A stretch of 64,000 bases of DNA. Source: Candidatus Marinacidobacterium sp. (GTDB lineage Bacteria > Acidobacteriota > Vicinamibacteria > Marinacidobacterales > Marinacidobacteraceae). The first letter of the stretch is position 1, and every line of letters begins with the position of its first letter. The notes beneath the pieces are model-generated. The model was not told the origin of the DNA and did not search any database. It worked only from the letters and a program-made list of their open reading frames with translations. The stretch spans positions 1,856,001 to 1,920,000 of the forward strand of contig OZ244852.1 in NCBI GenBank assembly GCA_965220965.1. The letters are read 5' to 3'. The position numbers and the translations under genes are program-made. This document shows, in pieces, positions 1 to 64,000 of the stretch.

Positions 1-317
1 TGGGCTTCTACGGCGGGTTCCTGCAGGCCGGAGTCGGTTTCCTGGCGCTCGGCGCGACGTCCTGGGCCGGGATCCCGCTGGTCGCCGGCAACGCCATCAA
101 GGTGGCCTGCATCTTCCTGTTCTCGATCGTCTCGCTCAGCGTCTTCGCGGCGGGGGGCGCGGTGGACTGGGTGGTCGGGATTCCCCTCTCGCTGGGGACT
201 CTCGCCGGCGCGCTGGTGGGCGCCCGGCTCACGCTGCGGGCGGGAGAACGCGTGCTGCGGGGCCTCGTTTCGGTCCTGACCCTGGCCTTCGCGGTCGCGC
301 TGTGGCTGCGGGCGTGA
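1..317 (+). CDS. Sulfite exporter TauE/SafE family membrane protein, 5' truncated by the window edge
   Basis: Frame from nt 3 reads GFYGGFLQAGVGF...GNAIKV...VDWVVGIPLSLGTLAGALVGARL, typical TauE/SafE hydrophobic motifs; TGA at 315-317. Confidence 0.8.
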   Translation, partial: GFYGGFLQAGVGFLALGATSWAGIPLVAGNAIKVACIFLFSIVSLSVFAAGGAVDWVVGIPLSLGTLAGALVGARLTLRAGERVLRGLVSVLTLAFAVALWLRA

Positions 318-1519
318 CTCCAGCTCCGTGGGAGATTTCGGCGAACGCCGAACCCCACCGCCGGCATCGGCTGGAGCCTCCGGGACCGTTCCCGCTCGAG
401 CACGGCGCGGTCCTGCCCCGGATCCGGATCGCGTGCGAGACCTGGGGTGAGCCCGACCCTCCGGAGAACCCGGCGAACGCCGTCCTGATCTGCCCGGCGC
501 TCTCGGCGGACGCCCACGCCGCCGGGCCGGGTGGAGGCCCCGAATCGGCGGTCGACGGGTTCGGCGCCGGGGAGACGCATGCGGCGGACCCCGGACTCGG
601 CTGGTGGGACCCCATGATCGGCCCCGACAAGGCGTTCGACACGAAGCGCTTCTACGTCATCTGCATGAGCCTGCTCGGCGGGTGCGGGGGCGCAACCGGT
701 CCGCCCAGCCGGAACCCCTCCACCGGCCGCCGCTTCGGCCGCGATTTCCCGGTCATCACGGTCGGAGACATCGCGCGCGCCAGCCGCGCGGGCCTCCGGG
801 AGCTGGGCGTCCGTCGACTCGCGGGGATCGCCGGAGGATCGCTCGGCGGCATGCAGGCGCTCGAATGGGCGGCGGCCTTCCCGGACGAGGTGGAAGCGGT
901 CGTGGGGGTGGCGACCACCGCCGGCCTCTCGGCGCAGGGGATCGGCTGGAACTGGGTCGCCCGCGAGGCGATCGCGGGCGATCTCTCGCAGCGGGAGGGC
1001 CGCCGCGGCGAATCGGACGCCGGACCCTCGGGGCTCCGGGTGGCCCGGATGGTCGGGCACCTCACCTACCTGTCGGCGCAGGGGATGGCGGAGCGCTTCG
1101 GGCGGGACCTCCAGGACCAGGACGAGGCGTCGGGCGATCTGCGCGCGGCCGACTTTGCCGTCGAGTCCTACCTCCGCCATCAGGCGGACAAATTCGTCCG
1201 TCGGTTCGACCCGGACGCCTACCTGCGGCTCTCCCACGCGCTCACCCGCTTCGACCTGGCGCGGCGCCACGGCGGGGGCGCTCTGGAAGCCGCCGCCGCG
1301 AAGTTCCGCTGCCGCACCCTCCTCCTCTCCTTCACCTCGGATTGGCTATACCCTTCCGCCGACTCGCGAAGGCTCGCCGCCGCCCTTCAGTCGTGCGGGA
1401 AACCGGTGGTCCACGAGGAGATCCGCACGACCTACGGCCATGACTCCTTTCTTCTCGAGGCGCGCAGGATGACCCCCATCATCCGGTCCTTCCTGATGGG
1501 CGCGGAGGGCGCTCGGTGA
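314..1519 (+). CDS. metX: Homoserine O-acetyltransferase (alpha/beta hydrolase)
   Basis: NAVLICPALSADAHAAG, GWWDPMIGP, nucleophile GGSLGGMQ, FTSDWLYP, GHDSFLLE; GTG 314 overlaps upstream TGA. Confidence 0.92.
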   Translation: MTPAPWEISANAEPHRRHRLEPPGPFPLEHGAVLPRIRIACETWGEPDPPENPANAVLICPALSADAHAAGPGGGPESAVDGFGAGETHAADPGLGWWDPMIGPDKAFDTKRFYVICMSLLGGCGGATGPPSRNPSTGRRFGRDFPVITVGDIARASRAGLRELGVRRLAGIAGGSLGGMQALEWAAAFPDEVEAVVGVATTAGLSAQGIGWNWVAREAIAGDLSQREGRRGESDAGPSGLRVARMVGHLTYLSAQGMAERFGRDLQDQDEASGDLRAADFAVESYLRHQADKFVRRFDPDAYLRLSHALTRFDLARRHGGGALEAAAAKFRCRTLLLSFTSDWLYPSADSRRLAAALQSCGKPVVHEEIRTTYGHDSFLLEARRMTPIIRSFLMGAEGAR

Positions 1520-2868
1520 CGGATCCCGCCGCCGGCGAACGCGGTTTCGGTTTCTCCACCCGCGCCGTCCACGCCGGGTCGCGCCCGGAGCCCTACACCG
1601 GCGCCCGGGCGACGCCGATCTTCCAGACGACGAGCTACGTCTTCGAGGACCCGGAAGCGGCGGCCGCCTACTTCAACCTGCAGGAGTACGGGAACACCTA
1701 CTCGCGGATCGTGAACCCCACGGTCGCCGCGCTCGAGGAGCGGATCGCGAGCCTCGAGGGCGCGGTCGGGGCGGTCGCCTTCGCCTCCGGCCTCGCGGCC
1801 CAGGCGGCGACGTTCTTCACCGTCCTGCGGCCGGGAGACCACCTGGTGGCGTCGCGGGCGCTCTACGGCGGGACGCTGACGCAGATCCGGCACCTCTCCC
1901 GGAAACTCGGCTTCGAGGTCTCGTTCGTGGATCCCGACCGGCTGGAAGCCTGGGAGGAGGCGGCGCGGGACGAGACCCGCCTCTTCTTCGGCGAGACGAT
2001 CGGCAACCCCGGGGGCAACGTGCTGGACATCGAGGCGGTTGCGGGGGCGGCTCACCGACGCGGGATCCCGCTCATGGTGGACAGCACGTTCGCCACTCCG
2101 TGGCTGTGCCGGCCGCTGGAGTGGGGGGCGGACATCGTGGTCCACTCCACCACCAAGTTCCTCGGCGGGCACGGGACGAGCATCGGGGGGATCGTGGCCG
2201 AATCGGGCCGGTTCCCCTGGGGGAACGGCAAGTTCCCGGGCATCTCCGAGCCCTCTCCCGCCTACCACGGCCTCGCGTTCCCGGCGACCTTCGGCGAATA
2301 CGGTTTCCTGATGAAGCTGCGCGCCGAGACGCTGCGGGACCTCGGCGCCTGCATGTCGCCGTTCAACGCGTTCCTCTTCTCGCTCGGGGTGGAGACCCTC
2401 CCGCTCCGGATGGAGCGCCACACCGCGAACAGCCTGGCGGTGGCGCGGTTCCTCGCCGGTCGCCCCGAAGTGGCCTCGGTGGCGCACCCCGGGCTGCCGG
2501 AGAGCCGCTACGCGCCGCTGGTGGCCAAATACCTGCCGCGCGGGGCGGGGGCCGTCTTCTCGTTCGACCTGAAGGGGGGCCGGGCCGCCGGAGTGCGATT
2601 CATCGAAGCGCTGAACCTCTTCTCCCACCTCGCGAACGTGGGGGACGCCAAGAGCCTGGTGATCCACCCGGCGAGCACGACCCACCGGCAGCTCAGCGAG
2701 TCCGAGCTGGAGGGCGCCGGCATCTCGCCGGGAACGATCCGGCTGTCGGTGGGAATCGAGGATCCCGAGGACCTGGTCGGGGACCTGTCCCGGGGACTCG
2801 AAGCCGCGGCGGCGCCCCCGGGCGACGCCGGAACCGAAACCGCGGAGGCGCTCGCATGCCCCGCGTGA
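1516..2868 (+). CDS. metY: O-acetylhomoserine aminocarboxypropyltransferase / sulfhydrylase (PLP)
   Basis: PIFQTTSYVF, YSRIVNPT, HSTTKFLGGHG (PLP Lys), HLANVGDAKSLVIHPASTTH; GTGA overlap with metX. Confidence 0.92.
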   Translation: MTDPAAGERGFGFSTRAVHAGSRPEPYTGARATPIFQTTSYVFEDPEAAAAYFNLQEYGNTYSRIVNPTVAALEERIASLEGAVGAVAFASGLAAQAATFFTVLRPGDHLVASRALYGGTLTQIRHLSRKLGFEVSFVDPDRLEAWEEAARDETRLFFGETIGNPGGNVLDIEAVAGAAHRRGIPLMVDSTFATPWLCRPLEWGADIVVHSTTKFLGGHGTSIGGIVAESGRFPWGNGKFPGISEPSPAYHGLAFPATFGEYGFLMKLRAETLRDLGACMSPFNAFLFSLGVETLPLRMERHTANSLAVARFLAGRPEVASVAHPGLPESRYAPLVAKYLPRGAGAVFSFDLKGGRAAGVRFIEALNLFSHLANVGDAKSLVIHPASTTHRQLSESELEGAGISPGTIRLSVGIEDPEDLVGDLSRGLEAAAAPPGDAGTETAEALACPA

Positions 2869-3398
2869 TCGCCTGCGACCGCCCGCCGCCGACGCCGGCG
2901 GGCGCGGCTTCGGGGCCCGACCTCTCCCGCTACCAGGACGACGACGCGATCCGCCGCGTGCTGTCGTCGGCGCGCACCATCGCCATCGTCGGCCTCTCCC
3001 CGAAGGAGCTCCGGGCGAGCTACTTCGTGGGCTTCTATCTCCAGCGCAACGGCTACCGCATCCTGCCGGTGAATCCGAGGGAGAAGGAGATCCTCGGGGA
3101 GAGGTGTTATCCGAGCGTGGCGGACCTTCCGCACCCGGTGGACGTGGTGAACGTGTTCCGGGCGCCGGCGGCCGTCCCCGGGATCGTCGAAGAGTGCGCC
3201 GGCAGGACGAAGGCGCTGTGGCTCCAGTACGAGGTCATCCACGAGGAGGCGGCGGCCCGCGCCCTGGAGCTCGGCATCGAGGTCGTGATGGACCGGTGCA
3301 TGAAGGTCGAACACGCCCGCCACCTGGGCCGGCTCCACTGGCTCGGATTCGCCACCCGGCGGATTGGAGCGCGGCGCGACGAGAGCGCCGGCGCCTGA
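2856..3398 (+). CDS. CoA-binding protein (YccU-like)
   Basis: ATG 2856 in the 2100..3398 frame; TIAIVGLSPKELRASYFVGFYLQRNGYRILPVNP, VDVVNVFR, VVMDRCMKVEH. Confidence 0.88.
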   Translation: MPRVIACDRPPPTPAGAASGPDLSRYQDDDAIRRVLSSARTIAIVGLSPKELRASYFVGFYLQRNGYRILPVNPREKEILGERCYPSVADLPHPVDVVNVFRAPAAVPGIVEECAGRTKALWLQYEVIHEEAAARALELGIEVVMDRCMKVEHARHLGRLHWLGFATRRIGARRDESAGA

Positions 3399-4024
3399 TG
3401 GGGGCCGAAGCAGGGAAACAACCGGCCCGGTCGCCGCGAACGCGCAGCACGATCCTGCGCCAGTTCGTCCAGAACCCGAGAGAGGTCGGGTCGCTCCACC
3501 CAAGCTCGCGCTCGCTCGGAGACGCGGTGGCCGCCGCGGTGCGCTGGCCGGAAGGGGGGCTGGTGGTCGAGGCGGGCCCCGGCGACGGAGCGATCACCGA
3601 GCGCCTGCTCGCGGCGAAGCCGGCGGGCGTGCGCCTGCTGGCGGTCGAGCTGAACCCCGACTGCGCCAGCGCGCTCCGGGCGAGGATCCCCGATGTGGAG
3701 GTCGTCGTGGACGACCTGGCGAACCTCGTGGAGATCTGCGAGCGGAAGGGGCTCGACCGGCCGGCGGCGATCGTCGCCACCCTGCCGTGGTCCGTGTTGC
3801 CGCGGGAACGCCAGCGGGTGCTCGCGGAAGCGATCCTGAGCGCGCTGGCGCCGGGAGGGCAACTGCTCTTCTACATCTATGTGCAGGCGATCCCGTTCTG
3901 GCGCAGGTCGCCGTTCGCCCGGATCCTCGCGTCGCGTTTCTCCGTGATGGATCGGGGCGCGATCCTGTGGAAGAACCTGCCGCCGGCGGTGGTGCTGGAC
4001 TGCCGGGGCCTCCGACCCGAATAA
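3398..4024 (+). CDS. Class I SAM-dependent methyltransferase, phospholipid N-methyltransferase (PmtA)-like
   Basis: TGATG overlap; FVQNPREVGSLHPSSRSL, VVEAGPGDGAIT, WKNLPPAVV. Confidence 0.8.
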   Translation: MGAEAGKQPARSPRTRSTILRQFVQNPREVGSLHPSSRSLGDAVAAAVRWPEGGLVVEAGPGDGAITERLLAAKPAGVRLLAVELNPDCASALRARIPDVEVVVDDLANLVEICERKGLDRPAAIVATLPWSVLPRERQRVLAEAILSALAPGGQLLFYIYVQAIPFWRRSPFARILASRFSVMDRGAILWKNLPPAVVLDCRGLRPE

Positions 4025-4080
4025 GGGATCGTCGACAGGAGCGTTCCGGAGGGCCGGCGCCCCGAAGGCGGGAAGTCCCG

Positions 4081-5148
4081 TTACCGGATCCGGGCGGAGC
4101 CAAGGCAGCGCGTCCCGTCGTAGAAGACCGCGAACTGGCCGGGGGCGATCCCGGGGTCCGGCGCATCGAGCGACACCTCGGCCCGGCCCCCGTCCCCGAG
4201 CGTGAGGTTCGCCGGGAGGAGATCGGGGCCGTGGCGGACGCGCAGCAGCAACCGGTGGTCCCCGGGACCCGGACCGGCCGCCGACCCGATCCAGTGCAGG
4301 TCGCCGACCGGAAAGCCACGGACCGGGCGGCCGGCGCCGCGACGCACCACGACCCGGTTCTCCCCGGCGTCCTTCCCCACCACGAACCACGGTCCGCCGG
4401 ACAGCCCGAGTCCCCGGCGCTGCCCGACGGTGAACAGCCAGTGCCCGCCATGGACGCCGATCTCGCGGCCCGACTCCTCCTCCACCACCGGGCCGGGACG
4501 CTCCCCGAGGTGGGCGCGGACGAAGTCCCGGTAGCGCACGCCCCCCAGAAAACAGATTCCCTGGCTGTCGGGCCGGCGGCTGGGCGCGAGGCCCAGTTCG
4601 CCCGCGATGCGGCGCACCTCCGACTTCGCCAGGCCGCCCACCGGGAACCGCAGCCGCCCGAGCTGGCGCTCCGAGATGCGCGACAGGAAGTAGGTCTGGT
4701 CCTTGACCGGGTCGGCGGCGCGGTGGAGTTCGGGACCGTCCGGGCCATCCGCCCGAACCGCGTAGTGGCCGGTCGCCAGCGCCTCGAAGCGTCGCGGCGT
4801 CAACTCGGCCTCCATCCACTCCGGGAAGGCGCCGAACTTGACCCGGGCGTTGCAGAACAGGTCGGGGCTGGGCGTCCGCCCGGCGGCGAGCTCGTCGAGC
4901 AGATAGGTCACGACCCGCTCGCGGTAGGAGCGCTGGAGCGAGGCGACGTGAAGGCGGACCCCGAGCTGACGGGTGACCGCCCGCGCGAAGCGGAGGTCTT
5001 CCTCCCAGGGGCAGGTCCCGAGGAAGTCCAGTTCGTCCTCCAGCCAGACCTTCAGGTAGAACGCCTCCACATCGTGTCCCTCCCGCACCAGCAGCGAGAG
5101 CGCCACGGCGCTGTCCACGCCACCGGAGACGAGCGCGGCGATCGGCAT
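4081..5148 (-). CDS. mnmA: tRNA 2-thiouridine(34) synthase
   Basis: ATG 5148; SGGVDS PP-loop, TPSPDLFCN, LATGHY, KDQTYFL, DSQGICF, FTVGQRRGLG, APGQFAVFY. Confidence 0.95.
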   Translation of the reverse strand: MPIAALVSGGVDSAVALSLLVREGHDVEAFYLKVWLEDELDFLGTCPWEEDLRFARAVTRQLGVRLHVASLQRSYRERVVTYLLDELAAGRTPSPDLFCNARVKFGAFPEWMEAELTPRRFEALATGHYAVRADGPDGPELHRAADPVKDQTYFLSRISERQLGRLRFPVGGLAKSEVRRIAGELGLAPSRRPDSQGICFLGGVRYRDFVRAHLGERPGPVVEEESGREIGVHGGHWLFTVGQRRGLGLSGGPWFVVGKDAGENRVVVRRGAGRPVRGFPVGDLHWIGSAAGPGPGDHRLLLRVRHGPDLLPANLTLGDGGRAEVSLDAPDPGIAPGQFAVFYDGTRCLGSARIR

Positions 5149-5247
5149 GGCGGTTCCCGGCCGGAAGTCTCTCCCAGCGGACTGCGGGAAGGCCCCGCGG
5201 CGTAGACCCGCGGCGTAGAATCGCCACTCAAGACGCGGGAGAGGCCG

Positions 5248-5727
5248 ATGAACGATTCCCCACCCCCGGGCGGACAGGGGGCGCCGACGCCCGGCAGCCT
5301 GGTCGCCATCTGGGCCAAGGGCGCCAAGGGGCAGCCGATGATCCCGCAAGACCACGGCGAACTCATCGCGGGTGAGGGTCTCGCGGGCTCCGCGCCGGCG
5401 CGGGGACTGCGGCAGATCACCGTCCTGTCGCGGGAGGCGTGGCGACGGGCCGCCAACGAGGCGGGGTGGCCGGACGCGGACCCGGCGCTGCGGCGGGCGA
5501 ACCTGCTCGTCGCCGGGGTGGACCTCGAGGAAAGCCGCGGGCGGACCCTCGCCGTTGGCGACGCCCGCATCCGGATCCACGGCGAGACGACTCCCTGCGA
5601 GCGCATGGACGCCGAGGCGCTGCCGCTCCGGGAAGCGCTCGGTCCGGAGTGGCGCGGGGGCGCATTCGGCCAGATCCTGGTGGGCGGAACGATCCGGCCG
5701 GGCGACCCGGTCGCCTGGAGCGACTGA
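5248..5727 (+). CDS. MOSC domain-containing protein
   Basis: RQITVLS, RRANLLVAG, GETTPCERMD, GGTIRPGD; SD-like GGGAGAGG upstream. Confidence 0.8.
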   Translation: MNDSPPPGGQGAPTPGSLVAIWAKGAKGQPMIPQDHGELIAGEGLAGSAPARGLRQITVLSREAWRRAANEAGWPDADPALRRANLLVAGVDLEESRGRTLAVGDARIRIHGETTPCERMDAEALPLREALGPEWRGGAFGQILVGGTIRPGDPVAWSD

Positions 5728-5777
5728 TCGCCGGCCCCGACACGGAGCACGGGACTCTCCCGGCGGCGGCCGGTCCG

Positions 5778-7232
5778 ATGAGTTCCCCGCCGCCGCCTGC
5801 GCGGCCACGCGGGGCGGCGGGCCCGCTCCGCCCGGTGGGCCCGCTGCCCCCGGACGCCAGCGGCCCGGAGGGCGACGCCCGCCGGGTGGCGCTCGCGGTG
5901 CGGCGCGCCGGCGGAAGGGCGCTGGTGGTGGGCGGCTACGTGCGGGACCGGATGCTGTCGGGCGCCTCGGGCGGCGAGCCGGATCTCGAGGTCTTCGGCC
6001 TGACGGCGCGAGACCTGGAACGCGCGCTCCGGCCGCTCGGGAGAATCCACCGCGTCGGGCGGGCCTTCCCGGTGCTCCGGATCGGCGGGCTGGCGGTGGA
6101 AGTCGCCCTGCCCCGTCGGGAGTCCAAGACCGGTCCCGGCCACCTCGGCTTCGCGGTCCAGGCCGACCCGTTCATGTCGTTCGCCGAAGCCGCCGGCCGG
6201 CGGGACCTGACGCTGAACTCGATCGGCCTCGATCCCCTCACCGGCGAGGTGCTCGATCCCTGCGGGGGAGTCCGGGATCTCACCGGGCGCCGGATGCGCG
6301 CCACCGACCCGGCGAGGTTCGGCGAAGACCCGCTCCGCGCGCTGCGGGTCGCGGCGTTCGCCTCGCGGTTCGGCTTCACCGCCGATGAGGCGCTCGCCCG
6401 GCTCTGCGCCGGCCTCGACCTGGCCGAACTCAGCCCCGAACGCATCTTCGACGAGCTCTCGAAGCTGCTGTCGGGTCGCTCTCCTTCGCTCGGGTTCCGG
6501 TTCCTGGCGGACACCGGTCTCCTCCGCTTTCTTCCCGAAGTGGACGCGCTGCGGCGCGCCCCCCGGGACCCGGAGAGGCCCGAAGTGGATGCGCTCGATC
6601 CCACGCTCGCGGCGCTCGACCATGCGGCGGGCGCGGCGCCGGAGGATCCCGGAGAACGACAGGTCTTCCGGTGGGCCGTGCTCTGCCGCGACCTGGGCGG
6701 GCCCTCCGCCACCGGGCGCCGCGCGGACGACGCGCCGGCGCCGGCGCGCGATACCGCCGGAGCGGCGTCGGCCCGGCGCTTTCTGGAACGGTTGCGGGCG
6801 CCGCGCGCGCTCGTCGAGGCGGTCGAGGCGCTGACCCGCTGGCGTTCAGCGGTCGCAAGCCTCGGCCGCCGGGACGGCGCAAGGGCCGCCTACCGCCAAC
6901 TGGCGCGCGACCTGGCCGCCGCCGGCGTGAACCTCGAGATGCTGCTCCGGGTCGCCGCCGCGCACCGGGCGGGTCGGGGACGGTTTCCCGAGGGGGAGGC
7001 GTTCCGCGAACGGGCGCTGGACCTCGGCGTGTTCCGCTCCGCGCCCACCGACGCGGTCACCGGCCGCCATGTCCTCGCCCGGGACATCGCTCCCGGGAAG
7101 GCGGTGGGCCGCATCCTCGCGCGGTGCCGGGAGCTGGAGGACGAAGGCGTCGAGACCGACCCGGAACGGCTCCTCGACCGGGCCCTCGCGGAGATGGATC
7201 GGGGGACTACGCAAAGGAGACCGCCGGCATGA
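5778..7232 (+). CDS. cca: CCA tRNA nucleotidyltransferase (class II), degenerate HD domain
   Basis: VGGYVRD, RRDLTLN, FGEDPLRALRVAAFASRF, LSPERIFDELSKLL; start approximate. Confidence 0.82.
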   Translation: MSSPPPPARPRGAAGPLRPVGPLPPDASGPEGDARRVALAVRRAGGRALVVGGYVRDRMLSGASGGEPDLEVFGLTARDLERALRPLGRIHRVGRAFPVLRIGGLAVEVALPRRESKTGPGHLGFAVQADPFMSFAEAAGRRDLTLNSIGLDPLTGEVLDPCGGVRDLTGRRMRATDPARFGEDPLRALRVAAFASRFGFTADEALARLCAGLDLAELSPERIFDELSKLLSGRSPSLGFRFLADTGLLRFLPEVDALRRAPRDPERPEVDALDPTLAALDHAAGAAPEDPGERQVFRWAVLCRDLGGPSATGRRADDAPAPARDTAGAASARRFLERLRAPRALVEAVEALTRWRSAVASLGRRDGARAAYRQLARDLAAAGVNLEMLLRVAAAHRAGRGRFPEGEAFRERALDLGVFRSAPTDAVTGRHVLARDIAPGKAVGRILARCRELEDEGVETDPERLLDRALAEMDRGTTQRRPPA

Positions 7233-8230
7233 AGCAACAGGACGCGATCCCTGCCCCGCCGCCCCGCCCCGATGTGGTGCGGCCCACCACCTGGATCGGG
7301 ACCGAACGGCTCCGGCGCTCGCTCGGCCTCTCCGTCACGCTGGTCGCGGAGACGTTCCAGCGCACCGGGAGCTTCAAGTTCCGGGCGGCGTATCACCGGG
7401 CCCGGGGCGCGAAGGCGGCTCACCTGGTCGCCGCCTCGTCCGGGAATTTCGGGCAGGCGCTGGCCTGCGCCTGCCGCCTGCTCGGCAAGCGGGCCACGAT
7501 CGTGATGCCCGAGACATCCGCCCGGGTCAAGATCGAAGCCGTCCGGAGCCACGGGGCGCGGGTGGAGCTGACCGACGTGCGGCGCGAGCCGAGGGAGGCC
7601 GTGGTCCAGCGGATCCTGGCGGCGGACCCCGAGGCCGAGGCCGCGAGCGCCTACGACGACCCACTGGTCATCGCCGGAAACGCGACCCTCGGCGTGGAGA
7701 TCGCCGGGCGGATCCGGGCGTGGCCCGAGGAGCGGCGGGCGCGTGCGGTCGTCGTGGTCCCGGTGGGCGGCGGCGGGATCAGCGCGGGAGTCGTCCTCGG
7801 TCTCGCCGCCGCCGGGCTTCCGGAAACGCCGGTGTTCGGAGCGGAGCCGCTTCTCGCGAACGACGCGGCGCGCTCGCTGCGCGAGGGCCAACTGGTGAGT
7901 CTCGGCCAGGAGGCGCCCACGCTCGCCGACGGGGCGCGCCTGCCGGTCATCGGGGACTGGAACTGGGCGGTGCTGAAGGACGGGCTTGCGGGCATCGTGG
8001 AGGTTCCGGAGGCCGGGATCGCCGAGGGCCTGCGCCGTCTCTTCCGGGAGGCGAACCTGAAGGCCGAGCCGACCGGAGCGCTCGGGGTCGGCGCGCTGCT
8101 GACCGAGCCCGAGCGGTTCCGCGACCGGGAAGTCCTCTGCGTCGTGACCGGAGGCAACGTGGACCCGCCGGTCTACGCGCGCATCCTGGAAGGCGCGAAC
8201 TCGGTCGCAGACGCCTACGGCGACAAATGA
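7229..8230 (+). CDS. Threonine/serine dehydratase family PLP enzyme
   Basis: ETFQRTGSFKFR, ASSGNFGQA, PVGGGG, AEPTGALGVGA, TGGNVD; ATGA overlap. Confidence 0.88.
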   Translation: MKQQDAIPAPPPRPDVVRPTTWIGTERLRRSLGLSVTLVAETFQRTGSFKFRAAYHRARGAKAAHLVAASSGNFGQALACACRLLGKRATIVMPETSARVKIEAVRSHGARVELTDVRREPREAVVQRILAADPEAEAASAYDDPLVIAGNATLGVEIAGRIRAWPEERRARAVVVVPVGGGGISAGVVLGLAAAGLPETPVFGAEPLLANDAARSLREGQLVSLGQEAPTLADGARLPVIGDWNWAVLKDGLAGIVEVPEAGIAEGLRRLFREANLKAEPTGALGVGALLTEPERFRDREVLCVVTGGNVDPPVYARILEGANSVADAYGDK

Positions 8231-8742
8231 CGCTCCGGCTGCTGCTGCTCCGGCACGCCAAGTCGGACTGGGGCGAGCCGACCCTCGCCGACCACGACCG
8301 GCCGCTCGCGCCCCGGGGTCGGCGGGACGCGCCGCGGATGGGGCGCTGGCTGGCGGAGCGCGGCCTCGCTCCCGCAGCGGCGGTGAGTTCGACCGCGGCG
8401 CGCGCCCGGGAGACGGCGCGGCTCGTCCTGCGGGCCGCAGGGGCTTCGCCAGACGGTCTGCGCCTCGACCCGGGCCTCTACGGCGCCGGGCCAAGCGAGA
8501 TCCTGCGAGTGGCGGCCGCCGCGCCCGGCGGTTCGCCGCTCCTGATCGTCGGGCACAACCCGGGGATGGAGCTGCTCGTGGGCGGGCTGGACAGGTCCGA
8601 GGTGGACAGGGCCCCCGGCCGCAAGCCCTTCCCCACCTGCGCGCTCGCGGTGGTCCGGGTGGAGGCCGTGACGTGGAGCGAACTCCCGGACGCGCCGCGG
8701 ACGCTCGAGGCGCTGATCCGCCCGAGGGAACTGGAGGGCTGA
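8227..8742 (+). CDS. sixA: Phosphohistidine phosphatase SixA family
   Basis: LLLLRHAKSDW, DHDRPLAPRG, SSTAARARET, IVGHNPG; ATGA overlap. Confidence 0.85.
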   Translation: MTLRLLLLRHAKSDWGEPTLADHDRPLAPRGRRDAPRMGRWLAERGLAPAAAVSSTAARARETARLVLRAAGASPDGLRLDPGLYGAGPSEILRVAAAAPGGSPLLIVGHNPGMELLVGGLDRSEVDRAPGRKPFPTCALAVVRVEAVTWSELPDAPRTLEALIRPRELEG

Positions 8743-8780
8743 GACCAAATCACCAGGTTGGTCCGACCCTCTGTCCCAGG

Positions 8781-8809
8781 TTGACAGGCCCCGACCCGCG
8801 GCGTACGGT
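8781..8809 (+). promoter_or_regulatory. Sigma70-type promoter for rpsU-purD-purE
   Basis: TTGACA (8781-8786), 17-nt spacer, TACGGT (8804-8809). Confidence 0.65.
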
Positions 8810-8836
8810 TCCGCTTCCGCCGGGCAAGGATCCGAA

Positions 8837-9031
8837 TTGGCAGAAATCATCGTTCAGGAAGGCGAGTCCATCGACGCCGCCGTCAAGCGCTTCAAGCGAC
8901 GCGTGCAGGCTGAGGACATCATCAAGGAGATCAAGCGGCACTCCTTCTATGTGAAGCCGGGCGACAAGCTGCGCGCCAAGCGCGCCGCGGCCCGCAAGCG
9001 GGCGCGCAAGCGCCGTCGCCGCACCCGCTGA
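8837..9031 (+). CDS. rpsU: 30S ribosomal protein S21
   Basis: [42 protein letters not shown]; TTG start with AAGGA SD. Confidence 0.95.
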
Positions 9032-10338
9032 TCGCGAGACCCTCCGGAGGGCTCCGCGTCCTCCTGGTGGGCGGCGGCGGGCGTGAGCACGCGCTCGCCT
9101 GGCGAATCTCGAAGAGCCCCGTTCTGGGGGAGCTGATCGCCGCCCCCGGGAATCCGGGGATCGCCGCGCTGGCGCGGCTCGCGCCGGTCGCGGCCGGAGA
9201 TGTGGCCGGACTCGTCGCCCTCGCCCGCCAGGAGAGCGTCGACCTGGTGGTGGCCGGCCCCGAGGCGCCGCTGGTGGCCGGGCTCGCCGACGCTCTCGAG
9301 GAGGACGGCGTGGCGTGCTTCGGCCCGAGCGCCGCCGCCGCGCAACTGGAGGGCTCCAAGGCGTTCGCCCGGGCGTTCTGCGCCCGCTTCGGGATCCCCG
9401 CGCCGGCCTACGCCACCGCGAGCGCCCCGGAGGAGATCGAGGGCGCCCTCGCCTCCGGCCGTCTGGGACCGCGGCCGGTCGTGAAGGCGAGCGGGCTGGC
9501 CGCCGGGAAAGGGGTCTTTCTCCCGGAGGATCCGGAAGCGGCGAAGCGCGACGCGCTGGCGCTGCTGGGCGGCAGGCTGGGCGCCGCCGGACGCGAGGTC
9601 GTGCTCGAGGAGCGCCTCGAGGGCCGCGAGCTGAGCGTCTTCACGATCACCGATGGACGCCGGGCGTTTCGCTCCGGAACGGCGCAGGATTACAAGCGGC
9701 GCTTCGAGGGCGACGTCGGTCCGAACACCGGGGGCATGGGCAGCCTCAGCCCGGGACGGGAGATCGAGGCGGGGGTCCTCGATCGGATCGACCGCGAGAT
9801 CATCGAGCCGACGATCGCCGGCCTGGCGGCCGAGGGGCATCCCTACCGGGGCGTCCTCTACACCGGACTCATGCTGACAGCCGCCGGCCCGAAAGTGCTC
9901 GAGTTCAACGCGCGCTTCGGGGACCCGGAATGCCAGGCGCTCGCCCCCCGGTTCGACGAGGACCTGCTGCCGCTGTTCCACGCGGCGGCGCGGGGCGAAC
10001 TCCCCGAGCGGCGTCCGGCGCTGGTGCGGACGAGGTCCGAGCGGGCGGTGACGGTGATCCTCGCCGCGGAGGGGTACCCGGGGAGCACGACTCCCGGGAC
10101 TCCCATCCGCGGACTGCCCGACGCGGTCGAGGCCGGCGACGGCGCGTTCGTGTTCCACGCCGGGACCCGGATGGGCCCGGCGGGAGTCGAGACCGCCGGC
10201 GGGAGGGTCCTCGCGGTGACCGGAACCGGAGACGACCGGGAGGCCGCGCGCAACGCCGCCTACCGGGCGGCGGGGGCCATCGAATGGGACGGCCGGGTCC
10301 TTCGCCGGGACATCGGCGCCTTCGGGCCCGGAGACTGA
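9028..10338 (+). CDS. purD: Phosphoribosylamine--glycine ligase (probable CTG start)
   Basis: [68 protein letters not shown]. Confidence 0.93.
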
Positions 10339-10416
10339 ATGAATGAAGCCGCGCCAGCCGGATTGCTCGCGGGGCCAGACGAGAGTGCGTTCAGAAATGA
10401 ACCCGGAGGTCGGAAC

Positions 10417-10923
10417 ATGAGCTCACAAGCCGGACCCAGAGTCCTCATCGTGATGGGAAGTCCCTCGGACACCGAGGTCATGCGCGAGGCGAAGAAGGTC
10501 CTCGAATCGCTCGGGGTCTCCTGTCGCATGGGCGTCTATTCGGCCCACCGGACGCCCGAGCGGGCGGCGGCGCTCGCCGGCGGCGCGCGCGAGCAGGGGG
10601 TCAAGGCGATCATCGCCGGGGCGGGCGCGGCGGCCCACCTCGCCGGCGCGATGGCGGCCCGGACGACGGTTCCGGTCATCGGGGTGCCGCTCGCCGCGAC
10701 GCCGCTCGCCGGTCTGGACGCGCTGCTGGCCACCGTCCAGATGCCGGGAGGTTTCCCGGTGGGGACGATGGCGATCGGGAAGCCCGGGGCGCAGAACGCC
10801 GGGTTCTACGCCGCGCAGATCGTGGCGCTCGAGGACCCGGCGGTCGCCGAACGGATCGCCGAGTGGCGGCGCGCCAAGGCGGCGGCGGCCGAGGCCGCCT
10901 CCGACGCGATGGAAGCCGAGTAG
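10417..10923 (+). CDS. purE: N5-carboxyaminoimidazole ribonucleotide mutase
   Basis: GGAGG SD before ATG 10417; [37 protein letters not shown]. Confidence 0.95.
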
Positions 10924-10929
10924 GGCGAC

Positions 10930-12093
10930 TCAGCCGCCGGCCCTCGGCGCGACGGAGTCCGGGGACCGGGCGGCCAATTGCCCACAGGCGGCGTTCGCTT
11001 CGCGGCCCCGGCTCCGGCGGAGGGTGGCCACGAAGCCCGCCTCGCTCACGGCGCGCAGGAACCGCTCGGCGTCCGCCTCGGACCCCGGGCGGTGCGGCGG
11101 TCCCGGGGCTGGCTCGGTCCAGGGGTTGAAGACGATCAGGTTCACGCGGGCGCGGACGCCGGCCCTCGCCAGCTCCCCGAGCCGCTTCACCAGTTCGCGC
11201 GCGTCCGACGGGCGGTCGTTCTCCCCGCCGAGCAGCACGTATTCGATGGTGATCCGGCGGCGTGGATGGGGCGGCAGCGCGGCGAGCGCGCGAAACACCT
11301 CCGGCGTCGAATGACGGCGGGCGATCGGCATGTAGCGGGCGCGCGTCGCATCGTCGCCGGCGTGGAGGCTGAGAGCGATCCCGACCTGGGGCGCCGCGAT
11401 TCCGAGCCTGATGATCTCGTCGGGAAGTCCCACCGTGGAAACGGTGATCCGCCGCCAGGGAATCGCAAGCCCCTCACGGTCCGTCAGCAGCTCGAGCGAA
11501 GCGATCACCGCATCGGTGTTCAGGAGCGGCTCGCCCATGCCCATGTAGACGACATTCGGTCGACGCGGGCGCCGGCCGCGAGCGGGGTTGACGCGCTCGG
11601 CGAGCAGGACCTGGGCGGCGATCTCGCCGGCGGTGAGATTCCGCCGGAACGGGACGGCGCCGGAGCTGCAGAAGGTGCAGGCGAGCGGGCATCCGACCTG
11701 GGTCGAGACGCACACCGTCAGGTCGGTGGGCGGCGCGCGGCGGGAACCGGCGTCCGCCGCGGTTCCCGGGGCCCGACCCGACCGCCGGCGCAGCGCGGTT
11801 CGATGGGTTCCGATGGCGACCGTTTCGACGCGGAGCCCGTCCTCCAGCTCGAGGAGGAGCCGCGCCGCCCCGTCGCCGGACGGATCGCTCGCGACCAGTC
11901 GTGGATGGCGCACCGCGAAACGGCGTCCGAGTTCCTCGCGCAGCGCCACCGACAGATCGGTCATCTCCGTCAGGGAGTCGACCCGGCGGGCGTAGAGCTG
12001 GCGGAAGATCTGGCCGCCGCGCCAGGCGGGGAGCCCGAGCCCGCGCACGAGGTCGTCGATCTCGGCGCGCGAACGCCCGAACAGGTTCTCCAT
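10930..12093 (-). CDS. rlmN: 23S rRNA (adenine(2503)-C2)-methyltransferase, radical SAM
   Basis: CVSTQVGCPLACTFC, NVVYMGMGEP, ITVSTVG, LSLHA, IEYVL, AACGQL. Confidence 0.93.
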   Translation of the reverse strand: MENLFGRSRAEIDDLVRGLGLPAWRGGQIFRQLYARRVDSLTEMTDLSVALREELGRRFAVRHPRLVASDPSGDGAARLLLELEDGLRVETVAIGTHRTALRRRSGRAPGTAADAGSRRAPPTDLTVCVSTQVGCPLACTFCSSGAVPFRRNLTAGEIAAQVLLAERVNPARGRRPRRPNVVYMGMGEPLLNTDAVIASLELLTDREGLAIPWRRITVSTVGLPDEIIRLGIAAPQVGIALSLHAGDDATRARYMPIARRHSTPEVFRALAALPPHPRRRITIEYVLLGGENDRPSDARELVKRLGELARAGVRARVNLIVFNPWTEPAPGPPHRPGSEADAERFLRAVSEAGFVATLRRSRGREANAACGQLAARSPDSVAPRAGG

Positions 12094-12144
12094 CGAACGG
12101 CAAGATACCGTGCGGTCGGCGGCAGCGTGAAGAACAGGCCGCAA

Positions 12145-12192
12145 CCACTAGGGGTAGTGGTTGCGCGAGGGCGGGACCACAACATGTTGGGG
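12145..12192. promoter_or_regulatory. Tandem NrdR-box-like operators
   Basis: CCACTAGGGGTAGTGG (12145-12160) and CCACAACATGTTGGGG (12177-12192), 32 nt apart; resemble consensus acaCwAtATaTwGtgt. Confidence 0.65.
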
Positions 12193-12199
12193 TCCACCC

Positions 12200-12228
12200 T
12201 TGACCGATGGGGGAGTGGCTGCTAGCCT
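12200..12228 (+). promoter_or_regulatory. Sigma70-type promoter for the MBL hydrolase-pur operon
   Basis: TTGACC (12200-12205), 17-nt spacer, extended -10 TGcTAGCCT (hexamer 12223-12228). Confidence 0.7.
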
Positions 12229-12298
12229 CGCGCGCTTGCGGGGAGGGGTGGGGACGGCCGTCGCGGCGCGCCGCGCGAACCCCTCCTGGAGACGCCGC

Positions 12299-13216
12299 TT
12301 GCCCTCCGAAATCCGCCTTCGGGTTCTCGCCTCGGGGAGTTCGGGAAACGCCGCGCTGATCGCCTCGGGGACCACCCGGCTGCTCGTCGAGGCGGGGCTC
12401 TACCGGAAGGCGCTCGCGGCCCGGCTGGAGGAGGAGGGGATGCGTCCGACGGAGCTCGCCGCCGTCGTCGTCTCCCACGAACACGGCGATCACGCCAGGG
12501 GGGCGCTCGCCTTCACCGCGGAGCACGGCGTTCCCCTGGCCTGCTCGCGGGGGACGTGGGAACGCCTGACCGCCGGACGCTCGAACCGCCTGCCGCGCTG
12601 GATCCGGCTTCGTCCGGGGCGGACGCGCCGGATCGGCGACATCGACGTGATTCCCTTCCGGACGCCGCACGACGCGGTCGAACCGCTCGGGTTCCGGTTC
12701 GAGGCGGCAGGGGCGGCGGCGGTTCTGGTCACCGACCTGGGACACCTGGCGGAACCGGTGGTCGAGGCGATGGAGGGAGCGCAGCTCGTGCTCGTGGAAT
12801 CGAACTACGACGAGGAATCGCTCTGGAGCAGCCGCTACCCGGCGATGCTGCGGGACCGGATCGCCTCCCGGACGGGCCATCTTTCGAACGGGGCGCTGGC
12901 GCTCTTTCTCCGCCGGCGGTTGCCGGCCTCGGTGCGCACCCTCGTTCTCGCCCACCTGTCGGAAAACACGAACACGCCGGAGCTCGCCGAACGGGCCGCG
13001 CGCACGGCGCTCGAGGCGGCGGGCCGCCCCGAAGTCCGGGTGGTCGTGGCCTCGAGACGGAGACCGACCGAGGAGGTCTCGACCGCCTCCCGGGACGACG
13101 CCGCTCCACCGGCGCCGGCCCCGATCCACCGGACCGCGGCGCCCGCTTCGCCGCCGTCGCTGTTCGCGCTCCCTCCCGAACCGGCGCCCACCCGGAGCGC
13201 GGGGCGGCGGGCCTGA
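12299..13216 (+). CDS. MBL-fold metallo-hydrolase, YycJ/WalJ-like
   Basis: TTG 12299 with GGAG SD; LASGSSGNA, SHEHGDH, TPHDAVEP, TDLG, ESNYD, GHLSN, LAHLSENTN. Confidence 0.87.
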   Translation: MPSEIRLRVLASGSSGNAALIASGTTRLLVEAGLYRKALAARLEEEGMRPTELAAVVVSHEHGDHARGALAFTAEHGVPLACSRGTWERLTAGRSNRLPRWIRLRPGRTRRIGDIDVIPFRTPHDAVEPLGFRFEAAGAAAVLVTDLGHLAEPVVEAMEGAQLVLVESNYDEESLWSSRYPAMLRDRIASRTGHLSNGALALFLRRRLPASVRTLVLAHLSENTNTPELAERAARTALEAAGRPEVRVVVASRRRPTEEVSTASRDDAAPPAPAPIHRTAAPASPPSLFALPPEPAPTRSAGRRA

Positions 13217-13219
13217 GCC

Positions 13220-14527
13220 GTGCTGACCGACCGCTACGTGCGCCCGGAGATGGGCGCCCTCTGGACCGACGAAGCCCAGTTCGAGTCCTGGATGCGCGTG
13301 GAGGTCGCCGCCGCCGACGCGATGGCCGCCGAGGGGATCGTCCCCGCCGGGGCGGCGAAGGCGATCCGGGAGCGGGCGGGATTCGACGTGGCGCGCATCC
13401 ACGAAATCGAGGCCACCACCCGGCACGATGTCGTCGCGTTCACCCAGTGCATGGCCGAACACGTGGGGGAGGAGGGTCGCTGGATCCACTTCGGCCTCAC
13501 GAGTTCCGATGTCGTGGACACCGCGCTGGCGACCCGGCTCGTCGCCTCGTGCGATCTGGTGCTGGCGCGGGTGGACGCGCTCCGCGACGTTCTCCGGCGG
13601 CGGGCGGAGGAGCACCGCCGCACCGTCATGGTGGGTCGCACCCACGGCGTCCACGCCGAACCGATGACCTTCGGAATGAAGCTCGCCCTGTGGTGGGCCG
13701 AGATGGGGAGGAACCGGGTCCGGCTGACGGCGGCGCGCGAAGCGGTCCGCGTCGGAAAGCTGAGCGGCGCGGTGGGCACGTTCGCCCACCTGCCCCCCTC
13801 GGTGGAGGCCGGGGTCTGCAGCGCGCTGGGTCTCCGGCCGGCGCCGATCTCCACCCAGGTGGTTCAGCGCGACCGGCACGCCGAGCTCGCCGCCGCGCTG
13901 GCGATCCTCGCCGGCGGCCTCGAGCGCATCGCGACCGAGATCCGGAACCTGCAGCGCACCGAGATCCGGGAGGTCGAGGAGCCGTTCCGCACCGGCCAGA
14001 AGGGGTCGTCCGCCATGCCCCACAAGCGGAACCCGGTGGGCTGCGAGAACGTCTGCGGCCTCGCCCGCGTGATCCGGACGAACCTGACGCCGGCGCTCGA
14101 GAACATCACCCTGTGGAACGAGCGGGACATCTCCCACTCGTCGGCCGAGCGGATGACAATCCCCCAGAGCTTTCTGCTCAGCGACCACATCCTGGCGCGG
14201 CTCACCCGGATCCTCGACGGGCTGGTCGTCTATCCCGACGCCATGCGCCGGAACCTGGACCGCATGCGCGGCATGGTCTTCAGCGGGCAGATCCTGCTCG
14301 ACCTGGCGGCCCGCGGCGTCTCGCGGGAAGAGGCCTACCGGATGGTCCAGTCCTGCGCCATGCGGGTGTGGGAGCAGGGGACCGCGCTGCGCGACGAACT
14401 GCTCGCCCACGAAGGGATCCGGGCGGTGCTGAGCCGCGAGGAGCTGGACGCGGCGTTCGATCTCGAGGTGCAGTTCCGCCACCTCGACCATGTGTTCCAA
14501 CGGGTGTTCCGCGAGGACGACGAGTGA
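13220..14527 (+). CDS. purB: Adenylosuccinate lyase
   Basis: RHDVVAF, HFGLTSSD, GRTHGVHAEP, GSSAMPHKRNP, ERDISHSS. Confidence 0.96.
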   Translation: MLTDRYVRPEMGALWTDEAQFESWMRVEVAAADAMAAEGIVPAGAAKAIRERAGFDVARIHEIEATTRHDVVAFTQCMAEHVGEEGRWIHFGLTSSDVVDTALATRLVASCDLVLARVDALRDVLRRRAEEHRRTVMVGRTHGVHAEPMTFGMKLALWWAEMGRNRVRLTAAREAVRVGKLSGAVGTFAHLPPSVEAGVCSALGLRPAPISTQVVQRDRHAELAAALAILAGGLERIATEIRNLQRTEIREVEEPFRTGQKGSSAMPHKRNPVGCENVCGLARVIRTNLTPALENITLWNERDISHSSAERMTIPQSFLLSDHILARLTRILDGLVVYPDAMRRNLDRMRGMVFSGQILLDLAARGVSREEAYRMVQSCAMRVWEQGTALRDELLAHEGIRAVLSREELDAAFDLEVQFRHLDHVFQRVFREDDE

Positions 14528-14799
14528 CGACCGCCAGGTTCCGGGTCCGGGTGGAAGTCCGGCTGCGGCCATCCATCTACGACCCGCAGGGCGAGGCGAT
14601 CCGCCGGTCGCTCGCCTCCGCGGGGGTCGAGGGGGTGGAGTCGGTCCGTCAGGGCAAGCTGATTCATCTCGAAGTGCGGGCGCCCTCGCGGGAGGCGGCG
14701 GAAGCCCGGGTCCGGGAGATCGCGGGGCGCGTGCTCGCGAACCCGGTCCTCGAGGACCACACGGTGGAGATCGAGGCCGACCTCCCCGAGCGCGACTGA
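14524..14799 (+). CDS. purS: Phosphoribosylformylglycinamidine synthase subunit PurS
   Basis: GTGA overlap; [20 protein letters not shown]. Confidence 0.92.
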
Positions 14800-14804
14800 T
14801 CCGG

Positions 14805-15506
14805 ATGGCGCGCCGCCGGTTCGCGGTCCCGGTGTTCCCGGGAACGAACTGCGAGGGGGATGTCCTCCACGCCCTCCGCACGGTGGCGGACCAGGAGGCG
14901 GAACCCGTCTGGCACCAGGAGCGGTCGCTCGCCGGCTTCGACGCCGTCGTCGTGCCCGGCGGGTTCGCCCACGGGGACTATTTGCGGGCGGGGGCGCTGG
15001 CGCGCTTCTCCCCGATCATGGAGCCGCTCGCCGCGATGGCGGAGGCGGGAGGGGTCGTCGTCGGGATCTGCAACGGGTTCCAGATCCTTCAGGAAGCCGG
15101 CCTGCTTCCGGGGGCCATGCAGCGGAACCGGTCGCTGGTCTACGTCTGCCGGGAGGTCTGGGTCCGGGCGGAGGACACCGGCTCTCCCTTCACCGCCGGC
15201 CTCCGGCCGGGCGCCACGCTCCGGCTGCCGGTCGGCCACGCGGAGGGCAACTTCCACCTGCCGGACGCCGAGCTCGAGGCGCTCGAGTCCCGGGGGCAGG
15301 TGATCTTCCGCTACTGCCAACCGGACGGCGCGCTCAGCGACGCCGCCAACCCGAACGGCTCGCGCAACCACATCGCCGGGGTCCGGAACCGGCGCGGCAA
15401 CGTGGCCGCGCTTATGCCGCATCCGGACCGCGCCTACGAACCGGCGCTCGGGGGCGTCGACGGCGTTCGGCTGTTCGAGAGCCTCCTTCGGTGGATGGAG
15501 GCATGA
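14805..15506 (+). CDS. purQ: Phosphoribosylformylglycinamidine synthase glutaminase subunit
   Basis: [45 protein letters not shown]. Confidence 0.94.
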
Positions 15507-17746
15507 CGCCGCCGGAGGGGGTCCCGGGACTCGCGGACGCGCTGGCGGCGGGGCTCACCGAGGACGAGTACCGCGCGATCGGCGCCCGGCTGGGCCGCAG
15601 CCCGAACGCCGCCGAACTCGGGATGTTCTCGGCGATGTGGTCCGAGCACTGTTCCTACAAGTCCTCGAGGAGGGTGCTCGCCGGCTTCCCGACCGAAGGC
15701 CCGCGGGTTCTCCAGGGGCCCGGCGAGAACGCCGGCGCGGTGTCGCTGGGACACGGGCTCGCGGCGGTCTTCAAGGTGGAGTCGCACAACCATCCCACCT
15801 TCATCGAGCCCTTCCAGGGCGCGGCCACCGGGGTCGGCGGGATTCTGCGGGACATCTTCACGATGGGCGCGCGGCCGGTAGCGCTCATGAACTCGCTGCG
15901 TTTCGGACCGCTGGAGGTGGCGAACAACCGCGCGCTGCTGGCGGGGGCGGTGGCGGGGATCGCCAACTACGGCAACAGCATGGGCATCCCCACGGTGGGA
16001 GGCGAGGTCGCCTTCGAGGACTGCTACACGCTGAACCCGCTGGTGAACGCCTTCGCGCTCGGGGTGGCGCCGGTGGACCGGATCTTCCTGGCGCGCGCCG
16101 ACGACCCCGGCGACACCGTGTTCTGCGTCGGAGCGAAGACCGGGCGCGACGGGATCCACGGCGCCTCGATGGCGTCCGCCGAATTCGACGAGGAGGCCGA
16201 GGCGAAACGCCCCACCGTCCAGGTCGGGGACCCCTTTCTCGAGAAGCTGCTGATGGAGGCCTGTCTCGAGCTGATGCGCGGCGACGCGCTCGCCGGCATC
16301 CAGGACATGGGCGCGGCGGGGCTCACCTGCTCGACGGCCGAAATGGCGTCGCGCGGGGGAACCGGGATCGAGCTGGATCTGGACCGCGCGCCCCAGCGCG
16401 AGTCGGGAATGTCCGCCTACGAACTCCTGCTCTCGGAGTCCCAGGAACGGATGCTCCTGGTGGTGCGGCGGGGCCGCGAACAGGACGTGGAGCGGGTCTT
16501 CGAGCGGTGGAACCTGGACGCCTCGTCCGTCGGACGGATCACCGGGGACGGGCTGCTGCGCGTCCGCCATCGCGGTGAGGAAGTGGCGGCGGTCCCGTGC
16601 CGGGCTCTGACCGACGAGGCGCCCGTCTACGACCGACCGCACGCCGTCCCGGACGGCTTTCCCGTAGCGGAAGTGCGGGGCGGCGACCTGCCGGAACCGG
16701 TCGACTGGGGGGGCGCCGTCATGCGGCTCGCGGGCTCGGTGGGCCTGGCCTCCCGCCGGCACGTCTACGAGCAGTACGACCACATGGTCCGCAGCGACAC
16801 CGTGGCCCGTCCCGGCGCCGACGCCGGCGTCGTCCGGATCAAGGGGCTGCCGCTCGGGATCGCGATGACGCTCGACGGGAACGGGCGCTACACCGCGGCG
16901 GACCCGCGCCGGGGCGGCGCGCTCGCCGTCTCCGAAGCCTGCCGGAACCTGGCCGCGGTGGGGGCCGTCCCGGTGGGCGCCACGAACTGCCTGAACTTCG
17001 GGAACCCGGAGAAACCGGAGGTCATGTGGCGGTTCCGGGAGGCGGTCCGGGGCATGACCGAGGCCCTCGAGGCGTTCGCGGTCCCGATCACCGGCGGGAA
17101 CGTGAGCTTCTACAACGAGACCGATGGCGAGGGCATCTTCCCCACGCCGGTGGTGGGAGTCGTTGGCGTCCTCGAAGACGTCTCCCGGGTCGTTCGGCAG
17201 CACTTCCGCGAGCCGGGGGACCGGGTGTTCCTGCTCGGGCCAAAGGCGCCCGACGCGCTTGGAGCGAGCGAGTACCTCAAGGTCTTCCACGGGCGGACCG
17301 ACGGACGCCCGCCGGCGCCGGACCTCGAAGCGGAAATCCGGCTCGGCCGGCTGCTGCGGGCCGCCGCCGCCCGGGAGCTCACCCGCTCGGCCCGGGATCT
17401 CTCCGAGGGCGGGCTGGCGCAGGCGGCGGTGGAGTCGCTCTTCGCCCCCGACGGAGGGCGCATCGGCGCCACCCTCGCCATCGATCCGGCGGTTCCCGCC
17501 GCCTCCGCGCTCTTCGGCGAGGCGCCCGCCCGCGCGCTGGTGAGCGTCCACCCCCGGGACGCCGACGCCCTCGGCGACCTCGCGGAACGCCACGGCGTGG
17601 CGATCGCTCCGCTCGGAACGGTGGGGGGAGACGAGCTCACGCTTCGCCTGAACGGCGTCGAGGCCGCGCGCCTCCCGCTCGAGCCGCTCGCCGACGCCTT
17701 CTTCCACAGCCTGGCCCGCGCCGCCGCCGTCGAGGGAGCAAAATAG
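15503..17746 (+). CDS. purL: Phosphoribosylformylglycinamidine synthase subunit PurL
   Basis: [70 protein letters not shown]. Confidence 0.96.
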
Positions 17747-17846
17747 GCGGCTCGCGACCCGATTTGCTCCCCATGCGGCGCCGGCCCACGCGCCGACCGG
17801 TCGTGGCTCGCGAGATCCCCCGTCCGCCCGGGGAAGGAGATGCGGC

Positions 17847-19289
<1,443 letters not shown>

Positions 19290-19323
19290 GGAGCCCCGGA
19301 ATCCGCTGAGGGGCCCGGACGGA

Positions 19324-22164
19324 CTACAGCGGGGCGCCTTCGGCGTCCACCCGGCGCACCGGACCGACGGCGAGTCCCCCGAGTTCGGGTTCGAGCCGTT
19401 CGGCGTCACCCACCACGACCAGCGCGCCGCCCTCCACGCCGAGCCAGGCGTTCGCGGCGGCCGCCACTTCCTCGGGGGTGACCGCCTCGATCAGCCCGGC
19501 GTAGTCCCGGATCCAGGAGAGCTCGTCGCCGCGGCGGATCGTCCCGGTGATGACCCCGAGAACCCCGCCGAGCGTCTCGAAGCTCTGGGCGTAGCCGCGC
19601 ACCAGCGACTTCTTCGCTTCGGCGAGCTCGCCCTTGCGGACCGGGCGGCGCCCGGAAGCGAGCGCGTCGACTTCGCCCAGAAGCTCCCGGACACCCTCGG
19701 CGGCCCGGTCGAGGTTCAGGGAGGCGGAAGCGGTGAGCAGCGAGCCCTGCGCGAACTGGCGGGACCCGGCGAAGGCGCCGTAGGTGGCGCCCATCCGCTC
19801 GCGGAGGTTGAGATTCAGCCGGCTGGAGAAACCCCCGCCGAGAATCGTGAGCGCGAGGCGTAGGGCGTAGCGCTCGGGGATCCCCCGGGGGGGGCCCGGC
19901 TTCCGCCAGGTCACGACCGCCTGCGGTCCCGGGCGCTCCATCCCGTGAAGCAGCACGCCCGGCGCCGCGGACGGCGGCCGGGGGGCGGCGCGCGGCGCCT
20001 CGCCGGCGCCCTCGCCCCAACTCGCCAGCACGCGCGCGAACGCCGCCTCGGCCTCCTCGGGATCCAGATCGCCGCAAGCCACCAGGAAAGGCGCCGGAGC
20101 GGGTCCGGTGGGGGCGAAGCGGGCGCGGTGGTAACCCACCAGGTCCGCCGGCGTGATCCGGGGCAGCGATTCCTCGTCGCCGCGCCAGCCATAGGGGTGC
20201 GCGTCGGAGAAGGCGCTCCGGCGGGCGATGCGCCGGGCGATGGAGGTCGGGTTCGCCCGCGCCTGCTTCAGGGCGTCGAGGCGCACCGGGGTGACGCGGC
20301 CGAGCTCCTCCTCATCGAACGCGGGGTTCTGAAGGAAATCCGCGGCGAGCCCGAGCGTCCGGTCGAAGTGCTCGGTGAGCCCCGACAGGTGGACCCCCAG
20401 CCATTCGGACCCGGCCGCCGCGTTGACCGAAGCGCCCATGCGGTCCGCCTCCGCCTCGAACTCCCGCGCGCTGCGCGTCGTCGTGCCGCGCCCGAGCATC
20501 TCCGCGGTCACCCCGGCGAGACCGGCGAGCCGGCGGGGCTCGTCCACCCTCCCTCCCGGGAGACTCAGCGTCGCGACGAAGTGGGGCAGATCCCGCCGGG
20601 GGAGCACGTACATCGGCATGCCGGGGCCGATGCGCCGCGCCTCGGGCAGCGGCGAGAGGAACGTGGGCGCCCGCCCGCGACGCGGGGGTCGGCGCCGGTC
20701 CGGTTCGGGGGGAAGCGCGACGCCCTCCGGGGCCGGCGAGTTCACCGGAGCGGTCCACGCCTCGGGGCCGACCGGCGAGGGGTCCACCGGCGCCTCTCCC
20801 GAAGCCGACGGGTCCCCGTAGAGGAGCTCGACCCGGGGGGCCAGGAGGTACTGGCGCGCGACGCGACGGACGTCCTCGGCCGTCACCTGGCGAAACCGCT
20901 CCCAGTCCTCCGAAAGCTTGCCCGGGTCGCCCAGGTAGGTGGTGTAGCGGGCGAGCAGGTCCGCCTTGGTGGCGAGCCGCTCGAGGCCCGCGAGGAAGGC
21001 CACCTGGGCGCCGGCCTTCGCCCGCGCCAGCTCGTCCTCCGTCGGGCCCTCCTCCACGATCCGGGCGATTTCCTCATCCATCTGTTCCCGCAGCCGGTCC
21101 AGCCCGGTTCCGGGACGGGCCGTCGCGACGACTCCGGAGATCCCGGCGCCGCGCATGGCGTGGTGGAAGGCGCCGACCTGGGAGGCCGTCCGGTCCTCGT
21201 AGACCATCCGGCGGACCAGCCGGGAGTTCAGCCCGTCGGAGAGGACATCCGAGAGCATGTCGAGCGGCGCCTCGTCGGGGTGGAAGAAGGGGGTGGCGGG
21301 CCACGCCGCATAGAGGCGCGCCTGGGGAACCTCCTCCGGAACGAGGATCCGGCGGGTTTCGCTGAGCCCTGGCGGCCGGAACGCCGGACGCCCCGGCGAG
21401 GGTCCGGGCGGAATGGGGCCGAAGTAGCGCCGGATCAGCTCCCGCGCGCGCCGCCGGTCGAAGTCGCCGGCGACGACCAGAACGGCGTTGTTCGGGATGT
21501 ACCAGGCGCGGAAGAAGTCATGGACCTCCCCGAGATCCGCCGCCTCGAGATGGGCCATGTCCCCGATGACGTCCCAGGAGTAGGGGTGGCCGGGGGGAAA
21601 CAGCGTCCGGAACAGGATCTCCCAGGCCGTGCCGTAGGGCACGTTGTCCATCCGCTGGAAACGCTCGTTGCGGACGACCTCGCGCTGGGTGTCCAGTTTC
21701 GACTGGTCCAGCACATCGAGCAGGTAGGACATCCGGTCCGACTCGGCCCACAGCACCAGCCCGAGCGCCTCCCGAGGGACGGTCTCGTAGTAGTTCGTGC
21801 GGTCGTGGCTCGTCGTGCCGTTGACGCCCCCGGCGGAGAGGCTCGCGCCGGCCTTCTCCATGAGCCGGATGAAGTGCCGGTTGTTGTGGCGGGAGCCCTC
21901 GAACATGAGGTGCTCGAACAGGTGGGCGAAACCGGTCCGCCACGGCCGCTCGTTGGCCGACCCCACGTGGTACCAGAGCGCCACGTGAACCACCGGGAGG
22001 CGCCGGTCCTCGTGGAACAGGACGCGGAGACCGTTGTCGAGCGTCCACCGGGTCGAGGGGACCGACACCGACGCCGCCATGGACGCCACCGCGGCCTCCG
22101 CGGCGGCGACCGATCCGGGGGCGTCGGCGCGCCCGAATCCGGCGGCGGGGGGACGAAGCGGCAC
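19324..22164 (-). CDS. M16 family (pitrilysin-like) zinc peptidase, two halves in one chain
   Basis: TLDNGLRV, YHVGS, GFAHLFEHLMF (HxxEH), NGTT, QREVVRNE, LGGGFSSRLNLNLRE; start may be ATG 22080. Confidence 0.9.
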   Translation of the reverse strand: MPLRPPAAGFGRADAPGSVAAAEAAVASMAASVSVPSTRWTLDNGLRVLFHEDRRLPVVHVALWYHVGSANERPWRTGFAHLFEHLMFEGSRHNNRHFIRLMEKAGASLSAGGVNGTTSHDRTNYYETVPREALGLVLWAESDRMSYLLDVLDQSKLDTQREVVRNERFQRMDNVPYGTAWEILFRTLFPPGHPYSWDVIGDMAHLEAADLGEVHDFFRAWYIPNNAVLVVAGDFDRRRARELIRRYFGPIPPGPSPGRPAFRPPGLSETRRILVPEEVPQARLYAAWPATPFFHPDEAPLDMLSDVLSDGLNSRLVRRMVYEDRTASQVGAFHHAMRGAGISGVVATARPGTGLDRLREQMDEEIARIVEEGPTEDELARAKAGAQVAFLAGLERLATKADLLARYTTYLGDPGKLSEDWERFRQVTAEDVRRVARQYLLAPRVELLYGDPSASGEAPVDPSPVGPEAWTAPVNSPAPEGVALPPEPDRRRPPRRGRAPTFLSPLPEARRIGPGMPMYVLPRRDLPHFVATLSLPGGRVDEPRRLAGLAGVTAEMLGRGTTTRSAREFEAEADRMGASVNAAAGSEWLGVHLSGLTEHFDRTLGLAADFLQNPAFDEEELGRVTPVRLDALKQARANPTSIARRIARRSAFSDAHPYGWRGDEESLPRITPADLVGYHRARFAPTGPAPAPFLVACGDLDPEEAEAAFARVLASWGEGAGEAPRAAPRPPSAAPGVLLHGMERPGPQAVVTWRKPGPPRGIPERYALRLALTILGGGFSSRLNLNLRERMGATYGAFAGSRQFAQGSLLTASASLNLDRAAEGVRELLGEVDALASGRRPVRKGELAEAKKSLVRGYAQSFETLGGVLGVITGTIRRGDELSWIRDYAGLIEAVTPEEVAAAANAWLGVEGGALVVVGDAERLEPELGGLAVGPVRRVDAEGAPL

Positions 22165-22225
22165 GGGCGGCGGGCAATATACTGCGGGTCCGGCTGCTGC
22201 TGGCGGTCTTCATTTTCTGGTCTTG

Positions 22226-23398
22226 TTGCGAACGGCGGGGCGGGCTGCTTCCCCGGGGCGTCCGGGGTTCGCCGGATGGCGTCGGGCGGCGGCGTTCGCC
22301 GTGGCCGCCTTCGGGGTCAGCGGAGCAGCGGAGGCCCAGCTCTTCACCGCGGATCGCCCGGTGGAGGCGATGGCGGGCAAGCAGGTGGTCTTCGAGACGA
22401 CGCACGGGACGTTCGTGGTCGAGGTCCTGCCGGAGAAGGCCCCGAATCACGCCGCCTTCTTCCTTCTCCAGGCCGAGGGGGGGAACTACGACGGGACCGC
22501 GTTCCACCGGGTGATCGCAAGGGGCATCGTCCAGGGCGGCGACCCGGTGACGAAGGATCCGGATGCGGTGGCCGACTACGGGACGGGCGGTTTGCTCCGG
22601 CTGGCGCGGGAGCCGAACGACGAGTCGCACGCGCGGGGCGCGGTGTCCGCGGTCCAGGTTCCGGGGCAACCCGACAGCGCCGGCTCGCAGTTCTTCTGCG
22701 TGATCACCGACCAGCCCGGCCTCGACGGGCTCTACACCGTGTTCGGACGGGTCGTCGAGGGGATGCGGCCACTGACCCGCATCTCGGAACTCCCGGCGGA
22801 CGAGAACGGCCTTCCCGCCGAACGGGTCGAGATCCTCCGCGCCACGGTGCGCGACCGGCCTCCGGAGGTCGCGCCTCCGTTCACCGACGAGCCGGACGCC
22901 GAACTCGCCGACTGGCGCGTCGTTCTGGAGACGCCTTTCGGAGAGATCGGGATCGAGGTCTTCCCCGAGGTCGCCCCCAACCACGCCCGCAACTTCCTCC
23001 GGCTGGCGGCGCTCGGCGCCTACGACGGAACCGCGTTCCACCGGGTCGTTCCCGGGTTCATGGTCCAGACCGGATGGATGGAGACCCGGGCGCCTGAGAT
23101 TTCGGAGACCCTGGAGCGCCACATCGTGAATCTCGCCCCCGAGTTCAACGACCGGCCCCACATCCCGGGAGCGGTGTCCATGGCGCGACTGGAGGCCCTC
23201 GACAGCGCGACGACCAGCTTCTTCATCATGACCGGCGAGGCCCCGGCGCTCGACGGGGAATACACCGTCTTCGGCGAGGTTGTCTCCGGCTACGAGGCGG
23301 TCGAGGCCATTTCGGCGCTCCCGGCGGGCGAGGACGAGGCGCCGCTCGAGCGGATCGCCATTCTCCGGGCGCGGGTGGAGCGGGCGCCGGCCCGGTGA
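22226..23398 (+). CDS. Secreted peptidyl-prolyl isomerase with two cyclophilin domains
   Basis: Signal-like AAAFAVAAFGVSGAAEA-Q; two copies of ET.xG...APNH...YDGTAFHRV...YTVFG; start approximate (TTG). Confidence 0.87.
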   Translation: MRTAGRAASPGRPGFAGWRRAAAFAVAAFGVSGAAEAQLFTADRPVEAMAGKQVVFETTHGTFVVEVLPEKAPNHAAFFLLQAEGGNYDGTAFHRVIARGIVQGGDPVTKDPDAVADYGTGGLLRLAREPNDESHARGAVSAVQVPGQPDSAGSQFFCVITDQPGLDGLYTVFGRVVEGMRPLTRISELPADENGLPAERVEILRATVRDRPPEVAPPFTDEPDAELADWRVVLETPFGEIGIEVFPEVAPNHARNFLRLAALGAYDGTAFHRVVPGFMVQTGWMETRAPEISETLERHIVNLAPEFNDRPHIPGAVSMARLEALDSATTSFFIMTGEAPALDGEYTVFGEVVSGYEAVEAISALPAGEDEAPLERIAILRARVERAPAR

Positions 23399-24411
23399 GC
23401 GCGGGAGACCGGCCGGGGGCGAACGGCCCCCTGGATGTCGCGATCGTGGGCGCCGGCCCCTCCGGGCTCGCCACCGCGATCGAGTGCCAGCGCCGCGGCC
23501 TGCGCGCCGAGATCTTCGAAAAGGGCGCGCTGGTGAACTCGATCCGGCGTTTCCCGGTGGACATGATCTTCTTCACCACGCCGGACCTGCTCGAGATCGG
23601 TGGGATGCCGCTGGTGTGCCTTCGGGAAAAGCCGTCCCGCTCCGAGGCGCTCACCTACTACCGCAAGGTGGCCGTCTGCTACGACCTCCGGCCGCGGCTG
23701 TTCACCCGGGTGTCGCGCGTTGTCCGCCGGGAGGGCGGCTTCACCCTTCACCTCGAAAGCCGCCGCCAGGGGATTCCGGATCCGCCTCCGGTCACCGCGC
23801 GGAACCTGGTCCTCGCCATCGGCTATTTCGACAATCCGAACCGTCTCGGGGTTCCCGGCGAGGAGCTGGACAAGGTGAGTCCGCGGTACGTGGAGACGCA
23901 CGGGTACTTCGGATCCCGGGTCGCGGTCATCGGCGGCGGAAATGGCGCGGCGGTCGCGGCGCTGGATCTCTATCGCGCCGGCGTGGACGTCACCCTCATC
24001 CACCGGGGGGAGGCGCTCTCGTCCAACCTGAAGTACTGGGTGAGACCGGACATCGAGAACCGGATCGCGCGGAACGAGATTTCCTGCCGCCTCGGCAGCG
24101 TGGTGGAGGAGATCCGTCCGGACTCGCTCCTCCTGCGCGATGGCGGCGGCGCGCGCAGCGAGGTCCCGAACGACTTCGTGCTCCCGCTGATCGGATACCG
24201 GCCCGACTACCGGTTCCTGGAACGCCTCGGCGTTCGCAGCGTGGGCCCGGACCGGACGCCGGTGACGGACCCGGAGAGCTACGCGACCGAAGTGCCCGGG
24301 CTCTATCTTGCGGGAGGGATCGTGGCCGGACTGCGAACGAACCGGATCTTCATCGAGAACGGGCGCCTTCACGGCGAGTCGATCGTCCGGCACATCGCCC
24401 GGGAGCGGTGA
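23395..24411 (+). CDS. YpdA family FAD-dependent (putative bacillithiol) disulfide reductase
   Basis: IVGAGPSGL, EKGALVNSI, FFTTPDLLEIG, EALTYYRKV, KYWVRPDIENRI, FIENGRLH. Confidence 0.88.
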   Translation: MSAGDRPGANGPLDVAIVGAGPSGLATAIECQRRGLRAEIFEKGALVNSIRRFPVDMIFFTTPDLLEIGGMPLVCLREKPSRSEALTYYRKVAVCYDLRPRLFTRVSRVVRREGGFTLHLESRRQGIPDPPPVTARNLVLAIGYFDNPNRLGVPGEELDKVSPRYVETHGYFGSRVAVIGGGNGAAVAALDLYRAGVDVTLIHRGEALSSNLKYWVRPDIENRIARNEISCRLGSVVEEIRPDSLLLRDGGGARSEVPNDFVLPLIGYRPDYRFLERLGVRSVGPDRTPVTDPESYATEVPGLYLAGGIVAGLRTNRIFIENGRLHGESIVRHIARER

Positions 24412-26159
24412 CGAAGCCGGCGGGATCGGCCGGAGGGTCGGCGCCGCGGCGCGGCCTTCCCCGCCGCGAGTTCGTGGGCGCCCTCGCCGGCGCCACACTG
24501 GCGGCGACCGGTCGCCGGTCGAGCGCGGCCGGGCCCGCGCCACTCGACTGGCGGATCCGGGGGGCGCTCGTCGTGGACGGCTCGGGGGCGGCTGGCGGCA
24601 TCGCCGACCTCGGGATCCGCGACGGGAAGTTCGCGCCCGCCGAGGGCCCCGCCCGGCGTGAAATCGACGGGGCCGGGCTGGTGGCGGCGCCCGGGTTCAT
24701 CGACCTCCACTCGCACGGGGATCTGGTCCTGCAGCTCCCCGGACCGGAGCGGTCGCGGTGGATCGCGGGGCGGCTGGCGCAGGGGATCACGACCGAGATC
24801 ATCGGGAACTGCGGGCTGGGCGCGGCGCCGCTCTTCGGGGAAGCGCGGGAGCTCGCGCCCGGCGTCCACGCGTGGATGACCCCGGAGGGCGTCCGGTGGG
24901 AGTGGCGGACGCTCACCGACTACTTCGACCGCCTCGAGACGCTGGGGCTGCCGAACCACGTCGCCGCGCTGATCCCGCACGGCCTTCTCCGCCTGGGCGC
25001 CATGGGTCTGCGGCCGGGCCCACCGGATGCGGGGGAGCGCGCCGCGATGGAGCGGGCCCTGGATGATGCGCTCCGCGAGGGGGCGCTGGGCATGTCCTGC
25101 GGGCTGATCTATCCGCCCGGCATGTTCTCGGACACCTCCGAACTCGCGGATCTCGCCCGGCGCCTCGTTCCGACGGACGGCCTGTTCACCGCCCATATCC
25201 GCGGCTCGAGCGAGACGCTCGGACCCGCCGTCGAGGAACTGCTGGAGATCGGGCGGACAACCGGCGCGCGGGTCCATCACAGCCACGCCGAAGCGGTCGG
25301 CCGGTCCCACTGGGGCGGGCTCGCCAGGCTTCTCGAGCGTGAACAGGAAGCGCGCCGCGCCGGGGTCCGCGTCTCCGCCGACATGTTCCCGTACCCGGTG
25401 GCGGCGACGATGATGTACGCCATCTATCCGCCGTGGGCGCTCGACGGCGGGACCGCCGCCCTGCTGGAGCGGCTCGCGGACCCGGCGAGCCGCGACCGGA
25501 TCCGGGAGGCGATCGGGACCCACAGCCCCGATTGGCCGCCCTGGCGGCCCGGAGGCTGGCCTCACAACCTGGTGGGCGCGGTCGGATGGGAGGGGATCCG
25601 GGTGGCGAGCGTCGGCGGCGCCGGGCGCGATGACGCCGTCGGACTGTCGCTCGCCGAGCTCGGCGCGGCGCGCGGGAGGCCGCCGTTCGACGCCATCTCC
25701 GATCTGATGCTGGAGGCCGGGGGCGCCGTCGGGCAGTTCGTGCTGGACATCAGCGGGGAGGACGGCCTGCGGGCGCTCGCCGCCGACCCCTCGGTCGCGT
25801 TCATCACCGATGCGAACGACTACGGTCTCGGCTCTCCCCACCCCGCCGCCTACGGAGCGTTTCCCCGCGTGCTGCGCCGGTATGTGCGGGAGGAGGGGCT
25901 CCTGTCGCTCGAGGAAGCCATCCGGCGCATGACCTCGCTCCCGGCGGAGATCGCCGGCCTGTCCGACCGGGGTCGCATCCGTTCCGGCTGGCCGGCCGAC
26001 CTCGTCCTGTTCGACCCGGGCCGGATCCACGACCGGGCGACCCTGGAGGATCCGCGCCAGCGGGCCGAAGGGATTCGGGCCACCTTCGTGAACGGCGAGC
26101 CCGTCACCTGGGACGGTCAGCTCACCGGCGCCCTGCCCGGCCGGGTTCTAAGGCGCTAG
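24408..26159 (+). CDS. N-acyl-D-amino-acid deacylase family amidohydrolase with Tat-like signal
   Basis: GTGA overlap; RREFVGALAG; APGFIDLHSHGD, GITTEIIGNCG, HPAAYGAFPRVL, EAIRRMTSLPA. Confidence 0.87.
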   Translation: MTKPAGSAGGSAPRRGLPRREFVGALAGATLAATGRRSSAAGPAPLDWRIRGALVVDGSGAAGGIADLGIRDGKFAPAEGPARREIDGAGLVAAPGFIDLHSHGDLVLQLPGPERSRWIAGRLAQGITTEIIGNCGLGAAPLFGEARELAPGVHAWMTPEGVRWEWRTLTDYFDRLETLGLPNHVAALIPHGLLRLGAMGLRPGPPDAGERAAMERALDDALREGALGMSCGLIYPPGMFSDTSELADLARRLVPTDGLFTAHIRGSSETLGPAVEELLEIGRTTGARVHHSHAEAVGRSHWGGLARLLEREQEARRAGVRVSADMFPYPVAATMMYAIYPPWALDGGTAALLERLADPASRDRIREAIGTHSPDWPPWRPGGWPHNLVGAVGWEGIRVASVGGAGRDDAVGLSLAELGAARGRPPFDAISDLMLEAGGAVGQFVLDISGEDGLRALAADPSVAFITDANDYGLGSPHPAAYGAFPRVLRRYVREEGLLSLEEAIRRMTSLPAEIAGLSDRGRIRSGWPADLVLFDPGRIHDRATLEDPRQRAEGIRATFVNGEPVTWDGQLTGALPGRVLRR

Positions 26160-26188
26160 GCGGGATGGACTGCTAGCATTCTTTCCGA

Positions 26189-26452
26189 ATGGCCAACCGC
26201 TCCCGACAGACATTCCTGAAGCGTCGCAAGGAGAAGGAGCGGGCTGCGCGCCAGCGCGCCAAGGAGCTGCGCCGCCGGGAACGGTCGATCGAGAAGGCGA
26301 CCGAAGGACCCCGGGCGGCGGGCGCGCCGGACCCGGACATCGAGGGCATCACGCCGGGGCCCCAGGAGCCGGTGTGGAAGATGGCGGGCGTCCTGACCGA
26401 CGACGAGGTCGAAGCCCTCGAACTGGAAGAGCAGGAAGAGAAGGAAGCCTGA
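26189..26452 (+). CDS. Small hypothetical protein, basic N-terminus and acidic C-terminus
   Basis: ATG-initiated 87-aa ORF with GC-rich third positions filling the intergenic gap; DPDIEGITPGPQ segment. Confidence 0.7.
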   Translation: MANRSRQTFLKRRKEKERAARQRAKELRRRERSIEKATEGPRAAGAPDPDIEGITPGPQEPVWKMAGVLTDDEVEALELEEQEEKEA

Positions 26453-26506
26453 GGCGCCGGCCGGGCGTTCCGGCCGCGATGCGCCTCGTCGCCGCGAGCG
26501 GCGACT

Positions 26507-27034
26507 TCAGGACGGGAGCAGTTCGTGCGAGAGCATCCGGTCCCCGTCGAAGACGAAGCGGCCGGAGAAAGGCTCGTCCGCGAGAAGCAGCGGGAGCCAG
26601 ACGGCGTCGTCTTCCCACATCTGGTCGTAGGGAATGCGCTCCAGCGGCGCCCACAGCGGCGTCGCCTCGTCGGTTGCGCCGGGCTCCCCGGTGAAGCCGT
26701 CAGCGCGGAACACGTGGACATGGATCGAGTAGCCGTCCACGAACTGAAAGCGCAGCTCCCCGCCGAGGCGGACTCCGGTGGGGCGTATCCGCACCTCCTC
26801 CTCGGTTTCCCGGATGGCCGCCTCGAGCGGGGTCTCCCCGGGCTCGAGGCGGCCGCCGGGGCCGTTCACCTTGCCCTTGCCCAGACCCCGGTGCTTGCGG
26901 ATGAGGAGGATCCGCCCGCCGGTGACCACGAAGAGGAGCGTCGCCCGCTCCTCGGGGGTCCACCCCTCCCAGCGGAACCGGTCCAGGAACCCGGAGGCGT
27001 CCGGATTTCCCGGCCCGGATGCGCTTCCCGGCAA
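26507..27034 (-). CDS. NUDIX hydrolase, 8-oxo-dGTP diphosphatase (MTH1-like)
   Basis: ATLLFV, LLIRKHRGLGKGKVNGPGGRLEPGETPLEAAIRETEEE, IPYDQMWEDD; TTG 27034 just after upstream stop. Confidence 0.87.
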   Translation of the reverse strand: MPGSASGPGNPDASGFLDRFRWEGWTPEERATLLFVVTGGRILLIRKHRGLGKGKVNGPGGRLEPGETPLEAAIRETEEEVRIRPTGVRLGGELRFQFVDGYSIHVHVFRADGFTGEPGATDEATPLWAPLERIPYDQMWEDDAVWLPLLLADEPFSGRFVFDGDRMLSHELLPS

Positions 27035-27035
27035 G

Positions 27036-28022
27036 TCAGGAGCGGTCCCACCCGACCCCGGAGAGCCGGCCCAGAACCGATCCTTCGCCTCGGCCGCCCC
27101 GACCGGTCTGGGGAGCGGCCTGGTGGATGCGTCCGGCCAGCCGGCTGAACGGGAGCGACTGGAGCCACACCCATCCCGGTCCGGTGAGGCTGGCGAAGAA
27201 GAAACCCTCCCCACCGAAGAGCGCGGACTTCACGCCGCCGACCATCTGGACGTCGTAGTCGACCGACGGGGCGAGCGCGACGAGGCAGCCGGTGTCCACC
27301 CGGAGGTTCTCCCCGGGGGCAAGCTCGCGCCGCTCGATCGTTCCCCCGGCGTGGAGGAAGGCCAGGCCGTCGCCTTCGACCGACTGCATGATGAAGCCTT
27401 CACCGCCGAAGAGCGCCGTTCCGATCCGCCGCTGGAAGGCGATGCCGATGGAGACGCCCTTGGCGCCACAGAGAAAGGCGTCCTTCTGGGCGACGACCCG
27501 CCCCCCCATGGTGGCGAGGTCCACCGGGATGATCTTTCCCGGGTAGGGCGAAGCGAACGCGACGTGCTGCTTGCCGGCCCCGCGGTTCACGAACTCGGTC
27601 ATGAACAGGCTCTCGCCGGTGAGCAGCCGCTTGCCCGCGCCGAGCAGCTTTTCCATGAAGCCGCTCTCCCCGCCGTCGCCGAAGATCGTCTTCATCTCGA
27701 CGCCGGCTGACATGTACATCATCGCCCCGGCTTCGGCGATCGCCCCCTCCCCGGGGTCGAGCTCCACCTCGACGAACTGCATCTCCTCCCCCACGACCCG
27801 GAAATCCACTTCGTGCATCCGACCCTTCCCGGGAGGCGGCGGCGGCGCGCCGTCGGCTGACCCGCCCAGGGACGCCGCCGGCCGCCAGTCCTGACTCCCC
27901 TGGCGACACACCTGGACTCCCCGGTCCCAGCGACCCGAGGAGAGGCCTCGCCGCACCTCGGACTCCGGGAAGGGGCCGAGAACCCGGCCCTCCTCCGCCA
28001 CGTACCAGTGGGATTCGGACAT
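27036..28022 (-). CDS. TIGR00266/AIM24 family protein with N-terminal GYF_2 (DUF4339)-like domain
   Basis: N-terminal WYVAEEGRVLGPF...VCRQGSQDWRP; core EMQFVEVELDPGE, AEAGAM, LTGESLF, FGGEGFIMQ, LQSLPFSRLA. Confidence 0.88.
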   Translation of the reverse strand: MSESHWYVAEEGRVLGPFPESEVRRGLSSGRWDRGVQVCRQGSQDWRPAASLGGSADGAPPPPPGKGRMHEVDFRVVGEEMQFVEVELDPGEGAIAEAGAMMYMSAGVEMKTIFGDGGESGFMEKLLGAGKRLLTGESLFMTEFVNRGAGKQHVAFASPYPGKIIPVDLATMGGRVVAQKDAFLCGAKGVSIGIAFQRRIGTALFGGEGFIMQSVEGDGLAFLHAGGTIERRELAPGENLRVDTGCLVALAPSVDYDVQMVGGVKSALFGGEGFFFASLTGPGWVWLQSLPFSRLAGRIHQAAPQTGRGGRGEGSVLGRLSGVGWDRS

Positions 28023-28062
28023 CAGCGTTCTCCCCGACGACGGGCTCGCCGAGCCCCGCCCG

Positions 28063-28215
28063 TCATATTCTCGCGCAGTGAAACAGCATCAGACCGGCGA
28101 GCGCCATGGCCGCGAGCAACACCGGGGCGAGCGCCAGCACCAGGTAGAGACGACGCGGAAGCGGCCGCGGTTCCAGGGGACTCTCCGGGCCAGGCTTCCC
28201 CGGGGAACCAGTCAC
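28063..28215 (-). CDS. Small single-pass membrane protein, 50 aa (absent from ORF track)
   Basis: GTG 28215 to TGA 28063: MTGSPGKPGPESPLEPRPLPRRLYLVLALAPVLLAAMALAGLMLFHCARI; TAGAGT 6 nt upstream. Confidence 0.6.
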   Translation of the reverse strand: MTGSPGKPGPESPLEPRPLPRRLYLVLALAPVLLAAMALAGLMLFHCARI

Positions 28216-28322
28216 CAGGACACTCTATCCGGCGGGTGTCCCCGTTCCGAAGGCCGCAGGCGCCCTTTCGATTCCCTCCCGGGGGCCGACGGATGACCGG
28301 GTCGCCCTCCGGAGGACGCGAA

Positions 28323-29690
28323 ATGCCGGCGCCGGAACTTCGCCGCGACCTCGACGGCATATTCCGGGCGGGGCTGGCCGCGGCCGACCCGGGCCCGATC
28401 CTGACCCGCGACCTCCACGGCTCGCCGGCGGGCGGATGGTCCTTCCGGGGAGAGCCCCTGCTGCCGGCGAGGGTGGATCCTCAGGATCCGGTCTTCGTGT
28501 TCGGCGCCGGAAAGGCGGCCGCCGCGCTGGGCGGCGCGATCCACCGCCAACTCGAGGGGGAGGAGCTTCGCGGCCGGATCATCGTCAAGCGGGGGCACAC
28601 GATGGCGGTCCCCGGCGTCCTGATCGAGGAGGCGGCGCATCCGGTCCCCGACGCCGATTCGGCGGCCGCGACCGCGCGTCTGCTGAAGGATCTCGCCGCC
28701 GTCCCGGCCGGGCGCCGGGTGCTGTTTGTGATCACCGGAGGGGCGTCGGCGCTGCTCGCCGCTCCCGCGCCGGGGATCCGGCTCGAGGAAAAGACCCGAA
28801 CCACCGAACTCCTTCTCGGCTCGGGGGCGGACATCCACGAGATGAACACCGTCCGCAAGCACCTCTCCTCGGTCAAGGGCGGCCGGCTGATCCCGGCGCT
28901 GGCGGGCCGCCGGACCGCCGTCCTGCTGATCTCGGATGTGGTGGGAGACGACCTGACGTCCATCGGGTCCGGACCGCTGACGCCCGATCCGACGACGTTC
29001 GCGGAGGCGCTCGCTGTCCTGGAGCGCCACCAACTGGGCGCCGAGGTCCCGCCGGCGGTCCTCGACCGTCTGCGCGCCGGCGTCCGGGGCGAGATCGAGG
29101 AGACACCCTCCGACTCCGAAGCGGCTCCGCCCCACCACATCCTCGCCAGCAACCGGCTGTCGGTGGACGCGGCGCGCGAGGAGGCCGAACGGCGCGGCTA
29201 CCGGACGGTGATCTTCGGTCGCGACCTGACCGGCGAAGTGCGGGCCACGGCGCAGGAGTTCTCCGCCAGGCTGCGGGAACTGGCGGCGGCGCCCCGAAGG
29301 ACCGCACTCCTCGCCGGAGGCGAACTGACGCTCCGGGTCACGGGCGACGGTCGGGGCGGACGAAGCCAGGAGTTCGCCCTGGTGGCGGCCCGGGAGCTCG
29401 AGGGAACGAGGGGCGCCGCGCTCCTCGCGGCCGGCACCGACGGCACCGACGGACCGACGGACGCCGCGGGGGCGGCGGTGGACGGCGGGAGCTGGCTGCG
29501 CGCCCGCGACATGGGCTGCGACCCGGCCGGGGCGCTGGCGCGGAACGACTCGTGGACCCTCTTTCGCCGCACCGGAGAGCTCCTGATCACTGGCCCCACC
29601 GGGACCAACGTGATGGACCTGGTCATCGGGCTGACCGGGGGCCGCCCCGACGGATCGCCCCCCGGAAGGGAGTCGTCAGGCGCAGGTTGA
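28323..29690 (+). CDS. Glycerate kinase type 2 (DUF4147/MOFRL)
   Basis: GGAGGA SD; GAGKAA, AAHPVPD, TGGASAL, RKHLSSVKGG, ISDVVGDD, GGRSQE, GTDGTDG, TGPTGTNVMD. Confidence 0.9.
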   Translation: MPAPELRRDLDGIFRAGLAAADPGPILTRDLHGSPAGGWSFRGEPLLPARVDPQDPVFVFGAGKAAAALGGAIHRQLEGEELRGRIIVKRGHTMAVPGVLIEEAAHPVPDADSAAATARLLKDLAAVPAGRRVLFVITGGASALLAAPAPGIRLEEKTRTTELLLGSGADIHEMNTVRKHLSSVKGGRLIPALAGRRTAVLLISDVVGDDLTSIGSGPLTPDPTTFAEALAVLERHQLGAEVPPAVLDRLRAGVRGEIEETPSDSEAAPPHHILASNRLSVDAAREEAERRGYRTVIFGRDLTGEVRATAQEFSARLRELAAAPRRTALLAGGELTLRVTGDGRGGRSQEFALVAARELEGTRGAALLAAGTDGTDGPTDAAGAAVDGGSWLRARDMGCDPAGALARNDSWTLFRRTGELLITGPTGTNVMDLVIGLTGGRPDGSPPGRESSGAG

Positions 29691-30527
29691 GAAGGCGCGG
29701 GCCTCGAATCGACGTCGGACGCGCCGGACGGCGACGCGCCTCGCGCGCGCGCCTCCACCTGAGCCCCCGCCCGCCTGCGCCGGGAGCCTTTGCGCCCGGC
29801 CCGCCCGGTCCGCCGGCGACCTGCGCGCGCCGGCCATCGTCGGCCGCAGAATCCCGCGTAACGCGAGGCGGATCTGACGCAGCCGGCGGGAAACCGAGGA
29901 GGGGCTGAGCGGAACCGAGCGCAGTTGGGCGATCTCCATGACCGGGACGCCGTCCATGAAGTAGAGCTGGAACAGGTGGCGGTTCAACTGCTGCTGCCGG
30001 GGGTCCCTGGTCATCCCTTCGAGGGCGCGCCGGATGAGTTCCTTCGTCTCGCGCTCCCGGACGGCCCGCTCCGGATCGAAGGTCCCGTCGTCGTTCTCTC
30101 TCCTGTCCGGCGCCCGCTGATCGAGCGTCATCGGGTCCACCGAAACGATCGCCCGCCGATCCGTGGCTCCGCGGGATTCCATCCGTCGAAACTGGTCCAC
30201 GATGAGGTTCGCGGCGATCCGGCGGATGTAGCCGTCGAGAGACTCGCCTCGCTCCCCGGCGAAGCGGCTCAGATCCTGGCGGGAGCGCAAGAACAGGCGC
30301 AGGACCACTTCCTGGGCCACATCCTCCAGCGTGTCGGCGGCGCCCATCCGCCACCGGGCCCACCTGCGCCACGCCAGCATGTTGCCGATCAGGAGTTCGC
30401 ACCTCCGACGCAGCATCCCCCAGCGAGGGTCGTCCGGAGGGGCCGCGGCCAGCTCATGCATCAGATCCCAGGAGCTTCCGGGGACGCGCCCGGGACGGCG
30501 CTCCGGGCGGGGCGGACGAGGGGGCAA
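29676..30527 (-). CDS. ECF-type RNA polymerase sigma-70 factor
   Basis: EDVAQEVVLRLF, YIRRIAANLIVDQFRR (region 2); FQLYFMDGVPVMEIA...SVSRRLRQIR (region 4); start uncertain. Confidence 0.78.
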   Translation of the reverse strand: MPPRPPRPERRPGRVPGSSWDLMHELAAAPPDDPRWGMLRRRCELLIGNMLAWRRWARWRMGAADTLEDVAQEVVLRLFLRSRQDLSRFAGERGESLDGYIRRIAANLIVDQFRRMESRGATDRRAIVSVDPMTLDQRAPDRRENDDGTFDPERAVRERETKELIRRALEGMTRDPRQQQLNRHLFQLYFMDGVPVMEIAQLRSVPLSPSSVSRRLRQIRLALRGILRPTMAGARRSPADRAGRAQRLPAQAGGGSGGGARARRVAVRRVRRRFEARAFSTCA

Positions 30528-30560
30528 GGGCGCCGCAGTCTATCGGGGCGCCTCCACGAT

Positions 30561-32234
30561 TCAGGGCGCGCGAGGCGTCGCGCTGATGGGGGTGGTCCGA
30601 CGGCTCTCGTTGGGCGGAATGGCGTCGTCAACCGCGCTCACCGAGTACGCGTAGACCAGGCCCGGATCCCGGTTCTCATCGTCGAAGGATCGCCCCGGAA
30701 CCGGCTCGCCGGTGAGTCGAACGGGTTCGGGATCCCCCGGTCCGGCGCGGTAGACATGAAAGCCGGCGAGGTCCGACGGCGGCGGCAGCGGATCGGTGAA
30801 GTTCCAGGTGAGTTCGGTGCGCTCGGGGCGCCACACGACGCGAAGCCCGGTCGGCATCGGGGGCGGGAACACATCGAGCGGAACGACGCATTCCTCCGGG
30901 GAGAAGGGTCCCAGGCTCTGCGCCGAGGCTCCGGCGCCCGAGACCCGGGCCGGCAACGGCGTCCAGGGGAGCGGCGCATCGCCGGGGGCGGGCGCAGCGG
31001 TCGACGCCGGGTCCTCCGCGACCGGGCCCGGATCGGGCAGCTCCCCGGGTTCCTCGCTCCCGGCGAACACCAGCCGGACCCGGTAGCAGACTTCCTCCCC
31101 GAACACCGCGCCCGACGGATCGGCGCGCGACGGACCAGTCGCCTGCCCAACCGTCTCTTCAACGTCGCCGCGGCGGCGAACCACTTCGTAGAGCGCATGG
31201 CCGAACCGGGGCGCCCCGCCGGGGGCCTGCGAGATGTCGTTCCAGAGCAGGGTGATGGCCCGCTGCTCCACCCGGATCTCGAGGCCTTCCGGCGCCGGCG
31301 GATCGCCCGAAACATCGAGCGCGCGCGCCGGACTCGCCTCCCCGGAAGCTCCGGAGGCCTCGTAGCGGACCTGGACCTCCAGCCGCCGGCCAACCCAGGC
31401 CGGATCCAGCGGCGCCCGGAACCGGAGCTCCTCCCCGGGGACCCGCGACGGGACCTCGGCGAGCACTTCGAACGCCGGTTCCGAGAGGTCGAGGTCGAAC
31501 GGTTCGGGCGCTCCCGGGTCCGGGAGTTCGCCGCCCGCTCCGCCGCCGGGCGTGGCCGGAGGCGGCGCCTCCGGGCCGGTCGGCGCCGCGCCGGTTCCCT
31601 CCTTCTGGGCGCCCGGTTCACCGGCCGGCGTCCCTTCCGGAGGATCGGCGGGAGCGGGCGCTGCTTCCGCGACGGTGGTTGGCGGCGTCCCTTCCGGAGG
31701 ATCGGCGGGAGCGGGCGCTGGTTCCGTGTCGGTGGTTGGCGGCGTCCCTTCCGGAGGATCGGCGGGAGCGGGCTCCGTCTCCGCGTCGATGGTTGGCCGC
31801 GTCTCTTCCGGAGAATCCGCGGGAGCGGGCGCTGCTTCCGCCTCGGTGATCGGCGGATCCCCTTCGGACGCCGGCGCAGGCTCCGCGTTCGTCGCCGCGC
31901 GCCTCGCCGCTCGCTGCGCCGCGGCCAGCGCATCGAGGTCGAGCACCCGGTAGAGAACGACCGCCCGCCGCAGCCCCACCGCCGCGGTCACGCCGCGGAC
32001 ATCGGTGCGCGGCGCGGTCCAACGGATCTCGACCTCGCCGGCCTCCTGCCGGAGGACCGGCGCCTCGGGCGCCGCCGGGACGACGCGCAGCGGCGGGAGC
32101 GGCGGCCCCCGCCGTCCACACCCGGGACCCGAGAGAACGGCCCCGCATCCGATCAGAGCCAACGCCCATTTCGCGCCGGACCTCCCGAGGCCGAGACGCC
32201 CGCCGCGACCCGCCGGCGCGACCCGGAGAATCAC
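30561..32234 (-). CDS. Probable lipoprotein with fibronectin type III-like beta domains and Pro-rich repeat insert
   Basis: Signal-like segment then CGRRGPPLPP; IRWTAP, ITLLWND, DVFPPPMPTGL, LAGFHVYR, YSVSAVD, NES; start approximate. Confidence 0.7.
   Translation of the reverse strand: MILRVAPAGRGGRLGLGRSGAKWALALIGCGAVLSGPGCGRRGPPLPPLRVVPAAPEAPVLRQEAGEVEIRWTAPRTDVRGVTAAVGLRRAVVLYRVLDLDALAAAQRAARRAATNAEPAPASEGDPPITEAEAAPAPADSPEETRPTIDAETEPAPADPPEGTPPTTDTEPAPAPADPPEGTPPTTVAEAAPAPADPPEGTPAGEPGAQKEGTGAAPTGPEAPPPATPGGGAGGELPDPGAPEPFDLDLSEPAFEVLAEVPSRVPGEELRFRAPLDPAWVGRRLEVQVRYEASGASGEASPARALDVSGDPPAPEGLEIRVEQRAITLLWNDISQAPGGAPRFGHALYEVVRRRGDVEETVGQATGPSRADPSGAVFGEEVCYRVRLVFAGSEEPGELPDPGPVAEDPASTAAPAPGDAPLPWTPLPARVSGAGASAQSLGPFSPEECVVPLDVFPPPMPTGLRVVWRPERTELTWNFTDPLPPPSDLAGFHVYRAGPGDPEPVRLTGEPVPGRSFDDENRDPGLVYAYSVSAVDDAIPPNESRRTTPISATPRAP
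31627..31885 (-). repeat. 57-nt tandem repeat, about 4.5 copies, encoding 19-aa Pro/Ala/Glu/Thr units
   Basis: GGCGTCCCTTCCGGAGGATCGGCGGGAGCGGGC at 31627, 31684, 31741; degenerate copies at 31798 and 31855. Confidence 0.9.
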
Positions 32235-32239
32235 GACCT

Positions 32240-33685
32240 CTACAGAATGAACCGGGACAGGTCCTCGTTCTCCACGATGCCCTCGAGCATCCGGTCGACG
32301 TACTTCCTGTCGATCATCCACTTCCGGCGGCGGAGGTCCGGGGCGTCGAACAGGAGATCCTCGAGCACGCGCTCCACCACGGTGTGGAGGCGCCGGGCGC
32401 CGATGTCCTCCATCCGTTCGTTCACTTCGGCCGCGACTTCGGCGATCTCCCGGATGGCGCCCTTGCGGAAGTGGAGCGCCAGGCCCTCGGTCTCCAGCAG
32501 CGCCTGATACTGCTTCAGCAAAGCGCCCTCGGGCTCGGTCAGGATGCGCTCGAAGTCGTCCACCGTCAGAGGATCCAGCTCCACCCGGATGGGGAAGCGG
32601 CCCTGGAGCTCGGGGAGCAGATCGGAAGGACGGTTCTCCTGGAAGGCGCCCGCCGCAATGAACAGGATGTGGTCGGTGTGCACGACCCCGTGACGGGTGG
32701 AGACCGACGATCCGTCGAAGAGGGGCAACAGATCGCGCTGGACTCCTTCGCGGGAGACATCGGGTCCGCCGCCGTCCCGGAAGCTGGCCACCTTGTCCAG
32801 CTCATCGATGAAGATGATTCCGTGGTCCTCGGCGCGTTCGATGGCGCGGGCCTCGATGTCGCGGGGATCCATCAGCCGGTCCTCTTCCTCGCGGACGAAG
32901 TAGCTCAGCGCGTCCGCAACGAGCATCTCGGTGCGCCGGAAGCGGGGACCGAAGAGGCCGCGGATCGCTTCCGCGCCGCTGCCGTCGGGATCCTCCTCCG
33001 GGGAGATGAGGGAATCGAAGATAGGAGGCGTCGGCTCGCGCACATCGACGACCACGGTCCGCTCGTTCAGCTCCCCCCGGCGCAGCCGTCCGCGGAGCAG
33101 GTCCCGATGCGCGCCCAGGTCCCGCGTCCCGCGGAGGTCCGGTTCCGGGCTGGATCCGCTCCCGGCGCCGTCGCCCGGGCCGCTGGAAGAATCCGGGCGC
33201 TCCTCGCCTTCGTCCGGGGGGCCTCCCTCCGGCAGAAGAAGATCCAGCACCCGCTCCTCGGCGTTGTCGTCGATCTGCCCCTGCATCACCTTGAGGAGGT
33301 CCTTCCGGACCAACTGGATCGAGACCTCGACGAGGTCGCGGACCATGGACTCCACGTCCCGCCCCACGTAGCCCACCTCGGTGAACTTGGACGCCTCGAC
33401 CTTCACGAAGGGAGACCTGGAGAGTCCGGCGAGCCGCCGCGCGATTTCCGTCTTGCCCACCCCGGTGGGCCCGATCATGAGGATGTTCCGGGGAACGATC
33501 TCGTCGGCGATGTCATCCGAGACGTGCATCCGGCGCGCGCGGTTGCGCAACGCCACGGCGACAGCGCGCTTCGCCCGGTGCTGTCCGATCACGAACCGGT
33601 CGAGCCTGTCGACGATTTCCCGGGGCGTGCGTTCCTCGAATCGGGCGGGCGGCTCGCTCCCGACCGCGGGGAGAATCCTTACCAG
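32240..33685 (-). CDS. hslU: ATP-dependent protease ATPase subunit (probable CTG start)
   Basis: TPREIVDRLDRFVIGQ, GPTGVGKTEIARRLA, TEVGYVGRDV, FIDELDKV, VSREGVQRDLLP, IGARRLHT, DLSRFIL. Confidence 0.95.
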   Translation of the reverse strand: MVRILPAVGSEPPARFEERTPREIVDRLDRFVIGQHRAKRAVAVALRNRARRMHVSDDIADEIVPRNILMIGPTGVGKTEIARRLAGLSRSPFVKVEASKFTEVGYVGRDVESMVRDLVEVSIQLVRKDLLKVMQGQIDDNAEERVLDLLLPEGGPPDEGEERPDSSSGPGDGAGSGSSPEPDLRGTRDLGAHRDLLRGRLRRGELNERTVVVDVREPTPPIFDSLISPEEDPDGSGAEAIRGLFGPRFRRTEMLVADALSYFVREEEDRLMDPRDIEARAIERAEDHGIIFIDELDKVASFRDGGGPDVSREGVQRDLLPLFDGSSVSTRHGVVHTDHILFIAAGAFQENRPSDLLPELQGRFPIRVELDPLTVDDFERILTEPEGALLKQYQALLETEGLALHFRKGAIREIAEVAAEVNERMEDIGARRLHTVVERVLEDLLFDAPDLRRRKWMIDRKYVDRMLEGIVENEDLSRFIL

Positions 33686-33688
33686 AAG

Positions 33689-34225
33689 TCAAACCTCTTC
33701 AAAGGCGAACTCTTTGTTGGTGTAGATGCAGATGTCGCTCGTGACCCGCATCGCCTCCTCGGCGATCTCGCGGGCCGAGAGCCTCGTCCGGGAGGCGAGG
33801 GCCCGGGCCGCGGCGATGGCTTCGGATGCGCCAGCGCCGATAGCCATGATGCCGTCGTCCGGCTGCATGAGGTCCCCATCGCCGGACAGCAGGAACATCT
33901 GCCCCCGGTTCGCCACCAGCAGGAGCGCGTCCAGGTGGCGCATCACCCGGTCCGTCCTCCAGTCCTGGGCGAGCTCCACCGCGGCCCGCTCCAGATTGCC
34001 GCGGTGCCCTTCGAGCTTCGTCTCGAATTTGGCCAGCAGCGCCAGCGCGTCGGCGGTGGCGCCCGCGAACCCGGCGACAACGGTCCCGTCGCCCATGCGG
34101 CGGAGCTTCCGCGCCCGGTGTTTCACGACGATTTCCCCGAGCGTGACCTGCCCGTCCGCTACCAGCGTGGTGCTGTCGCCCCGCCGCACAGCCAGAACGG
34201 TCGTCGCGTGGAACGAGGAGGGCAC
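33689..34225 (-). CDS. hslV: ATP-dependent protease peptidase subunit
   Basis: FHA-TTVLAVR, DGQVTLG, GFAGATADA, LAQDWRTDR, DICIYTN. Confidence 0.95.
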   Translation of the reverse strand: MPSSFHATTVLAVRRGDSTTLVADGQVTLGEIVVKHRARKLRRMGDGTVVAGFAGATADALALLAKFETKLEGHRGNLERAAVELAQDWRTDRVMRHLDALLLVANRGQMFLLSGDGDLMQPDDGIMAIGAGASEAIAAARALASRTRLSAREIAEEAMRVTSDICIYTNKEFAFEEV

Positions 34226-34440
34226 GGGGGAGGAAGTCTGCGCAGGATCGCGCGGCGGGGCGGCGACCGGTCTCAGGAACGGACGGACATCCTCACGGAG
34301 AAGGGCCCTCGGGGCGCCAGCCGCGACGGGAGAGGGAACACCACGGAAAGGGCGTGGCGAAACCGGATCGGGAACCCGACAGTATACCGGCGCCCGCTCC
34401 GGACGCGGATGGAATCGCGAGACGCCGGTAGGATGGCGCG

Positions 34441-34854
34441 GTGAGGCTCCTTCGGGCGGTTGCGCTCCTCAGCGCGATCTACGACCTGCTGATCGGAGGC
34501 GCGATGCTCTTCGCGCTCGACGCGTTCACGGCGCTGTTCGGAGTCGCCCCGCCGGAGCATCCGATCAACGCGAACCTGAACGGCCTGTTCGCGACCGCCG
34601 TGGGAATCGGCTATCTGGCGGTGCTCCGCCGGCCCGACGAGAACCGCTGGTACCTGTGGATCATGGGACCCGGCCTGAAGGGCGGCGGCGCCCTCCTCTT
34701 CACGCTGGATTTCCTGCTGCGGGGATCGCCGGCGTCGTTCCTCCTCTTCGCCGTTTCCGACGGGCTGCTGGCGGTTCTGACCTGGCTGGCGCTGCGGCGG
34801 ACAGCCCCGCGCGGGGTATCCGCCGAGGGACCGGCGCACGGAGAAGCCGGGTAG
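34441..34854 (+). CDS. Hypothetical membrane protein (about 4 hydrophobic segments)
   Basis: Hydrophobic 137-aa ORF; TAGGAT 6 nt before GTG. Confidence 0.7.
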   Translation: MRLLRAVALLSAIYDLLIGGAMLFALDAFTALFGVAPPEHPINANLNGLFATAVGIGYLAVLRRPDENRWYLWIMGPGLKGGGALLFTLDFLLRGSPASFLLFAVSDGLLAVLTWLALRRTAPRGVSAEGPAHGEAG

Positions 34855-34965
34855 AATTCGACCTCCCCGCGCGACCCCCGTCACCGGGTCCCCAGGCGGT
34901 CCCCGCCGACGCCCCGACCCGCTCCGGGGCATGAGGAGGCCGGGCCCCGCAGCCGACACCCCTTC

Positions 34966-35622
34966 ATGCAGATCTTTCTCGACACCGCGGATCTCTCGGC
35001 GATCTCGCGCGCGGCGGCCATGGGACTGGTGGACGGCGTGACCACGAACCCGTCGCTGATGGCGAAGGAGCAGGGTGACCCGAGGGACATCCTGGCGCGG
35101 ATCGCCGCCGTCGTTCCCGGGGACGTCTCCGCGGAGGTTCTCTCCACCGACGCCGACGGGATGGTCCGGGAAGGCCTCGAGCTGGCGCAGATCGCCCCGA
35201 ACATCGTCATCAAGTGCCCTCTGACGCCCGACGGACTCCGCGCCGTGCGGGAACTCGCGGAGCACGAGATCCGGGTCAACGTGACGCTCTGCTTCAGCCT
35301 GCCGCAGGCGCTGTTCGCCGCGAAGGCGGGCGCCTACATCATCAGCCCGTTCGTTGGGCGGCTGGACGACATCTCGAGCCAGGGCATGGGTCTCGTCGAG
35401 GAGATCCGCGAGGTCTACGAGAACTACGGGTTCCCGACGAAGATCCTGGTCGCCAGCATCCGGAACCCGCTGCACGTGGTGGAAGCCGCCAGGCTGGGCG
35501 CCCACATCGCCACGATGCCGCCGAAGGTGCTCGATCTGCTCATCCGCCACCCGCTGACCGACATCGGGCTCGAGCGCTTCCTGAAGGACTGGGAGGCGGC
35601 CCGCTCCGCTCGCGAGAGCTGA
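34966..35622 (+). CDS. fsa: Fructose-6-phosphate aldolase / transaldolase (short type)
   Basis: MQIFLDTAD, GVTTNPSL, VIKCP, NVTLCFS, ISPFVGRLDD, ASIRNP, HPLTDIGL. Confidence 0.93.
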   Translation: MQIFLDTADLSAISRAAAMGLVDGVTTNPSLMAKEQGDPRDILARIAAVVPGDVSAEVLSTDADGMVREGLELAQIAPNIVIKCPLTPDGLRAVRELAEHEIRVNVTLCFSLPQALFAAKAGAYIISPFVGRLDDISSQGMGLVEEIREVYENYGFPTKILVASIRNPLHVVEAARLGAHIATMPPKVLDLLIRHPLTDIGLERFLKDWEAARSARES

Positions 35623-35661
35623 GCCGGACGCGTCTTCCGACGCCGCCGCAATCCGCCCGCG

Positions 35662-37221
35662 ATGCCGGCTGACGACGGGTGGACCGCCGCCCGCGAACTG
35701 GAAGCGCGGAACCGGCGCGCGCTCGAGGCGGGCGGCGAAGCGCGGCTCGAACGCCAGCGGCGCTCGGGACGGCTCACCGCGAGAGAACGGATCGCCCACC
35801 TGCTGGATCCCGGCAGCTTCGAGGAGTTCGGCAGGCTCGTCGAGCATCGGTCCACCGGGTTTGGCGTCGACGAAACGCGCGTGCCCGGAGACGGAGTCGT
35901 CACCGGCTCGGGGCGGGTGGACGGCAGACCGATCTACGTCTTCGCCCAGGACTTCACGGTGCTCGGGGGCTCGCTGAGCGAGGCGAACGCGGGAAAGATC
36001 TGCCGCCTGATGGATCTCGCGGTGCGGCAGGGCGCTCCCATCATCGGGCTGAACGACTCCGGCGGCGCGCGGATCCAGGAGGGGGTCGTCTCGCTGGCCG
36101 GGTACGCGGACATCTTCCTCAGGAACACGCTGGCCTCCGGCGTCGTCCCGCAGATTTCGGCGATCCTCGGCCCCTGCGCCGGAGGGGCGGTCTACTCACC
36201 CGCCATCACCGACTTCACGATCATGAGCCGGGGGACGAGCTACATGTTCGTGACCGGGCCCGACGTGATCCGCACGGTGACGCACGAAGAGGTCTCGATG
36301 GAGGAGCTCGGCGGCGCCGAGACCCACAACACGGTGTCCGGCAACGCCCACTTCCTCGGCGAGAACGACGAGGAGTGCCTCGATCTGATCCGCGATCTGC
36401 TGTCGTTCCTCCCGGGGAACAATCTGGACGACCCTCCGCGGAAGGAGACCGCGGATCCCCCGGACCGGGAGATCCCCGCCCTCGACCGCCTGGTCCCCGA
36501 AGCTCCGGACCAGCCCTACGATGTGCGGGAACTCGTCGGCGAGATCGTGGACGACGGCGTCTTCCTCGAGGTCCAGGCGCTGCACGCGGCGAACCTGGTC
36601 GTCGGGTTCGCCCGTCTCGGGGGCGCCCCGGTCGGGATCGTGGCGAACCAGCCGGCGGTCCTCGCCGGCGTCCTGGACATCGAGGCCTCGGTGAAGGGCG
36701 CCCGGTTCGTCCGCTTCTGCGACGCGTTCAACATCCCGCTCGTGACCTTCGAGGATGTGCCCGGGTTCCTGCCCGGAACGCGGCAGGAGTGGGGCGGGAT
36801 CATCCGCCACGGGGCCAAGCTGCTCTACGCCTTCGCCGAGGCGACGGTCCCGAAGGTCACGGTGATCGTGCGCAAGGCCTACGGCGGGGCGTACTGCGTG
36901 ATGGCGAGCAAGCACATCCGCACCGACCTGAACTACGCCTGGCCGGGGGCCGAAATCGCGGTCATGGGCCCCGAGGGCGCCGTCAACGTTCTCTACCGGC
37001 GCGAACTCCGCGAGGCGAAGGATCCGGAGGCGCTTCGCGCCGAGCGGGTGGCCGCCTACCGGGCGCGGTTCGCGAGTCCCTTCGTCGCGGCGGAACGCGG
37101 CTACGTGGACGAGGTCATCCAGCCGCGCGCCACCCGCAAGCGACTGACCGCGGCGCTCCGCTCGCTGGCGACGAAGCGGGACCGGAACCCGCCCAGGAAG
37201 CACGGCAACATCCCGCTGTGA
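35662..37221 (+). CDS. pccB: Acyl-CoA carboxylase carboxyltransferase subunit (propionyl-CoA carboxylase beta-like)
   Basis: [68 protein letters not shown]. Confidence 0.9.
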
Positions 37222-37261
37222 CCGCGCGCCGGATGCGCTCCGCGAGGCGGCCTCCCCGCTG

Positions 37262-38779
37262 ATGTTCCGCCGGGTCCTGATCGCGAACCGCGGCGAGATC
37301 GCCGTCCGGATCATCCGGGCCTGCCGGGACCTCGGGATTTCCCCGGTCACCGTGCATTCGGAGGCCGACCGCGACGCCCTCCACGTGCGGATGAGCGACG
37401 AATCGGTCTGTGTCGGCGCCGCCGCCTCCCGGCATAGCTATCTGGCGGCGGACCGCGTCCTCGACGCCGCCGAAACGCTGGAGGCCCAGGCGGTGCATCC
37501 CGGTTACGGCTTTCTCGCGGAACGCGCCGACTTCGCCGAACAGTGCCTCGCTCGCGGGCTGGCGTTCGTCGGTCCGTCTCCCGAGGCGATGCGGCGCATG
37601 GGCGACAAGGCGGCGGCGCGGGCGGCGGCGATCGCCGCGGGCGTGCCGGTGGCGAGCGGCTCGCCGATCTGCGAAGACCTGAACCAGGCGCGGGCGGCGG
37701 CGGCGAACGTGGGCTTTCCGCTGCTCATCAAGGCGGCGGCGGGCGGCGGCGGCATGGGCATGCGACCGGTGGAGTCGCCGGAGTCGCTCGCCGATGCGTT
37801 CGCCGAAGCCCGGTCCGAGGCGGAAGCGGCCTTCGGAGACCCGCGGGTGTTCCTCGAGCAGCGCATCGTCGAACCCCGGCACGTGGAGATCCAGGTGTTC
37901 GGTGACGCCGCCGGCTCGGTGATCCACCTCGGCGAACGGGATTGCTCCATCCAGCGGCGGAACCAGAAACTGGTGGAGGAGAGTCCCTCCCCGGCGCTCG
38001 CGCCCGAGTTGCGGGAGGCGATGGGCGCCGCCGCGGTGCGCCTCGCGAGCGCAGCCGGCTACCACAACGCCGGGACCGTGGAGTTCCTGCTGGATGGCGA
38101 CGGGAACTACGCCTTCCTCGAGATGAACACCCGGCTTCAGGTGGAGCACCCGGTCACCGAACTCGTCTCCGGGCTCGACCTCGTCGCGCTGCAGCTCCGG
38201 GTCGCCGCGGGGGCGCCGCTCGGCGTCACCCAGCAGGACGTGAGCCTTTCCGGGTCGGCGATCGAGCTGCGCATCACCGCCGAGGATCCCTTCGCCGGCT
38301 TCCGCCCCGGGACCGGCAGAATCCGCGAGTTCCGTCCCGCCGACGGACCGGGGATCCGCTGCGATGCGGGGGTGACTTCCGGGAGCGAGGTCTCCCCGCA
38401 CTACGACCCGCTGCTCGCCAAGCTGATCGCCTGGGGGCCGGACCGCGACACCGCGCGCCGCCGGGCGCGCCGGGCGGTGCGCGAGACGCGGCTCGTGGGC
38501 GTGACAAACACCCTGCCCTTCTTCGAACGCGTCCTCGGGAGCGCGCCCTTCCGGAGCGGCCGCTACCACACCGGGTTCGTGGCCGACCACTGGCCCGGCC
38601 TGGCGGCCGAGACCCCGGAGGCCAGCGACCCGGCGACCGGGGCGGCGGCGGATGACCTCCTCGCCTTCGCCGCCGCCGCCGCCGGGGCGGAGCTCTATGC
38701 GGCCGGCGCGCGGCGCGCTCCGGGGGCGGGCGCGGGTTCCCGCTGGAGCCGCGCCGCCCGATCCACGGGGGACCGATGA
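37262..38779 (+). CDS. accC: Biotin carboxylase subunit
   Basis: VLIANRGEIAVR, HPGYGFLAE, GGGGMGMR, ERDCSIQRRNQK, EMNTRLQVEHPVTE, YDPLLAK. Confidence 0.92.
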   Translation: MFRRVLIANRGEIAVRIIRACRDLGISPVTVHSEADRDALHVRMSDESVCVGAAASRHSYLAADRVLDAAETLEAQAVHPGYGFLAERADFAEQCLARGLAFVGPSPEAMRRMGDKAAARAAAIAAGVPVASGSPICEDLNQARAAAANVGFPLLIKAAAGGGGMGMRPVESPESLADAFAEARSEAEAAFGDPRVFLEQRIVEPRHVEIQVFGDAAGSVIHLGERDCSIQRRNQKLVEESPSPALAPELREAMGAAAVRLASAAGYHNAGTVEFLLDGDGNYAFLEMNTRLQVEHPVTELVSGLDLVALQLRVAAGAPLGVTQQDVSLSGSAIELRITAEDPFAGFRPGTGRIREFRPADGPGIRCDAGVTSGSEVSPHYDPLLAKLIAWGPDRDTARRRARRAVRETRLVGVTNTLPFFERVLGSAPFRSGRYHTGFVADHWPGLAAETPEASDPATGAAADDLLAFAAAAAGAELYAAGARRAPGAGAGSRWSRAARSTGDR

Positions 38780-39312
38780 TGCGGCGCATCCTCCGGCCCG
38801 AGGTCTCCGCAGGCGCGGATTCCGACGAGGTCCGGCTCGAGGTCGCGCCGTCCGGCGACGGCGCGCTGCGGGTGCGCATCGCCGGAGCCGCCGGAGACGC
38901 GGCGGCCGGGGCGCCCTTCGAGGCGCGGCCGGGGCCGGGAGGCTGGACGATCTCCCGCGGGCGGCGGACGCTCGAGGCCGGAGTCACCCGGGATCCGGAC
39001 GGCGCGCTGCTGGTCGACATCGGGGGCCGCGCGTTCCGGTTCCCCGAGGGCCGTCGGCCGGCGGAGCGGGCCGGGTCCGGGGTGGGCGGCGGATCGGGCG
39101 AGGTGCGGACTTCCATGCCCGGCAAGGTGGTCCGGATCCTGCGAGCCGAGGGGGAACGGGTCGAGGCCGGCGAGCCGGTCCTCGTCTTCGAAGCCATGAA
39201 GATGCAGAACGGGATCGCGGCGCCGGAAGCCGGAGTGATCGCTAACATGAAGGTCTCCGAGGGGAAACTGGTCGAGGCGGGGGATGTCCTGTTTCGCCTC
39301 GATCCCGTCTGA
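38776..39312 (+). CDS. Biotin carboxyl carrier domain protein
   Basis: SMPGKVV, EAMKMQN biotinylation motif. Confidence 0.88.
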   Translation: MMRRILRPEVSAGADSDEVRLEVAPSGDGALRVRIAGAAGDAAAGAPFEARPGPGGWTISRGRRTLEAGVTRDPDGALLVDIGGRAFRFPEGRRPAERAGSGVGGGSGEVRTSMPGKVVRILRAEGERVEAGEPVLVFEAMKMQNGIAAPEAGVIANMKVSEGKLVEAGDVLFRLDPV

Positions 39313-39318
39313 GATCCG

Positions 39319-42300
39319 ATGACCGACCGAGAGGCGGCCGCCGCGTCGCCGCCGAAGAACCGCCCGCGCCGCCCTGCGGCTCAGCCGCGGCCGCACCGTC
39401 GGCTCCGGTGGGCGGCGATCCTGGTCGGCTTCGCCGCCGCCGCGGTGCTCACGCTGGTGGTCACCCTCTCCCTGCTCCAGGACCGGCTGGACCGGGGAAT
39501 GCTGTTGCGCATCGCGACCGCCCGGCTGGAGGCCCTTCTGGAGCGGCCGGTTGCCGCCTCGGGGCTCGACTTCTCGCTCCTCGAGGGAAGGTTCGATCTC
39601 CACGATCTCCAGATCGGACAGGCTCGCGTCGATCTCGAGCTGACGGGCCCCGCTCCCCCCATCATGTCCCTGGATCGCCTCCAGGGCCGGCTTGGCTGGC
39701 GCTCCCTCATTCCGACCGGCCTCCACCTCGAAGACCTGGCGATCTCCGGGGTGCGCGTCTGGGGGATGGATGACGGCGGGTCGCCCGCCCCCGCAACGTC
39801 CCCGTCGGCGGGCTGGCTGACGGAAACGCTGCTGGCGCGGATCACGCTGTCCTCGGAGCGCATGTCGTTCTCCGGGACCACCGTCGGCTACCGGAACCGC
39901 CCGACTCCCTGGGAGGTCCGCCTCGACGATCTGGAACTGGATTTCCGGGCCGGGGACGAAGGCGGCGTGGACGGGACGCTCCGGTCCCGGGTCGCCGCGA
40001 TCCGGATGTGGGACCGCCCCGACCTCGTCATGGCGGTCGAGGCCGACCTTCGGCTGCGCGGCGCGCTGCTTCACCTGGACGAGGTGACGTTCACCGGCGA
40101 TCTGCTGTGGATGGAGGGTTCGGGAACGCTCGACCTGGCGAACGACCTCGCCGGCCCGCTGACGCTGACCGGCGGAGGGCGCGGCGGAGGGGTCTCGCGG
40201 CTGATGTTCGACTTTCACGGCCTCGACACGACCGGAGATCCCCCGTTCTCGTTCGCGGGGGGCGCCGAGTTCATCGAGGACGGCCTGGCGATTTCCGGAG
40301 ACCTGTCCGTGCCCGCCGGGCGCTTCTACGGGATCCCGATCGAGACCTGGGACGGCTTCCTCTACATCGGTCCGGACCGGGTCGAGATTTCCTCGGCGAA
40401 GGGCGTCGCTTCGGGAGGCGAAGCGACGCTGCTGCTCCTTCAGCCTCAGCCCCGCGAAGAGCACCGCGCGCAGATCGTGGTCACGGCCGCCGGAGCCTCG
40501 CTCGGCGCCGCCGCCAGCGGCCTGTTCGGCGTCCCCACGACGCTGGAGTCGGAATTCGACCTCGAGGCGGACCTGGAGATGGTCCTGGGGGACCCGGAGG
40601 GCATGACCGGAACGATCCGGGCCACCGGCCGCGTTCCCGGGATCACTCCGCTGGACGCTCGCCGTTTCGGCTTCGTCGCCGATCTGGAAATGGACGACGC
40701 CCAGACGACGGTTCGCGAGCTGGTGGTCGAAGGAGAGGCCTTCCGGGCCACCGCCGAGGGTCGCTTTCCCCGTGGCGGGACGGCCGATCTGGAGGTCTCG
40801 GCGCTCGCCGGCGAGAGTGCGGAGGGCGACGCTCTCCAGCAGGAGATACGCCGGGTGCTGTTCGGCGAGGATCCGGCCGAGATCGCGTGGGACGTCGCCG
40901 GCGCCGCGGGCTTCGAAGGGACAGTGGGAGGACGGTGGCCCGACCGGCTGGTGCTGGAGGGCGAGGTCGAGGGACGCTCGCTGTCCATCGGCCCCATCCG
41001 CACCGACACCCTGATCGCGATCGGGGGGGTGGGACCGGAGGACATGTGGCTGGACTCCTTCAACGCGCGGCGGGGGGAGTCCACCCTGCAGGCCTCGGGA
41101 GTGATGGACCACGGCGACGAGGAATACCCCGACATGGACTTCGACGTCTCCTGGGAGCGCTGGGACGCGCGGGAGCTGATCGATTATCTGGAGTGGGATC
41201 TGGAGGCTGACGGGATCGTCAGCGGCCACGCCGAAACGGTCCGCGAGGACGAGTGGTACGCCGGCGGCGGCGAAGTCGTGGGCTGGGACGGGCATGTGCT
41301 GGAGCAGCCCTTCGACGAGGCGCGCGCCGCGTGGAGCCTGCTGGGAGACCGCGCCCGCCTGGCGCCGATCGAAGGCTCGTTCGGCGGTGGAACCGCCGGC
41401 GGCGCGCTCGACGTGGGCCTGATCGAGTGGGAGCTGGAGGGCCGGATCACCGGCGCCGACTTCCCGCTGACGCCCGGTCTCGCTCCCGAGTGGATCACGC
41501 TTCGATCCGACTTCGCGCTCGAGATCGGCGGCGACATCGAGATCCCGGAGCTCGCCCTGGAGGCGCGCGTCCCGAACGCGGCGGTGCTCGGGCTCGAGCT
41601 GGGGCCGGGCGCCATCTCCGCCTCGGTCCTCGGCGAGGACTTCGTGGGCCAGGGAGCGCTCGACTCGGGGAGAGCGTCGTTCGACATGACGGGCAAGGTC
41701 CCGCTCGGGATCGAGGGCGAGGGCTCGCTGCGGATCGGGGGAATCGACATTGCGCCGCTCGCGTTCGAAGACGCCGGGGAGCGCGGGATCCGGATGGTGG
41801 CGTCAGGGACCGGGGACTTTTTCATCGCCGACCCGTTAGACGAGTGGATGGAAGGCGGGGGCGACCTGACCAGCCTGGACATCGAGGCGCCGATGCTGGT
41901 CTCGCCGGTCCGCCTGACCGGGCCGGCCAGCATCCTGGTCGAGGACGCCCGGGTCCACGTGGGCGGGATCGAGTTGACCGACGGCGCCAACCGGCTCCGG
42001 GCGGCGGGTTCGGTGGGGCTGGACGACCTCCTGCTCGACCTGAGGGTGGACGGCGCGGCCTCGCTCGAGGCGGCCGCGTCGCTGGTGTCCGGACTCCGCG
42101 CCGAGGGAACCGTGGAACTGGATACCGAGGTCGTGGGCTCCGCCCTCTCACCCGAGGTTCTGGGCCGGGGAACGCTGCGGGACGCTTCGTTCCGGGTGGA
42201 CGGCTTCCCCCACGAACTTACCGGGGTGAACGGCATCGTCAACTTCGACCGGAGAACGCTTCGGATTTCGGAAGTGATCGGGACGATGGCGGGCGGCGAG

Positions 42301-43311
42301 GCGCTCGTATCCGGGGCGGTGTCGTTCGAGGAGGCCGACTTCGCCGGGGTGGATCTCCGCCTCGGGCTTGCCGATGTGCGGTTGCGCTACCCCCGGGATC
42401 TGACCGCCACGATCGGCGCCGACCTCCAGTTGGTGGGAGACCGCAGCGGCCGACTCCTCTCCGGGGAAGTGCGGCTGGACGAGGCGGTCTGGAGCCGCGA
42501 GTACGAGCTGTTCTCCAGCATCCTCTCCGACCTCGACGTCGTCTCGACGCCCGCCGACGAAGAGGCCGAGGGATTCCTCGGCAACCTGATGATGGACGTG
42601 CGCGTGCTGACCGACGCCCCGTTCGCGGTGCGGAACTCCATCTTCCAGCTCGACGCGGCGGCGGACTTCGGCCTTCGCGGTTCGGCGGCGGCGCCGGCGC
42701 TGCTGGGCCGGGCCGATCTGGTGGGCGGCGAGGTCTACTTCGGCGCCCACCGGTTCCAGGTGGTGGAGGGGCGCGCCGACTTCATCGATCCGGAGGGGAT
42801 CGAACCGGTCTTCGAGATCGAGGCGGAGACCAACGTTCGCAGCTACCGCGTCCGCCTGCAGGCCTCGGGAACCATGGACCGGATCGAGGCGAATCTGACC
42901 TCGGAGCCGCCGCTCAGGGAAGCCGACGTGTATCGCCTGCTCCTGGGCGCTCCCGAGGAGGACCTTCTGACCCGGGCGCAGGACGACGATGTCGCCGCCG
43001 CCTCGGCGGCCAGCCTGCTGAGCCAGCAACTGTCGAACATGATCGGAAGGCGCGCGGGACGGGTTTTCGGGATCGACCGGCTCACCATCGATCCCTTCAT
43101 GATCGGGAGGTTCAGCAACCCGACGGCGCGGGTCACGCTGGCGAAGCAGCTCTCGCGGGATCTGAACGTGCGGTACTCGTCGAGCGTGACGGCGGCCGAG
43201 GAGTCCATCATCGTTGTGGAGTACACACCGCGCGGTCCGGTCTCGTGGATCTTCTCGCGGGACCAGGACGGCTCCCTGGGCGTGGATGTCCGCTTTCACC
43301 GCAGTTTCTGA
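39319..43311 (+). CDS. tamB: Translocation/assembly module TamB (AsmA-like) protein
   Basis: N-terminal TM anchor, long beta-rich body, C-terminal LTSEPPL and RVTLAKQLSRDLNVRYS; upstream of an Omp85 gene. Confidence 0.82.
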   Translation: MTDREAAAASPPKNRPRRPAAQPRPHRRLRWAAILVGFAAAAVLTLVVTLSLLQDRLDRGMLLRIATARLEALLERPVAASGLDFSLLEGRFDLHDLQIGQARVDLELTGPAPPIMSLDRLQGRLGWRSLIPTGLHLEDLAISGVRVWGMDDGGSPAPATSPSAGWLTETLLARITLSSERMSFSGTTVGYRNRPTPWEVRLDDLELDFRAGDEGGVDGTLRSRVAAIRMWDRPDLVMAVEADLRLRGALLHLDEVTFTGDLLWMEGSGTLDLANDLAGPLTLTGGGRGGGVSRLMFDFHGLDTTGDPPFSFAGGAEFIEDGLAISGDLSVPAGRFYGIPIETWDGFLYIGPDRVEISSAKGVASGGEATLLLLQPQPREEHRAQIVVTAAGASLGAAASGLFGVPTTLESEFDLEADLEMVLGDPEGMTGTIRATGRVPGITPLDARRFGFVADLEMDDAQTTVRELVVEGEAFRATAEGRFPRGGTADLEVSALAGESAEGDALQQEIRRVLFGEDPAEIAWDVAGAAGFEGTVGGRWPDRLVLEGEVEGRSLSIGPIRTDTLIAIGGVGPEDMWLDSFNARRGESTLQASGVMDHGDEEYPDMDFDVSWERWDARELIDYLEWDLEADGIVSGHAETVREDEWYAGGGEVVGWDGHVLEQPFDEARAAWSLLGDRARLAPIEGSFGGGTAGGALDVGLIEWELEGRITGADFPLTPGLAPEWITLRSDFALEIGGDIEIPELALEARVPNAAVLGLELGPGAISASVLGEDFVGQGALDSGRASFDMTGKVPLGIEGEGSLRIGGIDIAPLAFEDAGERGIRMVASGTGDFFIADPLDEWMEGGGDLTSLDIEAPMLVSPVRLTGPASILVEDARVHVGGIELTDGANRLRAAGSVGLDDLLLDLRVDGAASLEAAASLVSGLRAEGTVELDTEVVGSALSPEVLGRGTLRDASFRVDGFPHELTGVNGIVNFDRRTLRISEVIGTMAGGEALVSGAVSFEEADFAGVDLRLGLADVRLRYPRDLTATIGADLQLVGDRSGRLLSGEVRLDEAVWSREYELFSSILSDLDVVSTPADEEAEGFLGNLMMDVRVLTDAPFAVRNSIFQLDAAADFGLRGSAAAPALLGRADLVGGEVYFGAHRFQVVEGRADFIDPEGIEPVFEIEAETNVRSYRVRLQASGTMDRIEANLTSEPPLREADVYRLLLGAPEEDLLTRAQDDDVAAASAASLLSQQLSNMIGRRAGRVFGIDRLTIDPFMIGRFSNPTARVTLAKQLSRDLNVRYSSSVTAAEESIIVVEYTPRGPVSWIFSRDQDGSLGVDVRFHRSF

Positions 43312-46102
43312 TCGGGCCCGCCCGGTCGGGACTCTGGCGGCGAGCCGGCGGCCCCGGGGTCCGGGAAACCGCCCTTCGCATCGCCTTCGGGCCCTGACGC
43401 TCGTCGCGGCGCTGGGCCTCGCCGCCGCCGCCCGGGGGCAGGTCGCCGACCCCGCGACCCCGGTCGAATCGGTCCACGCGGTGTGGGCCGACGGCGGCGA
43501 CGAGCCGGTCTCCGACGATGTCCTGCGGCTCATCTCGGTGCGGCCCGGCGACCCCTACCGGCCGCTGGCGGTCCGCCAGTCGGTGAAGCAGATCTTCGCG
43601 CTGGGACGATTCCGCGATGTGCGGGTGCGGTCGGCGCCGGGCGAGGAGGGCGGCGTCCGGCTGTGGTTCGTGCTCGAGCCGCTTCCCCGCGTGGTCGCGG
43701 TGGACTTCGAAGGGGCGCCGCGCGCCCAGCGGGCGGGCCTCGGGAACATCGTGGCGCTCGAGCTGGCCTCCGAGGCGCCCGACCTGACCCTCATGCGGGA
43801 GCAGGCCGAAGAATGGCTCGGGGACCAGGGGTTCCTCCAGGCGGAAGTGACGGTGCGGTCCCTCCCCGAAGGCCGTGACCTGCGGCTCGTGCTGGAGGTG
43901 TCCCCCGGACCCCTGTCCCGCATCGTGTCGTTCGTTTCCGAGGGGGCGCCCCCCGGGCTGGAGGGCGAGTTGCGCGATGCGCTTCGCGCCGAGGCCGGAC
44001 GGGTCTGGAGCCGCGCGACGTTCGATGCCCGGCTGCCCGAGGTCGAAGCGCGCCTCCGCGAGCGCGGCTTCCTGCGCGCCACCGCCGCGCTCGACTTCGC
44101 GCCGGTCGAGCCGGACGGCGTCCACGTCATCCTGCGCGTCGCGCCCGGGCCGACGATCACGCTCGACGCCGAAGCGACGGGGCTCTCCGAGCGGGTGATC
44201 CGGAACCTGCTGGACCGGATCCGGGCGGGCGGGGCCACCCCCGACGCCATCGAGTCGGCGCGGGCCGACATGCTCGCGCGACTCGTCGCGGAGGGCCATC
44301 ATGACGCCCAGGTGCTGGTCCACGAGGTCGAGGACCCGGGAGCGCGGGACGTCGCGGTCCGGTTCCGGGCGGATCCCGGGCCGCGTTACGTCGTCGGCGA
44401 CGTCATCGTGGACGGGGCCCCGGACGCCTTCGGGGAGCAGATCGAGGAGGCGACCGACCCGTTTGGCGCGGGAACGCCGTTCCGGGAGGCGGAGTGGACG
44501 GCGGCGGCGACGCGGTTCCGCCAGGCGCTGCTCCGCGCCGGCCACCCGTGGGCCGAGGTGAACGCCGACTGGGAGGCTGGCGTCGCGACCGCCGAGGACG
44601 AGGCCATCCCGATGCGGCTGCGATGGGCGGTCGCCCCCGGTCCGGCCGTCCGGATCCGCTCCATCAGCTTTGGCGGAGACGCTCCCTTCTCCGAAGGCGA
44701 GTTTCTCGCCGCGGTCGACATCGGAGCGGGGGACCCCTACTCGGTGGAGGCGGTGGTGGCCGCCCGGGAGAGTCTCGAGTCCTTCCTGGCCAACCGCGGC
44801 TTTCTCGAGGCGACGGTGACGGTGGACGCTCCCCTGAGTCCGGAGGAGGGGCAGACGGCGGTTTCGTTCCGGATCACCGGCGGCGACTACCACACGGTCG
44901 GCGAGATCATCGTGGCCGGACTCGAGGTCACCCGCGAATCGATCATCCGGGACCGCCTTCCGTTCCGGTCGGGAGACCCGCTCGGCCAGGACGATCTGCT
45001 GGAGATCCGCCGACGGCTGGCGGCGATGGGAACGTTCTCGGAGGTCGCCGTCGACCTCCTCGAACCCGAGGAGGCCGTCACCGACCGCAACCTGCTGATC
45101 CGCGTCGCGGAGGGACCCCGGACAAGCCTCGGGTACGGCGCCGGGTACGGTGAACGGGAGCAGGTCCGCGGTGAAATGGAGTGGGGCCGCAGCAACCTGT
45201 TCGGCCGGAACCACTCGGCCAGCCTGTTCGCCCGCGTGTCGCTCAAGGGAAACCGGGTGGTGGCGACCTATCGGGGCGCCGGCGGCCCGGACGGAGGCGG
45301 CCCCATCTTCGTGACCGCTTTCCGGGAGGCCCAGGACCGCGAGAGCCTCGACTTCATCCGGAGCGGCGTCGCGCTGCAGGTCACCCGCCGGCTCTTCGGC
45401 CGGGAGGTGTTCCTGCGCTACGACTTCACGACGAGCGAACTGTTCGATGTGAGGATCGCCCCGAACCAGATCGACCGGAACTACGCGGACAACCTGTGGC
45501 TGTCCACCATCTCGGCCTCCATCGTGACGGACACCCGCAACGACCCGGTGGATCCGCGCAGCGGCCGGTTCGGGATCGTCGACGCCGAGTGGTCGGCGTC
45601 GGTCCTGGGGTCGAGGGCCCCCTACATCAAGGGCCTGGCCCAGCAATACGTCTACTTCCCCATCGCCGGCGAGGTCGTGCTGGCGGCGGCGCTGCGGGCG
45701 GGAGGGGCCGTCACGATCGGCGCCGACGAGCCGGCGCTCCTTCCGATCACGACGCGGTTCTTCGCCGGGGGCGCGACGACGCACCGGGGTTTCCGTCTCG
45801 ACCAGGCCGGCCCCGTCGACTCCGGCGGCTTCCCGCTGGGAGGCAACCTGCTCCTCCTCGGCAACCTGGAGGTCCGCTTCCCGCTGTTCCGCGACCTGCG
45901 GGCCGCGGTCTTCTCCGATCACGGCGGCGTCTACAGCGAGGTGGGCTCCTTCCGGCTTCCCGATCTGAACCACGCCGTCGGAGTCGGGCTGCGCTATCAG
46001 ACCCCGCTGGGACCGATCCGTTTCGACTACGGAGTCCGATTGGGGGGCATCGGAGACGGCCGGCGCGGCCAGTGGCACTTTACGATCGGGCATGCGTTCT
46101 GA
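43286..46102 (+). CDS. Omp85 (BamA/TamA-like) outer membrane protein with multiple POTRA domains
   Basis: POTRA-like repeats, NLFGR, DTRNDPVDP, FFAGGATTHRGF, GVGLRYQTPLGPIRFDYG, C-terminal Phe (FTIGHAF); start uncertain. Confidence 0.88.
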   Translation: MSAFTAVSDRARPVGTLAASRRPRGPGNRPSHRLRALTLVAALGLAAAARGQVADPATPVESVHAVWADGGDEPVSDDVLRLISVRPGDPYRPLAVRQSVKQIFALGRFRDVRVRSAPGEEGGVRLWFVLEPLPRVVAVDFEGAPRAQRAGLGNIVALELASEAPDLTLMREQAEEWLGDQGFLQAEVTVRSLPEGRDLRLVLEVSPGPLSRIVSFVSEGAPPGLEGELRDALRAEAGRVWSRATFDARLPEVEARLRERGFLRATAALDFAPVEPDGVHVILRVAPGPTITLDAEATGLSERVIRNLLDRIRAGGATPDAIESARADMLARLVAEGHHDAQVLVHEVEDPGARDVAVRFRADPGPRYVVGDVIVDGAPDAFGEQIEEATDPFGAGTPFREAEWTAAATRFRQALLRAGHPWAEVNADWEAGVATAEDEAIPMRLRWAVAPGPAVRIRSISFGGDAPFSEGEFLAAVDIGAGDPYSVEAVVAARESLESFLANRGFLEATVTVDAPLSPEEGQTAVSFRITGGDYHTVGEIIVAGLEVTRESIIRDRLPFRSGDPLGQDDLLEIRRRLAAMGTFSEVAVDLLEPEEAVTDRNLLIRVAEGPRTSLGYGAGYGEREQVRGEMEWGRSNLFGRNHSASLFARVSLKGNRVVATYRGAGGPDGGGPIFVTAFREAQDRESLDFIRSGVALQVTRRLFGREVFLRYDFTTSELFDVRIAPNQIDRNYADNLWLSTISASIVTDTRNDPVDPRSGRFGIVDAEWSASVLGSRAPYIKGLAQQYVYFPIAGEVVLAAALRAGGAVTIGADEPALLPITTRFFAGGATTHRGFRLDQAGPVDSGGFPLGGNLLLLGNLEVRFPLFRDLRAAVFSDHGGVYSEVGSFRLPDLNHAVGVGLRYQTPLGPIRFDYGVRLGGIGDGRRGQWHFTIGHAF

Positions 46103-46817
46103 ACCCGGGGGCGCGTCCGCGGGCTCGCCCGAACGGGCCGCCGCCCGGTTCCCCGGGTTCCGGGCTACGGCGCTCGCGCTGCTCCTGACCTCGGGGGCGA
46201 CCTGGCTGGCGCCCGGGGAAGGCGGCGCGCAGGAGACGCCCGAAACGCTGGACCGGGTCGTCGCGGTGGTGGACGGCCAGCCGATCACGCTCTCGGAAAT
46301 CACCGAGTTCATCGCACTGAACCCCGGCCGGAATCCACCGCCGACGCCCGCCGAAGCGCTCGAGATCCTGATCGAGGCCCGCCTCATCGAGCGCGAGGCC
46401 CGGCGCTATCCGCTCCAGCCGCCCTCGCCGGAGGAGCTGGACGAGGCGCTCCGCCAGTTGCGCGACAGCTTCCCGAGCGCGGAGTCCTATGGCGAGACGC
46501 TGGTGCGGCTCGGCATCCGGGAGGACTACCTCAGGAAGAACCTGCGCCGGGCCCTGATCGTGGACAGCTATCTCGACCGCCGCTTCCGGCCGCTGGTCCA
46601 GGTCTCCGAGCGCGAGGTGGAGGACTACTACGAGACGGTCCTGCTCCCCGACCTCGACTCCGCCGCCGCGAGCCGGCTGGAAGAGGTGGAGGCGCTGATC
46701 CGTGATATTCTCGAACAGCGAGATCTGAATCGGCGAATCGACGCGTGGGTGGACGAACTGAAGTCCGTCGCGCGGATTGAGCGTCTTCCTCCCACCGGGC
46801 CCTTCCCAGCGGACTGA
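46092..46817 (+). CDS. SurA N-terminal domain-like periplasmic chaperone
   Basis: Signal-like segment; [39 protein letters not shown]. Confidence 0.75.
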
Positions 46818-46901
46818 GCGTCCGACGCCGCGGTGGGGGCGTGGCGCGGCTGGACCCGTTCTTGCATGAGGTTCGCTCCGTACGGCATGGACGGCGGTCA
46901 G

Positions 46902-46927
46902 GGAACCTTCTGACGCCGTTCGTCGTT
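46902..46927 (+). promoter_or_regulatory. ECF-sigma-type promoter motif
   Basis: GGAAC (46902-46906)-N17-CGTT (46924-46927), about 175 nt before the sigma gene. Confidence 0.5.
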
Positions 46928-47101
46928 CCAATTTCGTCCAGCGCCGATTCCGGACAGAGCGTCCGGGAGCAGGACAAGACGGGGGATGGGGACCCCGGCC
47001 TGACCGAAGCGTCAGGCCCGCAGCGAGGACGCCTCCGCGCCGACACTTCCACACTTTCCAAGAGAACCCCAAGAAAGACGACAGTCCTGGAGGACGACAC
47101 C

Positions 47102-48136
47102 ATGGACGCCAACAACACCGAGTTCGAGACGATCGAGTTCGTGGACGAGGCCTACGAGGTCGAGGAAGAGGAGGAGGACACCTCCGAAGAGGACGCGATT
47201 TCGCAGGCCGCCGAGCTGGGCCTCGCCCCGGATACGCACCAGACGGGAGACCTCGACTCGATGGGTCTCTACCTCCGCGACACCCACCGGCACCGGCTGC
47301 TCACCAAGGACGATGAGCAGCGCTACAGCCGGGCCATGCGCAAGGCGATGGAGGAGATGGAGGACACCGACCAGATCCCCGACGCCGTGCTGCGGCAGTT
47401 CCACCGGAACCGGCAGAAGATGATCGAGGGCAACCTCCGTCTGGTCATCTCGATCGCCAAGCAGTCCCGGGGCAAGGGGCTTCCGCTCGGCGACCTGATC
47501 CAGGAGGGGAACATCGGCCTCATGCAGGCGGTCCGGAAGTTCGAGCCGGAGCGGAACCTGAAGTTCTCCACCTACGCCACCTGGTGGATCCGGCAGGCCA
47601 TCTGGCGAGCTCTCTCGCAGAAGTCCCGCACGATCAAGGTGCCGATCAACAAGCTGGATCTCCACCGCAAGGCGGCCAAGGTGCGCGCCGAGCTCGACCA
47701 GCGCTACCGGAACGACCCGACCCGGACCGGCAAGGCGCAGAACCCCACCGTCGAGGACGTCGCGCGCGAGATCGGAGTGCCCACCGAGAAGCTCCGGGAT
47801 GCGCTGCGCTCCGTGCCCCAGGTGGAATCGCTCGACGCCCCGCTCGTCCCCGAGGGAACCCCGCGCGTCGCGCTGACTCCGGATCCGCGGCAGTTGAACC
47901 CCATCGAGGGGGTCGCCGACGCCGAGCAGCGCCGCCACGTGCGCGATGCGATCTCGGATCTGCCCGACCGTCTGCAGCACGTGCTGCGCCGCCGGTTCGG
48001 CATCGACGGGGGCGGCGAGGCCAACCTGGAGGAGATCGGGCGCGAGCTGAGCCTCACCCGCGAGCGGGTGCGCCAGCTCGAGACCGAGGCGCTCTGCCGG
48101 CTCCGCCAGGACCCACGCCTCCACTCGTCCGCCTGA
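47102..48136 (+). CDS. Sigma-70 factor, RpoD/RpoS family, lacking canonical region 1.1 (group 2-like)
   Basis: GGAGGA SD; [62 protein letters not shown]. Confidence 0.9.
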
Positions 48137-48144
48137 GAACCACC

Positions 48145-48187
48145 CAGTCCGAGGGGAGGGCGGTCTTCCGTCCTGACCCTTGGGCTG
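48145..48187 (+). terminator. Long RNA hairpin after the sigma gene (terminator or stabiliser, no U-tract)
   Basis: CAGTCCGAGGG/CCCTTGGGCTG plus AGGGCGG/CCGTCCT, loop TCTT; three G-U pairs favour the + strand RNA. Confidence 0.55.
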
Positions 48188-48265
48188 ATCGGCGAGTCCT
48201 CCTGCGGCCGCCTGACGACCGACGGGGCTGAGGCGCCTCGGCTCGCGTCGTACCATTCAGGCGTC

Positions 48266-49912
48266 GTGCCTATCCGCCTTCGCAGCGTCCCGGGGCCTCT
48301 CCGGGTCGCCCGCCTCGTCGCCGTCCTGCTGGGCGCCGGCGCGCTCTCGACCGGGACGGCCGGAGCGCAGGAAGAACGGTCCCTCGATCTGACGACGGCG
48401 ACCATCGCCGAACTGAACGAGGCGATGGACGCCGGCGCCCTCACCTCGGAGCGGCTGGTGGAGCTGTGCCTGGCGCGGATCGAGCGCTACGACGATGAGG
48501 GGCCGCGGATCAACGCGGTCGTGAGCCGGAACCCGCGAGCTCTCGAACGGGCGCGGGAACTCGACGCGGAGCGCGCGGCGAGCGGACCCCGATCGCCGCT
48601 GCATGGGATTCCGGTGGTGATCAAGGACAACTTCGACACCGCCGACATGCCGACGACGGCCGGCTCCTTCCTGCTCGCCGATTCCCTCCCGCCCGACGAC
48701 GCGTTCGTCGTGCGACGCCTCCGCGAGGCCGGCGCCATCGTGCTGGCGAAGGTCAACCTGAGCGAGTTCGCCTCCGGCGGAGCGATGAGCTCGTTCGGCG
48801 GGATCACCCGCAACCCCCATGATCCCGCCCGCACCCCGGCGGGCTCTTCCGGAGGCACCGGCGCGGCGGTGGCCGCCGCCTACGGTTTCCTGGGCCTCGG
48901 TTCCGATACCGGCGGCTCGGTGCGCTGGCCCTCCACCGCGAACGGGATCGTGGGACTCAAGCCCACGATGGGTCTCGTCAGCCGCGACGGCATCGTGCCC
49001 CTGGCGCTCTCGTTCGACACCGCCGGCCCGATGGCGAGGAGCGTCCACGATGTCGCGGTGGGGCTCTCGGTCCTCGCCGGTCCGGATCCCGCCGACGCCG
49101 CCACCACCCGGAGCGCGGGCAGCGCCCACGGCGACTACCGGGAGTTCCTCGACTCCGCGGCGCTCGAGGGCGCCCGGCTCGGGCTCGCCCGCGATTTCCT
49201 CGGCTCGGACAACGAGGTGGACTGGGTGGTGGAGGCGGCGGTCGAGGCGATGCGCGCCGCCGGCGCGGAGGTCGTGGACGTCCGTTTCCCCGGCTGGCTG
49301 CTGGAGGTCGAGGACGACTTCTACACCGCCGTGCGCTGGCCCGAGTTTCGCCACCAGATCCAGGAGTACCTGGCCACGCTCGGCGACGGATATCCCCGCG
49401 ACCTGGACGAGCTGGTGGCCCGCTCCCGCGAGCTCGCCGCCCGCGGCGAAGGCGGCCGCCCGAATCCCGGCCGCTGGAGCCTCTTCCTTCGCGAGAACGC
49501 GAGCGGCGACGTCACCGACGCCACGCACGTGGCGGTCCGGGAGCATGCGCTGCCGCTGGTCCGGGCGGTCGTTCAGGGCCTGATGGACGACCAGGCGCTC
49601 GACGCGATCGTGTATCCCACCGCGTCGGTCCGCCCGGCGCGTCTCGACCGCGACCCCGGGGTCGCGCAGCCGGCGCCGTCTCCGGTCCGGTTCGCCAACC
49701 TGACCGGGTTTCCGGACCTGATCCTCCCGGCGGGCTTCACCAGCGGCGGGCTGCCGGTCGGGGTCTCGTTCCTCGGGCGGGCGTTCAGCGAACCCCGCCT
49801 CCTGGCGCTCGGCTACGCCCTCGAGGCGCGTCTCCAGGCGCTGCGCACTCCAGAGCACACGCCCCCGCTTCCGGGGGAGCGGATCCGCTGGCGCGACCCC
49901 TCCGGGGAGTGA
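48266..49912 (+). CDS. Secreted amidase-signature family protein
   Basis: Signal peptide ending AGA-Q; PLHGIPVVIKDNFDT, GSSGGTG, GSDTGGSVRWP (Ser-cisSer-Lys triad). Confidence 0.9.
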   Translation: MPIRLRSVPGPLRVARLVAVLLGAGALSTGTAGAQEERSLDLTTATIAELNEAMDAGALTSERLVELCLARIERYDDEGPRINAVVSRNPRALERARELDAERAASGPRSPLHGIPVVIKDNFDTADMPTTAGSFLLADSLPPDDAFVVRRLREAGAIVLAKVNLSEFASGGAMSSFGGITRNPHDPARTPAGSSGGTGAAVAAAYGFLGLGSDTGGSVRWPSTANGIVGLKPTMGLVSRDGIVPLALSFDTAGPMARSVHDVAVGLSVLAGPDPADAATTRSAGSAHGDYREFLDSAALEGARLGLARDFLGSDNEVDWVVEAAVEAMRAAGAEVVDVRFPGWLLEVEDDFYTAVRWPEFRHQIQEYLATLGDGYPRDLDELVARSRELAARGEGGRPNPGRWSLFLRENASGDVTDATHVAVREHALPLVRAVVQGLMDDQALDAIVYPTASVRPARLDRDPGVAQPAPSPVRFANLTGFPDLILPAGFTSGGLPVGVSFLGRAFSEPRLLALGYALEARLQALRTPEHTPPLPGERIRWRDPSGE

Positions 49913-49918
49913 TCGGCG

Positions 49919-50467
49919 CTACGCGGTCGGTTCCAGTTCGACGCCCAGACCGTTCGCCAGCCGGTTCACGAAACCGTAGTAGGACGCGACGGCGCAGGCG
50001 TCGTGGATGTCCCGGTCGTCCAGCCCGGCGTCCCGCAGCGGCGCGAGGTCAGCCTCGGTGACGGCCGCCGGCGCGCGGGTGAGCTTGACCGCGTAGTCCA
50101 CGAGAGCGCGGGTCCGCCGCGGCAGCGGCGCGGTCTCCGGATCGCGTACGAGCGCGTCCACCGTCCCGGGGTCCCGGATGAGGCGGAGGAGACCCCTCCG
50201 GTGATGCTCGATTCAGTAGTGGCACTCGTTGGTGACGGACACCGCCACCGCGAGGAACTCCCGCTCCGCGGGCGTGAGCCCGGACGGACCGCGCATCAGG
50301 TGCTCGTAGAGCCCGAGGTGGCGCTCCAGCGTCTCGGGATTCAGGCTCGAGACCGTCAGGATGTGGTCGACCAGCCCGTCCGGTCGACGGTGGCGCCGAT
50401 AGATGTCCCGCAGGCGGCCGGCGCCGGCCTCCGGATCCGTGGGGGCGACGGTGCGGATCCAGGCCAA
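49919..50467 (-). CDS. AhpD/CMD (peroxidase-related) protein, probable selenoprotein with CxxU; UGA at 50215-50213
   Basis: TTG 50467 MAWIRTV...EFLAVAVSVTNECHY-TGA-IEHHRRGL...YAVKLTRAP...YYGFVNRLANGLG in one frame; SECIS-like hairpin 12 nt after UGA. Confidence 0.8.
50184..50200 (-). promoter_or_regulatory. Bacterial SECIS-like hairpin
   Basis: Minus strand CGGAGG-GGUCU-CCUCCG; G-initiated apical loop 18 nt after UGA. Confidence 0.65.
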
Positions 50468-50521
50468 GGGGTTCTTCGGCGCGGGACGAAGTCCCGGCTT
50501 CGTTCTAGGATACCGACCCCC

Positions 50522-50995
50522 GTGATCGAGATCGCCTGCGACGGCTCCTGCCTCGGGAACCCGGGACCCGGCGGTTGGGCCGCGGTCGTGTGCTCCGATT
50601 CCGGGGAGACCGTCTTCACCGGCGGCGCCCCCGAGACCACGAACAACCGGATGGAGCTCGAGGCGGCGATCGCCGCCGTCCAGGCGGCGCCCTCGCAGGA
50701 GCGCGCCGTGGTCCTGTGCGACAGCCGCTACGTCGTCCAGGGAATCACCGAGTGGCTCCCGGGCTGGGTGCGGCGGAACTGGAGGACGGCGGGGAAGAAG
50801 CCGGTGAAGAACGTCGACCTCTGGCGCAACCTGGCCGAGGCCTCGCGCTCCCGCCCGCTCGTCTCCTTCCGCTGGGTTCCGGGGCACGCCGGGCACGAGG
50901 GCAACGAACGGGCCCACACCCTGGCGCTGCGCGAGGCCCGTCGCCAGCAGGGCCTCGCCGAAGCGCCGCGGCCCACCGGGCGCCTCCCGTTCTGA
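50522..50995 (+). CDS. rnhA: Ribonuclease HI
   Basis: DGSCLGNPGPGGW, TTNNRMEL, DSRYV, VKNVDLW, WVPGHAGHEGNE. Confidence 0.94.
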   Translation: MIEIACDGSCLGNPGPGGWAAVVCSDSGETVFTGGAPETTNNRMELEAAIAAVQAAPSQERAVVLCDSRYVVQGITEWLPGWVRRNWRTAGKKPVKNVDLWRNLAEASRSRPLVSFRWVPGHAGHEGNERAHTLALREARRQQGLAEAPRPTGRLPF

Positions 50996-51000
50996 ACGGC

Positions 51001-51939
51001 ATGCGCGAGTTCCGCTTCCTCCAGTCCGACGTCTTCACCGACCGGGCCTTCACCGGCAACCCCCTCGCGATCCTCCCGGAGGCCGACGGTCTCTCGGACG
51101 AGGACATGCAGCGGATCGCCGCGGAGATGAACCTCTCCGAGACGGCGTTCGTCCTGCGTCCCACCGAGGTCCAGGCGCTCTGCCGCCTTCGCATCTTCAC
51201 GCCCACGACCGAGCTCCCGCTGGCCGGGCACCCGGTGGTGGGGACCTTCTTCACCCTCGCCCGGCGCGGCGAACTGGGCCTCGGCGAGGTCCTGGCGTCG
51301 CTCGGAACGGGAGTCCACCGGATCCACCAGGAGTGCGGCGCCGGCGTCCTTCCGGTGGACATCCGGGTCCGCGACGGCGTGGTGGAGCAGGTCGTGATGA
51401 CCCAGGCGTCGCCGCGATTCTTCGGGCGTCTCGACGACCGGGACGCTCTCGCCGCCTGCCTCGGCCTCCCGCCGGACGAGGTGGTTCCCGGCCCGGCTCC
51501 GGCTCAGGTCGTTTCGACCGCGATCCCCCAGCTCATGGTTCCGGTTCGATCGCTCCGCAGCGTGGAGCGTCTCGAGCTCGACCCGGTGGCGGCGCGGGCC
51601 CTGCTGCACCGCGACGATGTGGGCTCCGACTGCCTGATGATCTTCTCCACCGAGTGCGTGCGGGAGACCTCCGCCGCCCACGCCCGGATGTTCGCGCCGG
51701 GGCTGGGAGTCACCGAGGATCCCGCCACCGGAAGCGCCGCCGGAGCGCTCGGCGCGTGGCTGGTTCGCCACGGCGAACCGGACGCCAGCCCGGCGCGGAT
51801 GGTCATCGAGCAGGGCTACGAGATGGGCCGCCCGAGCGCGATCCATGTCGAGGTGGACCATGACGGAGGGCGCCCCACCGAGGTGCGCGTCGGGGGCGAA
51901 GCCGTCGAAGTCGCGGAGGGAGTTCTCAGAATTCCATAG
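51001..51939 (+). CDS. PhzF family epimerase/isomerase
   Basis: DVFTDRAFTGNPL, EMNLSETAF, RIFTPTTELPLAGHP, EDPATGSA, QGYEMGRPS. Confidence 0.9.
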   Translation: MREFRFLQSDVFTDRAFTGNPLAILPEADGLSDEDMQRIAAEMNLSETAFVLRPTEVQALCRLRIFTPTTELPLAGHPVVGTFFTLARRGELGLGEVLASLGTGVHRIHQECGAGVLPVDIRVRDGVVEQVVMTQASPRFFGRLDDRDALAACLGLPPDEVVPGPAPAQVVSTAIPQLMVPVRSLRSVERLELDPVAARALLHRDDVGSDCLMIFSTECVRETSAAHARMFAPGLGVTEDPATGSAAGALGAWLVRHGEPDASPARMVIEQGYEMGRPSAIHVEVDHDGGRPTEVRVGGEAVEVAEGVLRIP

Positions 51940-51948
51940 CCTCGGGAC

Positions 51949-53916
51949 TCAGGCTCCGATCAGGCGGTCGAGGCGCTCGAGCTCGGCGTAGAGCGCCGGC
52001 AGGCGCTCGCTGAGTTCGCGGTGGGTGGCGGAGATCTCGCGGGAGCCCTCCGGATCCTCCCAGAAGCCGGGCGCCGCCATCCGGGCCTCCAGGCTCTCCA
52101 CCGCCGCCTCGGCGTCGGCGACCGCCTCGAAAGCGCTGCGCCACTGACGACGCAGCTCCCGCAGGCGGTTCTTGCCGTGGCGGGGCGTGGACGCCCGGTC
52201 TCCGCCGCGCGGCTGGCCTCGCTTCGGCGCGTCGCCGCGCCGGCTCGCCCGCGAAGAGGATGCCGGGCGCCGGCCGCCCGCGCCGGCCCTCGCCGGCGCC
52301 TTCTTCCTTGGCGCGGGCGCCGCCGCCTGCGCCTCGAGTCGAGCCAGGTAGTCGGAGTAGTTCCCCCAGTAGAGCTGCGCGCCGCCCCCGCCGATGGCCG
52401 CGACCCGCGTCGCCAGCCGGTCCATGAAGTGGCGGTCGTGGGCGACGAACACGATCGTGCCGCGGTACTTCTCCAGCGCGTCGAGCAGGGCGGCCTTGGC
52501 GTCGAGGTCGAGGTGGTTCGTGGGCTCGTCGAGGAGCAGCAGGTTCGCCGGACGCAGGAAGAGGCGCGCCAGCGCCAGGCGGCTGCGCTCGCCGCCGGAG
52601 AGGACGGAGGTGGGCTTGTCCACTTCGTCTCCGGAGAACAGGAAGGCCCCGAGGATGTTCCTGACTTCCGGGAGCATGTCGAGCGGCGCCGCGTCCGTCA
52701 TCGTCTGGTGGACGGTGCGCTCCGGGTCGAGGTCGTGGCGGTCGGGGCCATACCAGGCGATCCGCGTGTTGTGGCCGAGCTCGCGGGACCCGGCGTCCGC
52801 CCGCTCGGCCCCCGCGATCAGGCGGATCAGGGTGGACTTGCCGACACCGTTCGGCCCGACGAGGGCGAGGCGCTGTCCCCGCTCCACCACCAGGTCCACG
52901 TTCCGGAAGACCTCGATGTCGCCGAAGGCCTTGGAGACCGCGTCCAGCCGGACCGGTATGGCGCCCCCGCGAGGAGGATGGGGAAGCCGCAGCGCGACGC
53001 TCCGGCGGGTGGGCGGCGCCTCGATCCGCTCGATCTTCTCCAGCATCCGCACCCGGCTCTGCACCTGCCGGGCGCGGCTGGCCTGGTACCGGAAGCGGTT
53101 GATGAAGCGCTGGGTGCGCTCGATCTCGGCTTCCTGCTCGGCGGCGCGTTTCCGCAGGTCCGCGATTTCGGCGGCGCGCTGCGTCTCGTATCGGGTGTAG
53201 GAACCCGGGTAGTTCGCGAGCCGGCCGAACGCGATTTCGGTGATGCGACTCACGACCTGATCGAGGAAATAGCGATCGTGCGCGACCAGCACCAGAGCCC
53301 CGCGGTGGCCGGCGAGGAAGCCCAGCAGCCAGGTTCTGGCCTCGATGTCGAGGTAGTTGGTCGGCTCGTCGAGGAGCACGACATCGTTCCGCTCGACGAG
53401 GAGCCGGGCGAGCGCGATCCGCATCTGCCAGCCCTGACTGAAGCTCCCGGCGGGCTGGTGGCGCTCGGCCTCCCCGAACCCCAGACCGGAAAGGACCTCG
53501 TTCACGCGAGTGTCCAGTTCGTAACCGCCCCGGCGGCTCCACTCGTCCTCGATCTCCCCGTAGCGCTCCACGAGCCCGGGCTCGTCGGGAGCGGCGGCCA
53601 TCCTCTCCGCCAGCGCTTCCTGCTCCTCCCTCAGACGCAGCAGGCCGTGGAACGCCGAGCGCACCTCCTCGAAGGCGGTCCGGCCGCTCAGCCGCAGGCC
53701 GTCCTGGGGCAGATAGCCCACCCGCTTCCCTTTCGCCCGAACGACCTCGCCGTCGTCGAGCGGAACGAGCCCGGCCAGGATCCTGAGCAGGGTGGTCTTC
53801 CCGGACCCGTTCGCCCCGACGAGCCCCACCCGGTCCCCGGGACCGATCCGCCAGGAGACGCTCCGCAGGAGAACCTGTTCTCCGTAGGCCTTTTCGCCCT
53901 CGACAAGCTGGATCAT
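51949..53916 (-). CDS. ABC-F family ATP-binding cassette protein
   Basis: Two NBDs (GANGSGKT, LLDEPTNYLD; GPNGVGKS, LSGGE, LLDEPTNHLD), inter-domain linker, no TM segments. Confidence 0.93.
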   Translation of the reverse strand: MIQLVEGEKAYGEQVLLRSVSWRIGPGDRVGLVGANGSGKTTLLRILAGLVPLDDGEVVRAKGKRVGYLPQDGLRLSGRTAFEEVRSAFHGLLRLREEQEALAERMAAAPDEPGLVERYGEIEDEWSRRGGYELDTRVNEVLSGLGFGEAERHQPAGSFSQGWQMRIALARLLVERNDVVLLDEPTNYLDIEARTWLLGFLAGHRGALVLVAHDRYFLDQVVSRITEIAFGRLANYPGSYTRYETQRAAEIADLRKRAAEQEAEIERTQRFINRFRYQASRARQVQSRVRMLEKIERIEAPPTRRSVALRLPHPPRGGAIPVRLDAVSKAFGDIEVFRNVDLVVERGQRLALVGPNGVGKSTLIRLIAGAERADAGSRELGHNTRIAWYGPDRHDLDPERTVHQTMTDAAPLDMLPEVRNILGAFLFSGDEVDKPTSVLSGGERSRLALARLFLRPANLLLLDEPTNHLDLDAKAALLDALEKYRGTIVFVAHDRHFMDRLATRVAAIGGGGAQLYWGNYSDYLARLEAQAAAPAPRKKAPARAGAGGRRPASSSRASRRGDAPKRGQPRGGDRASTPRHGKNRLRELRRQWRSAFEAVADAEAAVESLEARMAAPGFWEDPEGSREISATHRELSERLPALYAELERLDRLIGA

Positions 53917-54005
53917 CGCGCCCGGGCCGGGACGCTATACCGCTTCCCGGCGCGGGAGGCGACCCGGCAGCCCGGATCGGGCGGTTGGTCATAATGCTCT
54001 GCCCC

Positions 54006-57000
54006 ATGAATTCCCGCTGGCGAGATGTCGCCTTCTCCCTCTCATCCCGCCTCCGTCCCGGCGGGTCCGCCCTCCGGCTGGCCGCCGCGATCCTCGCGGT
54101 CGCCGCCCTCGGCGCCGCTTTCTCCGATGAGGCCTCGACCCGGATGAGCCGCGGCGTCGCGCTGCTGGAGCAGTTCCGGTTCTCGGACGCCGCGACCGAG
54201 TTCCAGCAGGTCGCGCGCCTTCGCCCCGACGCCGCCGACGCCCACATCAACCTCGGCATCGCGTGGTTCAACGAACGGGACTTCGCCGCCGCCCGGGCGT
54301 CGCTTCTCCGGGCGCTCGAGGTCGATCCCGAGAACCTCCACGCCCACTACAACCTGGGTCTCATCGACAAGCTCGAGGGGAACACCGCGGCCGCTCTCGA
54401 GTCGTTCCGACGGGTGGCGGCCGGGGACCCGGACGACTCGATGACCCAGTACTACCTGGGCGCCACGCACGCCGCGCTGGGCGAGCTGGAAGAGGCCGAG
54501 GCGGCGCTCCGCCGGGCGATCGCCCTGACTCCGGACCACGAGTCGGCTCACTTCAGCCTGGGGAACGTGCTCCTGCGCGGCGGTCGGCGGGAAGAGGGGC
54601 GGGCCCAGCTCGTCGTCTTCCAGGAACTGAAGGCCGGCTTTGGCGGCGGCGTCTCCGCCGGCCTCCAGTACACCGAACTCGGCCCCTACGCCGAGGCCCT
54701 CGAGGAGCCCCCCGCGCCGCTCTACTCCTCGGAAAGAGAAGCGACCGGGCAGGCGGCCGGCGGGCCGCGGTTCGCGGAGGCGACTTCGGCGTGGGGTCTG
54801 GACCTCCCGGCGCTTCCAGCGGCGGGTCCTCCCCCCACGTCGGTCGCCCCCGGCGACTACTCGGCGGACTGGGCGGCGCGATCCCTGCTCCCCGACCTCG
54901 GTTCGGGCGTCGCCTTCCGGGACCTCGACGGCGACGCCCGTCCCGAACTGGTGTTCGTCCGGGACGGCGAGGTCCTGATCTTCGGAAATCGCGACGGCGG
55001 GTTCGAACGCTGGGCGGAGACGATGGACGCCGGCCGCAACCCGGTCAGCGTCACCATCGGCGATCTCGACCTCGACGGCGATCCGGACCTCTATGTGGCG
55101 GCCGCCGGCGCCAACAGCCTCCTCTGGAACGAGCCGGGCGCCGACGGCGCGCGTTTCGTCCGGGCCGGGGACGTCGGCGCCGAAGGAGGCGACGTCTCGG
55201 TCGGCGCCACGCTCGCGGATTTCGACCACGACGGGGACCTGGACATCCACGTCTCGAACTACGCCCCCGCCCGTCTCGATGGCGCCTCCGGCGACGCGCT
55301 GCGGGTTCCCGGAGACATCCCGGGCGCCCCGAACCGGCTCTACCGGAACAACGGCGACGGCTCCTTCACCGATGTCACCGAAGAGACCCGAACGTCGGGG
55401 GGGACCCACCGGAGTCTGGGGTCGCTGTTCGCCGACTGGGACGATGACCGGGACGTGGATTTCCTGGTCCTGAACGACGGCCATCCGGTCCAGGTCTTCT
55501 CGAATGACCGGGTCGGGACGTTCACCGAAAGCGCCGCGGCGTGGGGCGTCGAGACGGCCACCCGGATGCGGGGGGCGGCGTCGGCCGACTACGACCGCGA
55601 CGGGGCCGAGGATCTCGCGCTGAGCGCCGAGGGGAGCGCCCTGAACCTCCTGCTCCTCGGTTCGGGCGGAGACGGGTTCCTCCCCGACACCCGCTCGACG
55701 GAACTGCTCGGGGCGGGCGCGCCGGGGCCGCGCTACGGCGTGGCCTTTCTCGATCAGGATCTGGACATGGATCTGGACCTGCTGCTCGCGGCGAACGAGC
55801 CGCGGGCGGCCCTCGCGTTCTTCGAGAACACCCCCGCCGGATTCCGTCGCGCGGCGAACCTGCCGGCGGAGCTCGAGCCGGACGAGGAAGTGAGGGCGGT
55901 CGCCCTCGCCGATGTGGACGGCGACGGAGACCTGGACGCGGTCGCGGGCACGACCCGGGGCCGGCTCCTCGGGTTCGAGAACCGCCACTCGGGGAACGAG
56001 CGCTGGATGGCGATCCTCCCGCGGGGTCTCCGGAGCAACCTCGATGGCATCGGGACCAAGGTCGAGGTCCGGGTGGGCGCGGTGGTCCAGCGCCGGCAGG
56101 TCCGGTCCACCTCGGGCTACCTCTCCCAGAACGATCTCCCGGTTCGCTTCGGCCTCGGAGAGGCGGCCGCCGCCGACTACGTGCGGCTTCTCTGGCCGGG
56201 CGGCGTCAAGCAGATCGAACTCGAAGTCCCCGCGGCCACCGTCGCTCAGGTCGAGGAGCTGAACCGCAAGGGGACCTCCTGCCCGGTGCTCTACGCCTGG
56301 GACGGCGAACGCATCCGGTTCGCGACCGACTTCCTCGGCGGCAGCGCGCTCGGCAACCTCCTCGCGCCGGGCGTCTTCAACACCCCCGACACGACGGAAC
56401 TCGTCAAGATGGAGACGTTCCGGCCCGAGGCCCGGGGCGGCGCCTTCGAGTTCCGGTTCGTGAACCAGCTCGAGGAGGTCATCTTCTACGACCGGGCGGA
56501 GCTGTGGGTCGCCGATCACCCCGAGGGCGTGGACGTTTTCCCCACCGAGCGCCTGCTCCCCGGCCCGCCCTACCCGGAGCCGACGCTGGTGGCGGTCCGC
56601 GACCGCCGCGCCCCCAGCCGCGCGCTCTGGCGGGGCGCCGACGGCGCGGAGCGGGATGTCACCCGGGCGCTCGCCGAGGTGGACCGGGACTACGCGGACG
56701 ACCTGAGGCTGCTCCCCTTCAAGGGCTACGCCGAGACCCACACCCTGACGCTCGAGTTCGAGGACCCGCGTCCGGACGCCCGACATGTCCTCCTGCTCTA
56801 CGGCTGGGTCGACTACGCCGACTCCAGCTCGAATCTCGCGGCGTGGCAGGCGGGCGTCACCGCCCTGCCCCCGGTGCTCGAAATCGGCGACGGGCGCGAC
56901 TTCCGCCCGGCGGTGGACCGCATGGGCTTCCCCGCCGGCCTGCCCAAGACCATGGTGGTTCCGCTCGACGCCGCGCCGACCGGCCCCGGCGACGCGCTCC

Positions 57001-57659
57001 GGATCACGACGAACATGCGGATCTACTGGGACCGGATCGAGCTCGCCGAAGTCGTCCCGGACGCCGGAGTCGTCGTACACCAACTGGAGGCCGACACCGC
57101 CGATCTGCGGTTCGCCGGCTACCCGGCGCCGCATCGGCCCGGAGGCCAGCCGCCGACGGAGTACCTCTACGAACCCCGGCGGGCGACGGACGTCTGGGGC
57201 GCCCACGAAGGCGAGTACACCCGGTTCGGAGATGTCCGGCCGCTTCTCGCCGCGGTGGACGATCGCTATGTCATCACCCGCCACGGGGACGAGGTGGCCC
57301 TGAGGTTCGACGCCACCGGCCTTCCCGCCCTCGCGCCCGGCTCCGGCCGGTCGTTCTTCGTGTACGCCGACGGCTTCGGCAAGGACATGGACCTGAATTC
57401 GGCCAGGCCGCACACCGTGGCGCCCCTCCCCTTCCACGCCATGCCGGGCTATCCGTATCGGGAGGGCTCGTTCTCCGACGACTCCGGATGGAGAGCCCGC
57501 TGGAACACCCGCCGCGTTGGCCCCGAGGGCCGTCACGGCTTCCTCGACGGCGGGGCCGAACCCGAGACCACCGGGGCGGCGGCCGAAGACCGACCCGCGC
57601 CGGAGGACGGGGAGGGGTCCGGTCCCCCCTCGACCCCGGAGCCGCACTCCGGACGCTGA
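54006..57659 (+). CDS. Secreted TPR + FG-GAP/VCBS + ASPIC-UnbV (CRTAC1-like) protein
   Basis: Signal-like N-terminus; TPRs (AHINLG, AHYNLG, AHFSLG); multiple DxDxDG loops; SNLDGIGTKV, GYLSQND, FGLG, WPGG; SCPVLYAWDG. Confidence 0.85.
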   Translation: MNSRWRDVAFSLSSRLRPGGSALRLAAAILAVAALGAAFSDEASTRMSRGVALLEQFRFSDAATEFQQVARLRPDAADAHINLGIAWFNERDFAAARASLLRALEVDPENLHAHYNLGLIDKLEGNTAAALESFRRVAAGDPDDSMTQYYLGATHAALGELEEAEAALRRAIALTPDHESAHFSLGNVLLRGGRREEGRAQLVVFQELKAGFGGGVSAGLQYTELGPYAEALEEPPAPLYSSEREATGQAAGGPRFAEATSAWGLDLPALPAAGPPPTSVAPGDYSADWAARSLLPDLGSGVAFRDLDGDARPELVFVRDGEVLIFGNRDGGFERWAETMDAGRNPVSVTIGDLDLDGDPDLYVAAAGANSLLWNEPGADGARFVRAGDVGAEGGDVSVGATLADFDHDGDLDIHVSNYAPARLDGASGDALRVPGDIPGAPNRLYRNNGDGSFTDVTEETRTSGGTHRSLGSLFADWDDDRDVDFLVLNDGHPVQVFSNDRVGTFTESAAAWGVETATRMRGAASADYDRDGAEDLALSAEGSALNLLLLGSGGDGFLPDTRSTELLGAGAPGPRYGVAFLDQDLDMDLDLLLAANEPRAALAFFENTPAGFRRAANLPAELEPDEEVRAVALADVDGDGDLDAVAGTTRGRLLGFENRHSGNERWMAILPRGLRSNLDGIGTKVEVRVGAVVQRRQVRSTSGYLSQNDLPVRFGLGEAAAADYVRLLWPGGVKQIELEVPAATVAQVEELNRKGTSCPVLYAWDGERIRFATDFLGGSALGNLLAPGVFNTPDTTELVKMETFRPEARGGAFEFRFVNQLEEVIFYDRAELWVADHPEGVDVFPTERLLPGPPYPEPTLVAVRDRRAPSRALWRGADGAERDVTRALAEVDRDYADDLRLLPFKGYAETHTLTLEFEDPRPDARHVLLLYGWVDYADSSSNLAAWQAGVTALPPVLEIGDGRDFRPAVDRMGFPAGLPKTMVVPLDAAPTGPGDALRITTNMRIYWDRIELAEVVPDAGVVVHQLEADTADLRFAGYPAPHRPGGQPPTEYLYEPRRATDVWGAHEGEYTRFGDVRPLLAAVDDRYVITRHGDEVALRFDATGLPALAPGSGRSFFVYADGFGKDMDLNSARPHTVAPLPFHAMPGYPYREGSFSDDSGWRARWNTRRVGPEGRHGFLDGGAEPETTGAAAEDRPAPEDGEGSGPPSTPEPHSGR

Positions 57660-57719
57660 CGGCGAGGAGCCTGGTCCGCGATGGCGTCAGGACGCACGGG
57701 GTCGCCGTAGAGCCGCGCC

Positions 57720-58196
57720 ATGCCGACCGAGCGCCTGCGCGCCGAACTCCAGCGCCTGCTGCTGGATGACGCGGTGGGCGCGGCGGCCTCCCTCGCGCCC
57801 CGGATGCTCGCCGATCCCCGGTCGCTGACGCCGGAAGTGCGCTGGTGCCTGCTCTACTTTCTCCGCGGCGTGCGGTGTCTGGCCGCCAGCGGCCGCCTCC
57901 TCGAGCCCGGCTCGCTGCTTCACCTGGTGGCCCATGCGGCCGAGTCGGCGCGCCACTCCACCGCCGACACCGACCAGGTCTGGTATGAAGTCGCGCGCGA
58001 GCTCCCCGGCCACTGGCTGCGGCGCTACGAGGAGATGGACGTCCGCTATTCGCTGGAGGAACTCCGGCGCCTGAACCTGCTGCTCGCCCGTCTGTGGATC
58101 GTCGAGCGTCGCCGGATCCGGTACCTCGACCCGCCTCTCCTTCCCCACTACCTGCGGATCGCCGAGCCCCCCGGCGGGATGGCCGCGACCGGCTGA
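57720..58196 (+). CDS. Hypothetical protein
   Basis: 158-aa ATG ORF, co-oriented, ordinary composition; no motif recognised. Confidence 0.6.
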   Translation: MPTERLRAELQRLLLDDAVGAAASLAPRMLADPRSLTPEVRWCLLYFLRGVRCLAASGRLLEPGSLLHLVAHAAESARHSTADTDQVWYEVARELPGHWLRRYEEMDVRYSLEELRRLNLLLARLWIVERRRIRYLDPPLLPHYLRIAEPPGGMAATG

Positions 58197-58253
58197 TCCG
58201 CTCCCGAAGTGGCCGCCCGAGGCGATTCAGCCCGCCCGGAGGAGGAAAACCCG

Positions 58254-59870
58254 ATGCCTGATCGCTGGACCCCCTACCGGAGACCGCCGCTCCGGCCCCG
58301 AAGCCCGATGAAGCGCGCGCGGCTGGCCGCCGGAGGGCTTCTCCCCCTCGCCGCCCTCCTCTCCGGGTGCGGCGGCCCTCCGACTGCTGGAGGGACTTCG
58401 CTCGCGACCCAGGTGATCGACCTCGACATCGCCGGGATCCACGCCGGCCTCGAGAGCGGGGCGTTCACCTGCGTGGAGCTGGTGGAGGCGTACCTGGCGC
58501 GGATCGAGGCGTACGACCGGGCCGGGCCCCGACTCCACGCGATCGTCGCGGTCAATCCGGCGGCGGTCGAACGGGCCGCGGAGGCGGACGCGCGGATTGC
58601 GGACGCCGGGGGCCGGATCGAGCGGCCGCTCGAGTGCGTCCCCACGATCGTCAAGGACAACTACGACACCGCCGACATGCCGACGACCGCCGGTTCGGCT
58701 TCGCTCGCCGCTTCCATCCCGCCGGACGACGCCTTCCAGGTCCGGCGCATCCGCGAAGCCGGCGCCATCGTGCTCGCCAAGTCGAACATGGCGGAGTTCG
58801 CGTTCAGCCCTTACGAGAGCCTCGGTTCGATCGTGCCGGGACACACCCGCAACCCCTACGACCCCCACCGGGTTCCCGCTGGTTCTTCCGGTGGGACCGG
58901 GGCGGCGGTCGCCGCCAGTTTCGGCGCGGTGGGTCTCGGCACCGACACCGGGAACTCGATCCGGGGCCCCTCCTCGCACAACGCGCTCTTCGGCATCCGC
59001 TCCACCATGGGGCTGACGAGTCGCGACGGCATCGTCCCGCTGAACCTGTTTCGCGACATCGGCGGCCCGATGGCGCGGACCGTGGAGGACGCCGTCCGGG
59101 TGTTCGATGTGCTCGCCGGACCGGATCCGGCGGATCCGGCGACCGATGGCGTCGACCGGGAGCCCGACTACCTCCCCTATCTGGACGCCTCGGATCTGGG
59201 CGGGTTCCGGATCGGGGTGGTTCGGCAACTCTCGGACACCGACAGCGCCGATCCCGAAATCCTCGCGCTCTTCGAGGCGGCCCTGGCGGATCTGACCGCG
59301 GTGGGCGCCGAAATCGTGGATCCGGTGGAGATCCCCGGGCTGGACGCCGAAGGATCGCTGTGGTGCAACCCGTTCCGCGCCCAACTGGAGTCCTACCTGG
59401 CGAGTCTCGGGCCCGACGCGCCGGTGACGACCCTTCAGGAGCTCGTTGACGGCGGGGACTTCCACCCGTCGATCCGGGGCCGGCTGGAGACGGCGCTCGG
59501 CGTCGAGGAAGAGCCCGAGGTGATCTGCGCCGACGCGAACCGCCGCGCGGGAGAGCTCCGCGAAGAGGTGGCGGCGATCTACCGGGACCTCGACCTCGAC
59601 GCGCTCGCCTTTCCGAGCTGGAGCAACCCGCCCCGCCTCCTCGGCGACCTGACGACTCCGGACGGGAACAACTCTCCGCAGCTCTCCCCGCCAACCGGAT
59701 TTCCGGCGGTCACCGCGCCGATGGGTTTCACCGCCGCCGGCCTCCCCGCCGGACTCCAGCTCCTGGGCGCCGCCCTCGAGGAGGGGCGCCTGTTTCGCAT
59801 CTCGTACGCCTATGAGGCGCGGACCCGACACCGACGCCCGCCGCCGACCACTCCGTCGCTGGATCGCTGA
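58254..59870 (+). CDS. Amidase-signature family lipoprotein
   Basis: GGAGGA SD (alternative start 58308); lipobox LSGC; IVKDNYDT, GSSGGTG, GTDTGNSIRGP. Confidence 0.9.
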   Translation: MPDRWTPYRRPPLRPRSPMKRARLAAGGLLPLAALLSGCGGPPTAGGTSLATQVIDLDIAGIHAGLESGAFTCVELVEAYLARIEAYDRAGPRLHAIVAVNPAAVERAAEADARIADAGGRIERPLECVPTIVKDNYDTADMPTTAGSASLAASIPPDDAFQVRRIREAGAIVLAKSNMAEFAFSPYESLGSIVPGHTRNPYDPHRVPAGSSGGTGAAVAASFGAVGLGTDTGNSIRGPSSHNALFGIRSTMGLTSRDGIVPLNLFRDIGGPMARTVEDAVRVFDVLAGPDPADPATDGVDREPDYLPYLDASDLGGFRIGVVRQLSDTDSADPEILALFEAALADLTAVGAEIVDPVEIPGLDAEGSLWCNPFRAQLESYLASLGPDAPVTTLQELVDGGDFHPSIRGRLETALGVEEEPEVICADANRRAGELREEVAAIYRDLDLDALAFPSWSNPPRLLGDLTTPDGNNSPQLSPPTGFPAVTAPMGFTAAGLPAGLQLLGAALEEGRLFRISYAYEARTRHRRPPPTTPSLDR

Positions 59871-59906
59871 CCCGGGGCGCCGAATCTAGACTCCCGCCGC
59901 GCCGCC

Positions 59907-60239
59907 ATGCCGATCTACGAGTACCGCTGTTCCCCTTGCGGCCGGGTGTTCGAGGCGCTGCAGCGCGTCAGCGATCCGCCGGTCAGGACCTGCGGCCAGT
60001 GTGGCGGCGAGGCGCGCCGGATCGTCTCGGCGCCGGCGATCCAGTTCGTCGGCAGCGGCTGGTACGTGACCGACTACGCGCGCAAGGAGGCGAAGAGCGG
60101 AGCGGGCGGGAACGGGGACGGCCCCGGCCCGGGCGCCGCGTCGTCCGGCAAGACGGGTGACGCCAGGCCGGCCTCCCCGAAGGAACCGGGCAAGAAGGCC
60201 GCCGCCGCGGGGAGCAAGGCCGAGTCCGCTTCGACGTAG
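59907..60239 (+). CDS. FmdB family zinc-ribbon protein
   Basis: MPIYEYRCSPCG...CGQCGG...FVGSGWYVTDY. Confidence 0.9.
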   Translation: MPIYEYRCSPCGRVFEALQRVSDPPVRTCGQCGGEARRIVSAPAIQFVGSGWYVTDYARKEAKSGAGGNGDGPGPGAASSGKTGDARPASPKEPGKKAAAAGSKAESAST

Positions 60240-61349
60240 GTGCCGGCTCTTCGGGATCCCGGGCGACCTCCACCGGCCCGGCGCCACCTCCGGTCGGGAA
60301 GCGTGGTCCCGGCCTCTCTCGCGGCGCTGGCGCTCGCCGGTTCGCCCGTCGCCGGCCAGGAAGCGGCGATGGAACCGGCGGCGGCGTGCGAGGCGGCGGT
60401 GCGCGCCTCGGCATGGGAGGAGGCGGCGCCCCTGTGCCAGGCGGCCCTCGACTCGGACCCGGAGGCCTTCGGTCTCCACTATTTCCTGGCGTTCGCCCAC
60501 CAGGGACGCGGGGACTGGGGCCCGGCGGCGGACGCCTTCGAGGCCTTCGCGGCGCAAGCCACGGAGAGCGAAGAGCGGGCGCAGCGGATGGACGCCCAGA
60601 TTCGCGCGGCCGTCCGCGCCGCCGGCGTCGCGCGCTTCCGGGAGGGCCGGATGGAGGCCGCGATTCCGCTGTTGCGGCGCGCCACCGAAGCCGACGCCCC
60701 GGACGCGGAGGTGTGGTTCTGGCTTGGGGCCGCGCTCCGCCGGACGGGCGATCCGGCGGGCGCGGAAGCGGCGTACGAGACAGTGGTCCGCGAGGCGCCC
60801 GACGTTCCGGACGCCTGGTTCTTCCTGGCGCAGCTCCGCTACGAGGCCGGCGACCATGAGGCCGCGGGCGGCCGCCTGGAGCGATACCTGGAGGTCGCTC
60901 CCGATGGAGCGTTCCGCTCCGAGGCGCACTGGATGGCGGCGTCCATCGCGCTGCGGCGACTCGATCCGGAAGGGGAGCCCGACCCCTCCGACTCCGCGCC
61001 GACGATCGGCGACGACCAGGCGACCCATGCCTCCGAGGCGGCTCGCCACTTTGCGGCCTATCTGGAGGGCGCGGCCACCGGGGAGAGCGTCACGGACGCG
61101 GCGCGGGCGGCGCTCGCCCATTATTTTCTCGGTCGGACCGCGGAAGAGGCGGACCGCTGCGCGGAGGCCCGCCGCCACTACGAGTCCTTCCTCGAATTGG
61201 CCCCGGAGGACGAGCGGGCCCCCGAAGTGCGGACGTTCCTGAGCGAGGGGCTCGCCTGCGAAGTCTCCCCTCCCGCCCGCGCCGGGGACATTTCCGCTTC
61301 GCGGCGCAGCGCCGATGCGGAGACGGGTGAAACCCGTCCGGTGTGTTAG
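60240..61349 (+). CDS. Secreted TPR protein (paralogue 1)
   Basis: Signal-like SLAALALAGSPVAG-Q; TPR units (HYFLA, VWFWLG, AWFFLA, AHYFLG); start may be GTG 60303. Confidence 0.78.
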   Translation: MPALRDPGRPPPARRHLRSGSVVPASLAALALAGSPVAGQEAAMEPAAACEAAVRASAWEEAAPLCQAALDSDPEAFGLHYFLAFAHQGRGDWGPAADAFEAFAAQATESEERAQRMDAQIRAAVRAAGVARFREGRMEAAIPLLRRATEADAPDAEVWFWLGAALRRTGDPAGAEAAYETVVREAPDVPDAWFFLAQLRYEAGDHEAAGGRLERYLEVAPDGAFRSEAHWMAASIALRRLDPEGEPDPSDSAPTIGDDQATHASEAARHFAAYLEGAATGESVTDAARAALAHYFLGRTAEEADRCAEARRHYESFLELAPEDERAPEVRTFLSEGLACEVSPPARAGDISASRRSADAETGETRPVC

Positions 61350-61516
61350 TTTTCGGGCTTGCGCCCGGACGGTCCGCGCGCCCTAGCGAAATCCTCTCGC
61401 GGCGCGGTCGCGAGCGAAATCCCCCAACCGGATTCCCGATCCTGACGGAACCCTGCGACCCGAGGCGTGGCATGGCCGCCCGTCGGCGCCCGGTCCCCGG
61501 GAAGGAGACCCTCATC

Positions 61517-62575
61517 ATGGACACCCGATTGCTTCCGATCTCCCTGATCCTGCTCTTCGGCGCGCTGGCCGCGCCCGCTTCGGACGCCGAAGCCCAGGAT
61601 GTGGACCCGCAGAAGGCGGCCGCCTGCATGCAGGCGGTGGACAGCGCGAACTATGAGCAGGTCCTCGCCGCCTGTCCGGAGGTTCTCGCCGTCCTTCCCG
61701 AGGATCACCCGTACTACGCGCACTGGTCCCAGACCGTGAACTACGCCTACAGCCTCCAGTGCGAGCCGGCCGCCCAGGCGCAGCAATGGGACAGCGTGAT
61801 CACCTACTGCCAGATGGCGGTTCAGGCCAACCCGCAGGCGTTCATCCTGAACTACTACCTCGGGCTCGCGCACATGACCAAGGAGGACTGGGCGAACGCC
61901 GGGGTCAGCTTCTCCACCTTCCTCGACGGGGTCCAGGGGAACCGGGAGGCCGCCTCGCAACTGTCACAGCAGATCACCGTGGCGCAGCGTTCGGGCGGGA
62001 TCGCCTACGCGCGGGCCAACGCCATCCAGGACGCGCTGCCGCTGCTGCAGGCCGCTTCCCGGGCCAACCCCCAGGACGTGGAGATCCATTTCCGCCTCGG
62101 GAACGCGCTGCTGCGGACCGGAGACAACGCCGGGGGCGAGCGGGCGCTGGATGTCTACATCGAGCACGCCCCCGCTCCGGCGCCGGCGATCATCTTCATC
62201 GTGGGACAGCTCGCCTACAACTCGGGGAACCTGACCAAGGCCGACGCGTTGCTGAGCCGGTTCCTGGAGGCCCAGCCTTCGGGCCGCGGCAGCGCCGACG
62301 CCCATTACATGCTGGGCCAGGCCCTCCAGGCCTCGGACGAGGATCGGGCCATCACCCACTACCAGGGCTTCCTGGCCGGCGCCGACGCCGGGGACGCCCG
62401 CGTCGCCGACGCGAATTTCGCGCTCGGAACCATCCTCTACAACCGGGACGACTGCTCGAACGCCGAGCAGTACTACCAGGCGATGCTGGAAGCGGCGCCC
62501 GACCACGCGAACGCCGCGCAGGTCACCGAAATCCTCGCGTCCATCGCGGAAGGGGGCTGCGAGAGCGGTCTTTAG
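61517..62575 (+). CDS. Secreted TPR protein (paralogue 2)
   Basis: AAGGAG SD; MDTRLLPISLILLFGALAAPASDAEA-Q; TPR units (NYYLG, IHFRLG, AHYMLG, ANFALG). Confidence 0.85.
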   Translation: MDTRLLPISLILLFGALAAPASDAEAQDVDPQKAAACMQAVDSANYEQVLAACPEVLAVLPEDHPYYAHWSQTVNYAYSLQCEPAAQAQQWDSVITYCQMAVQANPQAFILNYYLGLAHMTKEDWANAGVSFSTFLDGVQGNREAASQLSQQITVAQRSGGIAYARANAIQDALPLLQAASRANPQDVEIHFRLGNALLRTGDNAGGERALDVYIEHAPAPAPAIIFIVGQLAYNSGNLTKADALLSRFLEAQPSGRGSADAHYMLGQALQASDEDRAITHYQGFLAGADAGDARVADANFALGTILYNRDDCSNAEQYYQAMLEAAPDHANAAQVTEILASIAEGGCESGL

Positions 62576-62775
62576 CACCCGGATTTGGCGGCCGGATTCC
62601 GCCGCCCGGCCGGACCGATTCGCTCCTGACCGATGCTCCGGGAGGGGCTCGGCGCATGTGGTAATGTGTCGCGCCTGATTCGCCGGGGTCCGGGAGTCTG
62701 TCCGAGTCGGTGGCCGGCGCTCGCGCCGCCCGGGAGGTCCCCGGCGAGGGGGTTCCGACCCCAAGGAGAGTTGTC

Positions 62776-63912
62776 ATGCCACTTCGGACGAGCTACGGGT
62801 TCCGTCTCGCGCTCGCGGCTTCCTTCGCCGTGGGCGTAACCGTCTCCGCCGCCCCGGACGCGTCGGCGTCTCCGGGCGTTCGGGCGTTTTCCGCGCCGAC
62901 GCAGATCACCGGGACGCCCGAGGACGACGACGCCTGCGAGGCGGTCATCGAGGCCCAGGACTGGGAACAGGTCATCGCGCTCTGCGAGCCGCTGCTGTCG
63001 ATCCACGACGAGGGCCACCGGATGTTCCAGTTCATCAGCGAGAACGTGGAGTACGCCCACACGACGCTGAACTATGCGACCCAGCAGCGCTGCCTGACCT
63101 CGGCGCAGAGCGGAGACTGGGACACCACGCTGGAGGCCTGCCCGACGACCATCGCGGCGTTCCCCGATTTCTTCGTGGGCCACCTGTTCGTGGGCCTCGC
63201 CCACAACGCCAGGGGAGCGACGGCCGAAGCGAACCCGGCGCTCGAGACCTTCATTGCAGCAGCCGAAGCCAGCCCGGACGCCGCGCAGCTTGGCGAGCAG
63301 ATCGCTCTGGCGCGCCGGACGGTCGCGATGAACCGGCTCGAAGCCGGGGACACCGCGGGGGCGCTTCCCATGCTCCGGGCGATCTCCGCCAGCGACCCGA
63401 CGGACGCCGAGGTCCACTTCCGGCTCGGGTTCGCGCTGCTCGGGGAGGATGATCCCGAAGGCGCCCGGGAGGCGTTCGATGCGGTGATCAGCCTGGACCC
63501 CGACATTCCCCAGTTGGGACAGGTGCTCTTTCTGGCCGGCCAACTGGCGTACAACGCCCAGGCCTACGACGAGGCGTCCGCGCGCCTGACCGCCTACATC
63601 GAGCGCAGCCCCGACGGCGATCAGGTCACCGAGGCCCACTGGCTGCTGGCCTCGATGGCCGCGCGCAACGACCAGACGGGCGCGGCCGTGACCCACTTCA
63701 CCGCCTTCCTCGAGGACGAGTCCTCGGGCGAGCGCGCGGCGCTGGCGAACTACTCGCTCGGCACGATCTACTTCAACCAGAACCAGTGCAACCGGGCGGC
63801 GACGTACTACAACCGTTTCCTCCGCCTGGCGCCCGGCGACCCCAAGGTGGGCGATGTCCAGGAGACGCTCCTCGACATCGAGGATGGGCTCTGCGAGCCC
63901 GGGCTGGACTGA
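62776..63912 (+). CDS. Secreted TPR protein (paralogue 3)
   Basis: AAGGAG SD; signal-like N-terminus; TPR units (VHFRLG, AHWLLA, ANYSLG). Confidence 0.85.
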   Translation: MPLRTSYGFRLALAASFAVGVTVSAAPDASASPGVRAFSAPTQITGTPEDDDACEAVIEAQDWEQVIALCEPLLSIHDEGHRMFQFISENVEYAHTTLNYATQQRCLTSAQSGDWDTTLEACPTTIAAFPDFFVGHLFVGLAHNARGATAEANPALETFIAAAEASPDAAQLGEQIALARRTVAMNRLEAGDTAGALPMLRAISASDPTDAEVHFRLGFALLGEDDPEGAREAFDAVISLDPDIPQLGQVLFLAGQLAYNAQAYDEASARLTAYIERSPDGDQVTEAHWLLASMAARNDQTGAAVTHFTAFLEDESSGERAALANYSLGTIYFNQNQCNRAATYYNRFLRLAPGDPKVGDVQETLLDIEDGLCEPGLD

Positions 63913-63934
63913 GTCGACCGGTAGAATTCGAGTC

Positions 63935-64000
63935 GTGAACCTCGGAAGACCGATCCGCATCGGACCTTTCCGGCGGCGCCCCGACCGGCGATGGCGATTT
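63935..64000 (+). CDS. Possible start of a gene running off the window
   Basis: TAGAAT (63922-63927), 7 nt, then GTG; frame open to the window end (MNLGRPIRIGPFRRRPDRRWR). Confidence 0.3.
   Translation, partial: MNLGRPIRIGPFRRRPDRRWRF

Follow-up and report, generated by a model that had tools for sequence, protein, structure and literature searches.

A UGA codon at 50215..50213 on the minus strand of the window, the 64,000-nucleotide stretch of Candidatus Marinacidobacterium DNA analysed here, is very probably recoded as selenocysteine (Sec) within an AhpD-like gene. Its product (gene 50467..49919) is predicted to be a thiol/selenol oxidoreductase of 182 residues with the CMD fold, from the AhpD-like 'peroxidase-related enzyme' family (TIGR01926). 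The gene adds one member to a family of selenoproteins that has been on record since 2005. An earlier note on this DNA had proposed Sec recoding, and the proposal is supported by the sel genes of the genome, by the sharing of one alignment column between TGA and Cys, by the fit of a downstream hairpin to the model of the bacterial SECIS element (bSECIS) and by selection on the reading frame past the UGA. Nothing here calls for a new mechanism, since family, motif and recoding signal are all textbook cases. The features of the gene are as follows.

49919..50467, minus strand: predicted AhpD-like / peroxidase-related selenoprotein coding sequence, 182 codons plus a TAG stop at 49921..49919 (translation with TGA read as U, TIGR01926, PF02627 and Cys-homologues in the PDB)
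50465..50467, minus strand: TTG start codon; the product begins M-A-W-I, as in homologues
50222..50224, minus strand: TGC codon of Cys82, first residue of the CxxU redox motif; Cys in 64/81 full-length homologues, Thr in 13/81
50213..50215, minus strand: in-frame TGA, predicted Sec85; TGA in 47/47 TGA-bearing loci examined, Cys in 78/81 homologues
50201..50206, minus strand: codons of His88-His89, 3' of the redox motif and also the spacer 5' of the hairpin; His at residue 89 in 65/81 homologues and at residue 88 in 40/81
50184..50200, minus strand: SECIS-like hairpin; 5' arm CGGAGG (50200-50195), loop GGUCU (50194-50190), 3' arm CCUCCG (50189-50184)

Reading frame, neighbourhood and protein family

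The gene begins with TTG, ends with TAG and contains a single in-frame TGA. Two listed open reading frames of the minus strand, 50213..50917 and 49919..50161, belong to this one frame, with the TGA and a further 51 nt (17 sense codons) between them; the earlier note had joined them in this way, and recomputation shows its coordinates to be exact. Translation with TGA read as U yields 182 residues, with Cys82 and U85 lying within N-E-C-H-Y-U-I-E-H-H. The TGA thus occupies the second Cys position of C-H-Y-x, and the translation agrees with the read-through product, of the same length and with the TGA at the second Cys of CxxC, that had been described. The predicted TTG start is supported by the aligned start positions of a first set of 30 loci, the window's copy included, which read ATG in 24 cases, GTG in 4, TTG in 1 (the window) and CCT in 1.

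Downstream, the gene is convergent with an amidase gene (48266..49912, plus strand), and upstream it is divergent from an RNase H gene (50522..50995, plus strand). No functional link to the AhpD-like gene is apparent for any of the neighbours examined (amidase, RNase H, PhzF-like, ABC-F ATPase and sigma-70 factor), and a promoter scan returned no sites. The 54-nt divergent spacer between the selenoprotein start and the RNase H start contains a terminator-like hairpin at 50482-50496 (plus strand), with 6 pairs, a loop of 3 and a T-rich tail.

Against TIGR01926 'peroxidase-related enzyme' (cut-off 81.8 bits), the read-through product scores 142.6 bits over profile positions 13-176 of 178, in one stretch that crosses the TGA, and a Pfam search places it in the CMD family PF02627. 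Five Cys-homologues in the PDB (3c1l, 2pfx, 2oyo, 6k40 and 2prr) align over residues ~8-177 with E-values from 9e-29 to 6e-23. Where the window gene has UGA, these proteins have Cys; in the alignments of 3c1l (Mlr4105) and 2pfx, the C-x-x-C of the chain falls on C82 and U85. The substrates of the five are mostly uncharacterised, and their depositors named them 'putative' or 'uncharacterized'. At the redox motif, the window protein reads C82-H-Y-U85, and 81 full-length database homologues have C..C in 63 cases and T..C in 13. Two related models were ruled out for the product: AhpD proper (TIGR00777), which it matches at 16.1 bits against a cut-off of 191.95, and the NF041238 AhpD_rel_CFYUT (seleno)protein, at 36.8 bits against 175, where the C-terminal part of the 357-position model alone was matched.

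The AhpD of M. tuberculosis belongs to the TIGR00777 subfamily. Both it and the window protein fall within the CMD fold family and have a His after a redox centre of CxxC type, but the window protein lies outside that subfamily and its gene has no ahpC neighbour. In the M. tuberculosis enzyme the second Cys acts as the nucleophile, and a proton relay is formed by a Glu 12 residues before the first Cys and a His 4 residues after the second; we presume that these catalytic residues map to E70, C82, U85 and H89 in the window protein. Glu70 is kept in 66/81 homologues and His89 in 65/81.

Conservation of the UGA codon and of the frame beyond it

A homologue is found in 56/61 related genomes, a tally that (like those for selA and for the Prx-like and OsmC-like genes below) includes genome G036, which is absent from the aligned loci. 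Within family f1, every genome with a homologue has an in-frame TGA in it (24/24), and the remaining three f1 genomes (86-94% complete) yielded no homologue with the query used. The TGA lies at the C-H-Y-U column in 30/30 loci of the first extracted set and in 17/17 of a second, making 47/47 loci that span 41-80% identity. The second set takes in every further TGA-bearing match (17) down to an E-value of 1.2e-33, except G032:C21, with weaker rows outside the set. The first 3 TGA-less matches of the same search were also taken; these are paralogues (L060-L062, in G050, G044 and G041) that read C-D-Y-S, with Ser at the Sec column.

In database homologues of full length (at least 150 aa), the same column holds Cys in 78 of 81 sequences, with W, G and a gap once each, so that the Cys/UGA pairing for which an alignment had been suggested is indeed present. 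Because Cys is found in 78/81 homologues at the TGA column and in 64/81 at the Cys82 column, Sec would replace the best-conserved, and presumably catalytic, Cys. We judge the combination of an invariant TGA column, its pairing with Cys and a TIGR01926 match across the TGA to lie far beyond chance.

The codons on either side of the TGA were compared between the window and 24 f1 orthologues. Upstream of the TGA (codons 2-84), dN/dS, taken as median dN over median dS, comes to 0.149, and downstream of it (codons 86-179) to 0.209. In pairwise comparison, codon positions 1, 2 and 3 differ on average by 0.138, 0.128 and 0.412 upstream, and by 0.151, 0.112 and 0.385 downstream. By these values, purifying selection acts on the frame 3' of the TGA as it does 5' of it.

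The hairpin downstream of the UGA

A 6-bp hairpin, CGGAGG-GGUCU-CCUCCG, begins 12 nt 3' of the TGA, exactly in the sequence and position first described; its loop starts 18 nt after the UGA and its predicted folding energy is -10.0 kcal/mol. In the account given by a 2026 review (PMC13188914), the bSECIS model specifies an apical loop of 3-9 nt, an upper stem of 4-16 bp, a G in the first two loop positions, a UGA-to-loop distance of 16-37 nt and a minimum free energy of at most -7.5 kcal/mol. The window hairpin has a 5-nt loop that opens with G-G, a 6-bp stem, a spacing of 18 nt and an energy of -10.0 kcal/mol, in agreement with all four published constraints.

The enterobacterial fdhF SECIS element has 18 nt from UGA to loop, a loop beginning GGUC, and Gly-Leu as codons 7 and 8 after Sec, all of which are the same here. 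The earlier note had mentioned GGUCU at the fdhF apex, which is borne out by the portion of Salmonella fdhF sequence used for the comparison (PMC4489274). The two elements differ in that the stem of the window hairpin has only 6 bp (7 in most relatives) and its lower stem is not conserved; the bulged U of fdhF has no evident counterpart here.

By itself, the hairpin is weak evidence for Sec recoding. In the genome, 364 of 20000 sampled TGAs and 42 of 1432 terminal TGAs (1.8-2.9%) have a comparable structure behind them under strict criteria (at least 6 Watson-Crick pairs, a G-bearing loop of 3-7 nt and a loop start 16-22 nt after the TGA), and under looser criteria this rises to 20-25% of TGAs. 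Relative to dinucleotide shuffles, the folding energy has a z-score of +0.13 over 40 nt, +0.20 over 60 nt and -1.44 over 23 nt, where 18/200 shuffles are as stable. Folding stability was therefore dropped as an argument for a SECIS, being matched by shuffles and not unusual for DNA of 71% G+C. Over 60 nt, the minimum-energy structure is a different, competing fold, and the canonical hairpin is the minimum-energy fold of the 57 nt after the TGA in only ~12/30 relatives. An Rfam scan of 49800-50600 at E<=10 returned no SECIS family; its sole match, CRISPR-DR12 (16.4 bits against 37, E 2.4), is sub-threshold and is taken as chance.

We regard the comparative evidence for the hairpin as stronger than its single-sequence fold. 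The aligned loci fall into two registers, in which 90.1% (register 1; 31 sequences, 29 distinct) and 96.2% (register 2; 16 sequences, 15 distinct) of cells are paired, percentages that are inflated by the choice of registers after the alignment had been viewed and that come from related sequences. The value for register 1 is reached by 0/500 shuffles; slid controls give 32-69% in register 1 and 29-69% across both registers. The loop-closing pair of register 1, which joins two synonymous third positions, is GC in 15 sequences, AU in 6, GU in 4, CG in 1 and unpaired in 3. Eight cells of this register have changed on both sides, and one sequence carries A-U to C-G at another pair. In register 2, the closing pair is AU in 7 sequences, CG in 5 and unpaired in 3. 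The SECIS-like character claimed for the element is thus upheld both by its agreement with the published constraints and by pairing that is kept through compensatory changes.

Because the hairpin overlaps the codons of the peptide H-H-R-R-G-L-L-R, invariant in family f1, its conservation is partly protein-level, and free co-variation is therefore limited to third-position pairs. Third-position (synonymous) diversity is halved in codons 86-96, at 0.216 compared with 0.408 in codons 97-179.

Register 2 comprises distant Sec-containing homologues of families f3 and f8 (L042-L051, L053 and L055-L059). Their hairpin lies 2 nt nearer the UGA, with loops GGG, GGA or CGGGU, and the peptide there reads H-H-G-A-G-L-R or A-H-G-E-D-L-R. 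The RNA element is shifted relative to the reading frame in these homologues, yet retained.

Decoding of the UGA and the family in Acidobacteriota

The host genome (3.25 Mb, 2 contigs, 71% G+C) was searched for the components of Sec insertion. Profile searches find selA (TIGR00474) at 492.1 bits against a cut-off of 267.9, selB (TIGR00475) at 325.8 against 242.25 and selD (TIGR00476) at 251.6 against 125. A tRNA-Sec with anticodon tca is called by aragorn and scores 74 bits with Rfam RF01852 (gathering score 47). All four of selA, selB, selC and selD, which the earlier note had proposed seeking, are therefore found. Its fallback, that another UGA recoding mechanism would be implied if the sel genes were lacking, does not arise because they are present. 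TGA is an ordinary stop in this genome, where it ends 1432 of 1915 long coding-like open reading frames, and it is not reassigned genome-wide. Among the 61 related genomes, selA exceeds the cut-off in 58 and is absent from G036 (83% complete), G055 (72%) and G059 (99%); G059 has three homologues of the AhpD-like gene, all without TGA. As a separate observation on the tRNA genes, the second contig (363 kb) holds nine of them within ~1 kb (G000:C2:271965-272943; Lys, Arg, Ser, Ser, Arg, Ser, Ser, Ala and Tyr), duplicating specificities present on the main contig.

Three other explanations of the TGA were weighed against Sec recoding. Were the TGA a real stop, the locus would be a pseudogene or would give an 84-residue N-terminal fragment only, perhaps alongside a separate C-terminal piece. 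No stop codon is used more often in the genome than TGA, default gene calling yields exactly two pieces, and 19 of 100 hits in public protein collections are homologue pieces of ~100 aa. Three of these pieces end at C-x-Y and 11 begin at x-H-H after the Sec codon, which is also the pattern expected from the mis-calling by annotation pipelines that the earlier note had foreseen. A nonsense mutation, however, would not persist at one column in 47/47 loci of 41-80% identity, and the downstream frame, with its dN/dS of 0.209, is under purifying selection. Truncation would cost the product half of its fold along with its best-conserved Cys. A separate C-terminal piece would have 17 sense codons ahead of its first possible start. 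We consider termination at this codon extremely unlikely. A sequencing or assembly error, with TGC or TGT as the true codon, has nothing in its favour and is effectively refuted. Two studies contributed one public run each, and the Logan contigs of these runs (word depth 117 and 6.6), one of which may be the window's own source, are identical to the window over 49800-50600 and read TGA. The loci of forty-six other genomes have TGA at the same column.

The UGA could also be read through without Sec, either by near-cognate suppression (inserting Trp or Cys) or by insertion of Cys via the Sec pathway at low selenium. The inserted residue cannot be told by computation, and one NCBI protein, P0003, has W at the Sec column. 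Against this stand the complete Sec machinery of the genome, the use of TGA elsewhere as a stop, a hairpin that fits the bSECIS model at canonical spacing, and a recoded column that is the redox Cys, a classic Sec/Cys pair. In addition, G059, the only sampled relative without selA at such completeness, has TGA-less homologues only. Read-through of this kind is very unlikely, and recoding as Sec is the reading we retain. P0003 (183 aa) reads C-H-Y-W, and its W is most likely a Sec-TGA translated as Trp under a TGA=W code chosen for a metagenome-assembled genome (MAG). Among database proteins of 100-319 aa, no full-length protein is more than 53% identical to the product, and the closer hits (57-73% identity) are pieces of ~100 aa.

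Every component that bacterial Sec insertion uses, in cis or in trans, is present, and the codon and hairpin are conserved. In the standard bacterial pathway, SelD, SelA and SelB act in turn, and the same route would apply here. SelD would make selenophosphate, and SelA would convert Ser-tRNA-Sec to Sec-tRNA-Sec. SelB carrying Sec-tRNA-Sec would then bind the GGUCU hairpin, its putative binding site, and deliver the tRNA to the ribosome, where UGA would be decoded as Sec. In the enzyme, as the family suggests, Sec85 at the most conserved Cys column may attack a peroxide or an oxidised partner peroxiredoxin. A selenenylsulfide may form as Cys82 resolves the intermediate, and would then be reduced by a cellular thiol reductant. 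With M. tuberculosis AhpD as a guide, the proton relay may involve Glu70 and His89.

The earlier note had stated that AhpD-like selenoproteins were already reported, and the literature agrees. An 'AhpD-like protein' with CxxU (COG2128) appears as a new selenoprotein family of 27 sequences in the Sargasso Sea study (PMC1088965), and in the GOS study 'AhpD-like 1' is the fourth most abundant selenoprotein family, with 299 Sec and 902 Cys sequences (PMC2398784). An analysis of sequenced genomes includes the AhpD-like family and credits Acidobacteria with 3 selenoprotein families (PMC1794560). The table of the 2026 review has the entry 'AhpD-like protein, TIGR01926, CxxU' (PMC13188914), and the browsing example of BSepDB is the AhpD-like family (PMC13326102). 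The known family and the window gene share the TIGR01926 model, a CxxU motif with Sec second, the Cys/Sec pairing and a SECIS with a small G-bearing apical loop just 3' of the UGA. There is no categorical difference between them; the window copy comes from the Vicinamibacteria lineage of Acidobacteriota.

Of 53565 TGAs screened across the genome, 52 lie in frame between two stretches of coding-like GC3 and were taken as candidates. The screen needed at least 40 codons before the TGA and at least 30 after it, and would miss Sec near gene ends. A Pfam domain spans the TGA in 3/52 candidates, namely the AhpD-like gene and two genes outside the window:

G000:C1:1194080 (position of TGA), minus strand: Prx-like gene (AhpC-TSA, W-U-P-F-C); Pfam domain across the TGA, hairpin loop 21 nt after it
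C1:1192930 (position of TGA), minus strand: OsmC-like gene (G-G-U-M-L-G-T); Pfam domain across the TGA, hairpin loop 19 nt after it

The other 49 candidates are tandem genes in the same frame or lack a family. Two of the rejected loci, L107 and L113, have good hairpins and no family, and the translation of L107 resembles an antisense frame. The Prx-like and OsmC-like genes are adjacent, ~1.1 kb apart, at G000:C1:1192655-1194335 on the minus strand (loci L091, L108 and L139), and the pair is adjacent in relatives too. With the genome's own copies counted, best matches carry a TGA anywhere inside in 30/31 cases for the Prx-like gene and 30/30 for the OsmC-like gene. From their sequences, the two look like selenoproteins, and they speak for use of the Sec machinery at other loci of the genome.

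Across 121 Acidobacteriota genomes (at least 90% complete), TIGR01926 is matched in 37. Their 53 matches comprise 46 with one in-frame TGA (anywhere in the match) and 7 without, and it seems that in this phylum the family has the Sec form more often than not. Tentatively, and at somewhat less than even confidence, we suggest that the Sec form is the default and long-retained state of the AhpD-like family in Acidobacteriota. In Vicinamibacteria, on the same suggestion, it may have been fixed together with the Prx-like/OsmC-like pair, forming a selenium-dependent peroxide-defence set on which the class would rely. The value of the finding lies mainly in annotation, in that the gene, like its orthologues throughout the related genomes examined, is to be read as one 182-residue selenoprotein and not as fragments or a pseudogene. 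For the biology of the organism, it would mean that an acidobacterial lineage spends selenium on small enzymes of the thiol-peroxidase type.
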